From an uncultured virus (IMG/VR IMGVR_UViG_3300027708_000061) (taxonomy: Duplodnaviria; Heunggongvirae; Uroviricota; Caudoviricetes), in IMG/VR virus record IMGVR_UViG_3300027708_000061: 64,000 nucleotides of DNA; one strand, given 5' to 3'. Position numbers and translations under genes: made by a program. The number at the start of each line of letters is the position of its first letter. Position 1 is the stretch's first letter. Below, piece by piece: positions 1 to 64,000 of the stretch. A model generated the notes under the pieces. It did no database searches. It saw only the letters and a list, made by a program, of their open reading frames with translations, and was not told the DNA's origin.

Positions 1-50
1 TGTGTTGCCACGATGTGTTTCTCCTTGTTTGCGTAATGGATTCGTAATTG

Positions 51-72
51 GGGGGCTGGCGAACCAGCCCCC
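51..72 (-). terminator. GC-rich hairpin downstream of the capsid gene
   Basis: GGGGGCTGG/CCAGCCCCC stem, UUCG loop on the minus strand; no U-tract, so terminator or stability hairpin. Confidence 0.55.
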
Positions 73-96
73 CTACCCTACGAGAGGCTTTGGCTA

Positions 97-1248
97 TTAA
101 GCGGTGTAGACCTTAACGATAGCCTGGTCGGTGATAACACCTAGACCCCAGATTGCGTACCATGCTAGTGCGTGCTCACGACCGAAGTCTAGAACACCAC
201 CGTCACGGAGTTCAACTGGTAGAGAGATTGCGTGACCGAAAGCGTTGTCACCAATCATGATTGACTCGTAAACGTCAGTAGCAGTAGTACCAGTAGTTGC
301 AGCAGCACCAGTGTCAACTGGGTTACCTCCACCACCAGCAACGCTGTTGACCTTAACTGCGTTGGTACCAGCGTATGAAGTCTGGTCAGCAGGGTTGCTG
401 CTAACTGACTGGCTGTAAGCGAAGGATGAGTTACTTGCGATGTTTGTACCTGAAGCCAACTTGTTAACCTGTGTGGTCTCGATGAACACGACGTCGTATA
501 GACGACCGATTTCACCTAGCATGAAGTTACCTGGAGCAGCGTACTTGGTTACTTCAATGAACTCTGGGTTCGAGCGAAGGTCACGAGACTGCTTAGGGTG
601 GATGAACTGAACGTATGTCTCACCAATGCGAGGGATGTTCTTACCTGCAAGGGTTAGAGCAGCATCCTTGATAGCAGCAGTTGTCAACTTGTGGTCTGCA
701 GTAACAGTTCCAAGGCTAGTAGCCTTTGAGCCTTCGTTGTACAGGTTGAAGTTAGTAGAACTGTTGTATGCAGAGCGGTCATAACCGAAGACTGCTGAAG
801 TAGCAGCACCTAGAGTCTGACGAGCCTGTACATCAAGGTACTGAGCCATGTGGCGACCTAGCAAACGAGATGCAGAAGCCATGATGTCATCGAACGATGC
901 GTTTAGCAATAGTTCAGAGACAGCAACACCGTAGCCGTGTTCGGCAACAGTAATAGCAATCTGCTCTGCAGTTAGAGCGTTGGTAGTCATACGTACACCT
1001 TCAGTTAGTGGAGTTGGGTCCACTGAGAAGTTCTTGTAACGTAGGAAGTTAACACGTAGACCTGGTGCAACACCAAGTTCGGTCTTCTTCACAGCGAACT
1101 GCTCAAAGCGAAGAATAGGCATCGCTTGGAACAGGATTTCTTTAGACCAAATGGTCTGGATTGACTGGCTTAACTGTGAGTTAGAGCCAGAGTAAGCGGT
1201 AGGGGCACCTGCAAGGGCACCAGTACCAGTTATAGCAGAACCTGCCAT
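97..1248 (-). CDS. major capsid protein (HK97 fold, N4-gp56-like)
   Basis: 383 aa; EHGYGVAVSELL, FIHPKQSRDLR, GEIGRLYDVVFIET motifs; downstream of scaffold and portal; AAGGAG RBS. Confidence 0.9.
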   Translation of the reverse strand: MAGSAITGTGALAGAPTAYSGSNSQLSQSIQTIWSKEILFQAMPILRFEQFAVKKTELGVAPGLRVNFLRYKNFSVDPTPLTEGVRMTTNALTAEQIAITVAEHGYGVAVSELLLNASFDDIMASASRLLGRHMAQYLDVQARQTLGAATSAVFGYDRSAYNSSTNFNLYNEGSKATSLGTVTADHKLTTAAIKDAALTLAGKNIPRIGETYVQFIHPKQSRDLRSNPEFIEVTKYAAPGNFMLGEIGRLYDVVFIETTQVNKLASGTNIASNSSFAYSQSVSSNPADQTSYAGTNAVKVNSVAGGGGNPVDTGAAATTGTTATDVYESIMIGDNAFGHAISLPVELRDGGVLDFGREHALAWYAIWGLGVITDQAIVKVYTA

Positions 1249-1286
1249 TTGTTTGCTCCTTTCAAGAGCGGTATTAGGTTAGGTGA

Positions 1287-2045
1287 TTAATTACCGAACA
1301 GCCCTTGTCCACGGTTATTGCCGCCAAGCAACTTGGCACGATTCTTCGCATAATCAGCCAAAGACATCTTAGAGATGTCATCAGGAGAGTATGACCTAGG
1401 GTCCGAGTCATTGTCCAGGGGTCCAGAGGCAGGAGCCGTAATTCGGGTTCCTACCATCTCTTTGCGGGTCTGCTGTGATGCGTTCGCAACAGAATCCACG
1501 ATTTGAGCAGTCTTGTCTTTCAATCTAGAAATGCTTTGCTCAATGTCATCTCTAGAATCACCAGCAATCATGTCAATTAGTTCTGGCATGATGTTGTCAC
1601 GTTCAGCCTCAAGACGCTGCTGACGGTACTGCTGAAGTTCTTGGAACTCACGCTCACGTTCAAGAAGTGCGAATGCCTTCTCACGCTCTGAACGCTCTGC
1701 TTCAAGTTTTTCTGACCATTCTTGCTCCTTAGTTTTAAGGAGGTCTTTGAAGGTCATTTCTTCTTCTTCTTTAGCCTTCTTTTCGGCTTCACGTTCTGCG
1801 TCACGCTGTAGGCGTGCTGTTTTACGTGCTTCCTCTTGGGCAATGCGTTCTTCACGCTCTTTACGAAGAAGGGATAGTTCTTCCTGCAACTTATCAATCT
1901 GCGGATACAGTTTCTGCTTTTCCTGTGCACGAGCCTTTGAGATGTCATCGGCTGTGAATGTAGGTAGTGGCTTCACTTCTTCTGCTAGTGCTTCAATAGT
2001 TACTGGGGTTTCAACAGCATCTGCTGTCAGGTTGTTTTCATCCAT
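1287..2045 (-). CDS. capsid scaffolding protein
   Basis: E/K/R-rich coiled coil directly upstream of capsid gene; start may be 2045 or 2063. Confidence 0.75.
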   Translation of the reverse strand: MDENNLTADAVETPVTIEALAEEVKPLPTFTADDISKARAQEKQKLYPQIDKLQEELSLLRKEREERIAQEEARKTARLQRDAEREAEKKAKEEEEMTFKDLLKTKEQEWSEKLEAERSEREKAFALLEREREFQELQQYRQQRLEAERDNIMPELIDMIAGDSRDDIEQSISRLKDKTAQIVDSVANASQQTRKEMVGTRITAPASGPLDNDSDPRSYSPDDISKMSLADYAKNRAKLLGGNNRGQGLFGN

Positions 2046-2129
2046 AATGGGTTCTGCTTTCATTCTCGATGGTCGTTTTCCGAATGCCTTGCGGCGTACC
2101 ACATGACCTTGTCAGTTTGTTACAAGATA

Positions 2130-2165
2130 AGGATGCCTAAAAAAAGCCTTCTTGTCTTGCTAAAC
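2130..2165 (-). promoter_or_regulatory. putative late promoter GTTTAG-N24-CATCCT
   Basis: Same fixed geometry as six other sites; precedes scaffold and capsid. Confidence 0.65.
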
Positions 2166-2189
2166 CTCAATGATTTATTGAGGAATTCT

Positions 2190-3920
2190 TTAATCTTTAT
2201 CTACAGTTCTGCGTGATGGAAGTTGAGTTCCATAAGCATCTTGTACTAAGTCTTGACGAATTTGTTGTTCACCCTGTAACTCCATACCAACTTCTTGTTG
2301 CCCCTGTGGAGTAGGGTTCTGCGGGTCATTAGGACCCAAAATACCATCGCCAAGTATGTCTCCATCACCCATCATCATTGGGTCCATAGGAGTGGCAGTA
2401 CCGTCAGGACCTGGCATCATGCCAGTCATGTCCATAATCTGCTTCTGTACTTGAATCTTAATAAGGTTGAGAGCACCATCTGCTTGAGCATCTTCAATGA
2501 GTTCCATACGAATCTCTTCGAGTTTCTCTTCAGGGAATTCTTCACCAAGAGCACGCAAGGCACCTTCTTTAGACTCAAGACCCATAGACATCTTCTGCTG
2601 TAGTTCGTTAAGAAGTACTAGTTTGTCTAGAGGTAGAGGCTGTGGGAAATGAGCATAAGTAATGTATGTAATAGGGTCATTAGGGTCAAGTTCTGGTAAC
2701 TGACCTTCTTTAATTGGACCGTCTTGGTTTGGGTCATACTTTAAACTGTCAGGTTCTTTAATAGCAAGGTTAAGAATAATAAGTTCATTAATCTTTTCTA
2801 AACCCTTGCCGTACTGAGCCTTCTTCTGGGAATAGCGGTTCATCAAAGGCTGGAACTGAATAGAAAGTGCAACGCCCGAAGTGTTTGAGATTGGCTGAAC
2901 CTGACCCAAAGCAGTCTCTGGAACATTCATAAGTTCGTGCATAGAACGCTTAAGCATCTCTAGGTATTGCATAGCACCACCTAGACCAGCAGCACCACCT
3001 TCAAGGTTGAACACCTGAGCGTCTTTAGGTAGACCACCCCAGACTTTCTTTGCACCCTTTTCAAGGTTAGAAGCCTTAGCACCAACAATAACTGTCACAG
3101 GGGCAGCGTGGTAGTTGATGATGTCAGCAATGTCTGTGGAGATTTCGTTGTACGAACGGTTCACAGTAATAATGTCATGGGCATCTGCTAGACCCCATGG
3201 GGAACCTGATACAGGGATGTTTGGAATGTGGACAACAGGAATCAAACCTAGTGGATTTGGTCTTGAGTCAATAAGTTCGTCATTGATGTATTCTTCGATG
3301 ATGTCATCGGTAAGAATTTCGGTGTAGGTAAAGACCTGACGGGTACCTTCAAGGCTTGTGCCCCAGAAACGGTACTTCTGTTTGAATCTAAGTAGGCGAG
3401 TTCTATCGTGTGGGTGGAACTCTGGGAAACAGAACGCTGGGTTCATTGGAAGGATGCGGACACGCCCTGGGTGGAAGCGACCAATACTGTCGTCCCAAGG
3501 CTCTTCGTAGGCTACTTTAACAAAGCAGTCTCCATTAACGGCACCAGTCTGTGACATCTCAAACAAGACTCGCATCTTGTCGTTGTCAATCTCCCAAACT
3601 CTTTCAAGTCTGCTAGGAATGATAGCCTCAGTAAGTTTTGGGCTACGGAAGTGGATACCATTACCAAAAGTAAAACGGGTTAGATAGTCAATGAATGCAC
3701 GGTAATAGTTAAGGGAAATTTGCATTTCACCTTGTTCACGACGGTAACCCCAGTGGTGACCAAGATACATAGCCCAGTTAAGGCTGTAACGATTTAGTCG
3801 GGGACCGTGGACTTCAAATTCTTCATCAGCAAGTTCTACCAAACCTAATGGAGAGATGGAAATGGTAAGGTCTGACGACGCCGCCCTGTAACTCGGGGGA
3901 GAGAAGTCCATAAAAGACAT
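2190..3920 (-). CDS. portal protein
   Basis: 576 aa; NPLGLIPVVHIPN and SGVAL motifs of SPP1-gp6-like portals; between terminase and scaffold. Confidence 0.9.
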   Translation of the reverse strand: MSFMDFSPPSYRAASSDLTISISPLGLVELADEEFEVHGPRLNRYSLNWAMYLGHHWGYRREQGEMQISLNYYRAFIDYLTRFTFGNGIHFRSPKLTEAIIPSRLERVWEIDNDKMRVLFEMSQTGAVNGDCFVKVAYEEPWDDSIGRFHPGRVRILPMNPAFCFPEFHPHDRTRLLRFKQKYRFWGTSLEGTRQVFTYTEILTDDIIEEYINDELIDSRPNPLGLIPVVHIPNIPVSGSPWGLADAHDIITVNRSYNEISTDIADIINYHAAPVTVIVGAKASNLEKGAKKVWGGLPKDAQVFNLEGGAAGLGGAMQYLEMLKRSMHELMNVPETALGQVQPISNTSGVALSIQFQPLMNRYSQKKAQYGKGLEKINELIILNLAIKEPDSLKYDPNQDGPIKEGQLPELDPNDPITYITYAHFPQPLPLDKLVLLNELQQKMSMGLESKEGALRALGEEFPEEKLEEIRMELIEDAQADGALNLIKIQVQKQIMDMTGMMPGPDGTATPMDPMMMGDGDILGDGILGPNDPQNPTPQGQQEVGMELQGEQQIRQDLVQDAYGTQLPSRRTVDKD

Positions 3921-4165
3921 TAGTCGTCCTTACTGCGTGCTTTGTGCTTACGGGCAAGTATAGCCTTTTTCTTTGCTTCAAAGCGTTGTTTGGCTAGTTT
4001 CTCTTGCTTAGTCTTTTCAGAAGTTTCAATGAATCTACCCCCGTGCTTTTCGTACTGAGAGTGAACCCAGTGACTCGCACCAGGACTAGGGTAGGTAGCG
4101 TATTTAGCCTTAGCCTGTGCGACAAACATTGCATACATTTTAGGGTTGGCTGGAACCTGTGCCAT
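3920..4165 (-). CDS. small basic hypothetical protein
   Basis: 81 aa, RBS, TAATG coupling to portal. Confidence 0.7.
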   Translation of the reverse strand: MAQVPANPKMYAMFVAQAKAKYATYPSPGASHWVHSQYEKHGGRFIETSEKTKQEKLAKQRFEAKKKAILARKHKARSKDD

Positions 4166-4231
4166 CTTATCTCCTCAAGCCGAAAACCGCCCTCCGCCCT
4201 TATGGAGCGGAAGGCAAGTTAACGGAGGTAA

Positions 4232-4627
4232 TTAGTCCTGAACTACAGTTGGGTTAAGACGCATTGTACGTCCACCAGAAACAACCTTAGTTTCAACAAT
4301 CTGCTCTGAGTAGTTCGTAAATGAACCGTGAGCAAATTCGCCAAGATAGGTTGGTGCTTCAATCCATGATGCAGAACCAACGTGGGCACGTTCTGCCATG
4401 GTCTGGTCTGCTGGCTTCTGCCATACTGGAGCGTTGCGGTTTGGACGACCAGGAGCGGCTGCAAAGCCGTTCATGATGCCTGTCTCAAAATCGGTTGGGA
4501 CGTCAGTATCGGTTGCGATACCTTCTTCGAAACGTAGAGGACCACGGCGTTCGAGGTTGCCTGCACCCTTCATTTCGTACATCTGTGGTGCTCTTTCAGG
4601 GAACATTGGTGCTGGACCGATACCCAT
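4232..4627 (-). CDS. hypothetical protein, probably virion-associated
   Basis: 131 aa, AAGGAG RBS, head module. Confidence 0.7.
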   Translation of the reverse strand: MGIGPAPMFPERAPQMYEMKGAGNLERRGPLRFEEGIATDTDVPTDFETGIMNGFAAAPGRPNRNAPVWQKPADQTMAERAHVGSASWIEAPTYLGEFAHGSFTNYSEQIVETKVVSGGRTMRLNPTVVQD

Positions 4628-4678
4628 AGGTAATCTCCTTAAATCGGGAATGGAAAGGAACTAGTATTTCCATTAATA

Positions 4679-4714
4679 AGTGTCCCTTGTTTATTGGGCT
4701 TTCGCACCCCAAAC
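4679..4714 (-). promoter_or_regulatory. putative late promoter GTTTGG-N24-GACACT
   Basis: Intergenic, same geometry, upstream of portal unit. Confidence 0.55.
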
Positions 4715-4723
4715 TCAAACTTT

Positions 4724-6307
4724 TTAGAAGAATGCCCCACTACTTACTTCAACTTCTGGCATGACAAGTTCTTGAGTTAGAGAGCAAGCAATTGCCAATG
4801 AGTCTACAAAGTCATCATGAGCGTAGGTCTCGTCTGGAGCCGCAACCATAAAGTTAGGACCTTTGTATTGAATTTCAGCATCAGTCATTTGCTGATAGAA
4901 ACGTTTCCATACACGCAATCTACGGGTATGAGCATGTGCTGGGTAGGTCAAAGCCTGACGTTGAATAAGAGCCTGTAAATGCTTGTAACGCCTAGATTGT
5001 TCTGTAGGGCTAGATGTAACTGCCACTACTTCTGCACGACCCATAAGGAGTTTTAAACGTTGGGCAACAGCATCTCCAACACCGTTGGCGTCTACTCCAA
5101 TAGCAAGTACGTCGTAGTTACTGAGGAAGTTGACTATTTGAAAGTACTGTTCTTCCCAGTCGTCACCCTGTAATTCGAGCCAGTTAAGTACTCTGTGGTC
5201 AAAATAGCCAAATTCATCAGGTCTATCCCAGTCAACCCATACGACTGTAACGACAGTGGAGTCAACTTTTCGTGCAGGGTCAATTCCAACGACCACTGGC
5301 GTTTTGTGCCACGATTTGACGAGTTCCTGAGAAGTGTCACCCAAAGCATCCAAAGCGGAACTCGTGACAAACATGCCTCGTTCAAGTAGCCATTTACAGT
5401 TATACGACATCTGGAACTCATCGGAATCCTCTCCAATACGTAGCATTTCTTGCTTAATAAACTTGTGGTATTTAGGGTTTACCTTAGCCACTTCACGCCA
5501 GTCCCATTGGAAATGATTTTGCCTATTGCCTCGCTGAGTTTGCAACCGCTTGTTCAATTGAATGGCTTTATAGAAGTTGTTCTTGCTGGTTGTAGGTGTA
5601 CCAGTCTTCACCATGGTACCTGCGTAGTACGCAAGCATCGGAGAGATTGACTTGGCTACTACGAAGTCATCTGCTTCCTGACACTCGTCAATAACAATAA
5701 GGTGGAACGACTTAGACTCAATCTTTGCTCTTGGGTTAGCAGTCATCATTGTTATGGAGGAGCCAGAGTTCTTAAGTCGAATTTGGCGAGTAACTCCACC
5801 AATACGTTTGGCTTCGTCATCAATCTCTGAGTCACCCAGAACTTCTAAGGCTCGTTCTGAGGTTAAACGAGTAACTGTTCTATTGAACAGGGTTTCTGCC
5901 TGTCCTTCCGTAGGAGCAAACAGACCTACCCAAATACCGTCTTTAAACTGACCTAGAAGGTCTGGGTATAGTTTGGCTAGACGAGGTAACAAAATCATTA
6001 GAGTGGCTACAGTGTCCGCTACAGTTTCGGATTTACCTGACTGACGAGATGCTAAAGCGGTGACCTCTTTACCGTCACCAATAATGACGGACTCCATCAT
6101 TCTCCGTGCCAGAGGTTTCTGATACGTATGGAGGTCGTGTCCAACAAGGACGACAAGAAACTGCATCATCTTGTCTACAAGGCGGTTTACAAAGTCTTGA
6201 GATAACTCATCAAGTTGCTCATCGGCTTCAAAAGACTCAGTATCAGCAGGCTCGCTCGTATAGTATTCGGGGTTTATTTCCTCGAACTTATCGTCTTCAA
6301 AACTCAT
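4724..6307 (-). CDS. terminase large subunit
   Basis: Walker A SRQSGKS, Walker B LIVIDE, GTP coupling motif, nuclease GIDPA and HDDFVDS. Confidence 0.93.
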   Translation of the reverse strand: MSFEDDKFEEINPEYYTSEPADTESFEADEQLDELSQDFVNRLVDKMMQFLVVLVGHDLHTYQKPLARRMMESVIIGDGKEVTALASRQSGKSETVADTVATLMILLPRLAKLYPDLLGQFKDGIWVGLFAPTEGQAETLFNRTVTRLTSERALEVLGDSEIDDEAKRIGGVTRQIRLKNSGSSITMMTANPRAKIESKSFHLIVIDECQEADDFVVAKSISPMLAYYAGTMVKTGTPTTSKNNFYKAIQLNKRLQTQRGNRQNHFQWDWREVAKVNPKYHKFIKQEMLRIGEDSDEFQMSYNCKWLLERGMFVTSSALDALGDTSQELVKSWHKTPVVVGIDPARKVDSTVVTVVWVDWDRPDEFGYFDHRVLNWLELQGDDWEEQYFQIVNFLSNYDVLAIGVDANGVGDAVAQRLKLLMGRAEVVAVTSSPTEQSRRYKHLQALIQRQALTYPAHAHTRRLRVWKRFYQQMTDAEIQYKGPNFMVAAPDETYAHDDFVDSLAIACSLTQELVMPEVEVSSGAFF

Positions 6308-6533
6308 TTTCGGACCTTTTTAGTAGTTCTTGAATAATAGCGAGTAATGCTTCTGCACCAATCTCGGCTTCTTTCAAGGCTTCTGGCGTACCGCCACGCA
6401 TACCAGCAATGTTTTTGCCGATAGTGTAAAGCGAGTTCTCTGCCCAGACAGTTAGTTCAGGACTTGAAATCCCACCAACCCTCTTCTGCAGTTTGGTCTG
6501 GGGCTGGCGTCCAGCCTTCTTCAAAATCTTCAT
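6297..6533 (-). CDS. hypothetical protein
   Basis: 78 aa overlapping terminase start. Confidence 0.55.
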   Translation of the reverse strand: MKILKKAGRQPQTKLQKRVGGISSPELTVWAENSLYTIGKNIAGMRGGTPEALKEAEIGAEALLAIIQELLKRSENEF

Positions 6534-6777
6534 AAGTTAGTAGCCGTCCTTGCATTGCGTTATTGAGTGCCGATTCTTCGTCTTCTTGTTGACCAGTCCA
6601 CTTGCCAAAAACAATTGCCTTATGGAACGGTAATCTAAAGATTACTGGAGTAGCAATTCGAAAAGGCTCTTCAATTTCTTGAGTCCAACCACGTACCACT
6701 ATTTTCCATCCCCATTTAACTGGGAAATCAATTACTTGTATAAACCGAGTTTTTCCGATTTCGTGTACCTTGGGCAT
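6457..6777 (-). CDS. hypothetical protein
   Basis: 106 aa in operon. Confidence 0.65.
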   Translation of the reverse strand: MPKVHEIGKTRFIQVIDFPVKWGWKIVVRGWTQEIEEPFRIATPVIFRLPFHKAIVFGKWTGQQEDEESALNNAMQGRLLTYEDFEEGWTPAPDQTAEEGWWDFKS

Positions 6778-6783
6778 GTATTC

Positions 6784-7620
6784 CTATGGTTTATGCGGTC
6801 GATGAGCCTTACCAGCAGTAGCAGGGTTCTTACCTGCTTTTGCTCGCCTGTTTGCTTCTGCAATGGTATCACGTTCAAACTTCCTTTGACGTCTAGCCGC
6901 TGCTGGAGTTCTATAGTCTTGAACAGCATCAAACAGAAGTTGGTTGGTTCTAGCGGTTCTATAAAGTTCTTCTTGGGCTCTTGCCGAAGCGTAAGACATG
7001 TCTGCCATGCCACGAGGTTTCTTGTCTAGCCAACGCTTGATGTACCAGCCTTTAGACCAAGAACCACGGAAAGATTCCCACATGTGCGGAGTCACATCGT
7101 AGTAGTTGTAAAACGTACTATCACGAAAAACGACTGTAAGAACTCTACGAGCAGGGTCATACCCAGCAGCCACGGTGCGTGGACGTCTTGGGTTGGAAGA
7201 AGATGTTGGGCGGATTGTGATGGGAGCAGGGCTCTCCATGTCAGCACCAACACGAGCATCCGCTGCAAAGTTGGTGTAATTAGGGACGGTTAACTCACCG
7301 TTAGCGTCATAGTTTAAGTACTCGCCAGCGGTGACTTCATAACCCATACCTGCTGCTTTTTCAATTTCATCATTGAAAATAGCAAGGCTCTCTACAAAAA
7401 GACCTGTCTTAGCGGTTTTGCCGTAGCGAGAAGGCAGGGGAAGGGGAGCAGCGACACCCTCTGCTCCCCCTTGCAAAAGTTTTTTATACTGCTCATCGGC
7501 AGACCTTTTGCTAATACCAAAGCCACCGCCACGACCCACACGTGAGTCGTTGCGGTTCTGCAGTTCTTGTGCAGATGGAGACGAATGGGGTATTCGACCC
7601 TGAGTTCTACCTCTAGCCAT
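6784..7620 (-). CDS. KTSC-domain protein
   Basis: AGYDPARRVLTVVFRDSTFYNYYDV...SKGWYI fits the KTSC pattern. Confidence 0.75.
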   Translation of the reverse strand: MARGRTQGRIPHSSPSAQELQNRNDSRVGRGGGFGISKRSADEQYKKLLQGGAEGVAAPLPLPSRYGKTAKTGLFVESLAIFNDEIEKAAGMGYEVTAGEYLNYDANGELTVPNYTNFAADARVGADMESPAPITIRPTSSSNPRRPRTVAAGYDPARRVLTVVFRDSTFYNYYDVTPHMWESFRGSWSKGWYIKRWLDKKPRGMADMSYASARAQEELYRTARTNQLLFDAVQDYRTPAAARRQRKFERDTIAEANRRAKAGKNPATAGKAHRPHKP

Positions 7621-7643
7621 GGTACTGCCCTGTTGTTAGTTTT

Positions 7644-9740
7644 TTAGTTGTATAAGTTGTATGTAACTGTTGTTGAACCAACCTGGGCATCGCTGATGTT
7701 TTGGCTACCAATTACAACAGTGTTGGTACGGATACCTGGAACAACTGATGCTGGGTAGAACACTAGTGGTGTAGCACCTGGGTCAGCAGTTAGAGCCTTG
7801 CTGATGGTCAATGCGTTTGTTGAACGAGAAGTAACAAATGTTCCATCAGGGATACCAGCACCAGTAACAATGCAGTTAACCATGCTTGCAACACCTGTCG
7901 CAACGTTCAAAGTGTAACCACCTGAAGTAGAGGATGCTGAAGTTGCTACAAAGTTGTCGCTTGCAGCAGCAAATGTAGCCGCACCAGTTAGACCAGTCAA
8001 AGCGTACTGGAATGAAGTAGTGCTTGGAACAGCGGTTACTTGCACTGCATTAATCAAGTTAGTTGAAATTGAACTGTTCAACTTAGAGGTTGCAACAGTA
8101 CCAAAAGTAAGTAGGTTCTTGAAAGTAACTAACTTGCTTGAGAAGGTACCAAATGCAGCCTGACTTAGGGTGACGGTTGTTCCGCTAATTGCAGTGATGA
8201 TAGTTCCATCAAGGATACCAGCACCGACAACAGTCTGACCAACAACCAAAGCAGTGTTGTTGTCTACAGTTAGGCTGGTTGAACCTGCGGTACCTGAAGC
8301 AAACTTAGCAAGGCTAAAGGTTACTGCGGTAGTGCTTAGAGCCAAAGTAGTAGCCTTGCTCAAAGTGATTGAGGTAGTTCCACCACCAGATGATACGTAA
8401 GTACCGTCAGGGATACCGACACCAGTCACTAAGTGACCGTTAGCAGTGTTGGTAGCAACGTTTACACCAGTACCTGTTGGGATAGTCAGTGTAGTTGAAC
8501 CAGAAGTAGCAGTACCAGTGGTAACTACTGACTGAGCAACTAGGGCTGCAGTGCTAGTGCTAGAACCGCTTAGAGTAACCGAAGTTCCAGTGATTGCTGA
8601 TACGGTAGTTCCAGGAGGAACACCAGGACCAGTAACAATTGCTGAGGTAGCGATGTTGGTTGCGTCAGCAACTACCAAAGCAGTAGATGTGTTTGGCACA
8701 ATACCAGTGGTAGCAGCCAAAACAGTAGAATTGATAACGCTGACTGAGTCACCTACGTTTAGACCGTGAGCAGCAACAGTGCTTACAGTTGCAGTTCCTG
8801 CAGTTGCAGTTCCTGAGTAAGCAACAGTTCTTGCGGCTACTGCCTGAGTAGGAACGCTTGCAAATGTTACGGAAGCACCGTTAGCAATAGCAGCAGTGGT
8901 AGGCAAAGATAAACCAACAGAAGTACCGTTTAGATACTGGACAACAGTTCCAGAAGCAAAACCAGTACCAGTCACAGTCATACCAACAGTTACCGCAGTA
9001 GTTGAGGTAGCGACCAAAGTCGATACACCAGCAGCAAGTGCTCCGTTAACAGTGGTTGCAACGCTCTTGCTAACCACTACTGCACAAGCAGTGTAGCCAG
9101 AAGATGCACCTGCAACAGTACCTGATGCTGTGTGGGTGAAGGTAAATGCGTCTGTAGTTAGACCAGAAGCAAGAACTGTCCACACACCGTTGAAGTCAAG
9201 AACACCAGCAGCAGTTAGACCATAAATGGCTACTACGTCACCTGCAAGAAATCCGTGAGCAGTTGCGTTAATAGTAACTACTGCAGCGGAACGTGATGCA
9301 CCAATAACTACGACACGACCACCAGCGACGCTAGAAGAAGTAATGGTTCCAGTAGAACCATTGTCACGCAAAGCATCTTTGGCGTTAACATCGGTTAGAC
9401 CGTCTACCTTTGGGACGGTTACTTGTGGAGTGTATGTGTACTGCTGAGTATTGGTAACTGCAGTACCACTTGTGGCACGGCTGTAACTTCCATAGGCATT
9501 TCCAGTGAAAGATGGGTACCCGTTCCAACCAGCAAGAATGTTGTCGTGGTTGTCCTTAGAAGGAACAATACGCTTCTTGGTGGCGTCTACAAGGTCGGCA
9601 GCAGTTGCTGATGAAGTGGATACGTTAGTGTCCGATGCCACTGTGCGAACATCGTTTGGCTGTGGAGCAAAGTTACCCCATACGAAATCTACTTGTAGGT
9701 TTCCAGCACTGTCTAGGGGTTTGCCGCTATTAGATGGCAT
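7644..9740 (-). CDS. virion fibre/decoration protein with beta-rich repeats and PASTA-like segments
   Basis: 698 aa T/A/S/G/V-rich; five copies of V(T/V)GxG(I/V/F)xxGT; VTVPKVDGLT PASTA-like start. Confidence 0.65.
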   Translation of the reverse strand: MPSNSGKPLDSAGNLQVDFVWGNFAPQPNDVRTVASDTNVSTSSATAADLVDATKKRIVPSKDNHDNILAGWNGYPSFTGNAYGSYSRATSGTAVTNTQQYTYTPQVTVPKVDGLTDVNAKDALRDNGSTGTITSSSVAGGRVVVIGASRSAAVVTINATAHGFLAGDVVAIYGLTAAGVLDFNGVWTVLASGLTTDAFTFTHTASGTVAGASSGYTACAVVVSKSVATTVNGALAAGVSTLVATSTTAVTVGMTVTGTGFASGTVVQYLNGTSVGLSLPTTAAIANGASVTFASVPTQAVAARTVAYSGTATAGTATVSTVAAHGLNVGDSVSVINSTVLAATTGIVPNTSTALVVADATNIATSAIVTGPGVPPGTTVSAITGTSVTLSGSSTSTAALVAQSVVTTGTATSGSTTLTIPTGTGVNVATNTANGHLVTGVGIPDGTYVSSGGGTTSITLSKATTLALSTTAVTFSLAKFASGTAGSTSLTVDNNTALVVGQTVVGAGILDGTIITAISGTTVTLSQAAFGTFSSKLVTFKNLLTFGTVATSKLNSSISTNLINAVQVTAVPSTTSFQYALTGLTGAATFAAASDNFVATSASSTSGGYTLNVATGVASMVNCIVTGAGIPDGTFVTSRSTNALTISKALTADPGATPLVFYPASVVPGIRTNTVVIGSQNISDAQVGSTTVTYNLYN

Positions 9741-9743
9741 AAT

Positions 9744-9980
9744 TTATTTCTCGCTTTCGCAATCATGATTGTTGAGTTCGTCCTCGTAGAGGATTTCGCC
9801 GCACATCTTACATTGAAACATGCGGACATCATCTAGTGCAACGTGTAAGGAGTCGGCTGTTTGTGGTTCGTAAGCCCTTGGGTTCTGTGCCAGAACTTCA
9901 GGAGGAAACGGTCCACGAGGACTAGTTGGACCACTAGGGACGGCATGCCCCTGAATGGCAAATTTACGAATAATAGGCAC
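9744..9980 (-). CDS. small Zn-finger protein
   Basis: C-terminal CKMC...HDC. Confidence 0.7.
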   Translation of the reverse strand: MPIIRKFAIQGHAVPSGPTSPRGPFPPEVLAQNPRAYEPQTADSLHVALDDVRMFQCKMCGEILYEDELNNHDCESEK

Positions 9981-10032
9981 TAGTTAATACCTACCTCTCC
10001 GTTTAAAACGTTGTAACTTTCGCTACAGTAAA

Positions 10033-10068
10033 AGGTTGCCTTATTTGCACGGATTTGTAAGCCTAAAG
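10033..10068 (-). promoter_or_regulatory. putative late promoter CTTTAG-N24-CAACCT
   Basis: Intergenic, same geometry. Confidence 0.55.
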
Positions 10069-10082
10069 AGTAAAAATAGTTT

Positions 10083-10964
10083 TTAACGTGCTGCATCAAA
10101 CTTGCTGTGTAACCCAGTAGTTTTTGGAACTCCAGGCTTAACGTCGGCAGAAAATGCAGCAGGAGTAGTGGCTGGAGCAGCAGCAGGTGCCTCTGTGGTT
10201 GGAGCAGCGGTTGCCTTTGGTTTACGACCTCTGGCTGGTTTTGCAACAGGTTCAGCAACAGGTGCCGCAGCAGGTGCAGCAGCAGTTCCACCAGTCATAG
10301 TGCCTAAGTCTAGAGTTCCTTTGCTTCCTGGAGAAAACGGAGATGAGCCAGCAGTTGGAGCAGCAACTGGTTTAGCACCTGCTTGTTGTTTTGCGTTAAG
10401 AAGGTCTAATCTTCTGGCATGGTCAGCAGCAGCCTTTTCCTCTGCTAACTTTGCCTGAAGGTTCATTCTTTCGGTTTGCAAACCGTGTGCGTGATTTAAA
10501 CGGTCATAAGGCTCTTGTTTAGCAGCCGCTTCTGCATCGGCAGCGGCTTGTCTATCGGTTGCTGCTCTTTCTGAAACAGCCTTGAAAAAAGGATGCTCCA
10601 TAACGTTGTTAATCTTGCCCAATGCTGCGGCTTGAAAGCGACCTAATGGCTTACCTTCTGAAGAACCTTCGCCAGTACCATTTGTAGCAGTGCTAACCCC
10701 TGGATGGTTTGGACCTGCTGCTGGAGCAGCGGTTGCTTTTGGTTTACGACCCCTAGTTGGTTTAGCCGCAGGTGCTGCTGCAGGTGCTGGACTACTGCCT
10801 GTGGCTGTACCAGATGCTTCTTTTTTACCTGGAGTTACTATCTTAGAAAGACCAACAGTTGCTTTAGCAATTACGCTTTTACCTGCTGCTCCTTTGGATT
10901 TATACTCTCCAGGTTTTAAAAACCGACCTGGTTCTGGACCTGCGTGTATTCCGCCTTCAGGCAT
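10083..10964 (-). CDS. Ala/Pro/Lys-rich low-complexity protein
   Basis: 293 aa; two AKPxRGRKPKATAAP repeats. Confidence 0.75.
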   Translation of the reverse strand: MPEGGIHAGPEPGRFLKPGEYKSKGAAGKSVIAKATVGLSKIVTPGKKEASGTATGSSPAPAAAPAAKPTRGRKPKATAAPAAGPNHPGVSTATNGTGEGSSEGKPLGRFQAAALGKINNVMEHPFFKAVSERAATDRQAAADAEAAAKQEPYDRLNHAHGLQTERMNLQAKLAEEKAAADHARRLDLLNAKQQAGAKPVAAPTAGSSPFSPGSKGTLDLGTMTGGTAAAPAAAPVAEPVAKPARGRKPKATAAPTTEAPAAAPATTPAAFSADVKPGVPKTTGLHSKFDAAR

Positions 10965-11308
10965 TACTTTACCTTTTCCTCTAGTACTTCAAATCGTTCA
11001 CTGCCTTCTTCAAGACGAGCATCTATTTGTGTAAGTTTCTTTTCAATTCGATTGATGGCGTCTTTCATGGAGGAACCTCCATTACGCTTTAATTCTCCGT
11101 CAATACGGTTTAATCGCTCCATAACACCTGGAACTGCTGAACGACCAGGAGCAGCGGGTTCTCCTGACCAATCTCTCATGAAAGCATCCCAGTTGTCCAT
11201 AACGACATGGAGCCTATCGCAAAGTGGCTTAAGGAGCCTCCATAGCATGCCCAATGCTGTACCGACAGTAATAACGCCAGCAGCCCAGTAAATAACGACT
11301 TGGTCCAT
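10964..11308 (-). CDS. membrane protein of lysis cassette (holin-like)
   Basis: N-terminal TM, NGGSSMKDA motif, coiled coil. Confidence 0.6.
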   Translation of the reverse strand: MDQVVIYWAAGVITVGTALGMLWRLLKPLCDRLHVVMDNWDAFMRDWSGEPAAPGRSAVPGVMERLNRIDGELKRNGGSSMKDAINRIEKKLTQIDARLEEGSERFEVLEEKVK

Positions 11309-11309
11309 G

Positions 11310-11522
11310 TTATCTGCCTACTCTGTTTCCGCCATCAAAGCATTCGCCAGTAGGTCGTCCACGACGAGCCCATGTACGAATGCTTGGTGCTTCATTTGAT
11401 TTGACTGGTTGATGCGTAACCCCTGAAACACGAAACTCACGTTGAAGGCTACTGCCTTGACGATTGTTTGGTGCTAGGGGTTGACGCTCAATCAATTTGT
11501 TACTTCTTGTCCAATACTGCAA
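11310..11522 (-). CDS. hypothetical protein (start uncertain)
   Basis: Fills gap between peptidase and membrane gene. Confidence 0.45.
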   Translation of the reverse strand: MQYWTRSNKLIERQPLAPNNRQGSSLQREFRVSGVTHQPVKSNEAPSIRTWARRGRPTGECFDGGNRVGR

Positions 11523-11940
11523 ACAAGTCGTTTAGTTTGCTCAAATCAGCAGAAACTAGGTCCTGAACTGTTCCGTATGTGACGTGGAGATGCGAGCCAG
11601 TACTTGCGGTACCGCTGGGCGTGTCCTTGCCGCCGCCTACTTCACCAATGACTGTTACGCCAGCAACAACCTTGTCGCCTACCTTAAGTGGGCTTGGCTT
11701 TGCTAGGTGTGCGTATAGAAGGAAGTGACCGTCATAGGTTGATTGGATAACGATGTTACCTAGAACATCTGTCCACTTTTCAACCATGATGGTTCCACCA
11801 GTGATTGCGTGGATTGGGCTATGTGATGGAACTGACCAGTCAACACCACGATGTGGGTGTGTACGGTAACTAGCCATGTTTTTGAACCCATCGCCACGCT
11901 TTGCTTTAGGGAATGGTTCTTTGTAAATTGCTTCTGACAC
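11500..11940 (-). CDS. M23 peptidase (endolysin)
   Basis: HRGVD, YAHL, STGSHLH motifs. Confidence 0.9.
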   Translation of the reverse strand: MSEAIYKEPFPKAKRGDGFKNMASYRTHPHRGVDWSVPSHSPIHAITGGTIMVEKWTDVLGNIVIQSTYDGHFLLYAHLAKPSPLKVGDKVVAGVTVIGEVGGGKDTPSGTASTGSHLHVTYGTVQDLVSADLSKLNDLFAVLDKK

Positions 11941-11966
11941 GGTAATCCTTTCGGGTGATTATTACT

Positions 11967-12002
11967 ATTGTCTCTTATTCATCTTTATTTCGCAGTGGAA
12001 AC
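11967..12002 (-). promoter_or_regulatory. putative late promoter GTTTCC-N24-GACAAT
   Basis: Same geometry upstream of endolysin; upstream element lies in the preceding ORF. Confidence 0.45.
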
Positions 12003-12139
12003 GTAGCCATCCAGATAACTAATGACACGATGATGCACCAGCCGACTACTGCCTTAGCAGAGCCTTCTAGCACAATCCATGCTACGAACATACCGAGTAA
12101 TGTCCAGATTTGTCCGATTAAATCGTTTAGGAACTTCAC
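11975..12139 (-). CDS. small two-TM membrane protein (54 aa, not in ORF track)
   Basis: MKFLNDLIGQIWTLLGMFVAWIVLEGSAKAVVGWCIIVSLVIWMATFPLRNKDE; GTGA overlap. Confidence 0.75.
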   Translation of the reverse strand: MKFLNDLIGQIWTLLGMFVAWIVLEGSAKAVVGWCIIVSLVIWMATFPLRNKDE

Positions 12140-12405
12140 TTTTCTTTCCTTCGGCTAGAGCCTGATGAACTTGATGCTGCACTTGCTGCACTACTAGCAG
12201 CCATAGTTGCAGCCTGTGTTGCTACTTGTGTAACAATAATTGCGGAGATAACTACCTTTTGTGCTTTTGCACGCACAGCAGGTGGTAAATCTGCACCAAT
12301 GTTACCTAAAGCGTTAAATGCGTCTGCTAATCCTTGAAATGCTGCCCCCAACAGTGGAATTCCTGCAACTGGATTATCGTTGTGAAACTCCTTTGGGGGT
12401 ATTAT
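12136..12405 (-). CDS. -1 frame C-terminal extension (89 codons) of the PA14 protein, with hydrophobic anchor
   Basis: Open in -1 frame from slippery site; VVISAIIVTQVA segment then basic tail. Confidence 0.7.
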   Translation of the reverse strand: MIPPKEFHNDNPVAGIPLLGAAFQGLADAFNALGNIGADLPPAVRAKAQKVVISAIIVTQVATQAATMAASSAASAASSSSGSSRRKEK

Positions 12406-12411
12406 TTTAAA
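12345..12411 (-). promoter_or_regulatory. programmed -1 frameshift signal
   Basis: In-frame U_UUA_AAA directly before UAA; 5-nt spacer; stem-loop CCCCCAA/UUGGGGG plus GGAGUUUC/GGAAUUCC. Confidence 0.75.
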
Positions 12412-13865
12412 TTGAGCACAAATTGCTGTCTAGGAATGTATGCACCATCAGCAAAATACTTTGGGTTATTCTTCTTTGGTTTACGCTTATCCGCAGCAGT
12501 AGGTTTTGGAATGTTGGCTAGGTCCACTTTTGCTTGAGCAACTTTGGCTTCTAGGTCGTCTACCTGCTGTGCCGCAGACTCAATGGCAGCAAAAGTGCTA
12601 CTGTATTCAGCCTTTAGGTCACGCAAGTTAGCATCAGCAACTACTTTGTCGTCACTTCTGTTTTGCCAGTTAGATTCAGCATTACTCATAACGGATTCTA
12701 GCGGAACCAAAATAGCGTGTTTATTTGCCAATGAAGTTCCAGCGTATCCATAAGCGACATTTGCTCCATCATAGACATCACAAGCATCTCCATAGACCAC
12801 ACCTGCCTGTTCTTCAGCGGCTACTGCCTGAACATAAAGAGCGGTCTTAGCGTTTAATACAGCAAGCAATGCTGGGTCTTTAATCATGGTGACTACTGCG
12901 TCCTGTGTAAAGAAGGATGCTGGGGCTACTGCGTAGAAACCTCCATTAAGAGGTTTGTAGTAAAGGCTAGAACAAGCACCGCCAGTCCATTCGTAGAACC
13001 AAGCGTCAATAGCGTATGACTTACCTCCAGTAAAGGAGAACAGTCCTGTGGAGTTTGCTCCACAACCTTTTAGCGACCAGTCATTGATTACCTGAGTTCC
13101 GTTGATAGACATGTAGAAACCGTCATCGGCAGGAGCCTGGAAGTAAACCTTAGTGGTTGTTGGGTATGTGATGTAACCCTTGTAGTGAAGCATGATGTAA
13201 TCAGAGCCACAACCTAGAATGTCACCGCCACCCCAGTTAAGGTCAATGTTGCTTACAGTAGTTGTCTTACACTTGGTGTAAACAGTATCTGACTTCTGTG
13301 GAGGATTGCCCTTGCTGTTTATACCTGTGTAGACATCTACCTTCAAACCTGCACTACTGCCCTGACCACCAGCGTTGATTAACTTGGTGTCATAGTCATT
13401 TTTAGCCTGATTCATAACTGCCTGAGCATTATCAGCGTTTTGCTGGGCTACTGCGTAAGAATCATAAGTAGAATCCACAACATCAGCAGCAGCATTTACT
13501 GCGGCTACTGCCTGAGCGACTACTGCTTCAGCAGCACGAACATCAGCAAACGCTGCATCGTAATCAGCCTTTTTACTATTGTAATCAGACACAGCAGCCT
13601 CTAAAGCATCTTTTGCTTCAGTAGCGGCAGTCTGGGCAGAGTTAATAAGGTCAGCCTGAGAGTTAGACGAGTTAGTCCAACTGTCTAGGTTAGCCTGTGC
13701 GTTGTTTAACTGATTCTGAAGGTCTTGTACCTTTGCCTGTGCTTCAGCAACCTTTTGGTTATAGTCAGTTGTGCTGTCAGCCATAGCAGGGCTGGACAAG
13801 CCAAATAGAAGAAATAGCGTTGTGAGGGGAACGAATAGTGCTGCGAATTTACGCAGACCCTTCAT
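12402..13865 (-). CDS. secreted coiled-coil protein with PA14 domain
   Basis: Signal peptide ending AMA; IDLNWGGG, ADDGFYMSING, WFYEWTGGA PA14 motifs. Confidence 0.8.
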   Translation of the reverse strand: MKGLRKFAALFVPLTTLFLLFGLSSPAMADSTTDYNQKVAEAQAKVQDLQNQLNNAQANLDSWTNSSNSQADLINSAQTAATEAKDALEAAVSDYNSKKADYDAAFADVRAAEAVVAQAVAAVNAAADVVDSTYDSYAVAQQNADNAQAVMNQAKNDYDTKLINAGGQGSSAGLKVDVYTGINSKGNPPQKSDTVYTKCKTTTVSNIDLNWGGGDILGCGSDYIMLHYKGYITYPTTTKVYFQAPADDGFYMSINGTQVINDWSLKGCGANSTGLFSFTGGKSYAIDAWFYEWTGGACSSLYYKPLNGGFYAVAPASFFTQDAVVTMIKDPALLAVLNAKTALYVQAVAAEEQAGVVYGDACDVYDGANVAYGYAGTSLANKHAILVPLESVMSNAESNWQNRSDDKVVADANLRDLKAEYSSTFAAIESAAQQVDDLEAKVAQAKVDLANIPKPTAADKRKPKKNNPKYFADGAYIPRQQFVLNLK

Positions 13866-14128
13866 TACTTCTTCGGCTCTTCTTCTTTGACGTTCTTCAA
13901 CTGAACAGACTGCTGGAACGCAGCATTGATTTCAGCATTAGTCAACTTGCCATCTTCTAGGAAGGCAATAGATAGGCGTTCAATTACCTTTGCAACAGCA
14001 AGAATACCGCCAACGAAGGCAGCAGTAGCAGGAGCGACGCCACCAAGGGAGCCAGCACCAATAACGCCAAGAGCGGACGCCACGAACGTCGCCAAAATTC
14101 TAAGAAGGACATTTCCAGTAAGTTTCAT
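13865..14128 (-). CDS. small membrane protein
   Basis: 87 aa, two hydrophobic segments, coupled to PA14 gene. Confidence 0.75.
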   Translation of the reverse strand: MKLTGNVLLRILATFVASALGVIGAGSLGGVAPATAAFVGGILAVAKVIERLSIAFLEDGKLTNAEINAAFQQSVQLKNVKEEEPKK

Positions 14129-14392
14129 TTCTTTTCCTCTAACTTGAATGGAGAGTACAAATTGGCGTACGAGTTAGAGCAGGAGTTGTTTGTGTAACTA
14201 GATTACCTTATGGAAATCTAAAAATCTCCATTAAGTTTTAGATTGTGCCGCTTTGCTGTACACACGGTGCCTAGTGACACTCATCTTGTGTTGGCTCTTC
14301 AGCAGGTTCCTTGGGCGACGTAAATGTAGATGCTGACTTTTTCTCATGTGGAATGGAGGAAAAACAGACAACTACCTTCTCCTTCTTAAGGA

Positions 14393-14425
14393 GGGTGGTG
14401 CTGGTCACCTCATCCAGCACCACCC
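14393..14425 (-). terminator. strong hairpin
   Basis: GGGTGGTGCTGG/CCAGCACCACCC 12-bp stem, intergenic. Confidence 0.6.
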
Positions 14426-14468
14426 GTTACCTTGTCGGGTTTGTTTCCAGCCACTGCACGTGGTTGGT

Positions 14469-14753
14469 CTAGTATGCCGCCGTACCGCCAACAGATTCGC
14501 CCGTTGGTACGTCGTCAATTCCTGCGTCCTTGGCTACTGCTTCGGACCCCGTTTCAGGCATGTTTTTGACAGCATCAAGATTTCCGCCAGTAGATGAGGC
14601 TACTGCGTTGTAGTCCCCTAAACCGCTAACGTAAGCAGGGTAGTTTCTCCACCAATAACCTGTGCCTGAATAACCAGGCTCCACAATGTCTCGGCTACTG
14701 CGTCGTTGGGCTGCTTCACGAAGTTGGAGACTGAGTAAGTCACTCGCCTGCAT
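14469..14753 (-). CDS. hypothetical protein
   Basis: Likely start MQASDLL. Confidence 0.55.
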   Translation of the reverse strand: MQASDLLSLQLREAAQRRSSRDIVEPGYSGTGYWWRNYPAYVSGLGDYNAVASSTGGNLDAVKNMPETGSEAVAKDAGIDDVPTGESVGGTAAY

Positions 14754-14847
14754 CTTCGTCTTCCTCTTCGTCATCGTCAAAAGTTATGTATGAGAATAGG
14801 GTTGGGTCTACTGGAGCGGCATCTTCTCCGCTAGGAATGCTTGGCAT
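14740..14847 (-). CDS. 35-aa acidic peptide
   Basis: MPSIPSGEDAAP...EEEDEDAGE; TAATG coupling. Confidence 0.45.
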   Translation of the reverse strand: MPSIPSGEDAAPVDPTLFSYITFDDDEEEDEDAGE

Positions 14848-14969
14848 TACTTTTCGCCTTCAAACTTTTCGTCTTGTGCGGAAGGACCGTCGTACTTGGT
14901 ATCTAGGGCAATTGACCCTGAACTAGATAGGGAGCCCTGGATTTGTTCACTGCAACATTCAATACACAT
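14847..14969 (-). CDS. 40-aa leaderless peptide
   Basis: MCIECCSEQ...; ATG 6 nt after -10 box. Confidence 0.55.
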   Translation of the reverse strand: MCIECCSEQIQGSLSSSGSIALDTKYDGPSAQDEKFEGEK

Positions 14970-14975
14970 ACCAAC

Positions 14976-15011
14976 AGTATGGCATAAAGAAGAAGCCCCA
15001 CCAGCCTAAAC
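14976..15011 (-). promoter_or_regulatory. putative late promoter GTTTAG-N24-CATACT (leaderless)
   Basis: TCAGTTTAG sits 37 nt from the ATG, exactly as at 25882; overlaps a terminator-like hairpin. Confidence 0.7.
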
Positions 15012-15026
15012 TGATGGGGCTACTGC

Positions 15027-15563
15027 CTATAGAGTCGGGATTACTCTCACAAACCTTATTTGACCATTTGCATAGTCAGTCAAAGGTTGAATGATAGTAG
15101 CGTGGGCTCCATAGTGTGCGTTAATTATTTTGCCATTGCCAATGTAAATAGCGGCATGATAGAAATTAGTAGAACCATTATAGGCAAACACTACAATGTC
15201 ACCCAGTTTAGGGGTAGAAACCCTTGTACCTAGATGTCCTTGTTTATTTGCCGAATGTGGTAGTTCAATACCGAATCGTTCATAAGTCCATCTAACTAGA
15301 CCTGAACAGTCCCATCCACGAGGACTGGCACCTGAAAACACATAAGAAGTTCTTCCTACACGAGTTTCTAGATACTTAATTACTTGTTTCATTCTTGCGG
15401 TGTTACGATGTGCCTTTGCAGTTTTTATTAACTCCTTATGCACTGGTTTTTGTTTTACTTCTGCTACTACTGAAACATTACTTGTTAATTTTGCTGTTGC
15501 CGTAGATGCAGAACAACCAGCAAGTGTTACAAGTATGCTGGCTATTATTACGTACTTTTTCAT
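15027..15563 (-). CDS. NlpC/P60 hydrolase, probable lipoprotein
   Basis: Lipobox LAGC; DCSGLV and HAAIYIGNG motifs. Confidence 0.9.
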   Translation of the reverse strand: MKKYVIIASILVTLAGCSASTATAKLTSNVSVVAEVKQKPVHKELIKTAKAHRNTARMKQVIKYLETRVGRTSYVFSGASPRGWDCSGLVRWTYERFGIELPHSANKQGHLGTRVSTPKLGDIVVFAYNGSTNFYHAAIYIGNGKIINAHYGAHATIIQPLTDYANGQIRFVRVIPTL

Positions 15564-15656
15564 TTAGCGACCTACCTTTCCTTGCGTTAGTACTTGGTCG
15601 TTTATTGTCGAAGTGACATTCTCTATTAAGTTATAGGTAAAACCCTAGCATAAAAC

Positions 15657-16010
15657 CTAGGGAACGTCTTTGCTTGAAGCAGTTAAGTAAGTTAACAAAT
15701 CTGGGTTGTCTTTGAACACCATTAGCAGAGTTTCTTCATACATTCCAATGAAATAGTGCTCTGTATCCTCAAAGTTTAACTTGGGAGCCATCTTACTTCC
15801 AGTAAAGAAAGTAAAACGAATAGCATGAAGAATCTCGTGCATCAGTACCTGCCGCTTACGGCTTTCAGAGGCTTCTTTGTCTAGAACAATCATGTTCATG
15901 CGTTCTAAGGTATAGCCATAACTGTCTTCATAGAGCATGCCATCTTCTTTAGAGGTATGTTCGACTACTGCCCATTCCTGGGTACCAATCATAATTTTTT
16001 TGGGGGTCAT
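15657..16010 (-). CDS. HExxH metallopeptidase-like protein
   Basis: VLMHEILHAI. Confidence 0.7.
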   Translation of the reverse strand: MTPKKIMIGTQEWAVVEHTSKEDGMLYEDSYGYTLERMNMIVLDKEASESRKRQVLMHEILHAIRFTFFTGSKMAPKLNFEDTEHYFIGMYEETLLMVFKDNPDLLTYLTASSKDVP

Positions 16011-16183
16011 TGGCTACTGCCTCCCCAACCGCCGCCTTTAAAAGTTACGGCTCCTACTTTAAACAATCTACGCATGTCTAAGTCGCATAAGCCACAATAA
16101 GGTGCCTTAACATCCTCATTAAGTTCTGTAGTGACAGTTTGAGTAACCCCACAGTTATCGCAGATGAAAGTAAATGCTGGCAT
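16007..16183 (-). CDS. FmdB-family zinc ribbon protein (58 aa, not in ORF track)
   Basis: MPAFTFICDNC...CGLC...VTFKGGGW. Confidence 0.8.
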   Translation of the reverse strand: MPAFTFICDNCGVTQTVTTELNEDVKAPYCGLCDLDMRRLFKVGAVTFKGGGWGGSSQ

Positions 16184-16205
16184 AGTTCTCCTTATTTTGT
16201 ACTTG

Positions 16206-16276
16206 CTGATTCTCTAGGAGTCGAACCTAGGCTAACGGTGTTGGAGACCGCTGTGCTGCCGTAACACTTAGAATCA
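16206..16276 (-). tRNA. trnW: tRNA-Trp (CCA)
   Basis: Acceptor TGATTCT/AGAATCA, anticodon arm GCGGT-CTCCAAC-ACCGT, T arm CTAGG-TTCGACT-CCTAG; 3' CCA not encoded. Confidence 0.92.
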
Positions 16277-16289
16277 TAACCATTACAGT

Positions 16290-16820
16290 TTACTTGATGT
16301 CGATGACTTTTGGTTTCTTTTCTTCAGGCAGTTCTTTCTTGAACTGGATAGTTAGCATACCGTTTTCAAGGTTAGCCTTGGTAACTTCCCAGTATTCGGC
16401 TACTGCCAGAGATAGTTTGAAGTCACGGGTTGCAATGCCTTGGTAGACGACTTCGCCACGCTGCTTGTCATTCTGACGACCTTCAATGGTCAAAACAGAG
16501 TCTTGGACAGTTACAGTGATTTCATCCTTGGTAAAGCCTGCTACTGCCACGTTTAGCAAGTTGACATCATCCTTTAGCGACACAATGTCGTATGGAGGAT
16601 AGGTTGGTTTGTTGTTAGTAATCTCCTTGAGTTGGTCAAGAAGTGGAGACCAGCCTATGGAGAGGCGGTCTAGGCGAGGGAATAAATCCGCAATAGTGAG
16701 TACCTTTGGCTTTTCTTGCTGCCACTTTTGGTAACTGTCTTTGTGGATGTCTGGACCCCATGGATAAGGGGGCTTATGTTTGTCCCACGGGTCGTGTGGG
16801 TTTGGTACATTAATGTGCAT
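16290..16820 (-). CDS. Hsp20 small heat-shock protein
   Basis: YPPYDI, AVAGF, YQGIATRDF, LENGMLTI, PEEKKPKVI (IbpA-like). Confidence 0.92.
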   Translation of the reverse strand: MHINVPNPHDPWDKHKPPYPWGPDIHKDSYQKWQQEKPKVLTIADLFPRLDRLSIGWSPLLDQLKEITNNKPTYPPYDIVSLKDDVNLLNVAVAGFTKDEITVTVQDSVLTIEGRQNDKQRGEVVYQGIATRDFKLSLAVAEYWEVTKANLENGMLTIQFKKELPEEKKPKVIDIK

Positions 16821-16911
16821 GTTGTCTCCTTAGACGACAACTGTGCCTTGGTACATTTACTGCCCGTAGCACAGTATTTATTTACGGCACCCAATTGGCG
16901 TGCCTGTATAG

Positions 16912-16940
16912 ATTTTAACAATGTCTATACATGTTGTCTA
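16912..16940 (-). promoter_or_regulatory. sigmaA-type promoter of hsp20
   Basis: TAGACA-17-TAAAAT with TGn extension. Confidence 0.65.
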
Positions 16941-16946
16941 TACAAA

Positions 16947-17504
16947 CTAAATCTGTTTAGTTTCAGTAATAAGGCTTAATAAGGTGCTTCTGGAGATGTA
17001 TCTAGGGTCTTCTTTGTCTAGATGCTCCAGAAGGGTCTCCGTAGGAACTATAAAAAACCTGAATGGCACAGACACTTCAAATTGACGAGTATTGGTAAAC
17101 ACATAGAAGTCATTTAGCCCATAACCACTCTCTACACAGATTTCATAGGCAGTGTGGTAATCGCCATCCTCTAGTAGGGCTTTAATTGTTGGACCAACGT
17201 TATTCATACCTTGGGCAGATGATGGGCATACCTCAAAACGGTCATGCGTATTCTTAGAGTCTACGGATGGGTCTAGATAGGCTTTTTGTTCGTACAAACG
17301 TTCGACATTATCTACATGGTCATTCTTTGTGGTTTTAGCCTTGTACAATTCGGCTAATTCACGAACAAGCCATTCAAAAGCAATGTAACTAGAACGACCA
17401 TTAGATAGGGTCTCTGGGAACCAGAAAGACCGCCCATCCTCTAGGTTGAGGGTAAAATCTTTGATTTTGGTTTCGTACATGACGAAAGGTTTGATAGTTG
17501 TCAT
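16947..17504 (-). CDS. hypothetical protein
   Basis: 185 aa, ATGA overlap. Confidence 0.7.
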   Translation of the reverse strand: MTTIKPFVMYETKIKDFTLNLEDGRSFWFPETLSNGRSSYIAFEWLVRELAELYKAKTTKNDHVDNVERLYEQKAYLDPSVDSKNTHDRFEVCPSSAQGMNNVGPTIKALLEDGDYHTAYEICVESGYGLNDFYVFTNTRQFEVSVPFRFFIVPTETLLEHLDKEDPRYISRSTLLSLITETKQI

Positions 17505-18010
17505 TCAAATAGGCTTTCTGGGTCGTTTAACGCCTCTGTAGGGACATAAAACCGCTTATTGCCGTTATCCCAGTATTCTTTCTTGCCACAGTCTTCAATG
17601 GGCAGCCAGCCCACGATACGGACCTCTTTGAAGTTCTCGTCGTCAACTACTTCAGTGAATACTGCATAGCCTTCTTTATTGACCTCGTATTCCCAGAAAG
17701 CAAACTCGCCACCAGTTCTACGGGTACGAACCTCAAGATTAGTGCCTACATCTGGCAGATAGCGACGACGACCGTGTTCGCTGTTTGGATAAGTAAAGCC
17801 ACCATTCCATGACAGGGCGTAGTACTTGGCTACTGCCCACTCGGAGATGTTTGCACGAACTGAATTAACAAGGTCATGCTCTAGGTACTTATTCTTACGA
17901 CCGATAGCGTAAGACTCTTTGTCTTCACTATCCATCTTCTGGAGCCATCTTTCAACGGCTAGATAAGTACAACGACGAATTTCGGCTTCAGTGAGCGTGA
18001 CTGTAATCAT
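17501..18010 (-). CDS. PD-(D/E)xK-like nuclease-fold protein
   Basis: E-helix, PDVG...LEVR; leaderless. Confidence 0.5.
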   Translation of the reverse strand: MITVTLTEAEIRRCTYLAVERWLQKMDSEDKESYAIGRKNKYLEHDLVNSVRANISEWAVAKYYALSWNGGFTYPNSEHGRRRYLPDVGTNLEVRTRRTGGEFAFWEYEVNKEGYAVFTEVVDDENFKEVRIVGWLPIEDCGKKEYWDNGNKRFYVPTEALNDPESLFE

Positions 18011-18016
18011 GCTCTA

Positions 18017-18045
18017 AGGCTACTGCTGAATTAGTCCTTTGGCAA
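18017..18045 (-). promoter_or_regulatory. sigmaA-type leaderless promoter
   Basis: TTGCCA-17-TAGCCT-6-ATG. Confidence 0.6.
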
Positions 18046-18861
18046 GGAGCCGTATTTATCAGGGTATGCGGCTGCCATAGAGCCACGCCAAGTCTCGACT
18101 CTGTCACGCTCTTCTTGTTCTTGGGCGTCTTTCATCTTTGCAACATCATCTGGCTTTAAACCGTTATTTGCCGCATCACTCATGGCGTTTATGTTGGTGT
18201 TGTGGTGTTGTGGTGTAATACCCATGCCTGAACGACGAGGCTCTGTATCAACAGGAATTGGCACATCTGGGTGGTGAGTAAACATCCACATTACACGGTG
18301 ACCACCATTGGCTAATCGTGGTTGGTCAGCAACAGACATGTCATAAAGGTGAGACGGGTCAGGACCTAAAGTAGAAAGTTGAACTGGTTTAGACCAGTCG
18401 TAACCATGATGAGTGATGTTGTCATCGATACCAGCACCAGTACCAGACCCATAAGTAGAGTCCATGTTGACTGCTGTAACTCTATTGTGCCAATCTAGGT
18501 CGTATGGTCGCATTGTGCTTTTGAGGTACTTAGGTACTTGAAGGTCCCGCATCTTTTCTTCGTATACCTCGCTTCTAGGCATAACCTCGTCGTTTTCAAG
18601 ACGGTGAGTAGCCAGAATCTCACGAGCGGTCATCTGGTGTGGAGCAGTCCAGTGTGGAACTCCATTAACCATACGCTTCTGGAAGATACGGTCGTGTTCT
18701 GCTTGGTCAAAGTCAGGAACTTCATTTGCACGCTGACTAATTAGAACAGACTCTTCATGCTGTCCTGGACTAGCAATAGGTAGCGGAGTACCTTTGATTT
18801 TGCCGTCTTTGCCTGCCACATGGACAGTTACCTGTAGTGGTCTTGGTCTATTCTCTGTCAT
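18031..18861 (-). CDS. hypothetical protein, possible ParB/Srx-like domain
   Basis: GYDWSKPVQL...LANGGHRV resembles the ParB-N GHxR motif. Confidence 0.45.
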   Translation of the reverse strand: MTENRPRPLQVTVHVAGKDGKIKGTPLPIASPGQHEESVLISQRANEVPDFDQAEHDRIFQKRMVNGVPHWTAPHQMTAREILATHRLENDEVMPRSEVYEEKMRDLQVPKYLKSTMRPYDLDWHNRVTAVNMDSTYGSGTGAGIDDNITHHGYDWSKPVQLSTLGPDPSHLYDMSVADQPRLANGGHRVMWMFTHHPDVPIPVDTEPRRSGMGITPQHHNTNINAMSDAANNGLKPDDVAKMKDAQEQEERDRVETWRGSMAAAYPDKYGSLPKD

Positions 18862-18888
18862 CTGGTCTCGCTCTTTTTAAACCCATGA

Positions 18889-19188
18889 TTATCTTTCTGA
18901 CCAATTGTCTTTAATGCCGTTTACGGCTCCACGTATAAGACCGCCATAAAGTGTTTTAACCATTTCTGGTTTAGGCACGTTCATAAATTTAGCAAACTGG
19001 ATAGCGTTGTGTACCGATGAACGCCTAGTAATGTTTGGTCGTTCTATCTCGTGCTCAATCATGGCTTGTCTTATAGGAGCAATAGGAGTTTTTGCTTTGG
19101 CAATCTTCTTGGCACGCTTGTTGCCTCTAACTGCTTCGTAAGCATAGGTTTCTGCAGTACTACGGATACCTGCTTTGGCTACGGACAT
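18889..19188 (-). CDS. basic hypothetical protein
   Basis: 99 aa, coupled. Confidence 0.65.
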   Translation of the reverse strand: MSVAKAGIRSTAETYAYEAVRGNKRAKKIAKAKTPIAPIRQAMIEHEIERPNITRRSSVHNAIQFAKFMNVPKPEMVKTLYGGLIRGAVNGIKDNWSER

Positions 19189-20981
19189 TAAAACCCTCTT
19201 CTGTGTCTAGGAATGCCCATTAGTGCACGAGCACGTTCTTCTGGACTTTTTTGCACAGGGGTATCTTCTTCGCCTGTCCAAACTCCTGAAGAATCCGCAC
19301 TAACTCTTTTCATTAGTTCTTCGTCAGGGTTAGCCCCACGTCTGATGTCGGCGTCCATTGTAAGTCGACGTTGATGCTCAGAACTTCTAAAGCGAGTTGT
19401 GGCTATCTGCCGTCTTGTCTGGTCAACAGTAGTTGTAAGGTCATTTGCATCTGCAAGCGTATCTAAGCCAGCACTAGCAAAAGTATTTCTTCTCCATGAA
19501 GGTTGGTGAGGGTTGGGCTGACCTATTGTGTCAGACACATTTTCAGGCATTTGAGTTTCAAGATTAGCCGTGTCACCTAAGTACCCTGCTGGAATAGAGA
19601 ACTGAGCAATTCTTGAAGGAATAGCATCTCTAGTTTCGGTCTTTAGTTTTAGTAATGCTTGGTTTTCCCGAGTTTTTACTACATCTTTGTAAGCCTGGTG
19701 GATGTCTGCCGCTTCATCACCAACTCTATCTAAGTCTACTTTTTGTCGGTTTGTTGAATCTGGGCTAATTGCATGAAGTTCATGGATGTTTAATCCTGTG
19801 GTTTCACTTAAATCTCGCCACTCTTCTCTAGAACGACGCTCAGTGTGCTCTGGAAGCAACGGGTGTGTGCCTTCGTCATGAGACTTTGGGTCCCATTCAG
19901 TGTCATCATTCCAACCAGTGTTAGCACCGTTCTGTCTTAAGTACGTGCTGTTAGGGTCAATTTTTCTAATTACGGCAGCAGAGTTTGAAGATGTCATGTC
20001 CGATTTAAGCATTCCAATAGGGTTACCTAAATCCAAAAGATGCTGGTGTGCGGCGGCAAGCATCTTTATGCTTACTGGTCCTTTTTGATGTTTGTGGTCG
20101 ATGTACCAACCACCAACGTGACCTTCAGAATCATAAGTCAGTCTTCCAACAGCAATGCCCTTGTGGTAACCAATTACAGTGTGGGTACCACCGTACATGC
20201 CATCATGAGAGGCTTGTTCAACACTTCTATCATCGATAGAGTGTTTGTCATAAAATTCACCAGCAGGAAAGGCGTGTGCCGTGTAATCACTGTCTTGAAG
20301 TCTTGGGCTGTTGTTAAGAGCCATGACTTTATCAATACGGTCTCGTATGCCCGCTACACGTTCTGGTTCTTCTCGTTCTAGTTCTTCTTCGCTACGAGGT
20401 TTTCTACCCCAACCACTGGCGTCATCTTCTTCATCTTCTTCATCGACGACTTCATTGCGACTTTGTGACCACGTATAGTGGTTTCTCCATTCACCGCCGT
20501 GGTGGGTACCTGCTTCTAATGCATCTTCATTTTCAGACCAACTCATGTTACGTTCTACGCCACGCATGAACTGCGGTGCATGGGAACCAGGACTGCAACT
20601 ACCGCTGCCGTTAGGGACTACGCCACCGTGAGGGCACATGCTTAGGTTGCCATTTGTAGTCAATAGATGACGAATTATTTCATCGGCGTCATAGCCACGA
20701 CCTGTTAAGTCTTTTTCATGGAATTGGTCAAATCTTAGGTCACCTTGACCATGACTGCCATTTACGTCTGGGTAATACCCACCAATACCATTACGGTCTG
20801 GGTTATGGTACTCACCATTATGTGCAGGCAGTGGGGCGTTATTAGGTGTGTGCATCCAATGCCCGTGTACACACAGTTTAGCAAAACCAGTCGCTTCAAT
20901 GGCACTTTGTCTGGCTTCAAGACTGCCAAATGCATACCGTCGGTTGTCTCCATAAACTAAACTTTGGATGTTGTATGGCAT
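19188..20981 (-). CDS. protein with GNAT-like central domain; paralog of 20984..22618
   Basis: GRLTY...GWYIDHKHQKG; shared EEPERVAGI, IDPNSTYLR, SGVWTG. Confidence 0.65.
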   Translation of the reverse strand: MPYNIQSLVYGDNRRYAFGSLEARQSAIEATGFAKLCVHGHWMHTPNNAPLPAHNGEYHNPDRNGIGGYYPDVNGSHGQGDLRFDQFHEKDLTGRGYDADEIIRHLLTTNGNLSMCPHGGVVPNGSGSCSPGSHAPQFMRGVERNMSWSENEDALEAGTHHGGEWRNHYTWSQSRNEVVDEEDEEDDASGWGRKPRSEEELEREEPERVAGIRDRIDKVMALNNSPRLQDSDYTAHAFPAGEFYDKHSIDDRSVEQASHDGMYGGTHTVIGYHKGIAVGRLTYDSEGHVGGWYIDHKHQKGPVSIKMLAAAHQHLLDLGNPIGMLKSDMTSSNSAAVIRKIDPNSTYLRQNGANTGWNDDTEWDPKSHDEGTHPLLPEHTERRSREEWRDLSETTGLNIHELHAISPDSTNRQKVDLDRVGDEAADIHQAYKDVVKTRENQALLKLKTETRDAIPSRIAQFSIPAGYLGDTANLETQMPENVSDTIGQPNPHQPSWRRNTFASAGLDTLADANDLTTTVDQTRRQIATTRFRSSEHQRRLTMDADIRRGANPDEELMKRVSADSSGVWTGEEDTPVQKSPEERARALMGIPRHRRGF

Positions 20982-20983
20982 CT

Positions 20984-22618
20984 TTAATCTCCCTGTACAT
21001 AACTGCGTCGACCCATTGGGTCAGTAATACGCTTTACTCGTTCGTATGGGTTTAGGTCTAATGGCAAAGCAGGCTTTGGAGCAGGCAAAGTAGCCTTTTC
21101 ATCTATCTCTTCATCTCCAGTCCATACGCCAGATGTGCCAATCAAATCTGGTGCTTGTAGTCCGTGACGAGCCTCTACCGCTGCTTTAATGTCCTCGGGG
21201 TCTGGCTTTGAACTGCTATGGACGTATCTCGTAGTTTTTCTATTTGACTCGTCTTGTGGCGTGGCTTCTCTAGCACGACCTCTAAGATAACTAAGGCTTT
21301 CATGACTTAAATTAGCAGCAACATCCATAGGCTGTGTGCTTTGCAACACTTGAGTAGTTCGCAGAGCATCGATTCGGTCTCGTGCAGAGGGTTGCCATGC
21401 GTTCTCTAGCCAATCATGGGCAGGCATGTCTCCTGGAACTTCATGCACACCTTGTGCGATTATGTTGGCAGCAGCAGTGCCGACTATACGTTTGTACTGT
21501 TTTTCTTCGTCCTGTGAGTCTTCGTCTTGGTGTCTTCTAATTTGTTCACCAATTGCCTTAGCCTCATCACTTGGAATACCTGCATCATACGCAACGTAGC
21601 GGTTTTTAGGGTCATAACTCATTGCCAACAGGTCAGCCACAGAACGCCCCGACTCATCGGACTTTCTTTGCCACTCTTCTTTAGTTAATCGTAAAGAGTC
21701 ATTTCTAAGTGGCGTATTGCTAATGTCGCTCTGTCCATCAACCCAGTTTTCAGTTCTGCCCGTATCCGCATCATTATGGCGTAGATAGGTACTGTTTGGG
21801 TCAATGTTTCTAATTAGACCAGCAGATTGCTGTGTAGTGTTTTCGGTACGCAATAACCCAATTGGATTGCCAATAGTGTCTTTAAGATGACGATGAGCCG
21901 CAACTAGCATTTGAACGGCTGCCATAGTGCCTTGGTGACGGTGGTCAATGTACATTGAGCCCACTTTGCCTTCATCATCATAGGTCAAACTACCCACACG
22001 GGTATTTGGAGCGTTCCTGTGATAAACCTGCACATTGTTACCGTGTTGACCATAGTAGGTTCCTGACGGGGCATGCTTAATGAAATAAGGGCTATCTGCC
22101 ACACGGGCATCATGCATCTTAATTATTTTGCCAAGACGCTCGCTAATACCTGCTACACGCTCTGGTTCTTCACTAACTAGTTCATGTTCATTTCGAGGGT
22201 ATCTTGAATTCCAACCATCGTTTTGGGCGTCTGAGTCTTGGGCTTCACGACCATAATGATGCTCTTCCCAGTTATTTGCGTGTTCTTCGTCAACATAATC
22301 ATCACAAGCCTCACAGTGACGTAGTGGACCATGCTGAGGGTTTTCTTCAGTGACGTTGGGAAACCTTGTGCTAATAAGATGGTACATTGGAATACTAGGG
22401 CGTGTGTCTGAGTGAATTTCTCCACAAATGTCACAAGGACTGTGTCTTTCATCAGTATCGTGGTAGGTATTACAAGTAGGACAGGCTACGTGCCCAACCC
22501 GTGTCCAAAGACCTTCTCTGCCTGGGTGGTTCCAAGTTAACGGACCGTAAGGTAAATTTGTACTAATTTCTGGGTGCGAATGACCGCAAAACGTGCAATG
22601 TTCATTTTGTTCAGGCAT
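20984..22618 (-). CDS. protein with N-terminal CxxC knuckles and GNAT-like domain; paralog of 19188..20981
   Basis: Four CxxC motifs; GSLTY...SMYIDHRHQG. Confidence 0.65.
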   Translation of the reverse strand: MPEQNEHCTFCGHSHPEISTNLPYGPLTWNHPGREGLWTRVGHVACPTCNTYHDTDERHSPCDICGEIHSDTRPSIPMYHLISTRFPNVTEENPQHGPLRHCEACDDYVDEEHANNWEEHHYGREAQDSDAQNDGWNSRYPRNEHELVSEEPERVAGISERLGKIIKMHDARVADSPYFIKHAPSGTYYGQHGNNVQVYHRNAPNTRVGSLTYDDEGKVGSMYIDHRHQGTMAAVQMLVAAHRHLKDTIGNPIGLLRTENTTQQSAGLIRNIDPNSTYLRHNDADTGRTENWVDGQSDISNTPLRNDSLRLTKEEWQRKSDESGRSVADLLAMSYDPKNRYVAYDAGIPSDEAKAIGEQIRRHQDEDSQDEEKQYKRIVGTAAANIIAQGVHEVPGDMPAHDWLENAWQPSARDRIDALRTTQVLQSTQPMDVAANLSHESLSYLRGRAREATPQDESNRKTTRYVHSSSKPDPEDIKAAVEARHGLQAPDLIGTSGVWTGDEEIDEKATLPAPKPALPLDLNPYERVKRITDPMGRRSYVQGD

Positions 22619-22656
22619 AATGCTAATTTTCCCACACAGTAAAGGAGATTAAAGGG

Positions 22657-23373
22657 TTAACGTAATCCAATGACACGTTCAGGAGTACGCCCCTGTATTT
22701 CGACGCCTGAACCTTTACAGTCAGCACAGTCTGCTGGAATCATTCCTTGGTTCTCTCGTCTTCGTGGCTCATTCGCCTGCGACCACACACGGTCAGTTAG
22801 CCATCTGCGGTCTGAGCCGCTGCCCCCACAACTGAAGCAAGAATGAATCACGCTGTTTTTGTCATCGTGCCAATCAAGACCTGCAACATGTCTAGCAAAC
22901 GCTAGTGCAGTCATTCCTGAACTTTCTGTGTGGAGTTTTGTTACAAAGTCTTCCATGGCTGGTTGCGGATTACGCATAGTAATCTTTGTTGAATCGGCGG
23001 AGAATACTCTTTTTATCAACCTGAAACTATCTTCGGTAGTGTTACGAGTACCCTGTAAGCCAACGCCACCCAAAAGACGGCTAATTTTATTGCCTGCTGC
23101 CAATAGCACAGGTGCTACAGCACTGTTCTGGTGGTTAGGGTGTACAGATACGTGAGTCTCGCCAGTTCTAGCGTTAAAGTTCAACGTCCCGACTCCCAGT
23201 GGCACAACGTGCTCTGGTGGCTTCCACAGGGCGTTTAAATGGTATACCTCGTCTCCTTTGCCAGATTTAACAAAGTGCAGCGAGTAGTTACCCTGTTTGA
23301 ACCTTGGTCCTAGCAAAGAGAGTATTCGGGCTTCTTCAGCCTCGTGCTTGTTTAATTGTCTACTTGGTTCCAT
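22657..23373 (-). CDS. GNAT-like protein with C-terminal CxxCxGxG Zn finger
   Basis: VSVHPNHQNS; CFSCGGSG and CADCKGSG. Confidence 0.55.
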   Translation of the reverse strand: MEPSRQLNKHEAEEARILSLLGPRFKQGNYSLHFVKSGKGDEVYHLNALWKPPEHVVPLGVGTLNFNARTGETHVSVHPNHQNSAVAPVLLAAGNKISRLLGGVGLQGTRNTTEDSFRLIKRVFSADSTKITMRNPQPAMEDFVTKLHTESSGMTALAFARHVAGLDWHDDKNSVIHSCFSCGGSGSDRRWLTDRVWSQANEPRRRENQGMIPADCADCKGSGVEIQGRTPERVIGLR

Positions 23374-23759
23374 TATCTACCTGCGTCTGTTTCGTAGCGA
23401 CCTCTAGGGTCTGGGGAGTTGATGCGTCCACCGCACTCTTCTTCAGGATGCCAATGTATTTCTGCACCACCATTGTCATTAAATACGTGTCCTACACGCT
23501 TAAAGTCGCTGTGGCGGATAGTTCTGCGTGAATACATGGCTCCAGGGTCCATAGGGTCACGGTGGAACTCTGTACGCTTGCTAGGAGTGATTTCGTAAAC
23601 GTCATCTCCATAAGCAGTGTTTGGATAGCCTGGCATGACATAAACGCCTTTAGGCATGTCTTCCCAAGGCTTGTGAGGAACTAACCCTGCTTGGGCAATG
23701 CTCTCACGGTTTTCACGGTGAGCCATGTGATAGAAGAGGTCTTCGTTATTAGCACCCAT
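23373..23759 (-). CDS. ADP-ribosyltransferase-fold protein with MGANN leader
   Basis: FYHMAH...ESIAQAGL...GVYV...YGDDVYEI. Confidence 0.6.
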   Translation of the reverse strand: MGANNEDLFYHMAHRENRESIAQAGLVPHKPWEDMPKGVYVMPGYPNTAYGDDVYEITPSKRTEFHRDPMDPGAMYSRRTIRHSDFKRVGHVFNDNGGAEIHWHPEEECGGRINSPDPRGRYETDAGR

Positions 23760-24142
23760 TATTCTTGATACCCCGCTGAATGTATGTAATCGTGCTTGTA
23801 CATAGAAATAGGGGTGACTTTGCGACCATCGTAAATAATTCGGTCATTGCCAGGGTCGTGCTTGCTGTAATAGTTCATGTCGTATGTGCCATCCGCCTCT
23901 TCGCCATCGTGGTCTTGTTCGTGGTAATACGGGCTTTCAAACTTTAAGTTGTCTGGGATAGTGACCTTGACGATGTGGCTACCGTAGTCTCCTGCAATTG
24001 TGTCGTCAGGGTGTAGATAGACGTTGTTACGAAAACCGTTAGCCATAATGCTTTTGGCGGAATCTTCATCAGTTCCGTGATACATAATTATGGAGCGACC
24101 ACTTCCAGTTCCATTGCCGAACTCTTCGTTATTGGCACCCAT
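23759..24142 (-). CDS. ADP-ribosyltransferase-fold protein with MGANN leader
   Basis: MYHGT...SIMANGF...VYL...AGDYG. Confidence 0.7.
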   Translation of the reverse strand: MGANNEEFGNGTGSGRSIIMYHGTDEDSAKSIMANGFRNNVYLHPDDTIAGDYGSHIVKVTIPDNLKFESPYYHEQDHDGEEADGTYDMNYYSKHDPGNDRIIYDGRKVTPISMYKHDYIHSAGYQE

Positions 24143-24522
24143 TACCTACCCCATGCTTCTTTGTCTAAGTATTTAGGATTACTGTCTTCTGGTGGCATTT
24201 TGTTTTCTGGAATGTCTTCGCCAAGTGACTTAGCCCAGTTATCTCCATCAATGGTTCTATAGCCACTCATCTCTGGCTTTTTTTCTAAGATACCTTGGCT
24301 ATGGAGGTCATTGGCATGCTTCCACATTGCTGTGGCAACGCCTTTTCTTCTCCAGTCAGGGTGGACTGTAATCCAACTAAGGTTCGCAGTAGAACCAAAC
24401 TTACCTAGCCCCAGTTCTCCCACTCTTTTTCCTTCAGCAGTTCTAGCGTAAATGACGTGGTTTACAGGACCTTCTTGCAGTTCAAAAGTGTAACCGTGGA
24501 AATCTGCGTTATTTGCTCCCAT
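24142..24522 (-). CDS. GNAT acetyltransferase with MGANN leader
   Basis: ITVHPDWRRKGVATAM acetyl-CoA motif A. Confidence 0.85.
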   Translation of the reverse strand: MGANNADFHGYTFELQEGPVNHVIYARTAEGKRVGELGLGKFGSTANLSWITVHPDWRRKGVATAMWKHANDLHSQGILEKKPEMSGYRTIDGDNWAKSLGEDIPENKMPPEDSNPKYLDKEAWGR

Positions 24523-25097
24523 TACTTACCTGCTATGTGCTTACGCCAGTGCTTAGTCAATACGCTAGTGATGTGGTTTTGTACTGCTACTGGTGGCAAA
24601 TAAGTGCCACGTACTTGAAAACTGACTTTTCCAGTTGGGTGGTCAAGGATGGCGTCGTGGGCTAGGTAGGCGGTAGGTGAATTCTCTGGAGCGTGAGCAT
24701 ACGCCTCAATTTCGCCAGTGTGACTGTTCTTACCATAAGTCACACGCCATTTGCCCACTTTGGTTTCTTCTGGAACTGGTACCTCATTATTTTTGATACG
24801 TTCTGAATGAAACGACTCATCCGACAGTGCCTGACGATGAACCCTTTCAAATGCCATTGCAGGACCATAACTATCTAAGAGGTCTTCGGTGGTGCCTTTG
24901 TCGTTTAACAAACTCTCTGGGCTAGTCAGCATGGCTTGGTCACGAGTAAGTTCGCCACCTTTACAGTTCATACAGATTTTAGTCTTATTATCCACACGAC
25001 TAACTGGTGAGTTGGAGAGTATTGGGTTACGGTTACAGGATGGGCACTTTGGAAAATTTTGGTTGATTATGTCAACAAACTGTCTAGGAGTATCCAT
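24522..25097 (-). CDS. hypothetical protein with N-terminal Zn finger
   Basis: CPSC...SRVDNKTKICMNC. Confidence 0.7.
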   Translation of the reverse strand: MDTPRQFVDIINQNFPKCPSCNRNPILSNSPVSRVDNKTKICMNCKGGELTRDQAMLTSPESLLNDKGTTEDLLDSYGPAMAFERVHRQALSDESFHSERIKNNEVPVPEETKVGKWRVTYGKNSHTGEIEAYAHAPENSPTAYLAHDAILDHPTGKVSFQVRGTYLPPVAVQNHITSVLTKHWRKHIAGK

Positions 25098-25579
25098 TAG
25101 TCTCCTTCAGGCTTAAACTGCTGTCCTAGGTTACTTGTGATTTCCCTAAAAATACGAGTAGTGTTGTGCGGATTAAAACTAAACAAGCGTCTGTACTGTT
25201 GGGCTCCTTCTTCTCTTGTGGAGCGGTAATTAGCGATGCTTTGGGTTACTGGATGGTTTCCGCCCAGGTTATAGTGCAACACTTGGTGCAGGTGCTCCAG
25301 TGAACCGTTTGCTGTGTCAAAGTGTTCGGCGGCGGCTTTATAGTCCCTGTCACGGTGAGATGCAACCGCAACTGCATCGTGCATCATGAACGCTTCTCCA
25401 TAAGGCTTGGCGTAGATGCTGTGGACAATGTTGTGGCGGTGCCCATTTGGCAAACTACCAAAGTAGCCATTGTAGTCATCGGAAAACTTTTGGTGAGCGT
25501 CCACCATGCTGCTCATGAGGATTTGTGACGCCGCCTCGTGGTAGCGGTGCCTTAACGGTAGGTCTTCATTTTCATCCAT
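25097..25579 (-). CDS. His-rich helical hypothetical protein
   Basis: 160 aa; ends NLGQQFKPEGD. Confidence 0.7.
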   Translation of the reverse strand: MDENEDLPLRHRYHEAASQILMSSMVDAHQKFSDDYNGYFGSLPNGHRHNIVHSIYAKPYGEAFMMHDAVAVASHRDRDYKAAAEHFDTANGSLEHLHQVLHYNLGGNHPVTQSIANYRSTREEGAQQYRRLFSFNPHNTTRIFREITSNLGQQFKPEGD

Positions 25580-25588
25580 AAAATGCCC

Positions 25589-25882
25589 CTACAATCCGTG
25601 CTTGTCCAACAGACGCTTTAGATTGTCGCCAATCCAATCAGCACCACCAAAAGCCCCTAGAACGGCAATGTGAGCCACACTCTGCTCTGGGTCAGCCCCT
25701 GGTACGCCTTTGACATGCTTGTCTACATAGCCTTTAATGGCGTCTTGAATGTGCGGCTCCATAGCACGGAGGATGTCGTGTGGCAGTCCCACAGCATGAT
25801 ACTTGGCTTGGGCTTCTACGATGAACTCTCTAGCCTTGTTGGCTCGCAGGGACGCATCAATAAACGGCTGAAAATCACTCAT
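25589..25882 (-). CDS. hypothetical protein, leaderless first gene of array
   Basis: ATG 6 nt after CATAAT. Confidence 0.7.
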   Translation of the reverse strand: MSDFQPFIDASLRANKAREFIVEAQAKYHAVGLPHDILRAMEPHIQDAIKGYVDKHVKGVPGADPEQSVAHIAVLGAFGGADWIGDNLKRLLDKHGL

Positions 25883-25888
25883 AAAGCC

Positions 25889-25924
25889 ATTATGACGGGT
25901 GTGTGTCTGTCTCTCTGGCTAAAC
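25889..25924 (-). promoter_or_regulatory. putative late promoter GTTTAG-N24-CATAAT (leaderless)
   Basis: Same geometry; heads the leftward array. Confidence 0.7.
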
Positions 25925-26794
25925 TGACACTTTTTGCTGTGGAGGCTGTGGAGCAGGGGCGACCTATAGACATCCTGCCCTGTCTACGGGGCATCATCTC
26001 GCCCCCATGCCCCCCTATAGGGGCAGGGTGAGTCAAGGGTAGGCGTGATTATGGAGGCAGGGGCGACTTTAGGCTACTGTGTCACCTTTGTAGACGTGAT
26101 TCGGGTGTGTCACCTGGCGGTTCCGACCCGCAGCCTCGTCTAACCTGCCCCCCTCCGCAGACCTCCATAGCCACCTGCCCCCCTGACTCCCAGTGAGGTG
26201 GCACCACCTGCCTGACCCCAGCAAATACAAGGGGTTCAGGGGTGGTCAGGTGACCGAGTGATGGCGTGGCTGATGGCTCCATAGGCTCTTTTGGCTACTG
26301 TGGCAGTTGACAGGTGGCTCGTGGCTGTACCGCCAGCCATACAGCACCCCTCCCCTCTTGCTATCAGGTCATAACAGCCTCATGGTGACCATGACCCCCC
26401 TGACTGGGTATCCACCTCATACTTACCTGACATGCCCTCCATCAGCACCACAGCCCCGTATGGGGCTATGCCAGCCATCACCCACCAGTGCACCATCCAG
26501 CAAGGCACCCATCAGCAAAACTTCCTCTCTGACTGCATGTGACTACCCTCTCTCTGTGTCTCTCTCTAGGTCTGTCATCCATCTGACCCTCTGTGTGACC
26601 TCACAGGGGGCTCTGCCCCCCGAACCCCCCGATGGTCGGTCGGCAGGGTGCAGGGGCTTCCTAGGGGCTCCTAGGGCTCCTCCTGACCCATCGGCTGGCT
26701 CGGTCACTGGGTGCCGTTACTGGGTCACTGGACGGCTCAGGTGGGGTGCCTGACGCTGGCTCCTCTACCCTCTCCAGAGGGGCTCCAGAGGCTC

Positions 26795-26840
26795 CAAAAA
26801 CACCCTCAAAAACACCCTCAAAAACGCTCAAAAAACACCT
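26795..26840 (+). repeat. tandem A-tract repeats (CAAAAACACCCT x2 plus two variants)
   Basis: Four A5-6 tracts at 10-12 bp spacing. Confidence 0.8.
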
Positions 26841-26931
26841 CTACGGAGCACTTAGACACGCCCATCGGCAACTTTCCATCGCCTCTACAACCCTTATGTT
26901 TACTGGGCTCTAGGAATGTCTCTAAATGGTG

Positions 26932-26961
26932 TTGACACCATGTGGAGATGTGTGCTACTTT
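26932..26961 (+). promoter_or_regulatory. sigmaA-type promoter of the rightward block
   Basis: TTGACA-18-TACTTT with TGn extension. Confidence 0.75.
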
Positions 26962-26967
26962 TGTCTT

Positions 26968-27333
26968 GTTCCGCCTCGGGTATCCAGCCCTCACCTCACC
27001 CCCTCGGGGGTGCCCCCCTCGGGGGCTCGCAGGTGGGGGGTCTGCCTCGACTGGTGACCACTCGGTCACCCACCAGCCCAGTGCTCCTCTGCTGACTGCG
27101 GTGGCGGTTCAGGTGCCCATGCCACCAGATGCATGGGAGAACTCAATAGTGGACGAAACGGATAGCAGGGAGTGCAGGCACGAGGTGGGAGTAGACCCCT
27201 CAAGTAATCGCCTGACCACTTACGAGTGCAGACCTGACTATCCCCAATGGCTTTAGCCCTGTGTGCTGGCGTGCATTCATGCACTGCACTGACCCTCGTG
27301 GTCATGGCGTTCGACTCGCCAACAGGGCACGCA
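26968..27333 (+). ncRNA. candidate large structured RNA/leader ending in a tRNA-like domain
   Basis: Several hand-identified helices; 3' domain GCCCTGT/ACAGGGC plus TGGCG-TTCGACT-CGCCA. Confidence 0.65.
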
Positions 27334-27372
27334 TCACCTACCCACCACCAACCCAATCAAGGAGCAATGCCC

Positions 27373-28044
27373 ATGAGTAAAGTAACCAAGAAGTTATACC
27401 TAGAGACCATCGCACGCATCGAGGCTCGTAACGCTGAACCAATCAACCCAATCCAGTTGACCATCGACAAGGAATGGGGAGAGCAGTTGACCACTGACCA
27501 GATGACCCTCCTGAACCCTGCCAACTTCATCCTGCCTGCCAAGCCAATCAAGTCTGACCTTGCCGAGGCATGGGAGACCACTTACCACCAGTGGTCGAAT
27601 GCATGGAGCAGTGGCATCTCCGATGCGGTGTACTATGCCGAGTTCCGTAAAGTCGTAGACATCGAAGAGAAGTGGCGTTTCAATAGTGACAACATCCCAG
27701 CCAAGTCAATCGGCTATGCACGCATCGAACTCCAGAAAGGACTGCACCAGTTGCAGGAGGCAATCGACAAGGCAACCGCTCTGACCACCGAACTCCAGCA
27801 ACTGGAGATGGCTGGGGCTCGTGCTGACCACGATGACTGGACAGTCAAGATTGCTCGGTACAACTGGGACATGGAGTCACGCATCCAGAGACTGGAGTCG
27901 CAAGCCAGAACTGACCAGCAGACTGTGGAGCAGTACGAATGGGAGCAGAAGTCCAAGGCATGGAATGACCTCCATGTCGAGGCTCTCAACGAGGACTGGA
28001 GAAGAAGTCACAGTCCTCACCTGTTCGTAACTGCCTCTGCCTAA
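27373..28044 (+). CDS. coiled-coil hypothetical protein
   Basis: AAGGAG RBS 8 nt before ATG 27373. Confidence 0.75.
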   Translation: MSKVTKKLYLETIARIEARNAEPINPIQLTIDKEWGEQLTTDQMTLLNPANFILPAKPIKSDLAEAWETTYHQWSNAWSSGISDAVYYAEFRKVVDIEEKWRFNSDNIPAKSIGYARIELQKGLHQLQEAIDKATALTTELQQLEMAGARADHDDWTVKIARYNWDMESRIQRLESQARTDQQTVEQYEWEQKSKAWNDLHVEALNEDWRRSHSPHLFVTASA

Positions 28045-28054
28045 TCACCCAATA

Positions 28055-28076
28055 GAGGGGGGCACTTGCCCCCCTC
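28055..28076 (+). repeat. intergenic hairpin copy 1
   Basis: GAGGGGGGC-ACTT-GCCCCCCTC. Confidence 0.85.
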
Positions 28077-28133
28077 ACCCCCCTGCACCACCGACCACCC
28101 AACCACCAACCACCAACCCTAGGAGCCTCAATC

Positions 28134-29525
28134 ATGAGACCAGTAACCTCTATCTTCAAGAACACCAACCCTGACCACATCCGTCACACAGTGCTAATCG
28201 CCTTTGCTGACCCGACCAAGAACCGCTACTTCACCCGACAAGTCTTCGGGGCTCGTGCCGACTGGCAGGAGATTACCGAGGCTGACTTCCAAGCCATCGA
28301 CACCCGAGGCGGTGACCACGCCAATGTGCTCGTGACCGATGCTGACATGCGAGACCTTGACACCCTGCCTAAGCCGACCACTTTGCTCCAGAAACTGGTG
28401 CGAGCAGTCGAGGGCAAGGGTGCAGTTGCCAGTGCAGTTCGTGGCACCATCGCTCCAAGACCAGTGGTCGCTCCAGCAGTCATGCCAGCCCCAGTCATGG
28501 CGATGTCGGTACCGCAGGCAGTCACGCTGACCCCAGTTGCGACTGTGGATGCGGAGACTGTGGAGTTCCTTGCGGAGCGTGCTAAGACACCTCTGGAGGA
28601 CTCACTGGACTCAACTGGCAAGCCTCTGCCAGTCCAGTCACACCTCGCCACCCACGAGGAGTATGCGACCCTAGAGACCCCGACTGCATCGACCAAGGGC
28701 ATTCTTAGTTACATCAGTCGCATCGTGCATGGACTGCCCGAGGACGATGCCTACCAACTGGCACAGAACCTAAGCCAGTCAATCTGCATCAACGGAGGTG
28801 CAGGCACTGGCAAGACCTCCAGTGCTCGTGTGCAGGCTTACAAGCGTGGTGTGCCATTCGTACAGTTCGAGTGCACGCCAGCCACGACCATCGCAGAGGT
28901 CATCGGTCGGTTCGTAGCCACCCGAGACAAGGGCGTGGCTCTATGGAGGCACAGTGAACTGGTGACTGCCATCCAGCAACCATCAGTCGTGCTCCTCAAC
29001 GAGTTGACTCGCATGAGCCCACGCTCCGCCTCGTACTTCCTCCGCTTGCTCGAAGAGCGTGAGGTGTATGTGCCTGAACTCGGTCGAGTCATCAAGGTGC
29101 ACCCAGAGTGCATCCTCGTGGCTGACATGAACACAGGTTACCGAGGCACCCAGAACCAAGACGAGGCTCTACTGTCGAGGTTCAATCACAAGTGGGAGTT
29201 CGAGTACGACCGCAAGATTGAGGCACACTTCATTCCATCGGAGAACCTCCTCGACCTTGCGACCAAGTTACGAGGTGCCTATGCAGAGAAGAGACTGCAC
29301 ACCCCATTCACAACTCGCATGCTCAACAACTTCGTGAGTCAAGCCCCTGCATCATTCAGTTATGCAGTCGGCATGCTCGTGAACTGTTACCCAGCAGGCG
29401 AGGAACGACAAGCGGTGCTCGATGCGATGTACACGCACGCTGATGGCATCGCCAAAGACCTCGGTGTTGCTCTGGGTGACTTCGTCATCCCAGACATCGA
29501 GGCAGTACAGGCTCCACAAGCCTAA
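28134..29525 (+). CDS. MoxR/CbbQ/CobS-like AAA+ ATPase
   Basis: Walker A GGAGTGKT, atypical Walker B VLLNE, EALLSRF arginine finger. Confidence 0.88.
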   Translation: MRPVTSIFKNTNPDHIRHTVLIAFADPTKNRYFTRQVFGARADWQEITEADFQAIDTRGGDHANVLVTDADMRDLDTLPKPTTLLQKLVRAVEGKGAVASAVRGTIAPRPVVAPAVMPAPVMAMSVPQAVTLTPVATVDAETVEFLAERAKTPLEDSLDSTGKPLPVQSHLATHEEYATLETPTASTKGILSYISRIVHGLPEDDAYQLAQNLSQSICINGGAGTGKTSSARVQAYKRGVPFVQFECTPATTIAEVIGRFVATRDKGVALWRHSELVTAIQQPSVVLLNELTRMSPRSASYFLRLLEEREVYVPELGRVIKVHPECILVADMNTGYRGTQNQDEALLSRFNHKWEFEYDRKIEAHFIPSENLLDLATKLRGAYAEKRLHTPFTTRMLNNFVSQAPASFSYAVGMLVNCYPAGEERQAVLDAMYTHADGIAKDLGVALGDFVIPDIEAVQAPQA

Positions 29526-29531
29526 GACTGT

Positions 29532-29560
29532 GGAGGGGGGCTCTGGTGGTGCCCCCCTCC
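29532..29560 (+). repeat. intergenic hairpin copy 2
   Basis: GGAGGGGGGC-9nt-GCCCCCCTCC. Confidence 0.85.
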
Positions 29561-29612
29561 GCTCCACCCTCCACCAACCCAATCCAATCCAATCCAATCA
29601 AGGAGCAATGCA

Positions 29613-31802
29613 ATGAGCATAAACATTCAACTCACCGAGCACCTAGTGCACAGTGACCGCACCCAAGACCGCCACGCTCGTGCCTCACAGGTTGCCGAGA
29701 AGTATGCGGTCATCATGGCTGAACGAGCCATCAGGGCTCGTGTCATCCCAGCAGGTACCAATGAGGCACCAGCATGGAGCACCAGCAACACCATCACATT
29801 CAACTCTGACCACCTAGGTGACCTGACCACACCAATGCAGGTCGCATCATTCAAGGGCTTGCAGGTGCACGAGTTGTGTCACATCCTGTTCACCCCTCGC
29901 AATGGCTCTGCCATCGTGCGATGGGTCAGGGACAACAACCTGTACAAGTACTTCAACATGCTGGAAGACCAGCGTATAGAGACCCTGTGGACTGCACTGT
30001 ACCCGAGCACCACACCTTGGCTCAAAGCCACCATCTACCAGCACTTGCTGGCAGAGGGCTCTGACTGGTCACTCCAGTATGCACTGGTCGGTGGTCGCAA
30101 GTTCATCAACCCTCGCATCCGCAGAACCTTGCGAGACAAGTTCAAGAGACAAGACCTCGTGGCTGAACTAAAATCAGTCATCGACAGTTACCGCACCTTG
30201 ACATTCACCAGTCCTATGGATGTGGAGACTGCCAAGCCCCTAATCAAGCGTTACGCTGAAATCCTTATGGAGGTAGGCGTGACTCCTGAACCACCAACTG
30301 GTGGCGAGGGTGGCAAGGGTGAGGGCGAGACTCCGCAGGAGGGTGGATGCCAGATTGGCAACCCGACTCCATGCGGTGGCAAGGGTGAGTACGAGCCAAC
30401 ACCTACTGGCAGACCTTTGAAGAAGTCAGAACAGGACAAGGCAAAGGACAAGGCACAGAACACCCCAGTCACTGACGAGGACGATGTGGAGCCTCTGGAG
30501 GATGACAAGGATGACTCTGACCTGACCGATGATGACTTCGACTTCGGTGACCCATCAGACGATGACTTCGAGGAGTCCGAGGATGGCGAGGGCTCTGGCT
30601 CTGACGAGGATGACGAGGATGACTCGGACGATGATGGAGGCTCTAACGGAGGCTCTGGAGATGACGAGGATGACTCCGAGGACGATGACTCCGAGGACGA
30701 TGACTCTGAAACCGAGGGTGAGACCGAGCGTGGGAGTGAACCTCAACCAAAGGGCAAAGGCACCGAGGGTGGCGAGGGCGAGGGCACCGATGGTGAGGGT
30801 GAGGGTGAGGATGAAGACTCTGACTCTGACTCTGACGATGATGGCAACCCAACTGAACCTGACAAGGTCGGTGGCAACAGTGCTGGTGCTGGTCAGGAGA
30901 ATGCTCCGCAGTCTCCACCAGTGTCTGCCCAAGACCTCCTAAAGGATGCTCTGGACAATCTTCTGGACATCTATGGAGACCAGTTGGCTGATGACATCGC
31001 ACGCATCTCTGGTGAGTTGCAGTTGGTCGGCAATCGTGCCGAGGCTCCTCGTGACTCAAAGTGGACAACAGGCTCCACCACTGCGGATGCTCGCAAGGGT
31101 GCCTACGAGTTCGGTAGAGCCCTTGAACAACTCAAAGTGCAGTACGACCCAAACTGGGAGACCGAGGTCGAGGCTGGTCGATTGAACATCGACAGGTTCA
31201 TGCAGGAAGATGTGGACTTGTCAGAGGCGTTCGACCGCTGGGACATGGGTCGTGAGGATGCAGTCGACATCGAATGTGTAATCTTGCTCGACAAGTCAGG
31301 CTCTATGGGCTCTGAAATCGGCATGGCTTACCAGTCAATGTGGGGCATCAAGTCTGCACTGGACAAGGTGGATGCATCCTGTTCAGTTGTGACCTTTGGT
31401 AGCAATGCCGAGGTGCTGTACCACGCCAGTGACAAGGCAACCAACGACCTCCGCAATGGAGGTTGTGGAGGTGGCACTGACCCACTGCATGCTTTGAAGT
31501 ATGCACAGGATGTGCTTGCCAACTCCGCTCGTGCAGTCAAACTGGCAATCTTCATCACCGATGGTGAGTGGGACAAGTCAGACAAGTGTGACGAGGTTGT
31601 CAAGACACTTCGTGAGGGTGGCGTGCTGACTGCACTGGCTTACATCCCAACCAGCAGTTGGGAGGCTGACCGCATCGCCAAGGGTCAGGCAATCAACGCC
31701 CATCAAGCCGAGGCTACCGCAGTGATTACCAGTGCCGACCAGTTGTTCGGTCTGGGTCGCACGCTGGTCGATGTTGCAATCGCCAAGAACCTCGTCAAGT
31801 AA
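29613..31802 (+). CDS. CobT-like HExxH + acidic linker + VWA protein
   Basis: HELCH, NMLEDQRIE, D/E/G/S linker, MIDAS DKSGS...GGT...ITDG. Confidence 0.88.
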   Translation: MSINIQLTEHLVHSDRTQDRHARASQVAEKYAVIMAERAIRARVIPAGTNEAPAWSTSNTITFNSDHLGDLTTPMQVASFKGLQVHELCHILFTPRNGSAIVRWVRDNNLYKYFNMLEDQRIETLWTALYPSTTPWLKATIYQHLLAEGSDWSLQYALVGGRKFINPRIRRTLRDKFKRQDLVAELKSVIDSYRTLTFTSPMDVETAKPLIKRYAEILMEVGVTPEPPTGGEGGKGEGETPQEGGCQIGNPTPCGGKGEYEPTPTGRPLKKSEQDKAKDKAQNTPVTDEDDVEPLEDDKDDSDLTDDDFDFGDPSDDDFEESEDGEGSGSDEDDEDDSDDDGGSNGGSGDDEDDSEDDDSEDDDSETEGETERGSEPQPKGKGTEGGEGEGTDGEGEGEDEDSDSDSDDDGNPTEPDKVGGNSAGAGQENAPQSPPVSAQDLLKDALDNLLDIYGDQLADDIARISGELQLVGNRAEAPRDSKWTTGSTTADARKGAYEFGRALEQLKVQYDPNWETEVEAGRLNIDRFMQEDVDLSEAFDRWDMGREDAVDIECVILLDKSGSMGSEIGMAYQSMWGIKSALDKVDASCSVVTFGSNAEVLYHASDKATNDLRNGGCGGGTDPLHALKYAQDVLANSARAVKLAIFITDGEWDKSDKCDEVVKTLREGGVLTALAYIPTSSWEADRIAKGQAINAHQAEATAVITSADQLFGLGRTLVDVAIAKNLVK

Positions 31803-31809
31803 CACCTAT

Positions 31810-31835
31810 GGAGGGGGGCTATGGAGCCCCCCTCC
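31810..31835 (+). repeat. intergenic hairpin copy 3
   Basis: GGAGGGGGGCT-ATGG-AGCCCCCCTCC. Confidence 0.85.
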
Positions 31836-31891
31836 TCAAAAACCAAACACCCAAACACCCATCAAACACCCAACACAATCAAGGAGCAATC

Positions 31892-32560
31892 ATGCTAGTC
31901 AAAGACATTCTAAAACTACAACTGACCGATGAACTGGTAGCCCAGTCAGGTTATGTGCACCAGAGGTTCCGCACCATCGAGACCTGTCGCAAGCAGGATG
32001 CCATCAAGGTGCAACTGGTGAACCACACCAAGTACCAAGAGACATTTCATGGCTGGGAGACACCAGCCAACCTTGCCAGCAATCCATCCATGCTGGTGCC
32101 ATCACCACAGGGTGCCAAGACATTCAAGTTCCTCGTCAAACACATCAACGAGGCTGGTCAGGAGATACAGGCTCTGGCATCGCCCAAGGAAATCTGGGGG
32201 ATGTGGAGTGCTGTGGAGACCATGTGGAACACTGCGGATGAACGCCAGAAGAAACAACAGGACGAGCAGGCTCGCAGGTATGACCACGAGCAGGCAGTGT
32301 TGCCAGCCCTCCGTAAGGCTAAGGAAGACCGAGAGACACGCCTAAGAGATGCCCACAAGGAGATGTTCGGTGCTCTCTCCAAGTTCAGCATCTACACCAC
32401 CATCGACCAGCAGTGGCTGACACCTGATAACAAAGTTGCCACGCCTGATGATGACACTGCGGTGTTCATGACCAAGGTCAAGGGTGAAGTGAGCATCAGT
32501 GCTGACACCTATGAGCAACTGATAGAGGAACTACTTACCTATCGTATTGACTACGCTTAG
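31892..32560 (+). CDS. hypothetical protein
   Basis: AAGGAG RBS before ATG 31892. Confidence 0.75.
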   Translation: MLVKDILKLQLTDELVAQSGYVHQRFRTIETCRKQDAIKVQLVNHTKYQETFHGWETPANLASNPSMLVPSPQGAKTFKFLVKHINEAGQEIQALASPKEIWGMWSAVETMWNTADERQKKQQDEQARRYDHEQAVLPALRKAKEDRETRLRDAHKEMFGALSKFSIYTTIDQQWLTPDNKVATPDDDTAVFMTKVKGEVSISADTYEQLIEELLTYRIDYA

Positions 32561-32570
32561 GACACCCATA

Positions 32571-32592
32571 GAGGGGGGCACACGCCCCCCTC
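32571..32592 (+). repeat. intergenic hairpin copy 4
   Basis: GAGGGGGGC-ACAC-GCCCCCCTC. Confidence 0.85.
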
Positions 32593-32622
32593 ACCCCCCA
32601 ACCAAACAACTAGGAGCAAATC

Positions 32623-32796
32623 ATGGCTAAAAACCTATTCAACTGCACCAACGACCACTGTGCGACCGCACCTTACCTGTGCCAGATGTACGCCCACTCC
32701 AGCAAGTGGTACTACTTCTGGTGGTGGCGTGGCGTGGACAAACTGTTCTGGAAACTACACGAGGCTTACTGCCCTGACATGAAACTGGAGAACTAA
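32623..32796 (+). CDS. 57-aa Cys/Trp-rich protein (not in ORF track)
   Basis: AGGAG RBS; MAKNLFNCTNDHC...; TAATG coupling. Confidence 0.7.
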   Translation: MAKNLFNCTNDHCATAPYLCQMYAHSSKWYYFWWWRGVDKLFWKLHEAYCPDMKLEN

Positions 32797-33257
32797 TGCC
32801 CAACATCATCTGCCCTAATCATGAGGGCTCGTTCGACTGCACACCATTCTGCCCTCTATGTGAGGGCAATCAAGAATACACACCTACAACTGATGGAGAA
32901 CTAATGGAGACTAATCCAACACCTGTGGAGGTCATCGACCCCTGCACCTACTGTGGTCACAGCACAGCGTTCGGCTATGGCAGGTTCGTAAACCGCTTGC
33001 CAGTTGATGATGGCTGGGGATGTGCGGAGTGCTCTGGGTTCAACTGTGACGAGTGCGACAAGCAAATCTATCTGGACTGCGAAGTTCGTGATGCAGAGGG
33101 ATGGAACTACCACCCATCGTGCTTACCGCTAGACCAGCATGTCGGCTATGACCCTGATGACCCTGATGACGAGGGTTGCGGATGCGACCTTTGCGACTTA
33201 CAGCAACAAGCAACCAATGAAACAACAACTAACGGAGGAGAAACAAATGGCAACTAA
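32796..33257 (+). CDS. Cys-rich multi-Zn-finger protein
   Basis: Many CxxC; in-frame internal RBS/ATG at 32904. Confidence 0.7.
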   Translation: MPNIICPNHEGSFDCTPFCPLCEGNQEYTPTTDGELMETNPTPVEVIDPCTYCGHSTAFGYGRFVNRLPVDDGWGCAECSGFNCDECDKQIYLDCEVRDAEGWNYHPSCLPLDQHVGYDPDDPDDEGCGCDLCDLQQQATNETTTNGGETNGN

Positions 33258-33582
33258 GACAGTATGGAGAGTCTATGTGAACTATGGAGAGGGCTATGGA
33301 TGGGTACCAGTCTCATGGGTTGGAACATTCGATACCAAAGCAGAGGCTAACGACTGGATAAATGGAGACCACGACTGGGAGTCACCAGTGGAGGCTATGG
33401 AGGAGACTGTGGAGGTCGATGAAGAAGAAGACGACCCTTCGTCTTCAGCATTCACGCTTACAGTTACACCGCATCAAGCCGAAGTGTTGATGGGCTTACT
33501 TGCTCACAGCATCGAGGATGACAACAAGTATTACCAAGTGCTACAACCAATCTACGAACAACTAACCGAGGAGTATAACTAA
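33247..33582 (+). CDS. acidic hypothetical protein
   Basis: GGAGGAG RBS before MATKTVW. Confidence 0.7.
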   Translation: MATKTVWRVYVNYGEGYGWVPVSWVGTFDTKAEANDWINGDHDWESPVEAMEETVEVDEEEDDPSSSAFTLTVTPHQAEVLMGLLAHSIEDDNKYYQVLQPIYEQLTEEYN

Positions 33583-33827
33583 TGCCAAAGTACACATTCA
33601 GACAATACGAAACAACCACACACATCGTTCAGTTCGAGGCGGACTCTCTGGAGCACGCTAAGGAACTTATGGATGAAGTGTTCGATGTGGATGACCTACC
33701 AGAGTCCGAGAAGTTCTGGAAGAACGGAGAGACTGACTGGGAAGAGCCAAGAGAAGTAGTTGGCAATGGAGTCCTAGACCTATCAGCCATCGGCAACACT
33801 CACGAAGATGACGAGGAGGAGAACTAA
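33582..33827 (+). CDS. small acidic protein, MPKY family
   Basis: MPKYTF...VQFEADSLEHA. Confidence 0.75.
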   Translation: MPKYTFRQYETTTHIVQFEADSLEHAKELMDEVFDVDDLPESEKFWKNGETDWEEPREVVGNGVLDLSAIGNTHEDDEEEN

Positions 33828-34072
33828 TGAGCACAATCAAAGACCTAATCGCTGACCTATCCAAGCAAGACCCTGATGCTCCAGTGCTAGTTGCATACTG
33901 GACACCAGACATCTTTGACCTGACCAACGAACAGTTCGCAAAGTTCATTCAGGAGAATGACCCCGATGGTGATGGAAACAACATCCTAAATCTGGACTAC
34001 GCCAATGAGGAACTGGCTGACTGGGTGACCGAATGGAAAACCGAACAAGGAATAGAGGACAGCAATGAGTAA
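33827..34072 (+). CDS. hypothetical protein
   Basis: MSTIKDLIADLSKQDPDAPV; coupled. Confidence 0.75.
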   Translation: MSTIKDLIADLSKQDPDAPVLVAYWTPDIFDLTNEQFAKFIQENDPDGDGNNILNLDYANEELADWVTEWKTEQGIEDSNE

Positions 34073-34286
34073 GCAATACCACTATGTAGTCGTGTACAAC
34101 TCAAAGACCCGAAACTGGGGTGTCGAGTACGACATGACTGACATGCTCAACGACCGAGAGCAAAGTGTCTATGACCCTGAAACTGAAAAGTGGTCAGGTG
34201 CCAGAGAAGACGAACAGCACGAAGACCTTGGCACCAATCTGGGTGTCATTCTTATCCAAGCAAACGCCAAACGAGGAGGCAACTAA
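34065..34286 (+). CDS. hypothetical protein
   Basis: 73 aa with RBS. Confidence 0.7.
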   Translation: MSKQYHYVVVYNSKTRNWGVEYDMTDMLNDREQSVYDPETEKWSGAREDEQHEDLGTNLGVILIQANAKRGGN

Positions 34287-34513
34287 TGAAGTACTTTGCA
34301 ATGAAAATCACCCTAGCAATGGTGCTGGCACTCAACGCAGTGCCACTACTATCCCTAGCCAAGAGGTATTACTTCGAGTACGAGGTGTACGACAGTTCCA
34401 CGCTTGACCACTATGTCAACGCAATCATCGTGGCAAGCATCTACATCACATCAGCAGTCGCAGTTATCATCTGGGCATTCGCAACAGCAACCCGAGACTG
34501 GGAGGACAACTAA
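34286..34513 (+). CDS. small two-TM membrane protein
   Basis: Two hydrophobic segments; coupled. Confidence 0.7.
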   Translation: MKYFAMKITLAMVLALNAVPLLSLAKRYYFEYEVYDSSTLDHYVNAIIVASIYITSAVAVIIWAFATATRDWEDN

Positions 34514-34698
34514 TGGCTAAGTACAAAATCAAGTGGAAACAAACCACCGAGCATTCAATGGTGGTCGAGGCTAAATCAGCAGAGGAGGCACGAGGTATTT
34601 ATGAGGACATCTATTATGACCCTAATGACTACCAAGACCCTGACGATGCTGGTGACCCACCCATCTACTATCACTCAATCGAAATAGAGGAGAACTAA
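34513..34698 (+). CDS. small acidic protein, MPKY family
   Basis: MAKYKI...VVEAKSAEEA. Confidence 0.75.
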   Translation: MAKYKIKWKQTTEHSMVVEAKSAEEARGIYEDIYYDPNDYQDPDDAGDPPIYYHSIEIEEN

Positions 34699-34859
34699 TG
34701 CCTAAATACGAAATCAACATAGAGTGGAACCAGCATGCAGAAGTCATCAACCCAGCAGACCTAGCACAGGAGATTGCTTGGGCTATCCAGCAACGCTTTG
34801 ATGACGATGGCGATGATGTCGCAAGCGTTAGCGTTCAACTAGAAGAAGAGGTGAACTAA
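34698..34859 (+). CDS. 53-aa acidic protein (not in ORF track)
   Basis: MPKYEINIEW...; TAATG at both ends. Confidence 0.7.
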   Translation: MPKYEINIEWNQHAEVINPADLAQEIAWAIQQRFDDDGDDVASVSVQLEEEVN

Positions 34860-35023
34860 TGCCTGAATACACAGTCAAGATGCTAGTCACTTACACAGTG
34901 ATAGCGGACTCGGAAACCGAGGCTCGTGAGGCGGTTGCATCAAACGAATACCCATTCTTCCCTCACAACGAGGGTTGGTACGAGTCAGAAGAAATCACAT
35001 CAGTAACCCTAAAGGAGAACTAA
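34859..35023 (+). CDS. 54-aa protein, MPKY family (not in ORF track)
   Basis: MPEYTV...TVIADSETEA; TAATG at both ends. Confidence 0.75.
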   Translation: MPEYTVKMLVTYTVIADSETEAREAVASNEYPFFPHNEGWYESEEITSVTLKEN

Positions 35024-35295
35024 TGCCTAAGTATGAATACATCATCACTGAAACAACCCACGCTAACGGACAAATCGTTGTGGAGGATGTGGAGGAGGCT
35101 ATGGAGATTGCTCGACTAAGAATAGTGAAATCCGTAAACGAGGCTGGTGGTGTGGTCTTCGATAAGAAGAGTTACGCCATCCAACTGGTCGCAGTCTGCC
35201 CTGTGTGTGAACAAGGTATGGATAGTGACGAGGCAATCATGTGGACGATGTGCTGGTCATGTCGCAACGAGTTCCAAGAGGAGGAACATGAGTAA
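35023..35295 (+). CDS. MPKY-family protein with C-terminal Zn finger
   Basis: MPKYEY...VVEDVEEA; CPVC...CWSC. Confidence 0.75.
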   Translation: MPKYEYIITETTHANGQIVVEDVEEAMEIARLRIVKSVNEAGGVVFDKKSYAIQLVAVCPVCEQGMDSDEAIMWTMCWSCRNEFQEEEHE

Positions 35296-35578
35296 CAAAC
35301 GCAAACAGGTCGTACTGACCTACAACAACAAAACCAATCTCTACAATGCAGAGGTGCAAGAGGTGAACCTGACTGACCTATCAAGGGAGAGTCTGGGCAT
35401 CTACGAGTTCACCAGCGAGGTAGAACGAGCAGAAATGGCTAAGATAGGACACCCAGTTGAGGGCGTGACTCTCATGGGGTCTGTCTATCTGTCAGTGCTA
35501 CTCGATACAATCAAAACCCATCCAGACAGATTGGTACTGATTGGCTTTGCATCGTGGTTAGAACAGTTCGCAGAATAG
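35288..35578 (+). CDS. hypothetical protein
   Basis: GAGGAGG RBS before MSNKRKQ. Confidence 0.7.
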   Translation: MSNKRKQVVLTYNNKTNLYNAEVQEVNLTDLSRESLGIYEFTSEVERAEMAKIGHPVEGVTLMGSVYLSVLLDTIKTHPDRLVLIGFASWLEQFAE

Positions 35579-35580
35579 GT

Positions 35581-35633
35581 CTGCGAGGGCATGGATGGTC
35601 GCAGGTGAGGTTCAACTCCTCACCCATGCACGC
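35581..35633 (+). ncRNA. tRNA-like minihelix / possible pseudoknot
   Basis: GCATGG/CCATGC plus GTGAGG-TTCAACT-CCTCAC; CTGCGA/TCGCAG; intergenic. Confidence 0.65.
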
Positions 35634-35672
35634 TGTAACATCAGCATCAAACAAACGCCTAGGAGGCACACA

Positions 35673-36035
35673 GTGAGTAATCACGAACTAATCACATGGG
35701 TCGAAAGTCAAGTAGAAACCTTTGCAGAAGACATGGCAGAGACCCACGAAAATAACATGGAACTGGACTACGCCTTTGCAGAGGGAGCACACACTGCATA
35801 CGAAATCGTGCTAAAGAAGTTACTAACCCAGTTGGTCAGCACCAAGTACACGCTCCACAAGGAGAAGTTCTGGGTTGCTGATGATGGTTCTTATGGAGAG
35901 GGCGACATTCTTGTCACTGACAGGAAAGGTTGGTCAAACTCACAAAACAACGCTCTGGAGCACATCACTGACTCTGGAGAACCAACTATTGAAGATGTTA
36001 TGGACATCATCGACATCACTAAGGAGGTGAACTAA
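35673..36035 (+). CDS. acidic hypothetical protein
   Basis: AGGAGG RBS before GTG 35673. Confidence 0.75.
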   Translation: MSNHELITWVESQVETFAEDMAETHENNMELDYAFAEGAHTAYEIVLKKLLTQLVSTKYTLHKEKFWVADDGSYGEGDILVTDRKGWSNSQNNALEHITDSGEPTIEDVMDIIDITKEVN

Positions 36036-36214
36036 TGGAGAAGTACACTGTACCAATCAACTTCTGGGGCACCATCAACGCTAGTGACCCAGCCAAAGCG
36101 TGGGAGAAAATCCACAAGGCTATCGGCAAGGCTTGCGAGGCATTCGAGGCTGAACTGGAGGCTATCGGTCTTACTGATGTAGACCACCTGCATGAAGAAC
36201 TAGAGGCAGAGTAG
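36035..36214 (+). CDS. 59-aa protein, MPKY-like (not in ORF track)
   Basis: MEKYTV...TINASDPAKA. Confidence 0.7.
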   Translation: MEKYTVPINFWGTINASDPAKAWEKIHKAIGKACEAFEAELEAIGLTDVDHLHEELEAE

Positions 36215-36219
36215 TGGGT

Positions 36220-36354
36220 ATGGAGCAGGCGGAGCCCCGATACATCTCGGGGTTCTGCCGAACCAAAACTCACGATAAGTGTAAGCACACAATCACTTGG
36301 TACGACAAGTCATGGACTTGTCTGTGCGAGTGCCATCAAATAGAGGAGAACTAA
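36220..36354 (+). CDS. 44-aa Cys/His-rich protein (not in ORF track)
   Basis: GFC...HDKC...CLCECH; ends in TAATG. Confidence 0.65.
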   Translation: MEQAEPRYISGFCRTKTHDKCKHTITWYDKSWTCLCECHQIEEN

Positions 36355-36533
36355 TGACAAGCAATAAAGTGCTGAAACAATGGATAAAGAACGCCATTTA
36401 TCTTTACAACAATGGCTCAACCAACGCTGAATACCTACGAGGTCAAGTAGAACTTGCTGTGTATTTACTTGGTGGCACAAGTGATGACGAAGAGTTTATG
36501 GCTGAAATAAAGAGTTGGGCAGGTAATAACTAA
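36354..36533 (+). CDS. hypothetical protein
   Basis: 59 aa, coupled. Confidence 0.7.
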   Translation: MTSNKVLKQWIKNAIYLYNNGSTNAEYLRGQVELAVYLLGGTSDDEEFMAEIKSWAGNN

Positions 36534-36661
36534 TGGTAGTAATCAACGGGTTCACACTACTGGTACTAATCATCGGGTTTTTTGCGGGTCGTGGGTACCA
36601 AAAACTCATGGCTTATGGAGACCAAAACGAACAACAACACACAAGGAGCAACAATGAGTAA
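36533..36661 (+). CDS. 42-aa single-TM protein (not in ORF track)
   Basis: MVVINGFTLLVLIIGFFAGRG; coupled. Confidence 0.55.
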   Translation: MVVINGFTLLVLIIGFFAGRGYQKLMAYGDQNEQQHTRSNNE

Positions 36662-36971
36662 CAACGAACAAGAGCACCCAGACATCGACATCGCCTACAT
36701 TATGGCTGATGAAGTGCTGGCGTGGAAACGACCAATCAACCTCGGGTTCAAGGCATCAACACAGATGTGGCGTACAGCCCTTATCAGCCTTTACTGGGAC
36801 GAACAGGATGGTTACAGTGCCATCGTCAAAAAGTTCTTTGAGGGCTGGTCAGAGGACGAGCAAGCAGAGTTTTTGCGATGGATAAGGGTGCAGGAAAACC
36901 TTGCAATACTTGATGACCTAACAGCATGGAAAGACACTAACAAATCCTTAGAGGAGGATGACAATGAGTAA
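36654..36971 (+). CDS. hypothetical protein
   Basis: AAGGAG RBS before MSNNEQ. Confidence 0.7.
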   Translation: MSNNEQEHPDIDIAYIMADEVLAWKRPINLGFKASTQMWRTALISLYWDEQDGYSAIVKKFFEGWSEDEQAEFLRWIRVQENLAILDDLTAWKDTNKSLEEDDNE

Positions 36972-37194
36972 GCAAGAACAAATCACATGGGACTGGTTCG
37001 TAGCACGCTACAAGAAACTAGGACACAAGTCACTAACCCAGTTCGCAATCGCAACTGGGATGCAGAAGTCAAGCCTTAGCAGGTACTTCCATCTGGAACG
37101 CCAACTGCCATCAGGCACGATGGCGGAACTGTGCAAGGCTCTAAAGGTGAGCCCTAACGAACTGATGACTGCCATCGGTGAGGAGTGGAAGTAA
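36964..37194 (+). CDS. XRE-family HTH protein
   Basis: SLTQFAIATGMQKSSLSRYF...LCKALKVSPNEL. Confidence 0.85.
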   Translation: MSKQEQITWDWFVARYKKLGHKSLTQFAIATGMQKSSLSRYFHLERQLPSGTMAELCKALKVSPNELMTAIGEEWK

Positions 37195-37403
37195 TGAGTT
37201 ATGACATCGGTGGAGGCTATGATGGCTGGCGAACAGCCACACCTTGGGATGACGAAGTTGCAATGACTGTCTCATTCGATTGTGGAGACTGTGAGCACTA
37301 CAACGATGGTGTAGATGCAGTTGGCACACGAGGTAGTGACGAAGTAATCGTGCACTGTGAAGAGTGCGATGCTGAAAACAATGTTGATGTAGGGAGAGAC
37401 TAA
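37194..37403 (+). CDS. acidic Zn-ribbon protein
   Basis: CGDC...CEEC. Confidence 0.7.
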   Translation: MSYDIGGGYDGWRTATPWDDEVAMTVSFDCGDCEHYNDGVDAVGTRGSDEVIVHCEECDAENNVDVGRD

Positions 37404-37633
37404 TGGAACTCAAATACGCAGTAGGTGACACAATCAGGAGATTACGAAACGAGCAGAACTTACCGCTCCGTAAGATGACTCCTTATGTCTCCATAGGACA
37501 TCTATCGGACATAGAACGAGGCAACAAAGAGCCGTCCAGTGCCATTCTGGAGGCTATTGCAGTGGGACTTGGTGTCTCCACTGCTGAACTATTCAGAGAA
37601 ATCGCAGAGTATTTGGAGGCAATAAATGAGTAG
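37403..37633 (+). CDS. XRE HTH regulator, ClgR/PopR-like
   Basis: GDTIRRLR...VSIGHLSDIERGNKEPSS. Confidence 0.8.
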   Translation: MELKYAVGDTIRRLRNEQNLPLRKMTPYVSIGHLSDIERGNKEPSSAILEAIAVGLGVSTAELFREIAEYLEAINE

Positions 37634-38021
37634 CGATTACAAACAAGGGCAAGTTCATGCTTTGAAAGAGGCAAACGAAGTGCTGAACGGACTGGTCAGT
37701 GATGAACTGACTAAGGACTACAACGGACAACAGACACTCAAAGCATTCTCCATGAGTCTCCGTTACATGCAGAACCATCTGCCTGTCAATCAAACAGGCA
37801 GTGATGTTCTTGTACGCCCATCCGAGTTCTCGGAGGAGCACCAAAGAGGTCAGGACAGTCAGTTAGATTGGGCTATCACTTTATTGGACACAGTTACAAG
37901 GCAAGAAGAGTTACAGCAGTTCGAGGGTCGATTGGCTCTGACTGTATTTGCATACAGCATCAAACATCAACTAGATGTACTTATGGAGGAACCAGATGCA
38001 GACATTCATAACAACAACTAA
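37626..38021 (+). CDS. hypothetical protein
   Basis: 131 aa with RBS. Confidence 0.7.
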   Translation: MSSDYKQGQVHALKEANEVLNGLVSDELTKDYNGQQTLKAFSMSLRYMQNHLPVNQTGSDVLVRPSEFSEEHQRGQDSQLDWAITLLDTVTRQEELQQFEGRLALTVFAYSIKHQLDVLMEEPDADIHNNN

Positions 38022-38490
38022 TGGCTGGGACGAAGTTGCCAAGACACTGGACAACAAGCGTCTCAACAAGCAGGCTCTGGAGGGTTGGCAGATTATGCTG
38101 ACCCTCTTAGAACTTGACCCTGATGGCAACCACCGCAAGCCAAAGGGCTGGGCTAATCACCCAGCAGTCAAGATGTGGGCTGGAGCAGAACACGAACTAC
38201 TTTGGTATGTGGTCTCAATGGTCATCGAATGGAAAAAGCGTGGCTACAACAGCACCATCTATGACAAGGTCATGAGTACCTACGCTAGGGGTGTAGCAAC
38301 TGGTAAAACGACCAGTAAAGCCCCTCAACCTAAGTGGATGCGAAATGATGCGAAGTTTGAGGCAATCGCCTCTAGCCATCGCACAGCACTTCTAGCCAAG
38401 AACTATGACTGGTACAGCCAGTTCGGTTGGGCAGAAGATACTGGCACAGCACCTGATGGTTACGCTTACATCTGGTTCACCAATGAGTAA
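37996..38490 (+). CDS. pyrimidine-dimer glycosylase-like protein (MSMEG_6728/DenV-like)
   Basis: MQTF...LDNKRLNKQALE...NHPAVKMW...SHRTALL. Confidence 0.8.
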   Translation: MQTFITTTNGWDEVAKTLDNKRLNKQALEGWQIMLTLLELDPDGNHRKPKGWANHPAVKMWAGAEHELLWYVVSMVIEWKKRGYNSTIYDKVMSTYARGVATGKTTSKAPQPKWMRNDAKFEAIASSHRTALLAKNYDWYSQFGWAEDTGTAPDGYAYIWFTNE

Positions 38491-38632
38491 ACAAAGTGCA
38501 AGACATCGTGCTCCATACCAACCGCTCCGTTATCCCATCAGGGCTTATGTAGCCCTATGGAAGAACAGATGGTATGGGTTCTGGAAACCACAACTACGAC
38601 AACTACTAAAAAGAAAAGGATTACTCCCATGA
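38483..38632 (+). CDS. small basic protein
   Basis: 49 aa bridging neighbours. Confidence 0.5.
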   Translation: MSKQSARHRAPYQPLRYPIRAYVALWKNRWYGFWKPQLRQLLKRKGLLP

Positions 38633-38928
38633 GTAAAGTCTTACCTTGTACTGACAAGACAGAAATGTTCTTCCCCGAGTTTGGGGAAGTTCAAGAAAAG
38701 ATTAGAGAGGCTAAGGCACTATGTGCTACCTGCCCTATGGTCTTGGCGTGCTTGAACCTTGCCCTCAAAGATAACCAGCAGTATGGCATCTGGGGTGGAG
38801 CAACAGTTCAGGAGCGTAAGCGAATGAGAAACCATCCATCACAAAAGATAGACCACCTAAAGAGTCTGAAAAGACTAGGAAGGAGCATAGAGGTTGCTAT
38901 TAGTCAAACTAAAAAGCCTGTTCAGTAG
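38629..38928 (+). CDS. whiB: WhiB-family transcription factor
   Basis: Four Cys, FFP, GIWGG. Confidence 0.92.
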   Translation: MSKVLPCTDKTEMFFPEFGEVQEKIREAKALCATCPMVLACLNLALKDNQQYGIWGGATVQERKRMRNHPSQKIDHLKSLKRLGRSIEVAISQTKKPVQ

Positions 38929-39020
38929 GCGTACCAAGCGTAAGCAAATCGTAGAACTCTCTTTGGAGCAAATCCTAAAAGAGCGGTCAAAGCGTAGGCA
39001 CCCAGCGTTCAGGAACCGCA

Positions 39021-40133
39021 ATGGCATACACGATTAGTCGTGGCGAACGCCACACAGGTTACTATCGTGACAAGTCAGGCACCCGATGCTCGGCTGGTAC
39101 ATTCTCCAGTCGGGAAGAGGCACTGGAGCAAGCCCAAATAGCCGAGAAACTGGGCATACAGGGCTCGTACAGGGTAAACATGACCTTGGAGCAATACATC
39201 AAGGCTTGGCTCCCTAAAGCCGACCTCCTGCCGATTACCAAGAAGAACTACACCTCGGTACTTGTCACCCATGTTCTACCTGTGCTGGGTAAGCGTAAGG
39301 TCAATAGCATCAAGCGTGTAACTGTGCGTGAAATGCTGGAGACTCTCCGTCAAGATGGCATCGGTAGTGCAACTCGCATTCAAGCCAAGTCAGCATTAGG
39401 CTCCGCACTGCAAGACCTTGTGGAGGCTGACCAACTAGATGCGAACCCAACTCACAAAATCAAAATCAAACAACTCGACAGCAATGAACTCCGTAATGTA
39501 CTGGAGCCTGACGAGTTCAAAGACATCCTTAGCCACCTCCCTAGTGACTCCAGTAAGTTGTTTGCCACATTCTTGGCACTTACTGGTTGTCGTTATGGAG
39601 AGGCTACGGAGGTAAGAGTAAAAGACCTCAATGAGAAATCAAACGAGGTCTATGTCCAGCGTAGGGTCTCTGACCTCGGGGCTAAAGCCAACAATGGGGA
39701 TAGGTTCAGGGTTATTCCAGCAACTAAATCTGGGCATCGCAGGCTAGTAGTAGTCAGTGCGGAGTTCATGAAAGAGTTGCTGACTCATGCACAAGTTCAT
39801 GGTCTGGAGCGTAAGGACTTACTTTTTAGTAAAAGCCTTATAGCAAGCACTGTGGATGTGGAGAAGACCTCCGCAAACACTAGCAACCATCTCCCTAGGG
39901 ACACATGGAGGCGTATGTGGAGGTCAGCAATAGACAAGTCCTCCATAAACTGGTTCCCAAGAACTCACGACTTACGACATGCCAATGCAACTTTGCTCCT
40001 CAAAGGAGGCATAGATGTGCATGAAGTCAAAGAACGCCTTGGGCATCAAAGCATAAGCACTACTGAACGCTATTTGCATCGTCTACGACACCAGACCTCA
40101 AAGGCATCAGAAGTAGCCAATGAGTTCCTATAA
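39021..40133 (+). CDS. tyrosine recombinase/integrase
   Basis: TGCRYGE, K, HDLRH, LGH, RY catalytic residues. Confidence 0.92.
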   Translation: MAYTISRGERHTGYYRDKSGTRCSAGTFSSREEALEQAQIAEKLGIQGSYRVNMTLEQYIKAWLPKADLLPITKKNYTSVLVTHVLPVLGKRKVNSIKRVTVREMLETLRQDGIGSATRIQAKSALGSALQDLVEADQLDANPTHKIKIKQLDSNELRNVLEPDEFKDILSHLPSDSSKLFATFLALTGCRYGEATEVRVKDLNEKSNEVYVQRRVSDLGAKANNGDRFRVIPATKSGHRRLVVVSAEFMKELLTHAQVHGLERKDLLFSKSLIASTVDVEKTSANTSNHLPRDTWRRMWRSAIDKSSINWFPRTHDLRHANATLLLKGGIDVHEVKERLGHQSISTTERYLHRLRHQTSKASEVANEFL

Positions 40134-40134
40134 G

Positions 40135-40173
40135 AAAAGAGCCCCATGACCTGTTGGTCATGGGGCTTTTTTT
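40135..40173. terminator. bidirectional intrinsic terminator
   Basis: AAAAGAGCCCCATGACC-TGTT-GGTCATGGGGCTTTTTTT between convergent genes. Confidence 0.9.
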
Positions 40174-40184
40174 ATACCCAAAAG

Positions 40185-42221
40185 TTACTGGTTGTCCTTT
40201 ATGAGTTTGATTTCACAAGCATCGGTGGTGCAGTAAGCCTCACCAATAGCCTCCACACCAAGACCTCCATAGACTCCAGCAAAGTCAATCGGAAAGAGTT
40301 TCATAGCATAAGCCTCGTACTCGTCTTCCGTAATCTGCGTGTAAGGCATCTGCGGATAAGTCATGTTACCCATAGGCAAGAACGAAACAGTCTTCATTTG
40401 ACCATCGTACATGTGGAGCACAGTACCGATTTGGTCTGACTCTGTCTCCACATCGAAAGTAACAGTCACGCTTACGGAGTTATCGCTCCAGTAGCGTTGT
40501 GCTGTGGAGGCTAAAGCCATCTTTTCAAAGACTGAGACCTCCTTCTCGGAGCGTTTAGCATCAGTTTTGATAGGAAAGAATACCACTGAGGTAGTGGCTG
40601 GACTCTCGGATGCAGGCTCCACAGTGTAGTTAGCCATCTTGAACAACGGGAGCATAGGGTCGTTGTTAGCAAAGCGTATTGCACGATTGAAGAACTTACC
40701 TCCAGAAGTCCAATGAACTCCTGGACTTTCACCAGCCAAGATAGAGACAGTTCCAGAAGGCTTCACAGTAGTCATCTTGATGCTCTCACGAATACCAAGC
40801 CATTCACTGTAAGTCTGGTCGTAGCCCTTGACAGTTGCATAGCCCTCGTCCATCCACTGACGAAGCACATGATGCCCCTTGTTGTCAGCAAAGTTTGCCA
40901 CGCCACTTATGGAGGTTCCAATACGCCTGTTGCGTTGCATGATGGCGTTGGTCTCTTCCCAGTGTGTAGGAAGCAAAGTCACAGTCTTGGCGTAAAGATA
41001 AGCAAACTTCAAAGTTCTCTTGAAGTCTTCTAAAGAGTCATGTCTGTTCAAGTAAGTCTCGACAAGAGTACACATTTCGAAAGACTCCAAAGACTGTTCA
41101 GCACAAGGGTTATAGCCCATGACTCGCCAGTCCTTGTTGTTTGGAGCATCCACAAGCCTTCCATAAGCCTTAGATGTGTCCATCCAGATAACTCCAGGTT
41201 CTCCATTACGCACAATACCCTCCACTATGGAGTCAAAGTTTGTTCCTACGGAGACTTCTACGGAGTTGTTACTCATCCAAGCCCATCCTGGGGCTTCAGG
41301 GTCATAAGAGTTACGCTCTGGGAAGCGTTCAGCGTTCTTCAAGTTCAAGAAGTCCTCATCGTCAATGCGACCAATGAGCAGTTCAGCAGAACGCCTCACA
41401 TTTCCAGAGACTACACAGACACCAATCATGTTTCCAATGTCAGCAATGTCTTTGCGAGAAAGCCTTTCACCTTTGCGTCCAGCAAACATCTTTGCGATTT
41501 GCTCGTGGAGTTTCAAAAGAGGCTCGTGTCCCGCAGCCGTTCCACCAAAGGTAGCAATAGGTGCTCCATAAGGACGGATTTCATCGTAGTTGAAACTCCA
41601 TAGAGGCTGGTCTGGCTTCAAGAAAGAGTTGATGAGAGCCGTAGTGCTCTCTGCCCAACCTTCACGAGTGTCAGGGATGAGGTACTCCTGTGGAGATGAT
41701 GGAGCATAGATTTCAAAGCCCTTGTCAGCACCCTTGTCATCAAAGCCCACACCTACGCCCAGCATAGAAGCCTCCATAAGGAAAGCAAAAGGCTTGGCTG
41801 GGTTGTTCTTAGTCATTTCCAGAGTGGATACGAAAGCACAGTTTTGCAAAGCCGCTGAGTTTCGTTGCTTGTTTACGATTTCCGTGCCCATGACCCAAAG
41901 CCCACGACCTGGAGGTGTCCACTTCAAGTTGAATAAGCGGTCGTAAGCCTCCTTAGCACTGGCAGCCGCCTTAGCATCGCTCCATGGAAGCCTAGAAGAC
42001 TTAGCCCAGTCCTTCTGGAGGGAATACATCCCGTTGATTACACGCTCACAGACTTCAGCCCAAGTTTCCTTAGAGCCATCTGGCTTTTTGCGAGAGTAAG
42101 TGCGAAGAAAGGTGATTTCACCTACGGAGTTGCCAGCAACATCCTTATAGCCAAAAGGTGGCTTCTTGTCCTTATAGGTTGTTACAAAGTCTTCTGCGAG
42201 ACGGAATGAGAACATAGTCAT
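40185..42221 (-). CDS. nrdJ: class II (B12-dependent) ribonucleotide reductase
   Basis: PPGRGLW, NCAF, NPCAE, TTVKPSGT, C-terminal CxxxxC. Confidence 0.93.
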   Translation of the reverse strand: MTMFSFRLAEDFVTTYKDKKPPFGYKDVAGNSVGEITFLRTYSRKKPDGSKETWAEVCERVINGMYSLQKDWAKSSRLPWSDAKAAASAKEAYDRLFNLKWTPPGRGLWVMGTEIVNKQRNSAALQNCAFVSTLEMTKNNPAKPFAFLMEASMLGVGVGFDDKGADKGFEIYAPSSPQEYLIPDTREGWAESTTALINSFLKPDQPLWSFNYDEIRPYGAPIATFGGTAAGHEPLLKLHEQIAKMFAGRKGERLSRKDIADIGNMIGVCVVSGNVRRSAELLIGRIDDEDFLNLKNAERFPERNSYDPEAPGWAWMSNNSVEVSVGTNFDSIVEGIVRNGEPGVIWMDTSKAYGRLVDAPNNKDWRVMGYNPCAEQSLESFEMCTLVETYLNRHDSLEDFKRTLKFAYLYAKTVTLLPTHWEETNAIMQRNRRIGTSISGVANFADNKGHHVLRQWMDEGYATVKGYDQTYSEWLGIRESIKMTTVKPSGTVSILAGESPGVHWTSGGKFFNRAIRFANNDPMLPLFKMANYTVEPASESPATTSVVFFPIKTDAKRSEKEVSVFEKMALASTAQRYWSDNSVSVTVTFDVETESDQIGTVLHMYDGQMKTVSFLPMGNMTYPQMPYTQITEDEYEAYAMKLFPIDFAGVYGGLGVEAIGEAYCTTDACEIKLIKDNQ

Positions 42222-42317
42222 AGACCACCATTTCTTGTTTTAGATAAATACTCCACGATTGTGGGAGTTCTATTGTCGGTGGTAGAAGCCTACAACCCTT
42301 CTGCTAACTTCACAAAT

Positions 42318-42677
42318 CTAGGAAGATTTTTCAGGGATAAACATACCAGTACCAGAGTTATGGAGATACTCCGCAAGTTTAGTAATCCTAACTGGGTCAT
42401 CATGAAGCCAACCTAAAGCCGTATTACAACCAGCACAAAGCAACCCTCGTATCTCATTAGTTTCATGGTTGTGGTCAATGTGTAGCGTATGTTCAGCACC
42501 AGTAGCATCATCTCCACAAGAAGCACACTTAGAGCCTTGTTTCTCCACAAGAGAAAGATAGTCTTCTTTGCTTATTCCATAAAGATACTTTTTTAGAGAA
42601 TACGACTGTTGAAGTGCTTTTTCACTGGTCTCATTTTCGATGTAAATGACATCATTTTTGTCTGGACCTAGTTTCAT
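42318..42677 (-). CDS. endonuclease VII family protein
   Basis: CASC...IDHNH...RGLLCAGCN. Confidence 0.88.
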   Translation of the reverse strand: MKLGPDKNDVIYIENETSEKALQQSYSLKKYLYGISKEDYLSLVEKQGSKCASCGDDATGAEHTLHIDHNHETNEIRGLLCAGCNTALGWLHDDPVRITKLAEYLHNSGTGMFIPEKSS

Positions 42678-42713
42678 GTATTGTTCCTAAGTACTATCGG
42701 CTAGTAAGAAAGC

Positions 42714-44186
42714 CTAGTTTTCCAGTGAGTTACGGATAATCTTTGTGGTTTCTTCTTCATTTAGAGGCTGGTTCATCTCTCGTAAAGCCTGTGCTCTATC
42801 ACCAAAGATTGCACTCAAAACACCACCACTAGATTGCCTCTCCGCAGTGATGCGAATGAACTCTTTGTTTTCATCAAGTTCCTTCATAGACTTTACAAGT
42901 TTGAATAGGCGGTCTACTTCTTGAGACACATTTGGGTCTGCATAGCCACCATTCATTTCCTCTGCAAACCGCATGAATGCTACTCTCTGACCCTGCATCT
43001 CGATGATTGTAGTGAGCAAAGACTTGAGTTGGTCTTTAGTCTTTACCTCCACAGGCAAGTTGAAAGCACAGGTATTATCGGGCTTGAAAGCAGGGCAGTT
43101 CGCTGCGACAAAGCAGGTGTTGCAGTTGCGTAAAGAGGCACTTTGAGAATGCACAACAGGCACATCTTTGAGCACATCATGACCATTTTCAGTCTCCACA
43201 ATGGTCTTCATTTGGTAGCCAAAAACAGGCAATGGAGAGATGTCTTTAGGGTCTCTTTGGACAAGTTCTGTATGTTCTTGTTTGAGAGTCTCAGAACCAC
43301 TGTTATTAGAAGCACCTACCCCTGTTTGCATCAAACCTGTGTATAGGGGGTCGTCATTACTATCGGCTAACTGGGACATGTGATTGCCTTTCTTCATGCT
43401 GGCTTCGAGTTGTAAGTAAGACCAGACTGCCACTTTGGTTGCTTCTAAAGTGTCGTCATCCACAAACTTCTGAAAGTCAAAGCCTTCTTTTTCTAACAAA
43501 GCCTTGTAGCGTGGACGAGCCTGTGCCTTCATGTTTTTTGGATAACGAACAAGTTTCTGACCATCCCAAATGATGGTCTCACCACGCCTCATAGGGCTTA
43601 TCCAAGACAGTGTGGAGGTTGTGGAGAAAGGTATTTGACGAAGGTTGTCTGGCTTTGCCGTTGCAAGAGCATGGAAGTCTACATTGAGACGGCTCTTCAA
43701 GCCTCGAACAATGCCTGATAGCGAGGTCATAGACTCAATAGTCTCGTAAGGGATTGCAATGTTTGGGAACTCCGTAGCCCAGTTTTGAAGTTTAGGGGTT
43801 CCGTATTTTTCTCTCCATACAACCCATCGCTTAGGGTCCGCCCCTTGGGTGTAGCGTTGTTGTTCTACCCATTCAAGCCCTAAGACTTGACTGTCAAACT
43901 CAACCCAGCCTGAAATACGCTCATAGTTGTAGGAGATAAACTCTTCATAATCCGCTGCGTATTCAAGCAGTTCTTCTTTAGACAAGTTGGCTTCGTCCGC
44001 AGAAGAGGCTCCAGAGTCTATCCATACCTTCATGTTTGGATAGAAATGTTCGCCTACTAGATAAGCCTTAGTCTTAGGAAGTCCCCGCTTACGGAGCCCC
44101 CAGTAGTTGAGCATTACATGCTGAACTCCACACTTCTCCAGAAGAATTCTATTGGAGGGAATCTCCACACCATTGAAAATAATCAT
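42714..44186 (-). CDS. TGT-like barrel protein fused to Cys-rich C-terminal domain
   Basis: WIDSGA, FHAL, STLSW motifs; CxxCxxxxxC. Confidence 0.5.
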   Translation of the reverse strand: MIIFNGVEIPSNRILLEKCGVQHVMLNYWGLRKRGLPKTKAYLVGEHFYPNMKVWIDSGASSADEANLSKEELLEYAADYEEFISYNYERISGWVEFDSQVLGLEWVEQQRYTQGADPKRWVVWREKYGTPKLQNWATEFPNIAIPYETIESMTSLSGIVRGLKSRLNVDFHALATAKPDNLRQIPFSTTSTLSWISPMRRGETIIWDGQKLVRYPKNMKAQARPRYKALLEKEGFDFQKFVDDDTLEATKVAVWSYLQLEASMKKGNHMSQLADSNDDPLYTGLMQTGVGASNNSGSETLKQEHTELVQRDPKDISPLPVFGYQMKTIVETENGHDVLKDVPVVHSQSASLRNCNTCFVAANCPAFKPDNTCAFNLPVEVKTKDQLKSLLTTIIEMQGQRVAFMRFAEEMNGGYADPNVSQEVDRLFKLVKSMKELDENKEFIRITAERQSSGGVLSAIFGDRAQALREMNQPLNEEETTKIIRNSLEN

Positions 44187-44668
44187 TCAAAACTCACATC
44201 GGTGCTGCGAGTAAGACGCAAGTCTTTGACCCTAGCCTCGTTCTGTCGGTCAATAGCCTCTTGGATAGAGTCCCAAGAACGAACCTTTTTAGGTGCATCT
44301 GGACGGAACTCAGGGCGGATGTAAGAAGGTACTCCAAACATTATGGAGGTAATACCTAAGTCAAAAGCGTAAGCCCACAACTTAGGATTACTGGTAATAA
44401 ACAAGTCAATAGCACCTCTGCTTCGAGCAAAGTTGATTTGTCGCTCCGCAAGGTCTTCGCCCTCCAAAGCAACAGAGGAGTCTATGATGTTGTCCACATC
44501 TACAACCTTATTGACATTTAACCAGCGAAGGGTGTCTTCTTCGGTGCTGGTTGACATGATAGTCATTCGGTTATAGGCAGTAAGCATGGAGTATGTAAGC
44601 ACTCCTGTGGAGATAATGCCATCGTCTTTGTTTCTTAGTACGCCATCTAGTTCTACGAGTATTTGCAT
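44183..44668 (-). CDS. HAD-superfamily-like protein
   Basis: ILVELDGVL (motif I with E for first D). Confidence 0.6.
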   Translation of the reverse strand: MQILVELDGVLRNKDDGIISTGVLTYSMLTAYNRMTIMSTSTEEDTLRWLNVNKVVDVDNIIDSSVALEGEDLAERQINFARSRGAIDLFITSNPKLWAYAFDLGITSIMFGVPSYIRPEFRPDAPKKVRSWDSIQEAIDRQNEARVKDLRLTRSTDVSFE

Positions 44669-44673
44669 TTAGA

Positions 44674-45429
44674 CTAGTTTTTCTTTTTTTCGTATCTAGC
44701 GGCTTCGGGTAGGCTGTCCACATCTTGTGTAGCAGTGATAGGAGTTGAAGCGTCATTAGTAAACCTCTTTGCTTCGCCTTTTTCATAAACCCCAGGAGCA
44801 ACAAGTACTCGTACTCGATGGCTTCCAATGGAGGTAGTGTCATGGAATACCCTTACTCCAGCCGCTGCGGCATGCTCCAGAATTGTTTGTGGGTCGTTCT
44901 TGTCGATTAAGTCTGAAAGCCTATTGACTTCTGCTTGGTGGTTACCTGCATGAACTCTAAGGAAGTGGTTACCTAAATCAGAGTAGGTTGGAATGTTATT
45001 CTTGTAGGTAATTTCATTTTGGGCTAACTTTGCGTAATGACCTGTTGAAGCCTTGGTTGCCACATAATCCGAATCAATTAGGTGCTGTTTTAATTTTTGG
45101 TTTAGACGTGAGTTAGGGGTTCTATCAGACCACTGGTATACCTCATCTCCTACTTTGCTTTGGTCTATAGTCACTGGGACTACTCCACCCATTTCTAGGG
45201 GCTCGTTCAATTTCTCTTGTCGGTCTTTCACAGGTAACCCTGATGCTCTGTCTTTGGCTTGTGCCATTAGCATCCTGAACTGCTCACGCATGGCTGCACC
45301 AGTACTTCTAAAGCGTTGTAGGCTAGTGTCTTGGGCTGCACGAATAAACCCGTTAGTTTTTGTTGGGAGACCTGATGGAGATACAGGCACGTCTATTGGC
45401 TTACTAAGGTCAAGTTTTTTCTTAGCCAT
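44674..45429 (-). CDS. hypothetical protein
   Basis: 251 aa, coupled. Confidence 0.7.
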   Translation of the reverse strand: MAKKKLDLSKPIDVPVSPSGLPTKTNGFIRAAQDTSLQRFRSTGAAMREQFRMLMAQAKDRASGLPVKDRQEKLNEPLEMGGVVPVTIDQSKVGDEVYQWSDRTPNSRLNQKLKQHLIDSDYVATKASTGHYAKLAQNEITYKNNIPTYSDLGNHFLRVHAGNHQAEVNRLSDLIDKNDPQTILEHAAAAGVRVFHDTTSIGSHRVRVLVAPGVYEKGEAKRFTNDASTPITATQDVDSLPEAARYEKKKN

Positions 45430-46334
45430 TATTGCTCATTTCTTTGTAGGGCGGCTCTTCTGATAAGCGTAGCCGAATCTGGAAATTCCACTCCATAAGT
45501 GGAACTATTTTTTTCTTGTAGCATGCCCTTCATGTTTTCCCTAATTGTTCGCAAGGCTTGGATTGCTCCAGTGCTTTTGCCTGCTTGCCAACGATAGTTA
45601 TGGAAGTCGTTATAGCCTTCTCCATTAGCACTAAAGGCTAGTGCTCTGTTGTCATGGATTTCATTGAATAGGGCATTGCCCTGTGCTCCTGCTGACCAAA
45701 GGCGGGTCTCAGCATTGCGTCTAGCGGCTGGATTGGTAGCCACAGTTAAGTCATTCTTGGCGGTAGTAAACCTAGTCACGACTTGGTTAGTCATCATGGC
45801 ATCTCCATGAGCCACACTCTGCCATTCTGGCTTAGAGGGGGCTTTAGAGTTTTCGCTAGGAGTTACAGTCCACTCATCGTATTTGAGGTCGTACGCAGCG
45901 TACGGCTTTATGGAGCGGATGTCCGTAGCGGTTGGGTTTACATAAAAAGTAAGTTCGTAGCCATTCCAGTTTTCGGTATCTGGCTGTAATTCAGATTTAA
46001 ACTCTTCGTTTAGTTGGGCGGCAATCTCTTTGTCACTAAGACCAGTGAAGGCAGGATTAGCCTTGCGGAACTGTACAAAGTTCACGCCTACTAGGCAGTC
46101 TAGGTCAGCAGGCTGACGAGAGGCTGACCATTGATAAGAAACCCCTGACCCTGCAAGCCAAGGGTGCGTCCATAATTCGGCATGATGATACTTTTGACTC
46201 AAAAAGTCATTAAGTAAAGACATTACGCCTTGACGCACCCAGGACTGCAAGTGACGCCCTTGGAAGAGCGTCGGGTCAAGGGTTGCTGACGGTGTGCTGA
46301 AGTACGATGTCTCATACGCACCTAAACCAGTCAT
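45429..46334 (-). CDS. Pol-beta-type nucleotidyltransferase
   Basis: LAGS...ADLDCLV; leaderless after TAAACT. Confidence 0.75.
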   Translation of the reverse strand: MTGLGAYETSYFSTPSATLDPTLFQGRHLQSWVRQGVMSLLNDFLSQKYHHAELWTHPWLAGSGVSYQWSASRQPADLDCLVGVNFVQFRKANPAFTGLSDKEIAAQLNEEFKSELQPDTENWNGYELTFYVNPTATDIRSIKPYAAYDLKYDEWTVTPSENSKAPSKPEWQSVAHGDAMMTNQVVTRFTTAKNDLTVATNPAARRNAETRLWSAGAQGNALFNEIHDNRALAFSANGEGYNDFHNYRWQAGKSTGAIQALRTIRENMKGMLQEKNSSTYGVEFPDSATLIRRAALQRNEQ

Positions 46335-46343
46335 ACGACTAGT

Positions 46344-46637
46344 TTACTCGGCTATGGAGGTACTTTCAGGGTCAATGCCACGCTCTTTTAGGGCGTCCTT
46401 AACCTTGTCTGAGACAGTTGGTTGCTGTGGAGGCTGAAGAGCCAACACAATACGGCTGACTAGAGCCTGTGCCTTTAGTTCTTCAATGATGGTCTGTGAG
46501 ACGTTTAGCACATCTCCAGCATCAGCCACACGAGCAGCCTCCACAGGCTCCGTTAGGTCTTCAAGTTTGACAGCAAATGTGCCATCAGTGTGTAGTAGTA
46601 CCAAGAATGCTACTTCTACTTGCTTGTCGTTTGCCAT
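46344..46637 (-). CDS. hypothetical protein
   Basis: 97 aa, AAGGAG RBS. Confidence 0.7.
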   Translation of the reverse strand: MANDKQVEVAFLVLLHTDGTFAVKLEDLTEPVEAARVADAGDVLNVSQTIIEELKAQALVSRIVLALQPPQQPTVSDKVKDALKERGIDPESTSIAE

Positions 46638-46745
46638 TTATTTCTCCTTGTTTACTAGACGACGCTTGATTGCATCGAATACCTTTGGTCGTTTTTTGGA
46701 CGCTTTACCGTTTTGACGGTTAGTGTTACGAGCACCTTTTGCCAT
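46638..46745 (-). CDS. 35-aa basic peptide (not in ORF track)
   Basis: MAKGARNTNRQNGKASKKRPKVFDAIKRRLVNKEK. Confidence 0.6.
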   Translation of the reverse strand: MAKGARNTNRQNGKASKKRPKVFDAIKRRLVNKEK

Positions 46746-46753
46746 GCTATTCC

Positions 46754-47317
46754 TTACTTGTCGTATAAGCCAAGGATTTGGCGTTTACGACTTGTTACTA
46801 CTGAGTGTACAGGACAGAAGTTACAAATGTAAACCTTTGGTCCTGGGGCATCTGCTGGACTAGGGAGACCTAACTCCTTACGCTCCGCAGCGGTCTTAGG
46901 GAGAATACGCTTCTGTGGAGTCTGGTAATCTCCACAGCCATCTTTAGGGCTTAGGCGAGACTTCCAGCAGTTCATAGCGTCTTCAGCAAAGGTCATCTTG
47001 CTGTCGTAGAATGACTTGTCTGGGTCAAGGGCGTCCAAACCTATGGAGCCACCCTGTCCGAGTTGCTGTAGAACAGCCTTACGCTTTTCTGGACTAGCCC
47101 AGTAAGACACTGGGACTTTAAACAGTTTGCCTACATGAGGCTCACCCGATGGGAACTTATGCTTTTCAATGGAGACCTCCAGAAGGAAGTCTTCCTCTAC
47201 TTTGCCATCCCAATCTGGTAGTTCTTCCCAGGTGTTGCAGACTAGGCAACGTAGTAGGCGAATAAGCGGACCCTTGTGCTCCATTTGTCTTGAGCCAAGT
47301 AATGGAATGTCTGACAT
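46754..47317 (-). CDS. Cys-containing hypothetical protein
   Basis: CLVC, CNFC. Confidence 0.75.
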   Translation of the reverse strand: MSDIPLLGSRQMEHKGPLIRLLRCLVCNTWEELPDWDGKVEEDFLLEVSIEKHKFPSGEPHVGKLFKVPVSYWASPEKRKAVLQQLGQGGSIGLDALDPDKSFYDSKMTFAEDAMNCWKSRLSPKDGCGDYQTPQKRILPKTAAERKELGLPSPADAPGPKVYICNFCPVHSVVTSRKRQILGLYDK

Positions 47318-47330
47318 GTAATGCTCCTTG

Positions 47331-47552
47331 TTAGTTGTACTTTGGTTTGTTCCCTTTTTTGTAGTTACTTATTTCGCTTGTTTTAAGATTCTTTTTTACT
47401 TTTCCGTCTGGACCTTTGGGTAAAGCAGGGTTGAAATTAAATGACAACGGGTCAGTACTACCGCCATAAGCCATTTTATAGCGAATGACTTTCAGTTTAT
47501 CGTACAAATCACTTCTTTTAGTTGATTTGCTTCTGTCTGGAGGGGTAGCCAT
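47331..47552 (-). CDS. small basic protein (MATPPDR)
   Basis: 73 aa, coupled. Confidence 0.65.
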   Translation of the reverse strand: MATPPDRSKSTKRSDLYDKLKVIRYKMAYGGSTDPLSFNFNPALPKGPDGKVKKNLKTSEISNYKKGNKPKYN

Positions 47553-47890
47553 TAGATTCTCGCTAGTCCCTGACCGCTCTTAAAGTGGTCATTTAGTCCT
47601 AGGGCACGACGAACAATGCCTTGGTGGTTTGAAGTAGTAACACTGTGCTTTTGGTCTGGGACTACCCAACCGTTATCCCCATGCCATGCAATAGGTGTTC
47701 CATAAGAATGAACTACATAGTTAGGGTTGTCTGCTGACAATCTATCTGCGTTTTCTTTGTTCAAACGACCAGTGTTTGATGGGGTGTAGTTAACAGGGCT
47801 ACCTGAGAAGTTGTTTCCTTGAAAGGCTTCTCTAGCAACAATTGCTTCTGCAGCACCGTTTCTGTTAGATACTCTCTTTGGTTTAGCCAT
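47552..47890 (-). CDS. phage hypothetical protein
   Basis: YVVHSYGTPIAW...SVTTSNHQ. Confidence 0.75.
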   Translation of the reverse strand: MAKPKRVSNRNGAAEAIVAREAFQGNNFSGSPVNYTPSNTGRLNKENADRLSADNPNYVVHSYGTPIAWHGDNGWVVPDQKHSVTTSNHQGIVRRALGLNDHFKSGQGLARI

Positions 47891-47892
47891 GG

Positions 47893-48243
47893 TTATCTCC
47901 TACCAAATGGCACTGCCATGTTTGGGTTTAAGTTTGGGTCTTTAGGCTTCTTAGGACCTTTAGGTTTTTTAGCAGGTTGTCCACCAAGAGGTCCATCTGG
48001 GTTGTTAGGGTCACGAGGAGGTTGCTGTGGAGCAGATGCTTTCTTTGATGCTCTGCGGTGCTGGCGAAGAGTGGTGCCAGGACCTTTTGGACCTTTCCAG
48101 TTTGGGTCAGCATAGTTTGCTAGGTTTTGTTTTGAACTGGTTCTGTCAGGCTGCTTTGAGGCAGCCATGTCTGCCAGTTTCTTAATGCCTGAAGGCAGGT
48201 GACTGCCGTAAGGGGCTCTGTCTGGGGGTCTATTTGCTGGCAT
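47893..48243 (-). CDS. Pro/Lys-rich protein (MPANRPP leader)
   Basis: 116 aa. Confidence 0.7.
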   Translation of the reverse strand: MPANRPPDRAPYGSHLPSGIKKLADMAASKQPDRTSSKQNLANYADPNWKGPKGPGTTLRQHRRASKKASAPQQPPRDPNNPDGPLGGQPAKKPKGPKKPKDPNLNPNMAVPFGRR

Positions 48244-48245
48244 GA

Positions 48246-48611
48246 TTATCTACCGTTCAATCTCTTTAGTGCGTCTTGAATGTGAGCAGTCGTAACTGGT
48301 CCGCCAAATCTATTAGCGTTGTCTATGGCGTTGTCTTTTGCTTCGCCAACCTGACGGTTATTGTAGCCATGAAACTCGCTGCTTGGAGCCTTTAGGTGTT
48401 CTTCTGACTTTCCGTCGTTGTGTGAACGAGGCTTCTCTGGAGTTGACATTGGGGTTGGAGTGTGCGATGGTGTTCCAGGTATTGAAGGAGTAGGTCTGCT
48501 ACCCATTGCCTGTCCTGGACGAGGAACTCCTGGGATGTTGATGTGAGGGTTCATCTCGACTACTGGACCAGCACCAGCACCTGCTTTATTGCGTCTTCTA
48601 AATAGTGGCAT
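48246..48611 (-). CDS. Pro-rich hypothetical protein
   Basis: 121 aa, coupled. Confidence 0.7.
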   Translation of the reverse strand: MPLFRRRNKAGAGAGPVVEMNPHINIPGVPRPGQAMGSRPTPSIPGTPSHTPTPMSTPEKPRSHNDGKSEEHLKAPSSEFHGYNNRQVGEAKDNAIDNANRFGGPVTTAHIQDALKRLNGR

Positions 48612-48817
48612 TATTTACCTGGATTCTGCTTTTCTTGGTACTCGGTAGTAGCAAAACCATACCCATAGAATGGGTGTAGGCTCTGGCGGTTATCCAGAAT
48701 CTGCTCGTTACCTTGTAGGTCTAGTACTTGGGTGTCAGGACGAATCTTGCGGTACTTACCATCGGTAGCACCTTCGCCTAGGCTTTCGTTCATTGAACGG
48801 GATGTGTTCACTGCCAT
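48611..48817 (-). CDS. hypothetical protein
   Basis: 68 aa. Confidence 0.7.
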   Translation of the reverse strand: MAVNTSRSMNESLGEGATDGKYRKIRPDTQVLDLQGNEQILDNRQSLHPFYGYGFATTEYQEKQNPGK

Positions 48818-48832
48818 GATTGCTTCTTTCTA

Positions 48833-49141
48833 TTAGATTTGGATGTTTGTAGGGTCTTGACCATTTTTAATTGCGTCTCTTTTGCCCTGAATTCTTAATT
48901 GGTCTGCTTCGTCCACTGTTTGAGAAGCAGAGGTCGCATCTCCGTCATGATAATGGAGAAGGTTTTGTTTAGCCGTTTGAAGGTTAGCCTGTGCGGCATA
49001 AAGTCTTCTGAAGTCGGTTGATTGACCCACCGCTCTGCCGTGTTCGTCTAGAGCCTTTAGGTAGTCCAAGGCAACCTGTATTTGCATAGCCTTTTTAGGG
49101 TTAATGTCCTTGGCACCACGACGGTTGGAGTTTACAAGCAT
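48833..49141 (-). CDS. hypothetical protein
   Basis: 102 aa, coupled. Confidence 0.65.
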   Translation of the reverse strand: MLVNSNRRGAKDINPKKAMQIQVALDYLKALDEHGRAVGQSTDFRRLYAAQANLQTAKQNLLHYHDGDATSASQTVDEADQLRIQGKRDAIKNGQDPTNIQI

Positions 49142-49341
49142 TAGGCAAGTTTTCCTTTCACTCGTCTAGCCATTCTGTCTTCATAGCATGGAGGGCACAT
49201 ACCTTTGCTGTACATAAACTCCACAGGGTTCATGATGATGCCGCAGGTAGGGCAAAGCATGTTCCTCTTATTAAGGTTAGCATTTTTCTGGATTGTGTAA
49301 GCCTGAAGTGCCATCGTTTCTCCGCCACCTTCATCAAACAT
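49141..49341 (-). CDS. small Zn-finger protein
   Basis: CPTC...CPPC. Confidence 0.7.
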   Translation of the reverse strand: MFDEGGGETMALQAYTIQKNANLNKRNMLCPTCGIIMNPVEFMYSKGMCPPCYEDRMARRVKGKLA

Positions 49342-49720
49342 TGCTACTCGCTTCCGCTTCGTGCTTGGTTAGGGCTGCGTGGGATTGAATTGCCGAGTTC
49401 AGGGCTGCAGAGGCTTCTGTATGGGCAAGACTGTTTGGTAGGTGTACACCAATTAGGTTTACCGCACTAGATAAGTGCTGAATTGCTGTTGCCGCAGTCT
49501 GACGACTAGAGCCACCACGAGCCTCTTTTAACGAGGTGTTTAGAGCAGAATAAGCGTTTGCCATGTGCTCATCGAACTGGCTAGTAATTCGGTAGGACTT
49601 ATCTGCAAGTCTGTACCCGTGATTTCTTATCGTATGGAGGTTAGCCGCTATGTTGTTGATGTGCTTTTGGGCTGTGTTTACTCCACCTCTAAAAGGTTTA
49701 AAAACAAGATTTGTTGCCAT
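49334..49720 (-). CDS. His/Ala-rich helical protein
   Basis: 128 aa, coupled. Confidence 0.65.
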   Translation of the reverse strand: MATNLVFKPFRGGVNTAQKHINNIAANLHTIRNHGYRLADKSYRITSQFDEHMANAYSALNTSLKEARGGSSRQTAATAIQHLSSAVNLIGVHLPNSLAHTEASAALNSAIQSHAALTKHEAEASSNV

Positions 49721-49902
49721 TACTGTTCTTTACTTTCGTTGATTGCTTTGGTATCTGCGGATTTTTTAGTTCTGGCTCTACGAGTACGTTTGTCTGCGTG
49801 GATGCCAGCGGCGTTGCTTCTGCGGATTTGACGCATGCCTTCGGCTAAGGCTGGATTAGCCCAATGAATACTGGCTCTGTTTGGCGGTCTGTTTGCTGGC
49901 AT
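49720..49902 (-). CDS. small basic protein (MPANRPP leader)
   Basis: 60 aa, coupled. Confidence 0.7.
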   Translation of the reverse strand: MPANRPPNRASIHWANPALAEGMRQIRRSNAAGIHADKRTRRARTKKSADTKAINESKEQ

Positions 49903-50507
49903 TAGGCTTGGCTTCCTAATTGGTCTTTTCTGTTGTCTTTTCCAATTAATTCTGCTGCTGCGTAGCCAAAATCATTGTCGTTAATTGTTGGGGCTCGCAG
50001 TCCGCCTTGGAAGGCAGGACTATAAAACTTTTGACCAGTTTGTTTTGCAGAAATTGCAGGGTGTGCGACATTTCGGTCAGCGGCTAAAAAGGCAACGTCA
50101 GGTCTTCCACTGACTTTAAATTTCCAGTTAGCAGGCTTGTACTCATCGGCAAATGGTTGATAGGCAACAGCCTTCATTCCTCCACGAGCATAGCCTTCAG
50201 TTAAAAAACCATCAAATGCTGAGGCGTGAGAGGCTCCGCCCATTAAAATACCATGTTCTGCGGCGTGTCTTGCTACATCTTCGTATGGAGCAGACGGGTG
50301 CTTAAATACTGAGTGTAGTTCTCCTTCTGGAGATACAGCGTATCCAGCCAATCCGTCTCTAGTCAAAAACATTTTAGAGGAGATTAAATCTTGTAATGGT
50401 TTTAGGTCTACAGAGGCACCGTGCTTTTGGGCTTTTTTAGCAGTACGAATCTTGTCTAAGAAAATAGACGCTTCTGATGGTGCTAGTTCTTCAAAATGGG
50501 GTTGCAT
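49902..50507 (-). CDS. GNAT-like domain of the kind seen in phage polyvalent proteins
   Basis: DGLAGYAV...SVFKHP...AFDGFL...RPDVAF; recalled pattern. Confidence 0.55.
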   Translation of the reverse strand: MQPHFEELAPSEASIFLDKIRTAKKAQKHGASVDLKPLQDLISSKMFLTRDGLAGYAVSPEGELHSVFKHPSAPYEDVARHAAEHGILMGGASHASAFDGFLTEGYARGGMKAVAYQPFADEYKPANWKFKVSGRPDVAFLAADRNVAHPAISAKQTGQKFYSPAFQGGLRAPTINDNDFGYAAAELIGKDNRKDQLGSQA

Positions 50508-50890
50508 TAGACTCCTTCTAATCCATTACGTGTGCTACCTGAGTAACTGCCAACACCACCAGAGAACCACTGAACTCTTGGTTCCATGTAAACTCTGTCA
50601 GCACTGACTACATCGTCAATTCCTGGCTGCTCCATAATGTACCCAGTTTTTTGTGGAAACAATTGAATCTGAGGTAATGGAGGTCTTACCATTTCTTGGA
50701 TAAGTTGACGCTTCATGCTGTTTACAACTAGAGCCTGTTGAATCAACTTCTCTTCGTTGCTTGACCATGGACCACGGTATGACCAGTTACCTGATTGCCC
50801 AGGACCAGACCATGGCTTAGTGTGGTCGTAACGACCATCAGTTTCATTGCTTCCATAACCGAAGCCCGAGGTAGCGAGATTTGCTGGCAT
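50507..50890 (-). CDS. hypothetical protein (MPAN start)
   Basis: 127 aa. Confidence 0.7.
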   Translation of the reverse strand: MPANLATSGFGYGSNETDGRYDHTKPWSGPGQSGNWSYRGPWSSNEEKLIQQALVVNSMKRQLIQEMVRPPLPQIQLFPQKTGYIMEQPGIDDVVSADRVYMEPRVQWFSGGVGSYSGSTRNGLEGV

Positions 50891-50891
50891 C

Positions 50892-51425
50892 TTATCTCCA
50901 CACTGGCTTCAAGTAATTCAAGGCGTTGGCACGTTGGGCGTTAATAACAGTTGGACCATTAGCCACAGTGTTTGCCTTACCGTCATTTACTAGGTGTGGA
51001 GCAGGTACGAGGTTGAGGTCTTGACCCATTCTCGGGGTTTTCCAGACTACAACTCCGTTGTCCAGTACTTGCTTTGCTTTCATTTGACGCTTAATGCCCA
51101 TGTCTGCGTTAAAACTTGGTGACCAGTAGTACATAGATGGCTCAATACGCTCACCCTTATGGACACCACGCTGGTAAGACTTTTGCCCTAGGCGACTCTT
51201 AATGGAGTCAAGTAAGCGGTCATCACGACGGCTGCGGATGGTACCTAAGTAGCCATCAGGGTATTCTGCTTGTGGAACACGTCCAGTACCGATACGCATA
51301 GCGTCCAGTTCACCACGTGCAACAGGACCACCAAAACCACCTTGGTTGTTGTAACCACTGAAGCCGTTACCGCCAAGAGATTGCCAGTTTTGCTGGGCAC
51401 TATAGTTATTTACTCCACCTGCCAT
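50892..51425 (-). CDS. hypothetical protein
   Basis: 177 aa. Confidence 0.75.
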   Translation of the reverse strand: MAGGVNNYSAQQNWQSLGGNGFSGYNNQGGFGGPVARGELDAMRIGTGRVPQAEYPDGYLGTIRSRRDDRLLDSIKSRLGQKSYQRGVHKGERIEPSMYYWSPSFNADMGIKRQMKAKQVLDNGVVVWKTPRMGQDLNLVPAPHLVNDGKANTVANGPTVINAQRANALNYLKPVWR

Positions 51426-51426
51426 G

Positions 51427-52239
51427 CTAGTTCAACCATTTCGCTTCTGGATGTGGAGCCCCTGGAAGACCAAACGACCTAGCGTGCTCCATAGTGGCTA
51501 GGAATTGCTGACCTACGTTAGCAGGCAATCCAATAGATGACTGTGCTGTAAGTGTTGTTGGCAAAATTAACTGGTTTGGAGTAGGCAAAAACTTTAAAGT
51601 AGACGGCAAAACAATAGTCTTGCCCTTTACATAAGAACCTGGTGGCTGTCCACCAAAGTTGTTGGTGCTATTTTGCCCACGAGTACCTGCAGCCATGGCT
51701 CCACGAGCCAAAGGAGTAAACATGCCAAAGTGGCTACGGAAAGCAGCCTCTTCTCCAGCAGGATTGAAATTACGACCAGAACCAGCGTGACCAAATACGT
51801 CATGAACGGCACGGAACATGTCGTTTTCATCATCAGTAAAGAAAGGATGTGAACCAGTGCTTTTAGTGGCGAGGCTCTTGATTCTGCCTTCGGAAACATC
51901 GTTAAACATGGCACGAGCAGATGGGTATGGGTCTTCTGCGGTAATAGTATGAAATAGACCTAACCCACCTTTAGCAACTGGTTTAGTCATAAAATCGTAT
52001 TGACGACCAATTTCATCACGCATGGCTCTGTAATGTGGCAGTGCCGCTGGGTCAAAGTCAGGTGCTGCTAGATAGTCTCTAGCGATACCCTGTGCTTGTG
52101 GCAAATCCACTGCTATGTTATTGAAAGACGCTGGGCGTGGAGCAAGACCCATTTGTTGAGTGTAGTCAGCGGCTCCTCTGGCTATTGCTGGAACAGCAGC
52201 CTGAATTCCTACGTTAAACTCTGCGGCACCTCTAGGCAT
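51427..52239 (-). CDS. HDxxGH-motif protein (metalloenzyme-like)
   Basis: NDMFRAVHDVFGH...GEEAA...TRGQNS. Confidence 0.6.
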   Translation of the reverse strand: MPRGAAEFNVGIQAAVPAIARGAADYTQQMGLAPRPASFNNIAVDLPQAQGIARDYLAAPDFDPAALPHYRAMRDEIGRQYDFMTKPVAKGGLGLFHTITAEDPYPSARAMFNDVSEGRIKSLATKSTGSHPFFTDDENDMFRAVHDVFGHAGSGRNFNPAGEEAAFRSHFGMFTPLARGAMAAGTRGQNSTNNFGGQPPGSYVKGKTIVLPSTLKFLPTPNQLILPTTLTAQSSIGLPANVGQQFLATMEHARSFGLPGAPHPEAKWLN

Positions 52240-52520
52240 TAGTAACCGCCTTCTTGCTTTACAGGTTCTTCATTTTGACTCAAGAAAGTACCGCTAGTTG
52301 CAGTCTGGTAAGACAAAACTCCTGGGTGTTCGTCGCTGTGGGTCTGCTTGTTAAAATCACTCACGGCAATGTTAAACGCACCAGATTTCTGGTTTACTTT
52401 ACCTTTTGACTGAATTTGTCCTGATTCTACGGGGGACTCAATACCTACGATTTTAAACTGAGGTTGAGACATTACTCGGTGCTTTTGTAGCACTCCTTGA
52501 GCACGTGGACTAAGTGCCAT
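52239..52520 (-). CDS. hypothetical protein
   Basis: 93 aa. Confidence 0.65.
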   Translation of the reverse strand: MALSPRAQGVLQKHRVMSQPQFKIVGIESPVESGQIQSKGKVNQKSGAFNIAVSDFNKQTHSDEHPGVLSYQTATSGTFLSQNEEPVKQEGGY

Positions 52521-52746
52521 AAACTGCTCCGTAGTCTACGTCGCTTCTGCCTCCAGTAGCGGCGTCATACGAACGTGGTGGAGTATTAGGACCACGCTCA
52601 ATAACCCCCCGAGCATGCGACTTTAATCCTACGGAGTTTGCATTGGCTCCAGGGGTAGAGGAAGCGGCATTAGCGTTCCAATGGACACCTGGGTCCGATG
52701 GAAGGCTAAATGCTTGCTGACTCTGCAAAATTGATGCGGACATCAA
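52510..52746 (-). CDS. hypothetical protein
   Basis: 78 aa. Confidence 0.6.
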   Translation of the reverse strand: MMSASILQSQQAFSLPSDPGVHWNANAASSTPGANANSVGLKSHARGVIERGPNTPPRSYDAATGGRSDVDYGAVYGT

Positions 52747-52753
52747 TTAATCC

Positions 52754-53200
52754 TTACTGGTTTGCGTATTCCATACCAGACTGGAAGTTTGGGTTCTGGC
52801 GACCTGGAACAGATGGAACAATCTTGGCACTCTGCATGGTTGGACCAGCAGCAGGGTCAATTGTTGGGGTAAACGGAACAGTAATACGGTACTGAGCACC
52901 GTGACGCTCGTCGTAAGGTACGTTCTGCTTGTTCTGCTTGGTTCCCATACCAGTTGGGTCTCCCGCCTGCAGGTTCTTCTTAGGAATTAGGGCTCCTTGA
53001 AGTGCTGGGGCTGGGGTAGCCTGATAGATTGCATCGCCTACTGGAATACGGCTTGAACCGACTTCCTGTGCCGCTGCATAGGCTTCGTGATGGGTTGGGT
53101 GATTGCGTTCACGCATGTTGGCTCCTGCCGATTCGTGGTGATTTGAAGGCAGACCTGCACGTTTACGCATGCCATGCCCCATTGATGTCCATTTAGCCAT
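52754..53200 (-). CDS. hypothetical protein, first gene of second orphan array
   Basis: AAGGAG RBS. Confidence 0.75.
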   Translation of the reverse strand: MAKWTSMGHGMRKRAGLPSNHHESAGANMRERNHPTHHEAYAAAQEVGSSRIPVGDAIYQATPAPALQGALIPKKNLQAGDPTGMGTKQNKQNVPYDERHGAQYRITVPFTPTIDPAAGPTMQSAKIVPSVPGRQNPNFQSGMEYANQ

Positions 53201-53223
53201 GGATAACTCCTTTGCTTACTACT

Positions 53224-53259
53224 AGAGTAAGGCTTTTTTAACTTGCTGAAATGGCAAAC
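53224..53259 (-). promoter_or_regulatory. putative late promoter GTTTGC-N24-TACTCT
   Basis: Same geometry; heads the array. Confidence 0.55.
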
Positions 53260-53540
53260 ACGATTGCACTTATCTCGCCATCACGGCTATCGATAGTAGT
53301 GAAACCTGGTTTGCATGTAAGGTCTAAACCTCTTGGGGCAACATAACCACGAGCAATGGCAATAGCCTTTACTGCTTGGTTAACTGCTCCAGCACCAACT
53401 GCACGGAGTTTTACTTGACGGCTTTCATAAATAGCGTGTGCTATTGCCGAGGCTACGGATTGTGGATTTGAACTATTGCTTACACGGAGGTAATCTTCTA
53501 CCGTTGAGGGTAGGGTTTCAGGGGTGAGTTCTTCGCTCAT
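53238..53540 (-). CDS. spoVS: SpoVS-family protein (Alba-like fold)
   Basis: LRVS..SNPQSVA.AIA...AVGAGAVNQAVKAIAIARGY. Confidence 0.9.
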   Translation of the reverse strand: MSEELTPETLPSTVEDYLRVSNSSNPQSVASAIAHAIYESRQVKLRAVGAGAVNQAVKAIAIARGYVAPRGLDLTCKPGFTTIDSRDGEISAIVFAISAS

Positions 53541-53596
53541 TTGTGGTCCTTAGAATACGGGTTATACGCCTACCTCCATCTAAGGATAAAGGAAAT

Positions 53597-54184
53597 CTAG
53601 TTGATTTGGTCCCTATACTTAGGGTCTTTTATTTGTTCGGCTACTGCGTTTTCGATGACCCCTTCAGAAATTTTTCCAGCAAGCCTTGCCAGAGCGTAGG
53701 AATCTGCGGCGTTATCGTCGTTGAACTCGACACCCCACCGCTTGTAGATTTGGAGCAGCATCTCCTGCTTTTTGGCGTTTCCCTTGCCTGCAGCGTACTT
53801 TTTGAGGGTCATTGGGGGTATTTGTAGGGGTGTCTGGAGGTGAGGTTGCTTCGTGTACTCGTCAAAGTAGTCCCAAAGAGTCAGTTTTACAGTGGCTGAT
53901 AGTTCTCCAAGAACTAGGGCTGACTGGCTGGCTAGGACTGTCCCCTCCATAGCCACGTCCACAATGTAATAGTCTCTAAAGGACTCTATTTTCTCCATAA
54001 GCCAGCGAGAGATGTCCTTTAGTCTTTGGACTCCATTGTATGGAGACTTGTAGACATAGGTAACAAACTGGTCTGGGGCATCTGTATCAAGAAAGGTGAC
54101 TGCAAACCCTGTTAAGGATTGGTCAATGCCTATGGAGATTGAGGTTGGGTTATCGATGCCTGACCCAAACCGTTTCTCGGTCAT
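53597..54184 (-). CDS. RuvC-like resolvase
   Basis: IGIDQS, AME, LKKYAAGKGNAKK, DDNAADS. Confidence 0.85.
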   Translation of the reverse strand: MTEKRFGSGIDNPTSISIGIDQSLTGFAVTFLDTDAPDQFVTYVYKSPYNGVQRLKDISRWLMEKIESFRDYYIVDVAMEGTVLASQSALVLGELSATVKLTLWDYFDEYTKQPHLQTPLQIPPMTLKKYAAGKGNAKKQEMLLQIYKRWGVEFNDDNAADSYALARLAGKISEGVIENAVAEQIKDPKYRDQIN

Positions 54185-54285
54185 TTCTTTTCTTGTTTTT
54201 CAGCCCAAGTAATTAAGGCTAGTGCAGCCTTAACAACAACGTAGCCAATGGCAAAGCCACCTAGTATCCAAAGTACTTGCTCCAT
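54181..54285 (-). CDS. 34-aa single-TM peptide (not in ORF track)
   Basis: MEQVLWILGGFAIGYVVV...; ATGA overlap. Confidence 0.55.
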   Translation of the reverse strand: MEQVLWILGGFAIGYVVVKAALALITWAEKQEKK

Positions 54286-54287
54286 AG

Positions 54288-54512
54288 TTATTTTCCTTCA
54301 CACATTTGTATTGCCAACGCTTCTGTGGCGTACTTGTCCCAGCAGGTTGCTGGCTTTTTATCGTGGCACTCGTATTGAGAATGTGTGCCACTTAAATCTT
54401 GGTACTCAATAGTTCCGCAGTCGTGTTGCGAATTAAAAATTATGATTACACAGGCTATAAAGAACAATGCTAATGAAATAAAAAGCATTTTGGCATCTTT
54501 ACTCATCTTCAT
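54288..54512 (-). CDS. small membrane-anchored Cys protein
   Basis: N-terminal TM. Confidence 0.6.
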   Translation of the reverse strand: MKMSKDAKMLFISLALFFIACVIIIFNSQHDCGTIEYQDLSGTHSQYECHDKKPATCWDKYATEALAIQMCEGK

Positions 54513-54618
54513 CTTCTACCCATGCAAAGTACTTGTAGGACTCACAAGTATTACAGTAGTTGTAGTCATCTTGGACTGCGTCTTGACCGCATCCTGTACA
54601 AATAAACTTTTCAGCCAT
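54499..54618 (-). CDS. 39-aa Zn-finger peptide (not in ORF track)
   Basis: CTGC...CNTC; AAGGAG RBS. Confidence 0.6.
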   Translation of the reverse strand: MAEKFICTGCGQDAVQDDYNYCNTCESYKYFAWVEDEDE

Positions 54619-54820
54619 TGATTTCTCCTTTGATAAGAGCGATAAGTTTGCCAAGTTCGATTTCAACATAGCCTGTAACTTCCGCTTGTGTTTCTAGCAG
54701 TTTAATGATACGTTCACGCTCGGCAATAACGCCTGTGTCAAAAGCGATGTCGGCAATTGATGCTGGTTTGTTGGCATTCATTGGATTGTATTTAAGGTAC
54801 AGGTCTTTCCACCTAGCCAC
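54611..54820 (-). CDS. hypothetical protein
   Basis: ERERIIKLLE; start uncertain. Confidence 0.65.
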   Translation of the reverse strand: MARWKDLYLKYNPMNANKPASIADIAFDTGVIAERERIIKLLETQAEVTGYVEIELGKLIALIKGEING

Positions 54821-55238
54821 GCTTGTCCCACTCATCGTCCAGCACTAGCATGGCGATGATGGCGTAGTTTGCTAGGTCAAGGAAAGAATCCTTGAGGCTC
54901 TCGTACTCTGGCTTTTGTTTTGAGTCAATCAAATGATTGATACGAGCCATCTTGTCGTGCATACGAACACGCAGACCGTTTAACGGTCCACCTGGGCTTA
55001 GGCTAATGTTGGTTGGTCCGTAGTCTTTGTGCTTGCTAAGAAGTACGTGCTTTGCATGTTGAAACTTCTGCTGGACTGCGTCGTTGAACTCCTTGTTGGG
55101 GTCGGCGTCACGAAATAAGTCTTGCAAATGCTTAGGCATCTTTTCGAAGTCACCATTAGGTAGTCCTTCACGTGCAATCTCCGCTGGGTCTAACCCCTGA
55201 GAGACTAGTTCTGTATAAATTTCTTTCATTTTACCCAT
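54813..55238 (-). CDS. DUF1599 / nucleotide-modification-associated domain protein
   Basis: KHKDYG...RMHDKMAR...DSFLDLANY. Confidence 0.8.
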   Translation of the reverse strand: MGKMKEIYTELVSQGLDPAEIAREGLPNGDFEKMPKHLQDLFRDADPNKEFNDAVQQKFQHAKHVLLSKHKDYGPTNISLSPGGPLNGLRVRMHDKMARINHLIDSKQKPEYESLKDSFLDLANYAIIAMLVLDDEWDKRG

Positions 55239-55684
55239 TAGATGTTTCTCCTGTTTTCGTTTGAGCGTCTAGTTATTTCACGGCTGACCAACGCTAAGTC
55301 ACGCTCGTGGTTGTTCAATAGCATTTCTACTAACTTACGATAAGCATACTTCTCTTCGTACTCGTTAGACAAGTCCACTACATCTTGATGGACAGCAATC
55401 TCTGCTTTGACTGTAGTTACTCGTTCACCTTTGGTGTGTGCACCCATCCGTTTAACTAGCAGGGTGTTCTCTAAGAACTCTAGTTTCTTTTGTGAGGCAC
55501 GTTCTTCTAACTGTGCGACTGCAAGTTGTGAGGCAATGTAGTCTGTCCAAGCGGTGAGTCTAGTAAACAAATTGCCAAGTTCTTCCGAACTGACATCTGT
55601 GATGTCTGAGGGCAGAGTTACTTGTTCGGTATCTGGTTTATTAAAGTGTAAGTTCCACTCACCAAATCTTTCTAATGCAGACAT
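55238..55684 (-). CDS. helical hypothetical protein in recombination cluster
   Basis: 148 aa coiled coil. Confidence 0.7.
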   Translation of the reverse strand: MSALERFGEWNLHFNKPDTEQVTLPSDITDVSSEELGNLFTRLTAWTDYIASQLAVAQLEERASQKKLEFLENTLLVKRMGAHTKGERVTTVKAEIAVHQDVVDLSNEYEEKYAYRKLVEMLLNNHERDLALVSREITRRSNENRRNI

Positions 55685-56550
55685 TAATCCTCCGTGTATG
55701 GGTCACATTGCTTACAAGTGCCAGCCCAGTTGTTTGAACATACTGGAGCCTTCTTGTTCTTGACAGCCTCCACAACCATTGCGGCTCCATCAAAGACGTG
55801 CTGTACCAACTCGTAGTCACGCTTTACTGTGAACTCTTTGTAGTCTTGGTCAGCCTTAAGTTCGTATAGGAAAACAATCTCGTTGATTGGCTCTCCATTA
55901 GCCCCCACATAACCCATGCGGCTCATGAGTTCTAGGTATACCTGACCCTGCAGGATGTGGCTGGCAAATGGACGACGAACATTCTTCCATGCTTTCATGA
56001 AGTCTCCACCAGCATCCATAAACAACCCTGGCTGTTCGTTACGGATAGTTCCTGGACCGATTGATTTTATTTCAATAAGCGTGTCTCCACGGTCATCCTT
56101 AACCCAACCATCTGTATGCCCAGCAATACGGAGTTCGTCATCCTTAAGAGTTACTTCACGGTATTCAAAAGTGTTCTTGCCGCACTGTGGGCAATCCATA
56201 ACGCCTAGGTCAAAGATGCTGAAGTCACATGAGGTACAGGTAAAACGACCATACAACACGCCCATCTCTTGGAACCATGTTTGCCACTTGTGGTGGATAG
56301 CGTGACCTTCGTCAAAGATAGACTGCAAACGTAGGTTAGGCTTTTCGGCAATCTTAGTGTGTCCATTCAACAGGAAGTACGATGCACGCTTGCACCAATC
56401 CTTCTTGATAATTTCTGATGGGTGCAACACAGTGGTGCTACGGTCTCCTACTGGACGCTTTTGTAGGTGACGCTCGATGTCGCCAATCAAACGTGATGGC
56501 TTTGCTTTGGCATCAAGAAACTTCTTTAGGTCGGTCTTTGGTGTTGGCAT
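55684..56550 (-). CDS. Cas4-like PD-(D/E)xK exonuclease
   Basis: GHAIH, GHTDG, EIKS, QGQVY, terminal Cys cluster. Confidence 0.85.
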   Translation of the reverse strand: MPTPKTDLKKFLDAKAKPSRLIGDIERHLQKRPVGDRSTTVLHPSEIIKKDWCKRASYFLLNGHTKIAEKPNLRLQSIFDEGHAIHHKWQTWFQEMGVLYGRFTCTSCDFSIFDLGVMDCPQCGKNTFEYREVTLKDDELRIAGHTDGWVKDDRGDTLIEIKSIGPGTIRNEQPGLFMDAGGDFMKAWKNVRRPFASHILQGQVYLELMSRMGYVGANGEPINEIVFLYELKADQDYKEFTVKRDYELVQHVFDGAAMVVEAVKNKKAPVCSNNWAGTCKQCDPYTED

Positions 56551-56867
56551 TAGTATTCCTTTTTATCTAATTGGTCTATGTATTCTTCTAAGGTCATTTG
56601 GTTCTTGTACTTGCGTTGCCATTTACGGACTAGGGCGTTGCGTTCTCGGTGAGATAGCCCTCCCCAGATTCCGTGTTGCTCATCTGAGTCTATAGCAAAC
56701 CACAGACATTCTTTGCGAACTGGACATGGATTGTTTCCGTTGGGTCCTAAGCAAAATGCTTTAGCCTCTGCGGCTACAAGTTTGTACTGTTCTTTATCTC
56801 GTGGAGGAAAAAAGATTTCAGGGTCTGCTGTCTTACATCTTGCTTGATGTATCCAGTTTTCATTCAT
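56550..56867 (-). CDS. whiB: WhiB-family transcription factor
   Basis: WIHQARC...FFP...CPVRKEC...GIWGG. Confidence 0.93.
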   Translation of the reverse strand: MNENWIHQARCKTADPEIFFPPRDKEQYKLVAAEAKAFCLGPNGNNPCPVRKECLWFAIDSDEQHGIWGGLSHRERNALVRKWQRKYKNQMTLEEYIDQLDKKEY

Positions 56868-57174
56868 TTACTTTGTTCCATAACTCCAGGAAGTCAGTCT
56901 CCATAAGGATGACGTAGTCTTCTCCATCAAGATGGATGCCAAACACTGGCAACCTACCATCCATTATGGCTTCAGTAACTATCTTTTTCAACTCTGCTGA
57001 CTGAATAGTCTTTGACTTTTTGCCTGTCCACTTATGTTCAATCAGCAAGTCTGCGTTACGGACGTCACCTTTACGAGACCAGAACGCCCCAGAAGCAGCC
57101 GTGGTTTGCCCTCCAATGGCTTTAGCGAGACGTTTCTCGTGCTTCTGGGACTGCTTCTGACCTTCACTCTTCAA
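56860..57174 (-). CDS. PD-(D/E)xK resolvase-like protein
   Basis: HEKRLAK...SGA...KGDV...IEHK. Confidence 0.75.
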   Translation of the reverse strand: MKSEGQKQSQKHEKRLAKAIGGQTTAASGAFWSRKGDVRNADLLIEHKWTGKKSKTIQSAELKKIVTEAIMDGRLPVFGIHLDGEDYVILMETDFLELWNKVNE

Positions 57175-57406
57175 CGGCTACTTGACCCTTCTGGGAAGCA
57201 TCGATGATACGAGGGATAAGGAAAAATAGTTGTTCACGTGTATAACAAGTAGAACAACCACAGAACGGTTCTCCTGACAAGGTTACAAAGTCATCAGGCT
57301 CTTCACCATCAACCATGGACTCACAGTTCCACATGTACTCTTCATACTCGGTTTCAAGTTTCTTAGCCCAAGCATCATCGTTTATTACTACTCGCTTATT
57401 ACTCAT
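57164..57406 (-). CDS. hypothetical protein
   Basis: PFCGCSTC. Confidence 0.7.
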   Translation of the reverse strand: MSNKRVVINDDAWAKKLETEYEEYMWNCESMVDGEEPDDFVTLSGEPFCGCSTCYTREQLFFLIPRIIDASQKGQVAVEE

Positions 57407-58445
57407 CAGTTCCTCCTACAAAACTGTCTGGTGTTGATAAGACCTTTTCCCTCAACTCTTCAAAGAAGTCTACTTCTTCACGCAGGCTATTGACAAGAGC
57501 CTCTTGACCCTGCCACTTGCGTTCTCCATAGTAAACCCAACCGCCTCTGCGGTCAACAATGCCTTTAACAATTACCATTGCAGCAACTTCTTTAGCGGTG
57601 TCGTAGTCTCCAGCCTTGTAGATGCTGTGGTCTGAAAAATAAAAGTCCACATACGCTGTACGACTTGGAGGAGCAGTCTTGTTCTTCAAAGTTCTAATCT
57701 TGATACGTTGACCTACACGAGTCTTGTTGACTCCAGTTCCCGATTCAATGTATTCATCACGGCGAACTTCTGAACGTGTGAAGTATGCGTAATCCTTGCC
57801 TTGACCTCCTGGAGTTGTACGAGGGTCTCCGTGCATCACACCAATTTTCATACGGTATTGGTTGATGATGATGCCTAGAACAGGGCGTTCGTCTTCAGTT
57901 AGACTACGCTTCATAGCGGCTCCAGCCTTACGGAAGAACTTGTTAGTGATTAGGGCTCCACGACCAACAGTCATTTCATCCATCGTTTTTTCGCTTTCAG
58001 GACTGGGGACAAGAGCAGGTAAACTGTCGATAACAATAGCATCAACAGACTTAGACTCAGCAAAAGCAATGACCGCATCATACGCTTCTTCCATGATGTT
58101 GGTTTCAATGACGATGACACGGCTGGTATCTACTCCACACATCTCTGCGTACTCTGGGACCCACTGCTCTGCAGCAACCCAGACTGTGGTGAAGTTTGGG
58201 TCATGGGCTTGATTGGCTGCAATAGTTTTGAGGGCAATTGCGGTTTTACCATGCGAAGGTTCACCAACAAGTTCATTCCACTGGTTACTTGGGAACCCTC
58301 CCCCAAGGATGTAGTCAAACGTAGTACTTCCTGTAGTGATTCGTTTGATAAGTTCTCCACGGATGTCTCCTCCAATCACTACGGTATCTGTACCAAAGCG
58401 TTTGTTTAGTTGTGCCATTACTTTTAAAGCGTCTGCGTTAATCAT
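57399..58445 (-). CDS. recA: RecA recombinase
   Basis: GEPSHGKT, VIDSL, INQYRMKIGVMHGDPRTTPGG. Confidence 0.95.
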   Translation of the reverse strand: MINADALKVMAQLNKRFGTDTVVIGGDIRGELIKRITTGSTTFDYILGGGFPSNQWNELVGEPSHGKTAIALKTIAANQAHDPNFTTVWVAAEQWVPEYAEMCGVDTSRVIVIETNIMEEAYDAVIAFAESKSVDAIVIDSLPALVPSPESEKTMDEMTVGRGALITNKFFRKAGAAMKRSLTEDERPVLGIIINQYRMKIGVMHGDPRTTPGGQGKDYAYFTRSEVRRDEYIESGTGVNKTRVGQRIKIRTLKNKTAPPSRTAYVDFYFSDHSIYKAGDYDTAKEVAAMVIVKGIVDRRGGWVYYGERKWQGQEALVNSLREEVDFFEELREKVLSTPDSFVGGTDE

Positions 58446-58834
58446 TAGATTCTTCCGATAATTTGTTGTGGGTTGTACCCGCCTGAAGTGCTATTACCTT
58501 GTGCTGGTTTCGCCGAGCCTTCAACATGTGCACCAGCGAGACCACCGAAACGTGACCCCGACTGTTCGGTGGGGTACCCACAGTCAAAGCAGCGTGCTTT
58601 CGCATTTTCAATAGCCATAAAGTTGATTGACCCGCAGTCAGGACACGTAGCAGTCTGCTTAGAAGACTGGGCTTTGTTGTTCTGCCCTGGTAATGGGGGT
58701 AGCCCTTGGTCTGGAAACCTGGGCATCGCACTCATAGGCAGTTGACTAGGTGGCATCTGTGGTGTTGGGTCAGGTCTAGTTGTTTGTTGTTGTGGGTTGT
58801 TTAATTTTTTAGCCCACCAATCAGCATTGTTCAT
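58445..58834 (-). CDS. Zn-ribbon protein
   Basis: CPDC...CFDC. Confidence 0.75.
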   Translation of the reverse strand: MNNADWWAKKLNNPQQQTTRPDPTPQMPPSQLPMSAMPRFPDQGLPPLPGQNNKAQSSKQTATCPDCGSINFMAIENAKARCFDCGYPTEQSGSRFGGLAGAHVEGSAKPAQGNSTSGGYNPQQIIGRI

Positions 58835-59244
58835 CTTCTACCTCTTTGTTTTGGAATTTCTAATAAACCCATGTCAATTAATTGTGAAATGGAACCGAGC
58901 ATTGCTGACATGGCTACTTGCTCGACCATGCGACGACTGAACATCCAAACTTCTTCAGGTATTCCTTGTAAATCTGCTACATTCTTTTTCTGAAACTCTA
59001 TGGAACCTTCAGCCAAGGAATGTGCATAGGTGTAAGCCAAAGGAACTAAATGAGCAATGCGGTCTACACGGATGTCGCTTTCCTCTTCTTCTCTTTCGGC
59101 TACTTCATCGCTGATAACAGACAGCCCAAGCAGTTCTGCTAGTTCGTGTGGGTTTTGTATTTGGGAATCAAGTATAAAGCCACGGAGTCTGGACGCCATG
59201 TCTATCATGGATAGGTTAGTCTTTTTCTTTTTGAAAAGACTCAC
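58831..59244 (-). CDS. hypothetical protein
   Basis: GTGA overlap with polA stop. Confidence 0.7.
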   Translation of the reverse strand: MSLFKKKKTNLSMIDMASRLRGFILDSQIQNPHELAELLGLSVISDEVAEREEEESDIRVDRIAHLVPLAYTYAHSLAEGSIEFQKKNVADLQGIPEEVWMFSRRMVEQVAMSAMLGSISQLIDMGLLEIPKQRGRR

Positions 59245-61262
59245 TTGGCTTCTCCCCATTTGTTTACTACCTTTGGCTCTGTGATTAATGGAACGTTTAA
59301 TACGTTCAATCTTATACCCTCCATAGAGATTTTGATTGCCTCCGCAGCCTCCTCAGCGAGTTCATCGGGTGCAATGGTTACTAACTCGTCATGGACAGTA
59401 AGCACAACATTTATGCGAGGTTCATTAACAAAACAAGAATGGGCACGAACAAGTGCTAACTTCATGATGTCAGCGGCTGAACCTTGGATGACTGTGTTAA
59501 ACGCTTGGCGTTCAGCACGAGACAATAGTCCTTGGTCTTTACTTAGTAGGTCGGGGATGTAGCGACGGCGACCAAAGATAGTTTCTACAAATGGAATTGG
59601 TCCAGACTGTTTAGCAAACCGAACTACCTTGGCTTTGTACTTTGGAATGCTGGAGAACTTTGCCTCAAAGTCACGGAGCAACTTCTTAGCCTCAGTAACA
59701 GTACAACCAATGGAACTAGCAATCTTGTCTGGTCCTACTCCATAAGAGATAGCAAGTACAAGAACCTTACCAGCCTTGCGGTCTACGCCCATGGTGTCAC
59801 CAATGGTGGTATAGATGTCGCCACCAGTTAAGTAGTTGTTTATGAGGATTGGGTCTTGGCTAAATGAAGCGATGATGCGTGGCTCAATTTGTGAGTAGTC
59901 AGCAACAATAAGTTTGTGTCCTGGGGGAGCAACGAATAGGTCACGAACTAGTTTTCCGTAGTCTCCAGAAGAGGGTATGTTCTGGAGGTTAGGTTCACTG
60001 GAGGAGAATCTACCTGTCTCAGCCCCGTGAGACTTGAAGTTGGTGTGGACACGACCATTAATAAGTAGTGACTTCCGCATGGTACTAGTCTCTTTACCAT
60101 TGGTTACACGCTTAACCATGCCACCTGTGTAAGGAGTTACATAGGTAGTCATAAGTTTGTTTAGGTCTTGATACTCCAGCAGTGCGTCTACTAGGTCATC
60201 TTTTCCTCGGTAATACTCTAGAGCCTCTGCTGATACTGAGAAGTGAGTTTCATTTAGGGCTTCGGATAGGTCTGCGTTTCGAGGCAATGACCTGACAAGT
60301 TCCTTGCCTTTGTCTGTAAGAACATTTGAGTACTTTAGATTTGGGCGACATCTTGGAGCCTTTCCATTTTGAGATGCAAAGAGTAACTTTTGCTTTGTAG
60401 GAACAGAGTTGATAGGGAATGCTTTACCAGCAATCTTGTACGCCTTAGCCTCAGCAGCAACTTTGTCCTGTTCAATCTGGGTAGCCAAGGTACCTAGCAT
60501 GTTTTGGTCAATGTAAGCCCCAGTAAGTTCCATGTCACAGAGTGCGGCAAGAACATCCATTTCTAACTTCCATACCTTTTGCAAGTTACCTGTGATTTTT
60601 TCGTTGAGTACTTTGTATAAGTCCCAAGTTAATTCTGCATCGATGCCAGAATAATTAGCAACATCGCTAAAAGAATGTAGGGCAACATTTTCACCAATAC
60701 CTTTGTTCATGTCCACGCCTAGTTCACGCTGTACGCATGCCTTTAGGTTAAGGGCATTCTTGTTTAAATTGTTTACTATGAATGCAGCAGTCAGCGTGTC
60801 AAAGTATGGCTTACTTGGTACACGACCTTTAAAGTATTTGGCTACAGACTTTAAATCAAACTTAGCATTGTGAGCCACCTTTAACTTGTCACTAAACATC
60901 AATGGTTCGATGGCTTTAAATACTTCAGCAGGGTTGAGTTGCTTAGGAGCCTCACCAAACTTAGCCACCCATTTGCGTGTGTCTTTGGAATAGTGGGTGT
61001 CTAAAATTTCTTTGCCTGATGCTAGGCGACGCTGACCCTCAAGTAGCAAAGGCTTATCGTACCCATCAAGTTCCCCGTTAGGGTGACCCATAGGTATTAC
61101 ATCTGAGCGACCCTCGGTCGCAAAGGAAATCCAGCAGACATCGTTGATGACTGGGTATAGGCGGTCTTCGCCGATTGTTTCTACGTCAAATGCAAAGGCA
61201 TTGACTTTGGAGTAGTACTCCACAAACTCTTGTAACTGTTCAGCAGTTGTAATGATGTTCAT
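59241..61262 (-). CDS. polA: family A DNA polymerase with 3'-5' exonuclease
   Basis: DVET, HNAKFD, TGRFSS, DYSQIE, VHDE. Confidence 0.95.
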   Translation of the reverse strand: MNIITTAEQLQEFVEYYSKVNAFAFDVETIGEDRLYPVINDVCWISFATEGRSDVIPMGHPNGELDGYDKPLLLEGQRRLASGKEILDTHYSKDTRKWVAKFGEAPKQLNPAEVFKAIEPLMFSDKLKVAHNAKFDLKSVAKYFKGRVPSKPYFDTLTAAFIVNNLNKNALNLKACVQRELGVDMNKGIGENVALHSFSDVANYSGIDAELTWDLYKVLNEKITGNLQKVWKLEMDVLAALCDMELTGAYIDQNMLGTLATQIEQDKVAAEAKAYKIAGKAFPINSVPTKQKLLFASQNGKAPRCRPNLKYSNVLTDKGKELVRSLPRNADLSEALNETHFSVSAEALEYYRGKDDLVDALLEYQDLNKLMTTYVTPYTGGMVKRVTNGKETSTMRKSLLINGRVHTNFKSHGAETGRFSSSEPNLQNIPSSGDYGKLVRDLFVAPPGHKLIVADYSQIEPRIIASFSQDPILINNYLTGGDIYTTIGDTMGVDRKAGKVLVLAISYGVGPDKIASSIGCTVTEAKKLLRDFEAKFSSIPKYKAKVVRFAKQSGPIPFVETIFGRRRYIPDLLSKDQGLLSRAERQAFNTVIQGSAADIMKLALVRAHSCFVNEPRINVVLTVHDELVTIAPDELAEEAAEAIKISMEGIRLNVLNVPLITEPKVVNKWGEAK

Positions 61263-61279
61263 TGTTCCCTCAGAGATTG

Positions 61280-61326
61280 AAAAAGAGGGCTAAGGCGGAA
61301 TTGGAAGTAAAACCTTAGCCCTCTTT
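61280..61326 (-). terminator. intrinsic terminator
   Basis: AAAGAGGGCTAAGG/CCTTAGCCCTCTTT stem with T-run. Confidence 0.75.
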
Positions 61327-61337
61327 AGTGAGTGAGA

Positions 61338-61991
61338 CTAGGAGACTAGTGACCTAGCGATGGTTAGCAGTTCCGCACGAGGGGTTACGTATACTGCACT
61401 TGTGTCGTACTTAGTTGCGTTAGCAACTAGGTCTTCCACATCCTCTTGGTCGAGTTCCCACTCTTCGGCAAGGTCGGTGCCACGAACACGGTCAAGCGTG
61501 TAAGTGGTCTGAGGACCTGAACCCTGACGAGAGATTGCCCAGTAGTACTTGGTCAACGGACCACGCTTGGTATCGTCATTTGCAGCCTTTAACTGGCGTG
61601 CCAGTGTTGGAGGGGCTGTCAAAATCATGACACCTGGCTCCTCGTCCGATAGGACAAGGACATTGAAAGCAAACTTGCCACGTGGCTTGTCGCCTGCAAT
61701 GGTGCAGAGAGGGCAGTCATCGCCTAGACATACAAACGACTTCTTGCCATCACGGTCAATCCAGTGCTGGAAGTAAACGGAGAACGGCTCATCCTCTAGA
61801 AAGCGAATGAGTTGGGCTTGCTCAGTAAAGCGGAAGTCACTAGCGTATTCACCAGAATCCTTCTTAGGCTTTAGTAGAGCATCGGCAGCAGCCCATCCTG
61901 CTTGGACGGTTGTGCCGTGTTTCGGAGCAACATCTTCGATGTCGTCCGTCAAGTAATCATCTGCGTCAATGATTGGCTTGTTGATAGTCAT
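61338..61991 (-). CDS. single-stranded DNA-binding protein (gp32-like)
   Basis: IRFL...QHW...C.GDDCPLC; AAGGAG RBS before MTINK. Confidence 0.65.
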   Translation of the reverse strand: MTINKPIIDADDYLTDDIEDVAPKHGTTVQAGWAAADALLKPKKDSGEYASDFRFTEQAQLIRFLEDEPFSVYFQHWIDRDGKKSFVCLGDDCPLCTIAGDKPRGKFAFNVLVLSDEEPGVMILTAPPTLARQLKAANDDTKRGPLTKYYWAISRQGSGPQTTYTLDRVRGTDLAEEWELDQEDVEDLVANATKYDTSAVYVTPRAELLTIARSLVS

Positions 61992-62056
61992 AATGACCAT
62001 CTCCTTATTTGGTAGTGAGCCTTGCGGTCTCGGTTGGTTATGAGGTCGGGTGACTC

Positions 62057-62536
62057 TCAGGGTTTCTCCACGGATTCTTTCCAACGCTTTACTATTGCGT
62101 CAGTCAAGTCTTCGTGTTTACTCCATTCTATACGAGCGGAGCCGAGAAGTCCACGTTGGTTAAACTCTTGAATAGCAATTTCAATTAGTTCACGAGTATA
62201 AACTCGATTACCATTTACTTTATTCCCATTCAAACTTTTTGAACGTAGGCGGTAGGGAGCGTTAGGAAAAAATCCTTTCTTCTCCCAGAATCGGATAGTG
62301 ACAACTTGTTTCTCTAATGCTAGTGCTAGTGCACCAACAGTAAATAACTCTGTCTCTGCTCCCTTGATGACTTTAATGATTGGGGATTTATCCCAACCAT
62401 TAGATTCACCAAGAATTTTGGCACGGATTTTCTGGGACTTCTCAGTCACAGTACGTCTAGGTTGTTTAGACCCAGGAGCGAGATTCAAACCCTCAAATGC
62501 TTTAAGGATTTCTTTATCGCTGCGTAATCCAGCCAT
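62057..62536 (-). CDS. MerR-like HTH protein
   Basis: FTVGALA...TIRFWEKKG...RVYT. Confidence 0.8.
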   Translation of the reverse strand: MAGLRSDKEILKAFEGLNLAPGSKQPRRTVTEKSQKIRAKILGESNGWDKSPIIKVIKGAETELFTVGALALALEKQVVTIRFWEKKGFFPNAPYRLRSKSLNGNKVNGNRVYTRELIEIAIQEFNQRGLLGSARIEWSKHEDLTDAIVKRWKESVEKP

Positions 62537-62544
62537 TAAATCTA

Positions 62545-62988
62545 TTACTTCTTTTTGGTAGTTAGAGCCCAAACAATTTTTGCAGGGAACATCTCGTCGA
62601 TTTCGTCTTCTGAAATCTTTCCCTCATAATGAGCAGCCATCAAAGCGTCCTCATTAATGACTCGCTTCATCTCATAGACAGTGCCTTCAAGTTGCTTCTC
62701 AGCAATGATTTCATCTGCTTTGGTCTCGTCAATCTTGCGAGTTACTCGACGCTGCTTTTCTAGGCGTACTACCTCTTCAATGGTGGATGCTAGTTCAAGG
62801 ATTACGTTACCCTTGTCGTCTTCAAAACCATTCTCGTCAATCTTTTCAAACAACTTCTCACGAAGTTCTTTCTGACGGGTCTCTAGGACTTCCATTGTTG
62901 ATTTAAGTTTGATGTACTCACGTACCTGTGACTCTAGGTCATCTGGACCTGAGAAACGTACGCCCTCTTCTGGTGCTGTGTTTGCCAA
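62545..62988 (-). CDS. hypothetical protein
   Basis: 147 aa, AGGAG RBS. Confidence 0.75.
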   Translation of the reverse strand: MANTAPEEGVRFSGPDDLESQVREYIKLKSTMEVLETRQKELREKLFEKIDENGFEDDKGNVILELASTIEEVVRLEKQRRVTRKIDETKADEIIAEKQLEGTVYEMKRVINEDALMAAHYEGKISEDEIDEMFPAKIVWALTTKKK

Positions 62989-62998
62989 TTTATTTCTC

Positions 62999-64000
62999 CT
63001 AAATTAATTTGGTTGTTAGGAAGTCTATAAGACTACCCACAGTTAAGTCAACCCCACCCTTGGAATTAATTCCAGAGCCATCAAGGATTGCTCCTGCAAC
63101 ATTTCCTTTTTGCTTTAGCATGTCGTACTGCCTCTGCTCAATGGAGCCTGCCACAAGTATGTCTTGCACAGTGATTACTTCCCACTCTGATGATGTGCGG
63201 TTGATTCTACCATTGCGTTGGACGGAAAGTCCAGCAGACCATGGCTGGTCATAGTTTACTAAAAGATTACCTTGAGGCAAATCCACCCCATAGCCACCAG
63301 CGTCACTAGATACCAGAACACGAACGTCTTGCTCGGTCTGAAAGGATACTTTGGCTGACTCTTTTTGTTTGGCATTCATCTCTCCTGTATAGGCTACTGC
63401 TCCATAGCCTGAATCGTTTAAAGATTTTGTAATGGCACTAACTGAATCTAAATACGAAGTAAATACTACAGCCTTGTAGGTGTTGTCTATGTCTAAATGG
63501 TCTTTAAGGTAAGCAATAAGCGTGTCTTGTTTTGGCGTTTTTGCTACGCCCTCTAACTGCTCCAGGATGGAATGAATGTAGGCACTGCCTTTGCCTGTGT
63601 GCTTCTCAAAATTAGCCGCACTGTTATGGAGTAAGAAAGGATTTGAACACAGCATTCGTAGTGCGGTTATTCGGGACATGACTTCACCACGAATCTGATT
63701 GGCTGGGTCATTAGCGTCATAGGTTTGTCCATAGTGAGCGGCAATGTTGAAGTTGCTTCCCAATAGTTCTTTAGCCTCCATAAGAACCCTGTATAAATCT
63801 TTGGCTATGTGGTCGTACAGTTGTTGGCTCTTGCGGTCTAACTTCACAATGATTGGGTCTCGGTACACGGCATCAGGTAGGTACGGCTTAACGTCTTCAT
63901 CCTTCTGTGCTTTACGGACTGCGTGGTCCATTAAAGTCTTATGGAGCAAAGGAAGATTGCGGTATCTCTGAACCCCACCAAAGTGATTGCGGACTATGAA
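62999..64000 (-). CDS. SNF2-like SF2 helicase, C-terminal part (runs off window)
   Basis: AVVFTSY, SSDAGGYGVDL, QRNGRINR. Confidence 0.9.
   Translation of the reverse strand, partial: FIVRNHFGGVQRYRNLPLLHKTLMDHAVRKAQKDEDVKPYLPDAVYRDPIIVKLDRKSQQLYDHIAKDLYRVLMEAKELLGSNFNIAAHYGQTYDANDPANQIRGEVMSRITALRMLCSNPFLLHNSAANFEKHTGKGSAYIHSILEQLEGVAKTPKQDTLIAYLKDHLDIDNTYKAVVFTSYLDSVSAITKSLNDSGYGAVAYTGEMNAKQKESAKVSFQTEQDVRVLVSSDAGGYGVDLPQGNLLVNYDQPWSAGLSVQRNGRINRTSSEWEVITVQDILVAGSIEQRQYDMLKQKGNVAGAILDGSGINSKGGVDLTVGSLIDFLTTKLI

Follow-up and report, generated by a model that had tools for sequence, protein, structure and literature searches.

Between two small genes in the DNA of an uncultured virus of the Caudoviricetes lies an RNA fold of 41 bases that reproduces no more of a tRNA than its top half. 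The window analyzed here comprises 64,000 nucleotides (IMG/VR record IMGVR_UViG_3300027708_000061), and the element, which begins at position 35589, is real and part of a widespread, strongly covarying family. As judged from sequence comparison, this family is genuine, conserved and not represented in Rfam, and from its features we infer a function: the element probably tells host enzymes that trim tRNAs where a message ends or is cut. More specifically, we regard it as fairly likely that the element acts in cis as a mimic of the top half of a host pre-tRNA lacking CCA, such that the tRNA-maturation enzymes of the host would set the ends of phage mRNAs. The element and its surroundings comprise the following features:

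27256..27331, plus strand: longer tRNA-like element of 7+5 bp with two extra arms and an A-C-G tail, located before the first gene of the plus strand block
35288..35578, plus strand: upstream small open reading frame of 96 amino acids, belonging to no family, the stop codon of which ends 10 nt before the element
35581..35586, plus strand: upstream strand of a previously suggested pseudoknot, present here and not a feature of the family
just before 35589, plus strand: predicted RNase P cut site
35589..35593, plus strand: 5' strand of the acceptor-like stem, 5 bp, starting with G; five of five pairs covary
35594..35603, plus strand: stemless D-like loop of 10 nt with GG at 35597-35598
35604..35624, plus strand: T arm with a 7-bp stem (35604-10/35618-24) and a canonical T-loop (35611-35617), showing covariation among homologs
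35625..35629, plus strand: 3' strand of the acceptor-like stem, showing covariation among homologs
35630..35632, plus strand: discriminator A73, C74 and G75, in the pattern of host tRNA genes without CCA
35632..35645, plus strand: weak 4-bp hairpin directly after C74, kept in close relatives and not enriched family-wide
35661..35666, plus strand: Shine-Dalgarno-like sequence of the downstream gene, seen directly
35673..36035, plus strand: downstream small open reading frame of 120 amino acids, belonging to no family, with a GTG start here and ATG in the relative L002
39021-40133: tyrosine integrase gene, 3.4 kb downstream of the element

All segments quoted in a preliminary description of this DNA are present where it had placed them. 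The division of the stack into 6+6 bp that it had proposed has to be revised: C35624 pairs with G35604 and not with G35594, resulting in 5 bp, a 10-nt loop and 7 bp. Both candidate partners are G in 34 of 45 viral homologs; the nine informative homologs all pair on the T-stem side and break the 6+6 register, and two fit neither arrangement. RNAalifold returned the same 5+7 fold from a homolog alignment selected for pairing. Comparison of the homologs shows a 5-bp acceptor on a 7-bp T arm, a stemless loop with GG, and R73-C74, on the sense strand after a stop codon. The GG at 35597-35598 is predicted to dock on the T-loop and thereby to form a tRNA elbow. As a geometric guess, the 7-bp T stem may let GG reach the T-loop, given the three nucleotides between the acceptor strand and GG. 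The predicted mature 3' end of the element lies after C35631.

Within the window, six hairpins carry a T-loop on a stem of at least 4 bp, and an acceptor strand is present in three of them, namely the tRNA-Trp gene and the elements at 27256 and 35589. A strict descriptor (T-loop plus continuous 12-bp stack) matched three sites of the window, whereas 200 sequences shuffled by dinucleotides contained 0.04 such sites on average. In folding energy, 35581-35633 does not stand out (z -1.10, with 26 of 200 shuffles folding as well) and the case for the element therefore rests on its homologs. It is not a tRNA gene, as its register is 5+7 instead of 7+5 and an anticodon arm is missing. ARAGORN and Rfam called tRNA-Trp alone in the window and no tmRNA, and Rfam scans of the window and of the homologs yielded no fitting family. 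The tRNA-Trp(CCA) gene, the single one of its kind in the window (16205-16276, minus strand), ends in C74, and CCA is not encoded. The longer element at 27256 folds into a four-way junction without unpaired linkers, built from a 7-bp acceptor, a 5-bp T arm and two extra arms. None of 200 shuffles was as stable (z -2.78). It matched the model of the short family weakly (17.6 bits, E 0.015), and a pattern search for its own homologs found none.

A BLAST search with 81 nt against 50,697 phage records returned 15 records, with the best matches falling on intergenic sites of Gordonia and Mycobacterium phages that carry no annotation. With a pattern specifying only the 10-nt loop and the T-loop, at least 118 stretches were found in IMG/VR and 119 in GTDB; the viral (IMG/VR) counts, just as those of the search with unspecified loop reported below, are lower bounds. 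The viral set comprises 54 unique matches with 7-nt spacing, and the inner T stem is paired in 45. In these homologs, chosen by the inner T stem alone, all five acceptor pairs are present in 42 of 45 cases, compared with 282 of 2000 when strands were swapped between viral homologs and none of the nine viral matches without a paired inner T stem. In GTDB, the T stem is formed in 86 of 95 unique matches and all five acceptor pairs in 83 of the 86. When the loop was left unspecified, at least 117 loci (four of which overlap real tRNA calls) with 110 unique matches and 58 continuous stacks were obtained. GG is present in 56 of these 58 loops, at the fourth position in 35 of them; when the loops were shuffled 1000 times, the count averaged 39.9 and never exceeded 49. 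Note that the T-stem-only viral set, the GTDB set and the search without specified loop constitute the unbiased tests; counts of covariation over all pairs and the RNAalifold result used an alignment chosen for pairing and lean towards structure. Stack length is 12 bp in 38 of 54 homologs, 13 bp in 13 and 11 bp in three. The third acceptor pair is A-U in the window element and C-G in 27 of 45 viral homologs. The idea of a tRNA mimic, already put forward in the preliminary description, is supported by covariation, loop GG, T-loop consensus, a stack of 11-13 bp and host-type R73-C74 ends.

The conservation in relatives that had been anticipated for a functional element was found, in that a descriptor search uncovered this homolog family. 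In L002, the element is identical at 45 of 45 positions, while the flanking genes match at 239 of 290 (82%) and 126 of 188 (67%) positions. The relatives L449 and L451 differ from the element only by an A-to-G exchange in the T-loop and the change of one A-U to a G-U pair. A family-model search of 151 genomes (39 candidates scored each) gave two matches, the centre genome and the unpublished G125. The nearest virus record, G001, ends short of the element, and protein-based searches recovered near-identical relatives only. The sequencing runs that contain the stretch are mostly freshwater metagenomes; at least half of the words occurred in 4 of 24 runs, two of which are perhaps the source, and related strains were detected in three DNA runs. 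RNA run X23 contributed three contigs of 151-174 nt at a depth of 2-3, none of them over either window element.

Relatives also bear on a second structure suggested in the preliminary description, a pseudoknot between CTGCGA and TCGCAG. The 6-bp complement is indeed present here but conserved in none of the 45 homologs. At least six complementary upstream nucleotides occur in 0/45 homologs versus 3.6% of random control windows, and five in 2/45 versus 15% of controls with five or more. The sixth pair is broken in L002, where the first base of the strand is changed, and would need G35604, which is part of the T stem, such that the two structures compete. The complement is retained in L449 and L451 (93-97% identical), but these relatives are too close for this to be informative.

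The family extends over actinophages, Bacteroidota-type phages and actinomycete mobile DNA. GTDB record names (80 of 119 titles listed) are mostly Streptomyces, Nonomuraea and Streptosporangium, with some Microbacteriaceae, Bacteroidales and Hymenobacter. In the 17 GTDB loci examined, NUDIX, GGDEF, WhiB, DUF2637 and Mu Gam are among the neighboring genes, and we take the GTDB loci for integrative elements of actinomycetes and Mu-like prophages. Of the three calls by ARAGORN in them, one is unassigned and covers an element. One to five copies are found among NUDIX, GGDEF, WhiB, DUF2637, RapZ-C and Pycsar-effector-like genes in the Streptomyces and Nonomuraea loci L133, L141, L145, L166, L171 and L175, which suggests integrative conjugative elements. 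The right 23.7 kb of Giles and the last 3 kb of Bxb1 yielded no element. Arrays occur in Indlulamithi (seven copies in 5 kb), Konstantine (five clear copies in 5 kb), Cafasso (nine in 12 kb) and Trine (three in tandem). Array copies follow the strand of the neighboring genes and differ in stem sequence within one genome; a few poor intragenic sites also matched by the array descriptor were set aside. Annotated starts overlap elements in Trine gene 40 (L249 3272-4075), Lucyedi gene 95 (L460 173 onward) and Indlulamithi gene 53 (L246 4844 onward). These starts were therefore probably called too early, and the fold can aid annotation in such cases.

The ACGC tail, which had been pointed out as common to the two elements, does follow both of them, but the family keeps only R73-C74. 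In GTDB, the position after the stem is a purine in 83 of 86 cases and the following one C in 84, with another C next in 15. C74 is present in 43 of 45 viral homologs and followed by C in one. Host tRNA genes have C74 in 30/30 and C75 in 12 cases for Streptomyces (30 loci of 68 matches), and C74 in 31/31 and C75 in seven for Hymenobacter (30 loci of 44). Since host tRNA genes share the C74 pattern, ACGC appears to be one spelling of a host pre-tRNA end. In a rival explanation, the element is a feature of the DNA, either the 3' end of a host tRNA left behind as part of an attP site, as considered in the preliminary description, or a repeat serving as recombination seam between gene cassettes. 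The tyrosine integrase gene downstream is in line with it, as are homologs in mosaic mobile DNA and a gene content around the element that varies between related strains. However, the 26-nt 3' half matches (up to three mismatches) in none of 401 Actinomycetota genomes, a sample outside of which the true host may lie, and none of the 3' halves retrieved from host tRNAs agrees with it at more than 15-16 of 26 positions. An att core has no need for the covariation of the acceptor 5' strand with the 3' strand, and neither the different stems among the copies of one genome in multi-copy arrays nor an orientation that follows the genes fits such an origin. We consider a role at the DNA level highly improbable, and attP can, within the genomes compared, be regarded as largely refuted; a side role as a seam for recombination is conceivable.

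Copies of the element reside on the sense strand, typically 5-15 nt past a stop codon. An upstream stop is found within 15 nt in 46 of 84 homologs, compared with 108 of 1680 random positions (6%), and 16 of the 84 have no upstream open reading frame within 200 nt. In the window, the downstream start follows 43 nt past the discriminator of the element, and searches of Pfam (with a longer form of the frame) and PHROG gave no match for the upstream open reading frame. A protective hairpin after C74 was considered and is not clearly enriched (12/44 versus 10.3 in shuffled sequences and 62/117 versus 54.2). The fixed spacing to the upstream stop would suit an element that remains uncut and serves as a landing pad where the ribosome or a protein, from host or phage, binds to the mRNA, with antitermination, translational coupling or re-initiation between neighbors as the result, and the ribosomal L1 stalk and T-boxes recognize elbows as well (PMC4919913). 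G+1, stack length and R73-C74 are, however, features of end maturation and superfluous for an uncut pad. An ATG in the loop, tried as a start codon, has no preferred frame to the downstream gene (23/23/16 of 62) and is absent from many variants. All in all, a landing pad is very unlikely.

The gene content of the window includes head and packaging genes, DNA polymerase A, RecA, WhiB, a VWA/AAA pair and the tyrosine integrase; because of the WhiB gene, the host of the phage is presumably actinobacterial. The element sits in a plus strand block of mostly small genes (27.2-40.1 kb) in a window that otherwise runs on the minus strand. That this block is transcribed early, as previously assumed, is plausible from gene content here and from the position of homologs in cultured phages. 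Many small genes at 32787-36376 (plus strand) are joined by a near-identical junction of ribosome-binding site and overlapping stop/start, and strain differences often break at these junctions. Three related G/C-run hairpins without U tracts (28049-28083, 31805-31839 and 32565-32599, plus strand) lie between larger plus strand genes and are read by us as a second kind of intergenic signal. Where the strands diverge, the stretch 25900-27250 is G+C-rich and gene-poor, contains inverted repeats and a 12-nt tandem repeat (26792-26829) and may hold a promoter, origin or genome end. A gene on the minus strand (42714-44186) resembles those for queuine tRNA-ribosyltransferase (phrog_887, E 2e-59), which in phages often modify DNA.

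RNase P, RNase Z and CCA-adding enzymes read the tRNA elbow and the distance from it (PMC4919913). The element keeps each feature that maturation enzymes need and drops the anticodon, and it would be matured like a host tRNA that lacks CCA. CCA is missing from 53 of 65 tRNA genes in S. coelicolor, where most of the tRNAs encoding it are cut between the two Cs (PMC4681348), and from 32 of 45 in M. tuberculosis (PMC10673834). The YrlA RNA of M. smegmatis is cut by RNase P and then gains CA (PMC4201824). For the element, the RNA would be cut or trimmed after C74 (C35631) by RNase Z or 3' exonucleases, and CA would possibly be added after C74. The upstream message would gain a nuclease-resistant, tRNA-like 3' end and the downstream message would be freed. 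RNase P would perhaps also cut before G35589 and release a mini-tRNA of ~43-45 nt. In a long operon of small genes, the ends and levels of mRNAs would thereby be set individually for each gene. That the 3' end is defined in this way while the element mostly stays attached is possible; that the element is cut on both sides is slightly less probable. Against the mechanism, the 5+7 register differs from that of tRNA, and RNase Z of B. subtilis is blocked by long 5' extensions (PMC1874595), which an element embedded in mRNA would carry. RNase P RNA pairs with both C74 and C75 (PMC1874595).

The only transcript data found concern a longer relative. The mycobacteriophages SWU2, Sheen and L5 repeat the layout of the window, in that the first gene is preceded by a long tRNA-like element while a short one follows deeper in the block, and the element at 27256 occupies the same position as the L5 leader element. 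The long element of L5 (51,226-51,134, C74 at 51,133) is of the 6+5 type and was matched in 78 phage records; its T stem covaries among L5, D29, RedRock, Equemioh13, Lucyedi and Lokk. Pleft of L5 (start 51,672) yields a very abundant, stable RNA of ~500 nt, the end of which is reported at 51,140-51,190, where no terminator is evident; the authors call this 3' end unexplained (PMC5712189). Probe C (51,171-51,230), the interval of which lies inside the long element, detects the ~500-nt RNA, and the downstream probe B gives a weak signal (PMC5712189). A true 3' end near 51,133 is compatible with these data because at the other side of the RNA, too, the reads stop 30-60 nt before the 5' end that was mapped (PMC5712189). 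A deletion of 51,195-51,407, which removes the 5' strand of the long element along with about 180 nt outside of it, was not recoverable, while the neighboring deletion of 51,407-51,619 was obtained (PMC5712189). Stable RNAs such as the Pleft RNA could aid mycobacterial gene expression (PMC5712189). The accessible text of that study gives no description of a tRNA-like fold. The peak that D29 shows upstream of gene 89 was seen again in a preprint of 2025, the accessible text of which does not mention tRNA.

Although of low resolution, the L5 data fit 3'-end definition with the element attached better than clean excision, and since the element stays in the main RNA, efficient cutting by RNase P in L5 is argued against. 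Punctuation of the transcript, as proposed in the preliminary description, is the best-supported of the putative functions. The short element of L5 lies in a segment absent from D29 and is thus dispensable for lytic growth in the laboratory. Two unannotated small open reading frames are present in L5 at genes 89/88 (L125, 50,786-50,382), the second of which ends 8 nt before the short element. In SWU2 (L003 2120-2137) and Sheen (L004 1725-1742), a box resembling the 'stoperator' of the cluster A repressor (consensus taken from PMC5712189) directly precedes the short element. Kampy (L444) has a degenerate candidate leader element with a 6-nt T-loop (~50,353-50,295, minus strand) in the highly transcribed region before gene 88; the 5' pile-up near 50,400 given for this phage (PMC4626039) is too imprecise to be matched to it.

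The drop of RNA beyond the L5 leader element amounts to more than 90% and is read by the authors as termination of about 90% (PMC5712189). An intrinsic terminator or attenuator without U tract, the GC-rich stack of which releases RNA polymerase while the tRNA-like fold only stabilizes the 3' end, would account for this drop, for the location just past stop codons and for the promoter-like hexamers that follow some copies (MakoManhole, Cafasso). Runs of T are, however, rare after C74, with four or more T within 8 nt in one of 44 viral and five of 117 GTDB cases, and a plus strand terminator scan of the window did not list the element as an intrinsic terminator. Termination has no need for GG, the T-loop consensus, a length of 12 bp or C74, and nearly every gene of some operons is preceded by a copy. 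The U-less terminators of phiC31, examined as possible relatives, differ in being plain hairpins without T-loop. We therefore judge a terminator to be quite unlikely. An unannotated tRNA-like structure with D-like and T arms that ends in A-C-T was observed in phiC31 (L253, ~31,430-31,515, plus strand) at genes 13/14.

In a further alternative, the released mini-tRNA is the main product and would work in trans, titrating host factors that bind tRNA or serving them as a decoy, with mRNA cutting as a side effect. Candidate targets would be toxins acting on acceptor ends such as MenT, tRNA nucleases, RNase P and RNase Z, the CCA-adding enzyme and SmpB. Copies arranged in tandem with no intervening genes in MakoManhole and Trine, up to seven copies in 5 kb, a loop that is nearly invariant across host phyla, as expected of a surface read by protein, and the toxicity of the L5 Pleft region to the host (PMC5712189) are consistent with this proposal. 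On the other hand, the close association with stop codons and with the ribosome-binding sites that follow fits a role in cis, most genomes shown have one to three copies, an anticodon arm is absent, and the first three acceptor pairs as well as N73 vary and hence define no single aminoacylation identity. A decoy, whichever of these factors it might bind, is unlikely in our view, and a cis-acting signal for message ends is the explanation that we prefer.

Literature searches yielded no description of the element among the matches listed, which for one search were the top 40 of 826; it may have been mentioned as a 'conserved repeat'. None of the top 40 of 177 matches to a literal motif search of papers dealt with phage RNA. 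We tentatively propose that phages of Actinomycetota and Bacteroidota and integrative elements carry hitherto undescribed 41-nt mimics of the 5+7 type, on which the host 3' tRNA pathway would act to produce CCA-tailed, tRNA-like 3' ends of mRNAs and to divide early operons one gene at a time, the longer L5 member being the 3'-end signal of the Pleft RNA. If this is true, punctuation by tRNA, known from mitochondria and MALAT1, is also common in bacterial viruses and mobile elements, and the element is among the smallest natural tRNA mimics. It would also make it possible to test directly by what means L5 and D29, in the absence of a terminator, form the 3' end of their stable, toxic Pleft RNA (PMC5712189).

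Several known systems resemble the element in part. Early mRNAs of T7-type phages contain RNase III sites, repeated intergenic structures at which a host nuclease divides a long early transcript. The element differs from these sites in fold and enzyme, as it copies a tRNA. C4 antisense RNA of P1/P7 and CI RNA of P4 are cut from longer transcripts by host RNase P. These are single-copy antisense regulators with target-pairing loops, whereas the element is multi-copy, has variable stems and gave no Rfam match. With mascRNA and menRNA (RF01684), it has in common that a small tRNA mimic without true anticodon resides inside a longer transcript. However, mascRNA is a 7+5 cloverleaf in a vertebrate lncRNA and not a 5+7 minihelix between phage genes; homologs of the element scored 19.9-25.4 bits with RF01684, far under the gathering threshold of 42.5, and the window element gave no match. 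The tRNA-like domain of tmRNA shares the acceptor/T stack and a stemless D loop with GG (three host tmRNAs), and two of these three have C74 without full CCA, as does the element. Unlike tmRNA, the element has no G3-U70 alanine identity, no tag reading frame and no pseudoknots, its register is 5+7 and not 7+5, and it occurs in multiple copies. Y RNAs of the YrlA type likewise contain a tRNA-like module and occur in phages, and the RNase P cut and CA gain in M. smegmatis have been described for them (PMC4201824), but they adjoin Ro60/TROVE genes, have a Ro-binding stem and differ in arm order, while the element has no match in Rfam. No TROVE gene was present among the 70 open reading frames scanned in the window, which is part of a genome.

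The presumed mode of action of the element is like that of plant mitochondrial t-elements and mascRNA, but by its features it is neither a tRNA nor a tmRNA, mascRNA, YrlA or C4 RNA. The Pleft RNA of L5 and D29 (PMC5712189) comes close in holding a tRNA-like element in its 3' region, which belongs to the longer 6+5 type and not to the short 5+7 one. The plant mitochondrial t-elements, at which RNase P and RNase Z cut and thereby define the ends of mRNAs, resemble the element in having a tRNA-like fold with a T arm beside coding sequence (PMC1920247). They are degenerate, organelle-specific cloverleaves of ~70 nt (PMC1920247), whereas the phage element is a 41-nt structure of two helices in 5+7 register with a stemless GG loop. 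Only for the longer relative in L5 do the end of an RNA and the end of the element coincide, and there coarsely (PMC5712189). Just as in t-elements, the T arm of the phage element is stacked on an acceptor-like stem next to coding sequence.
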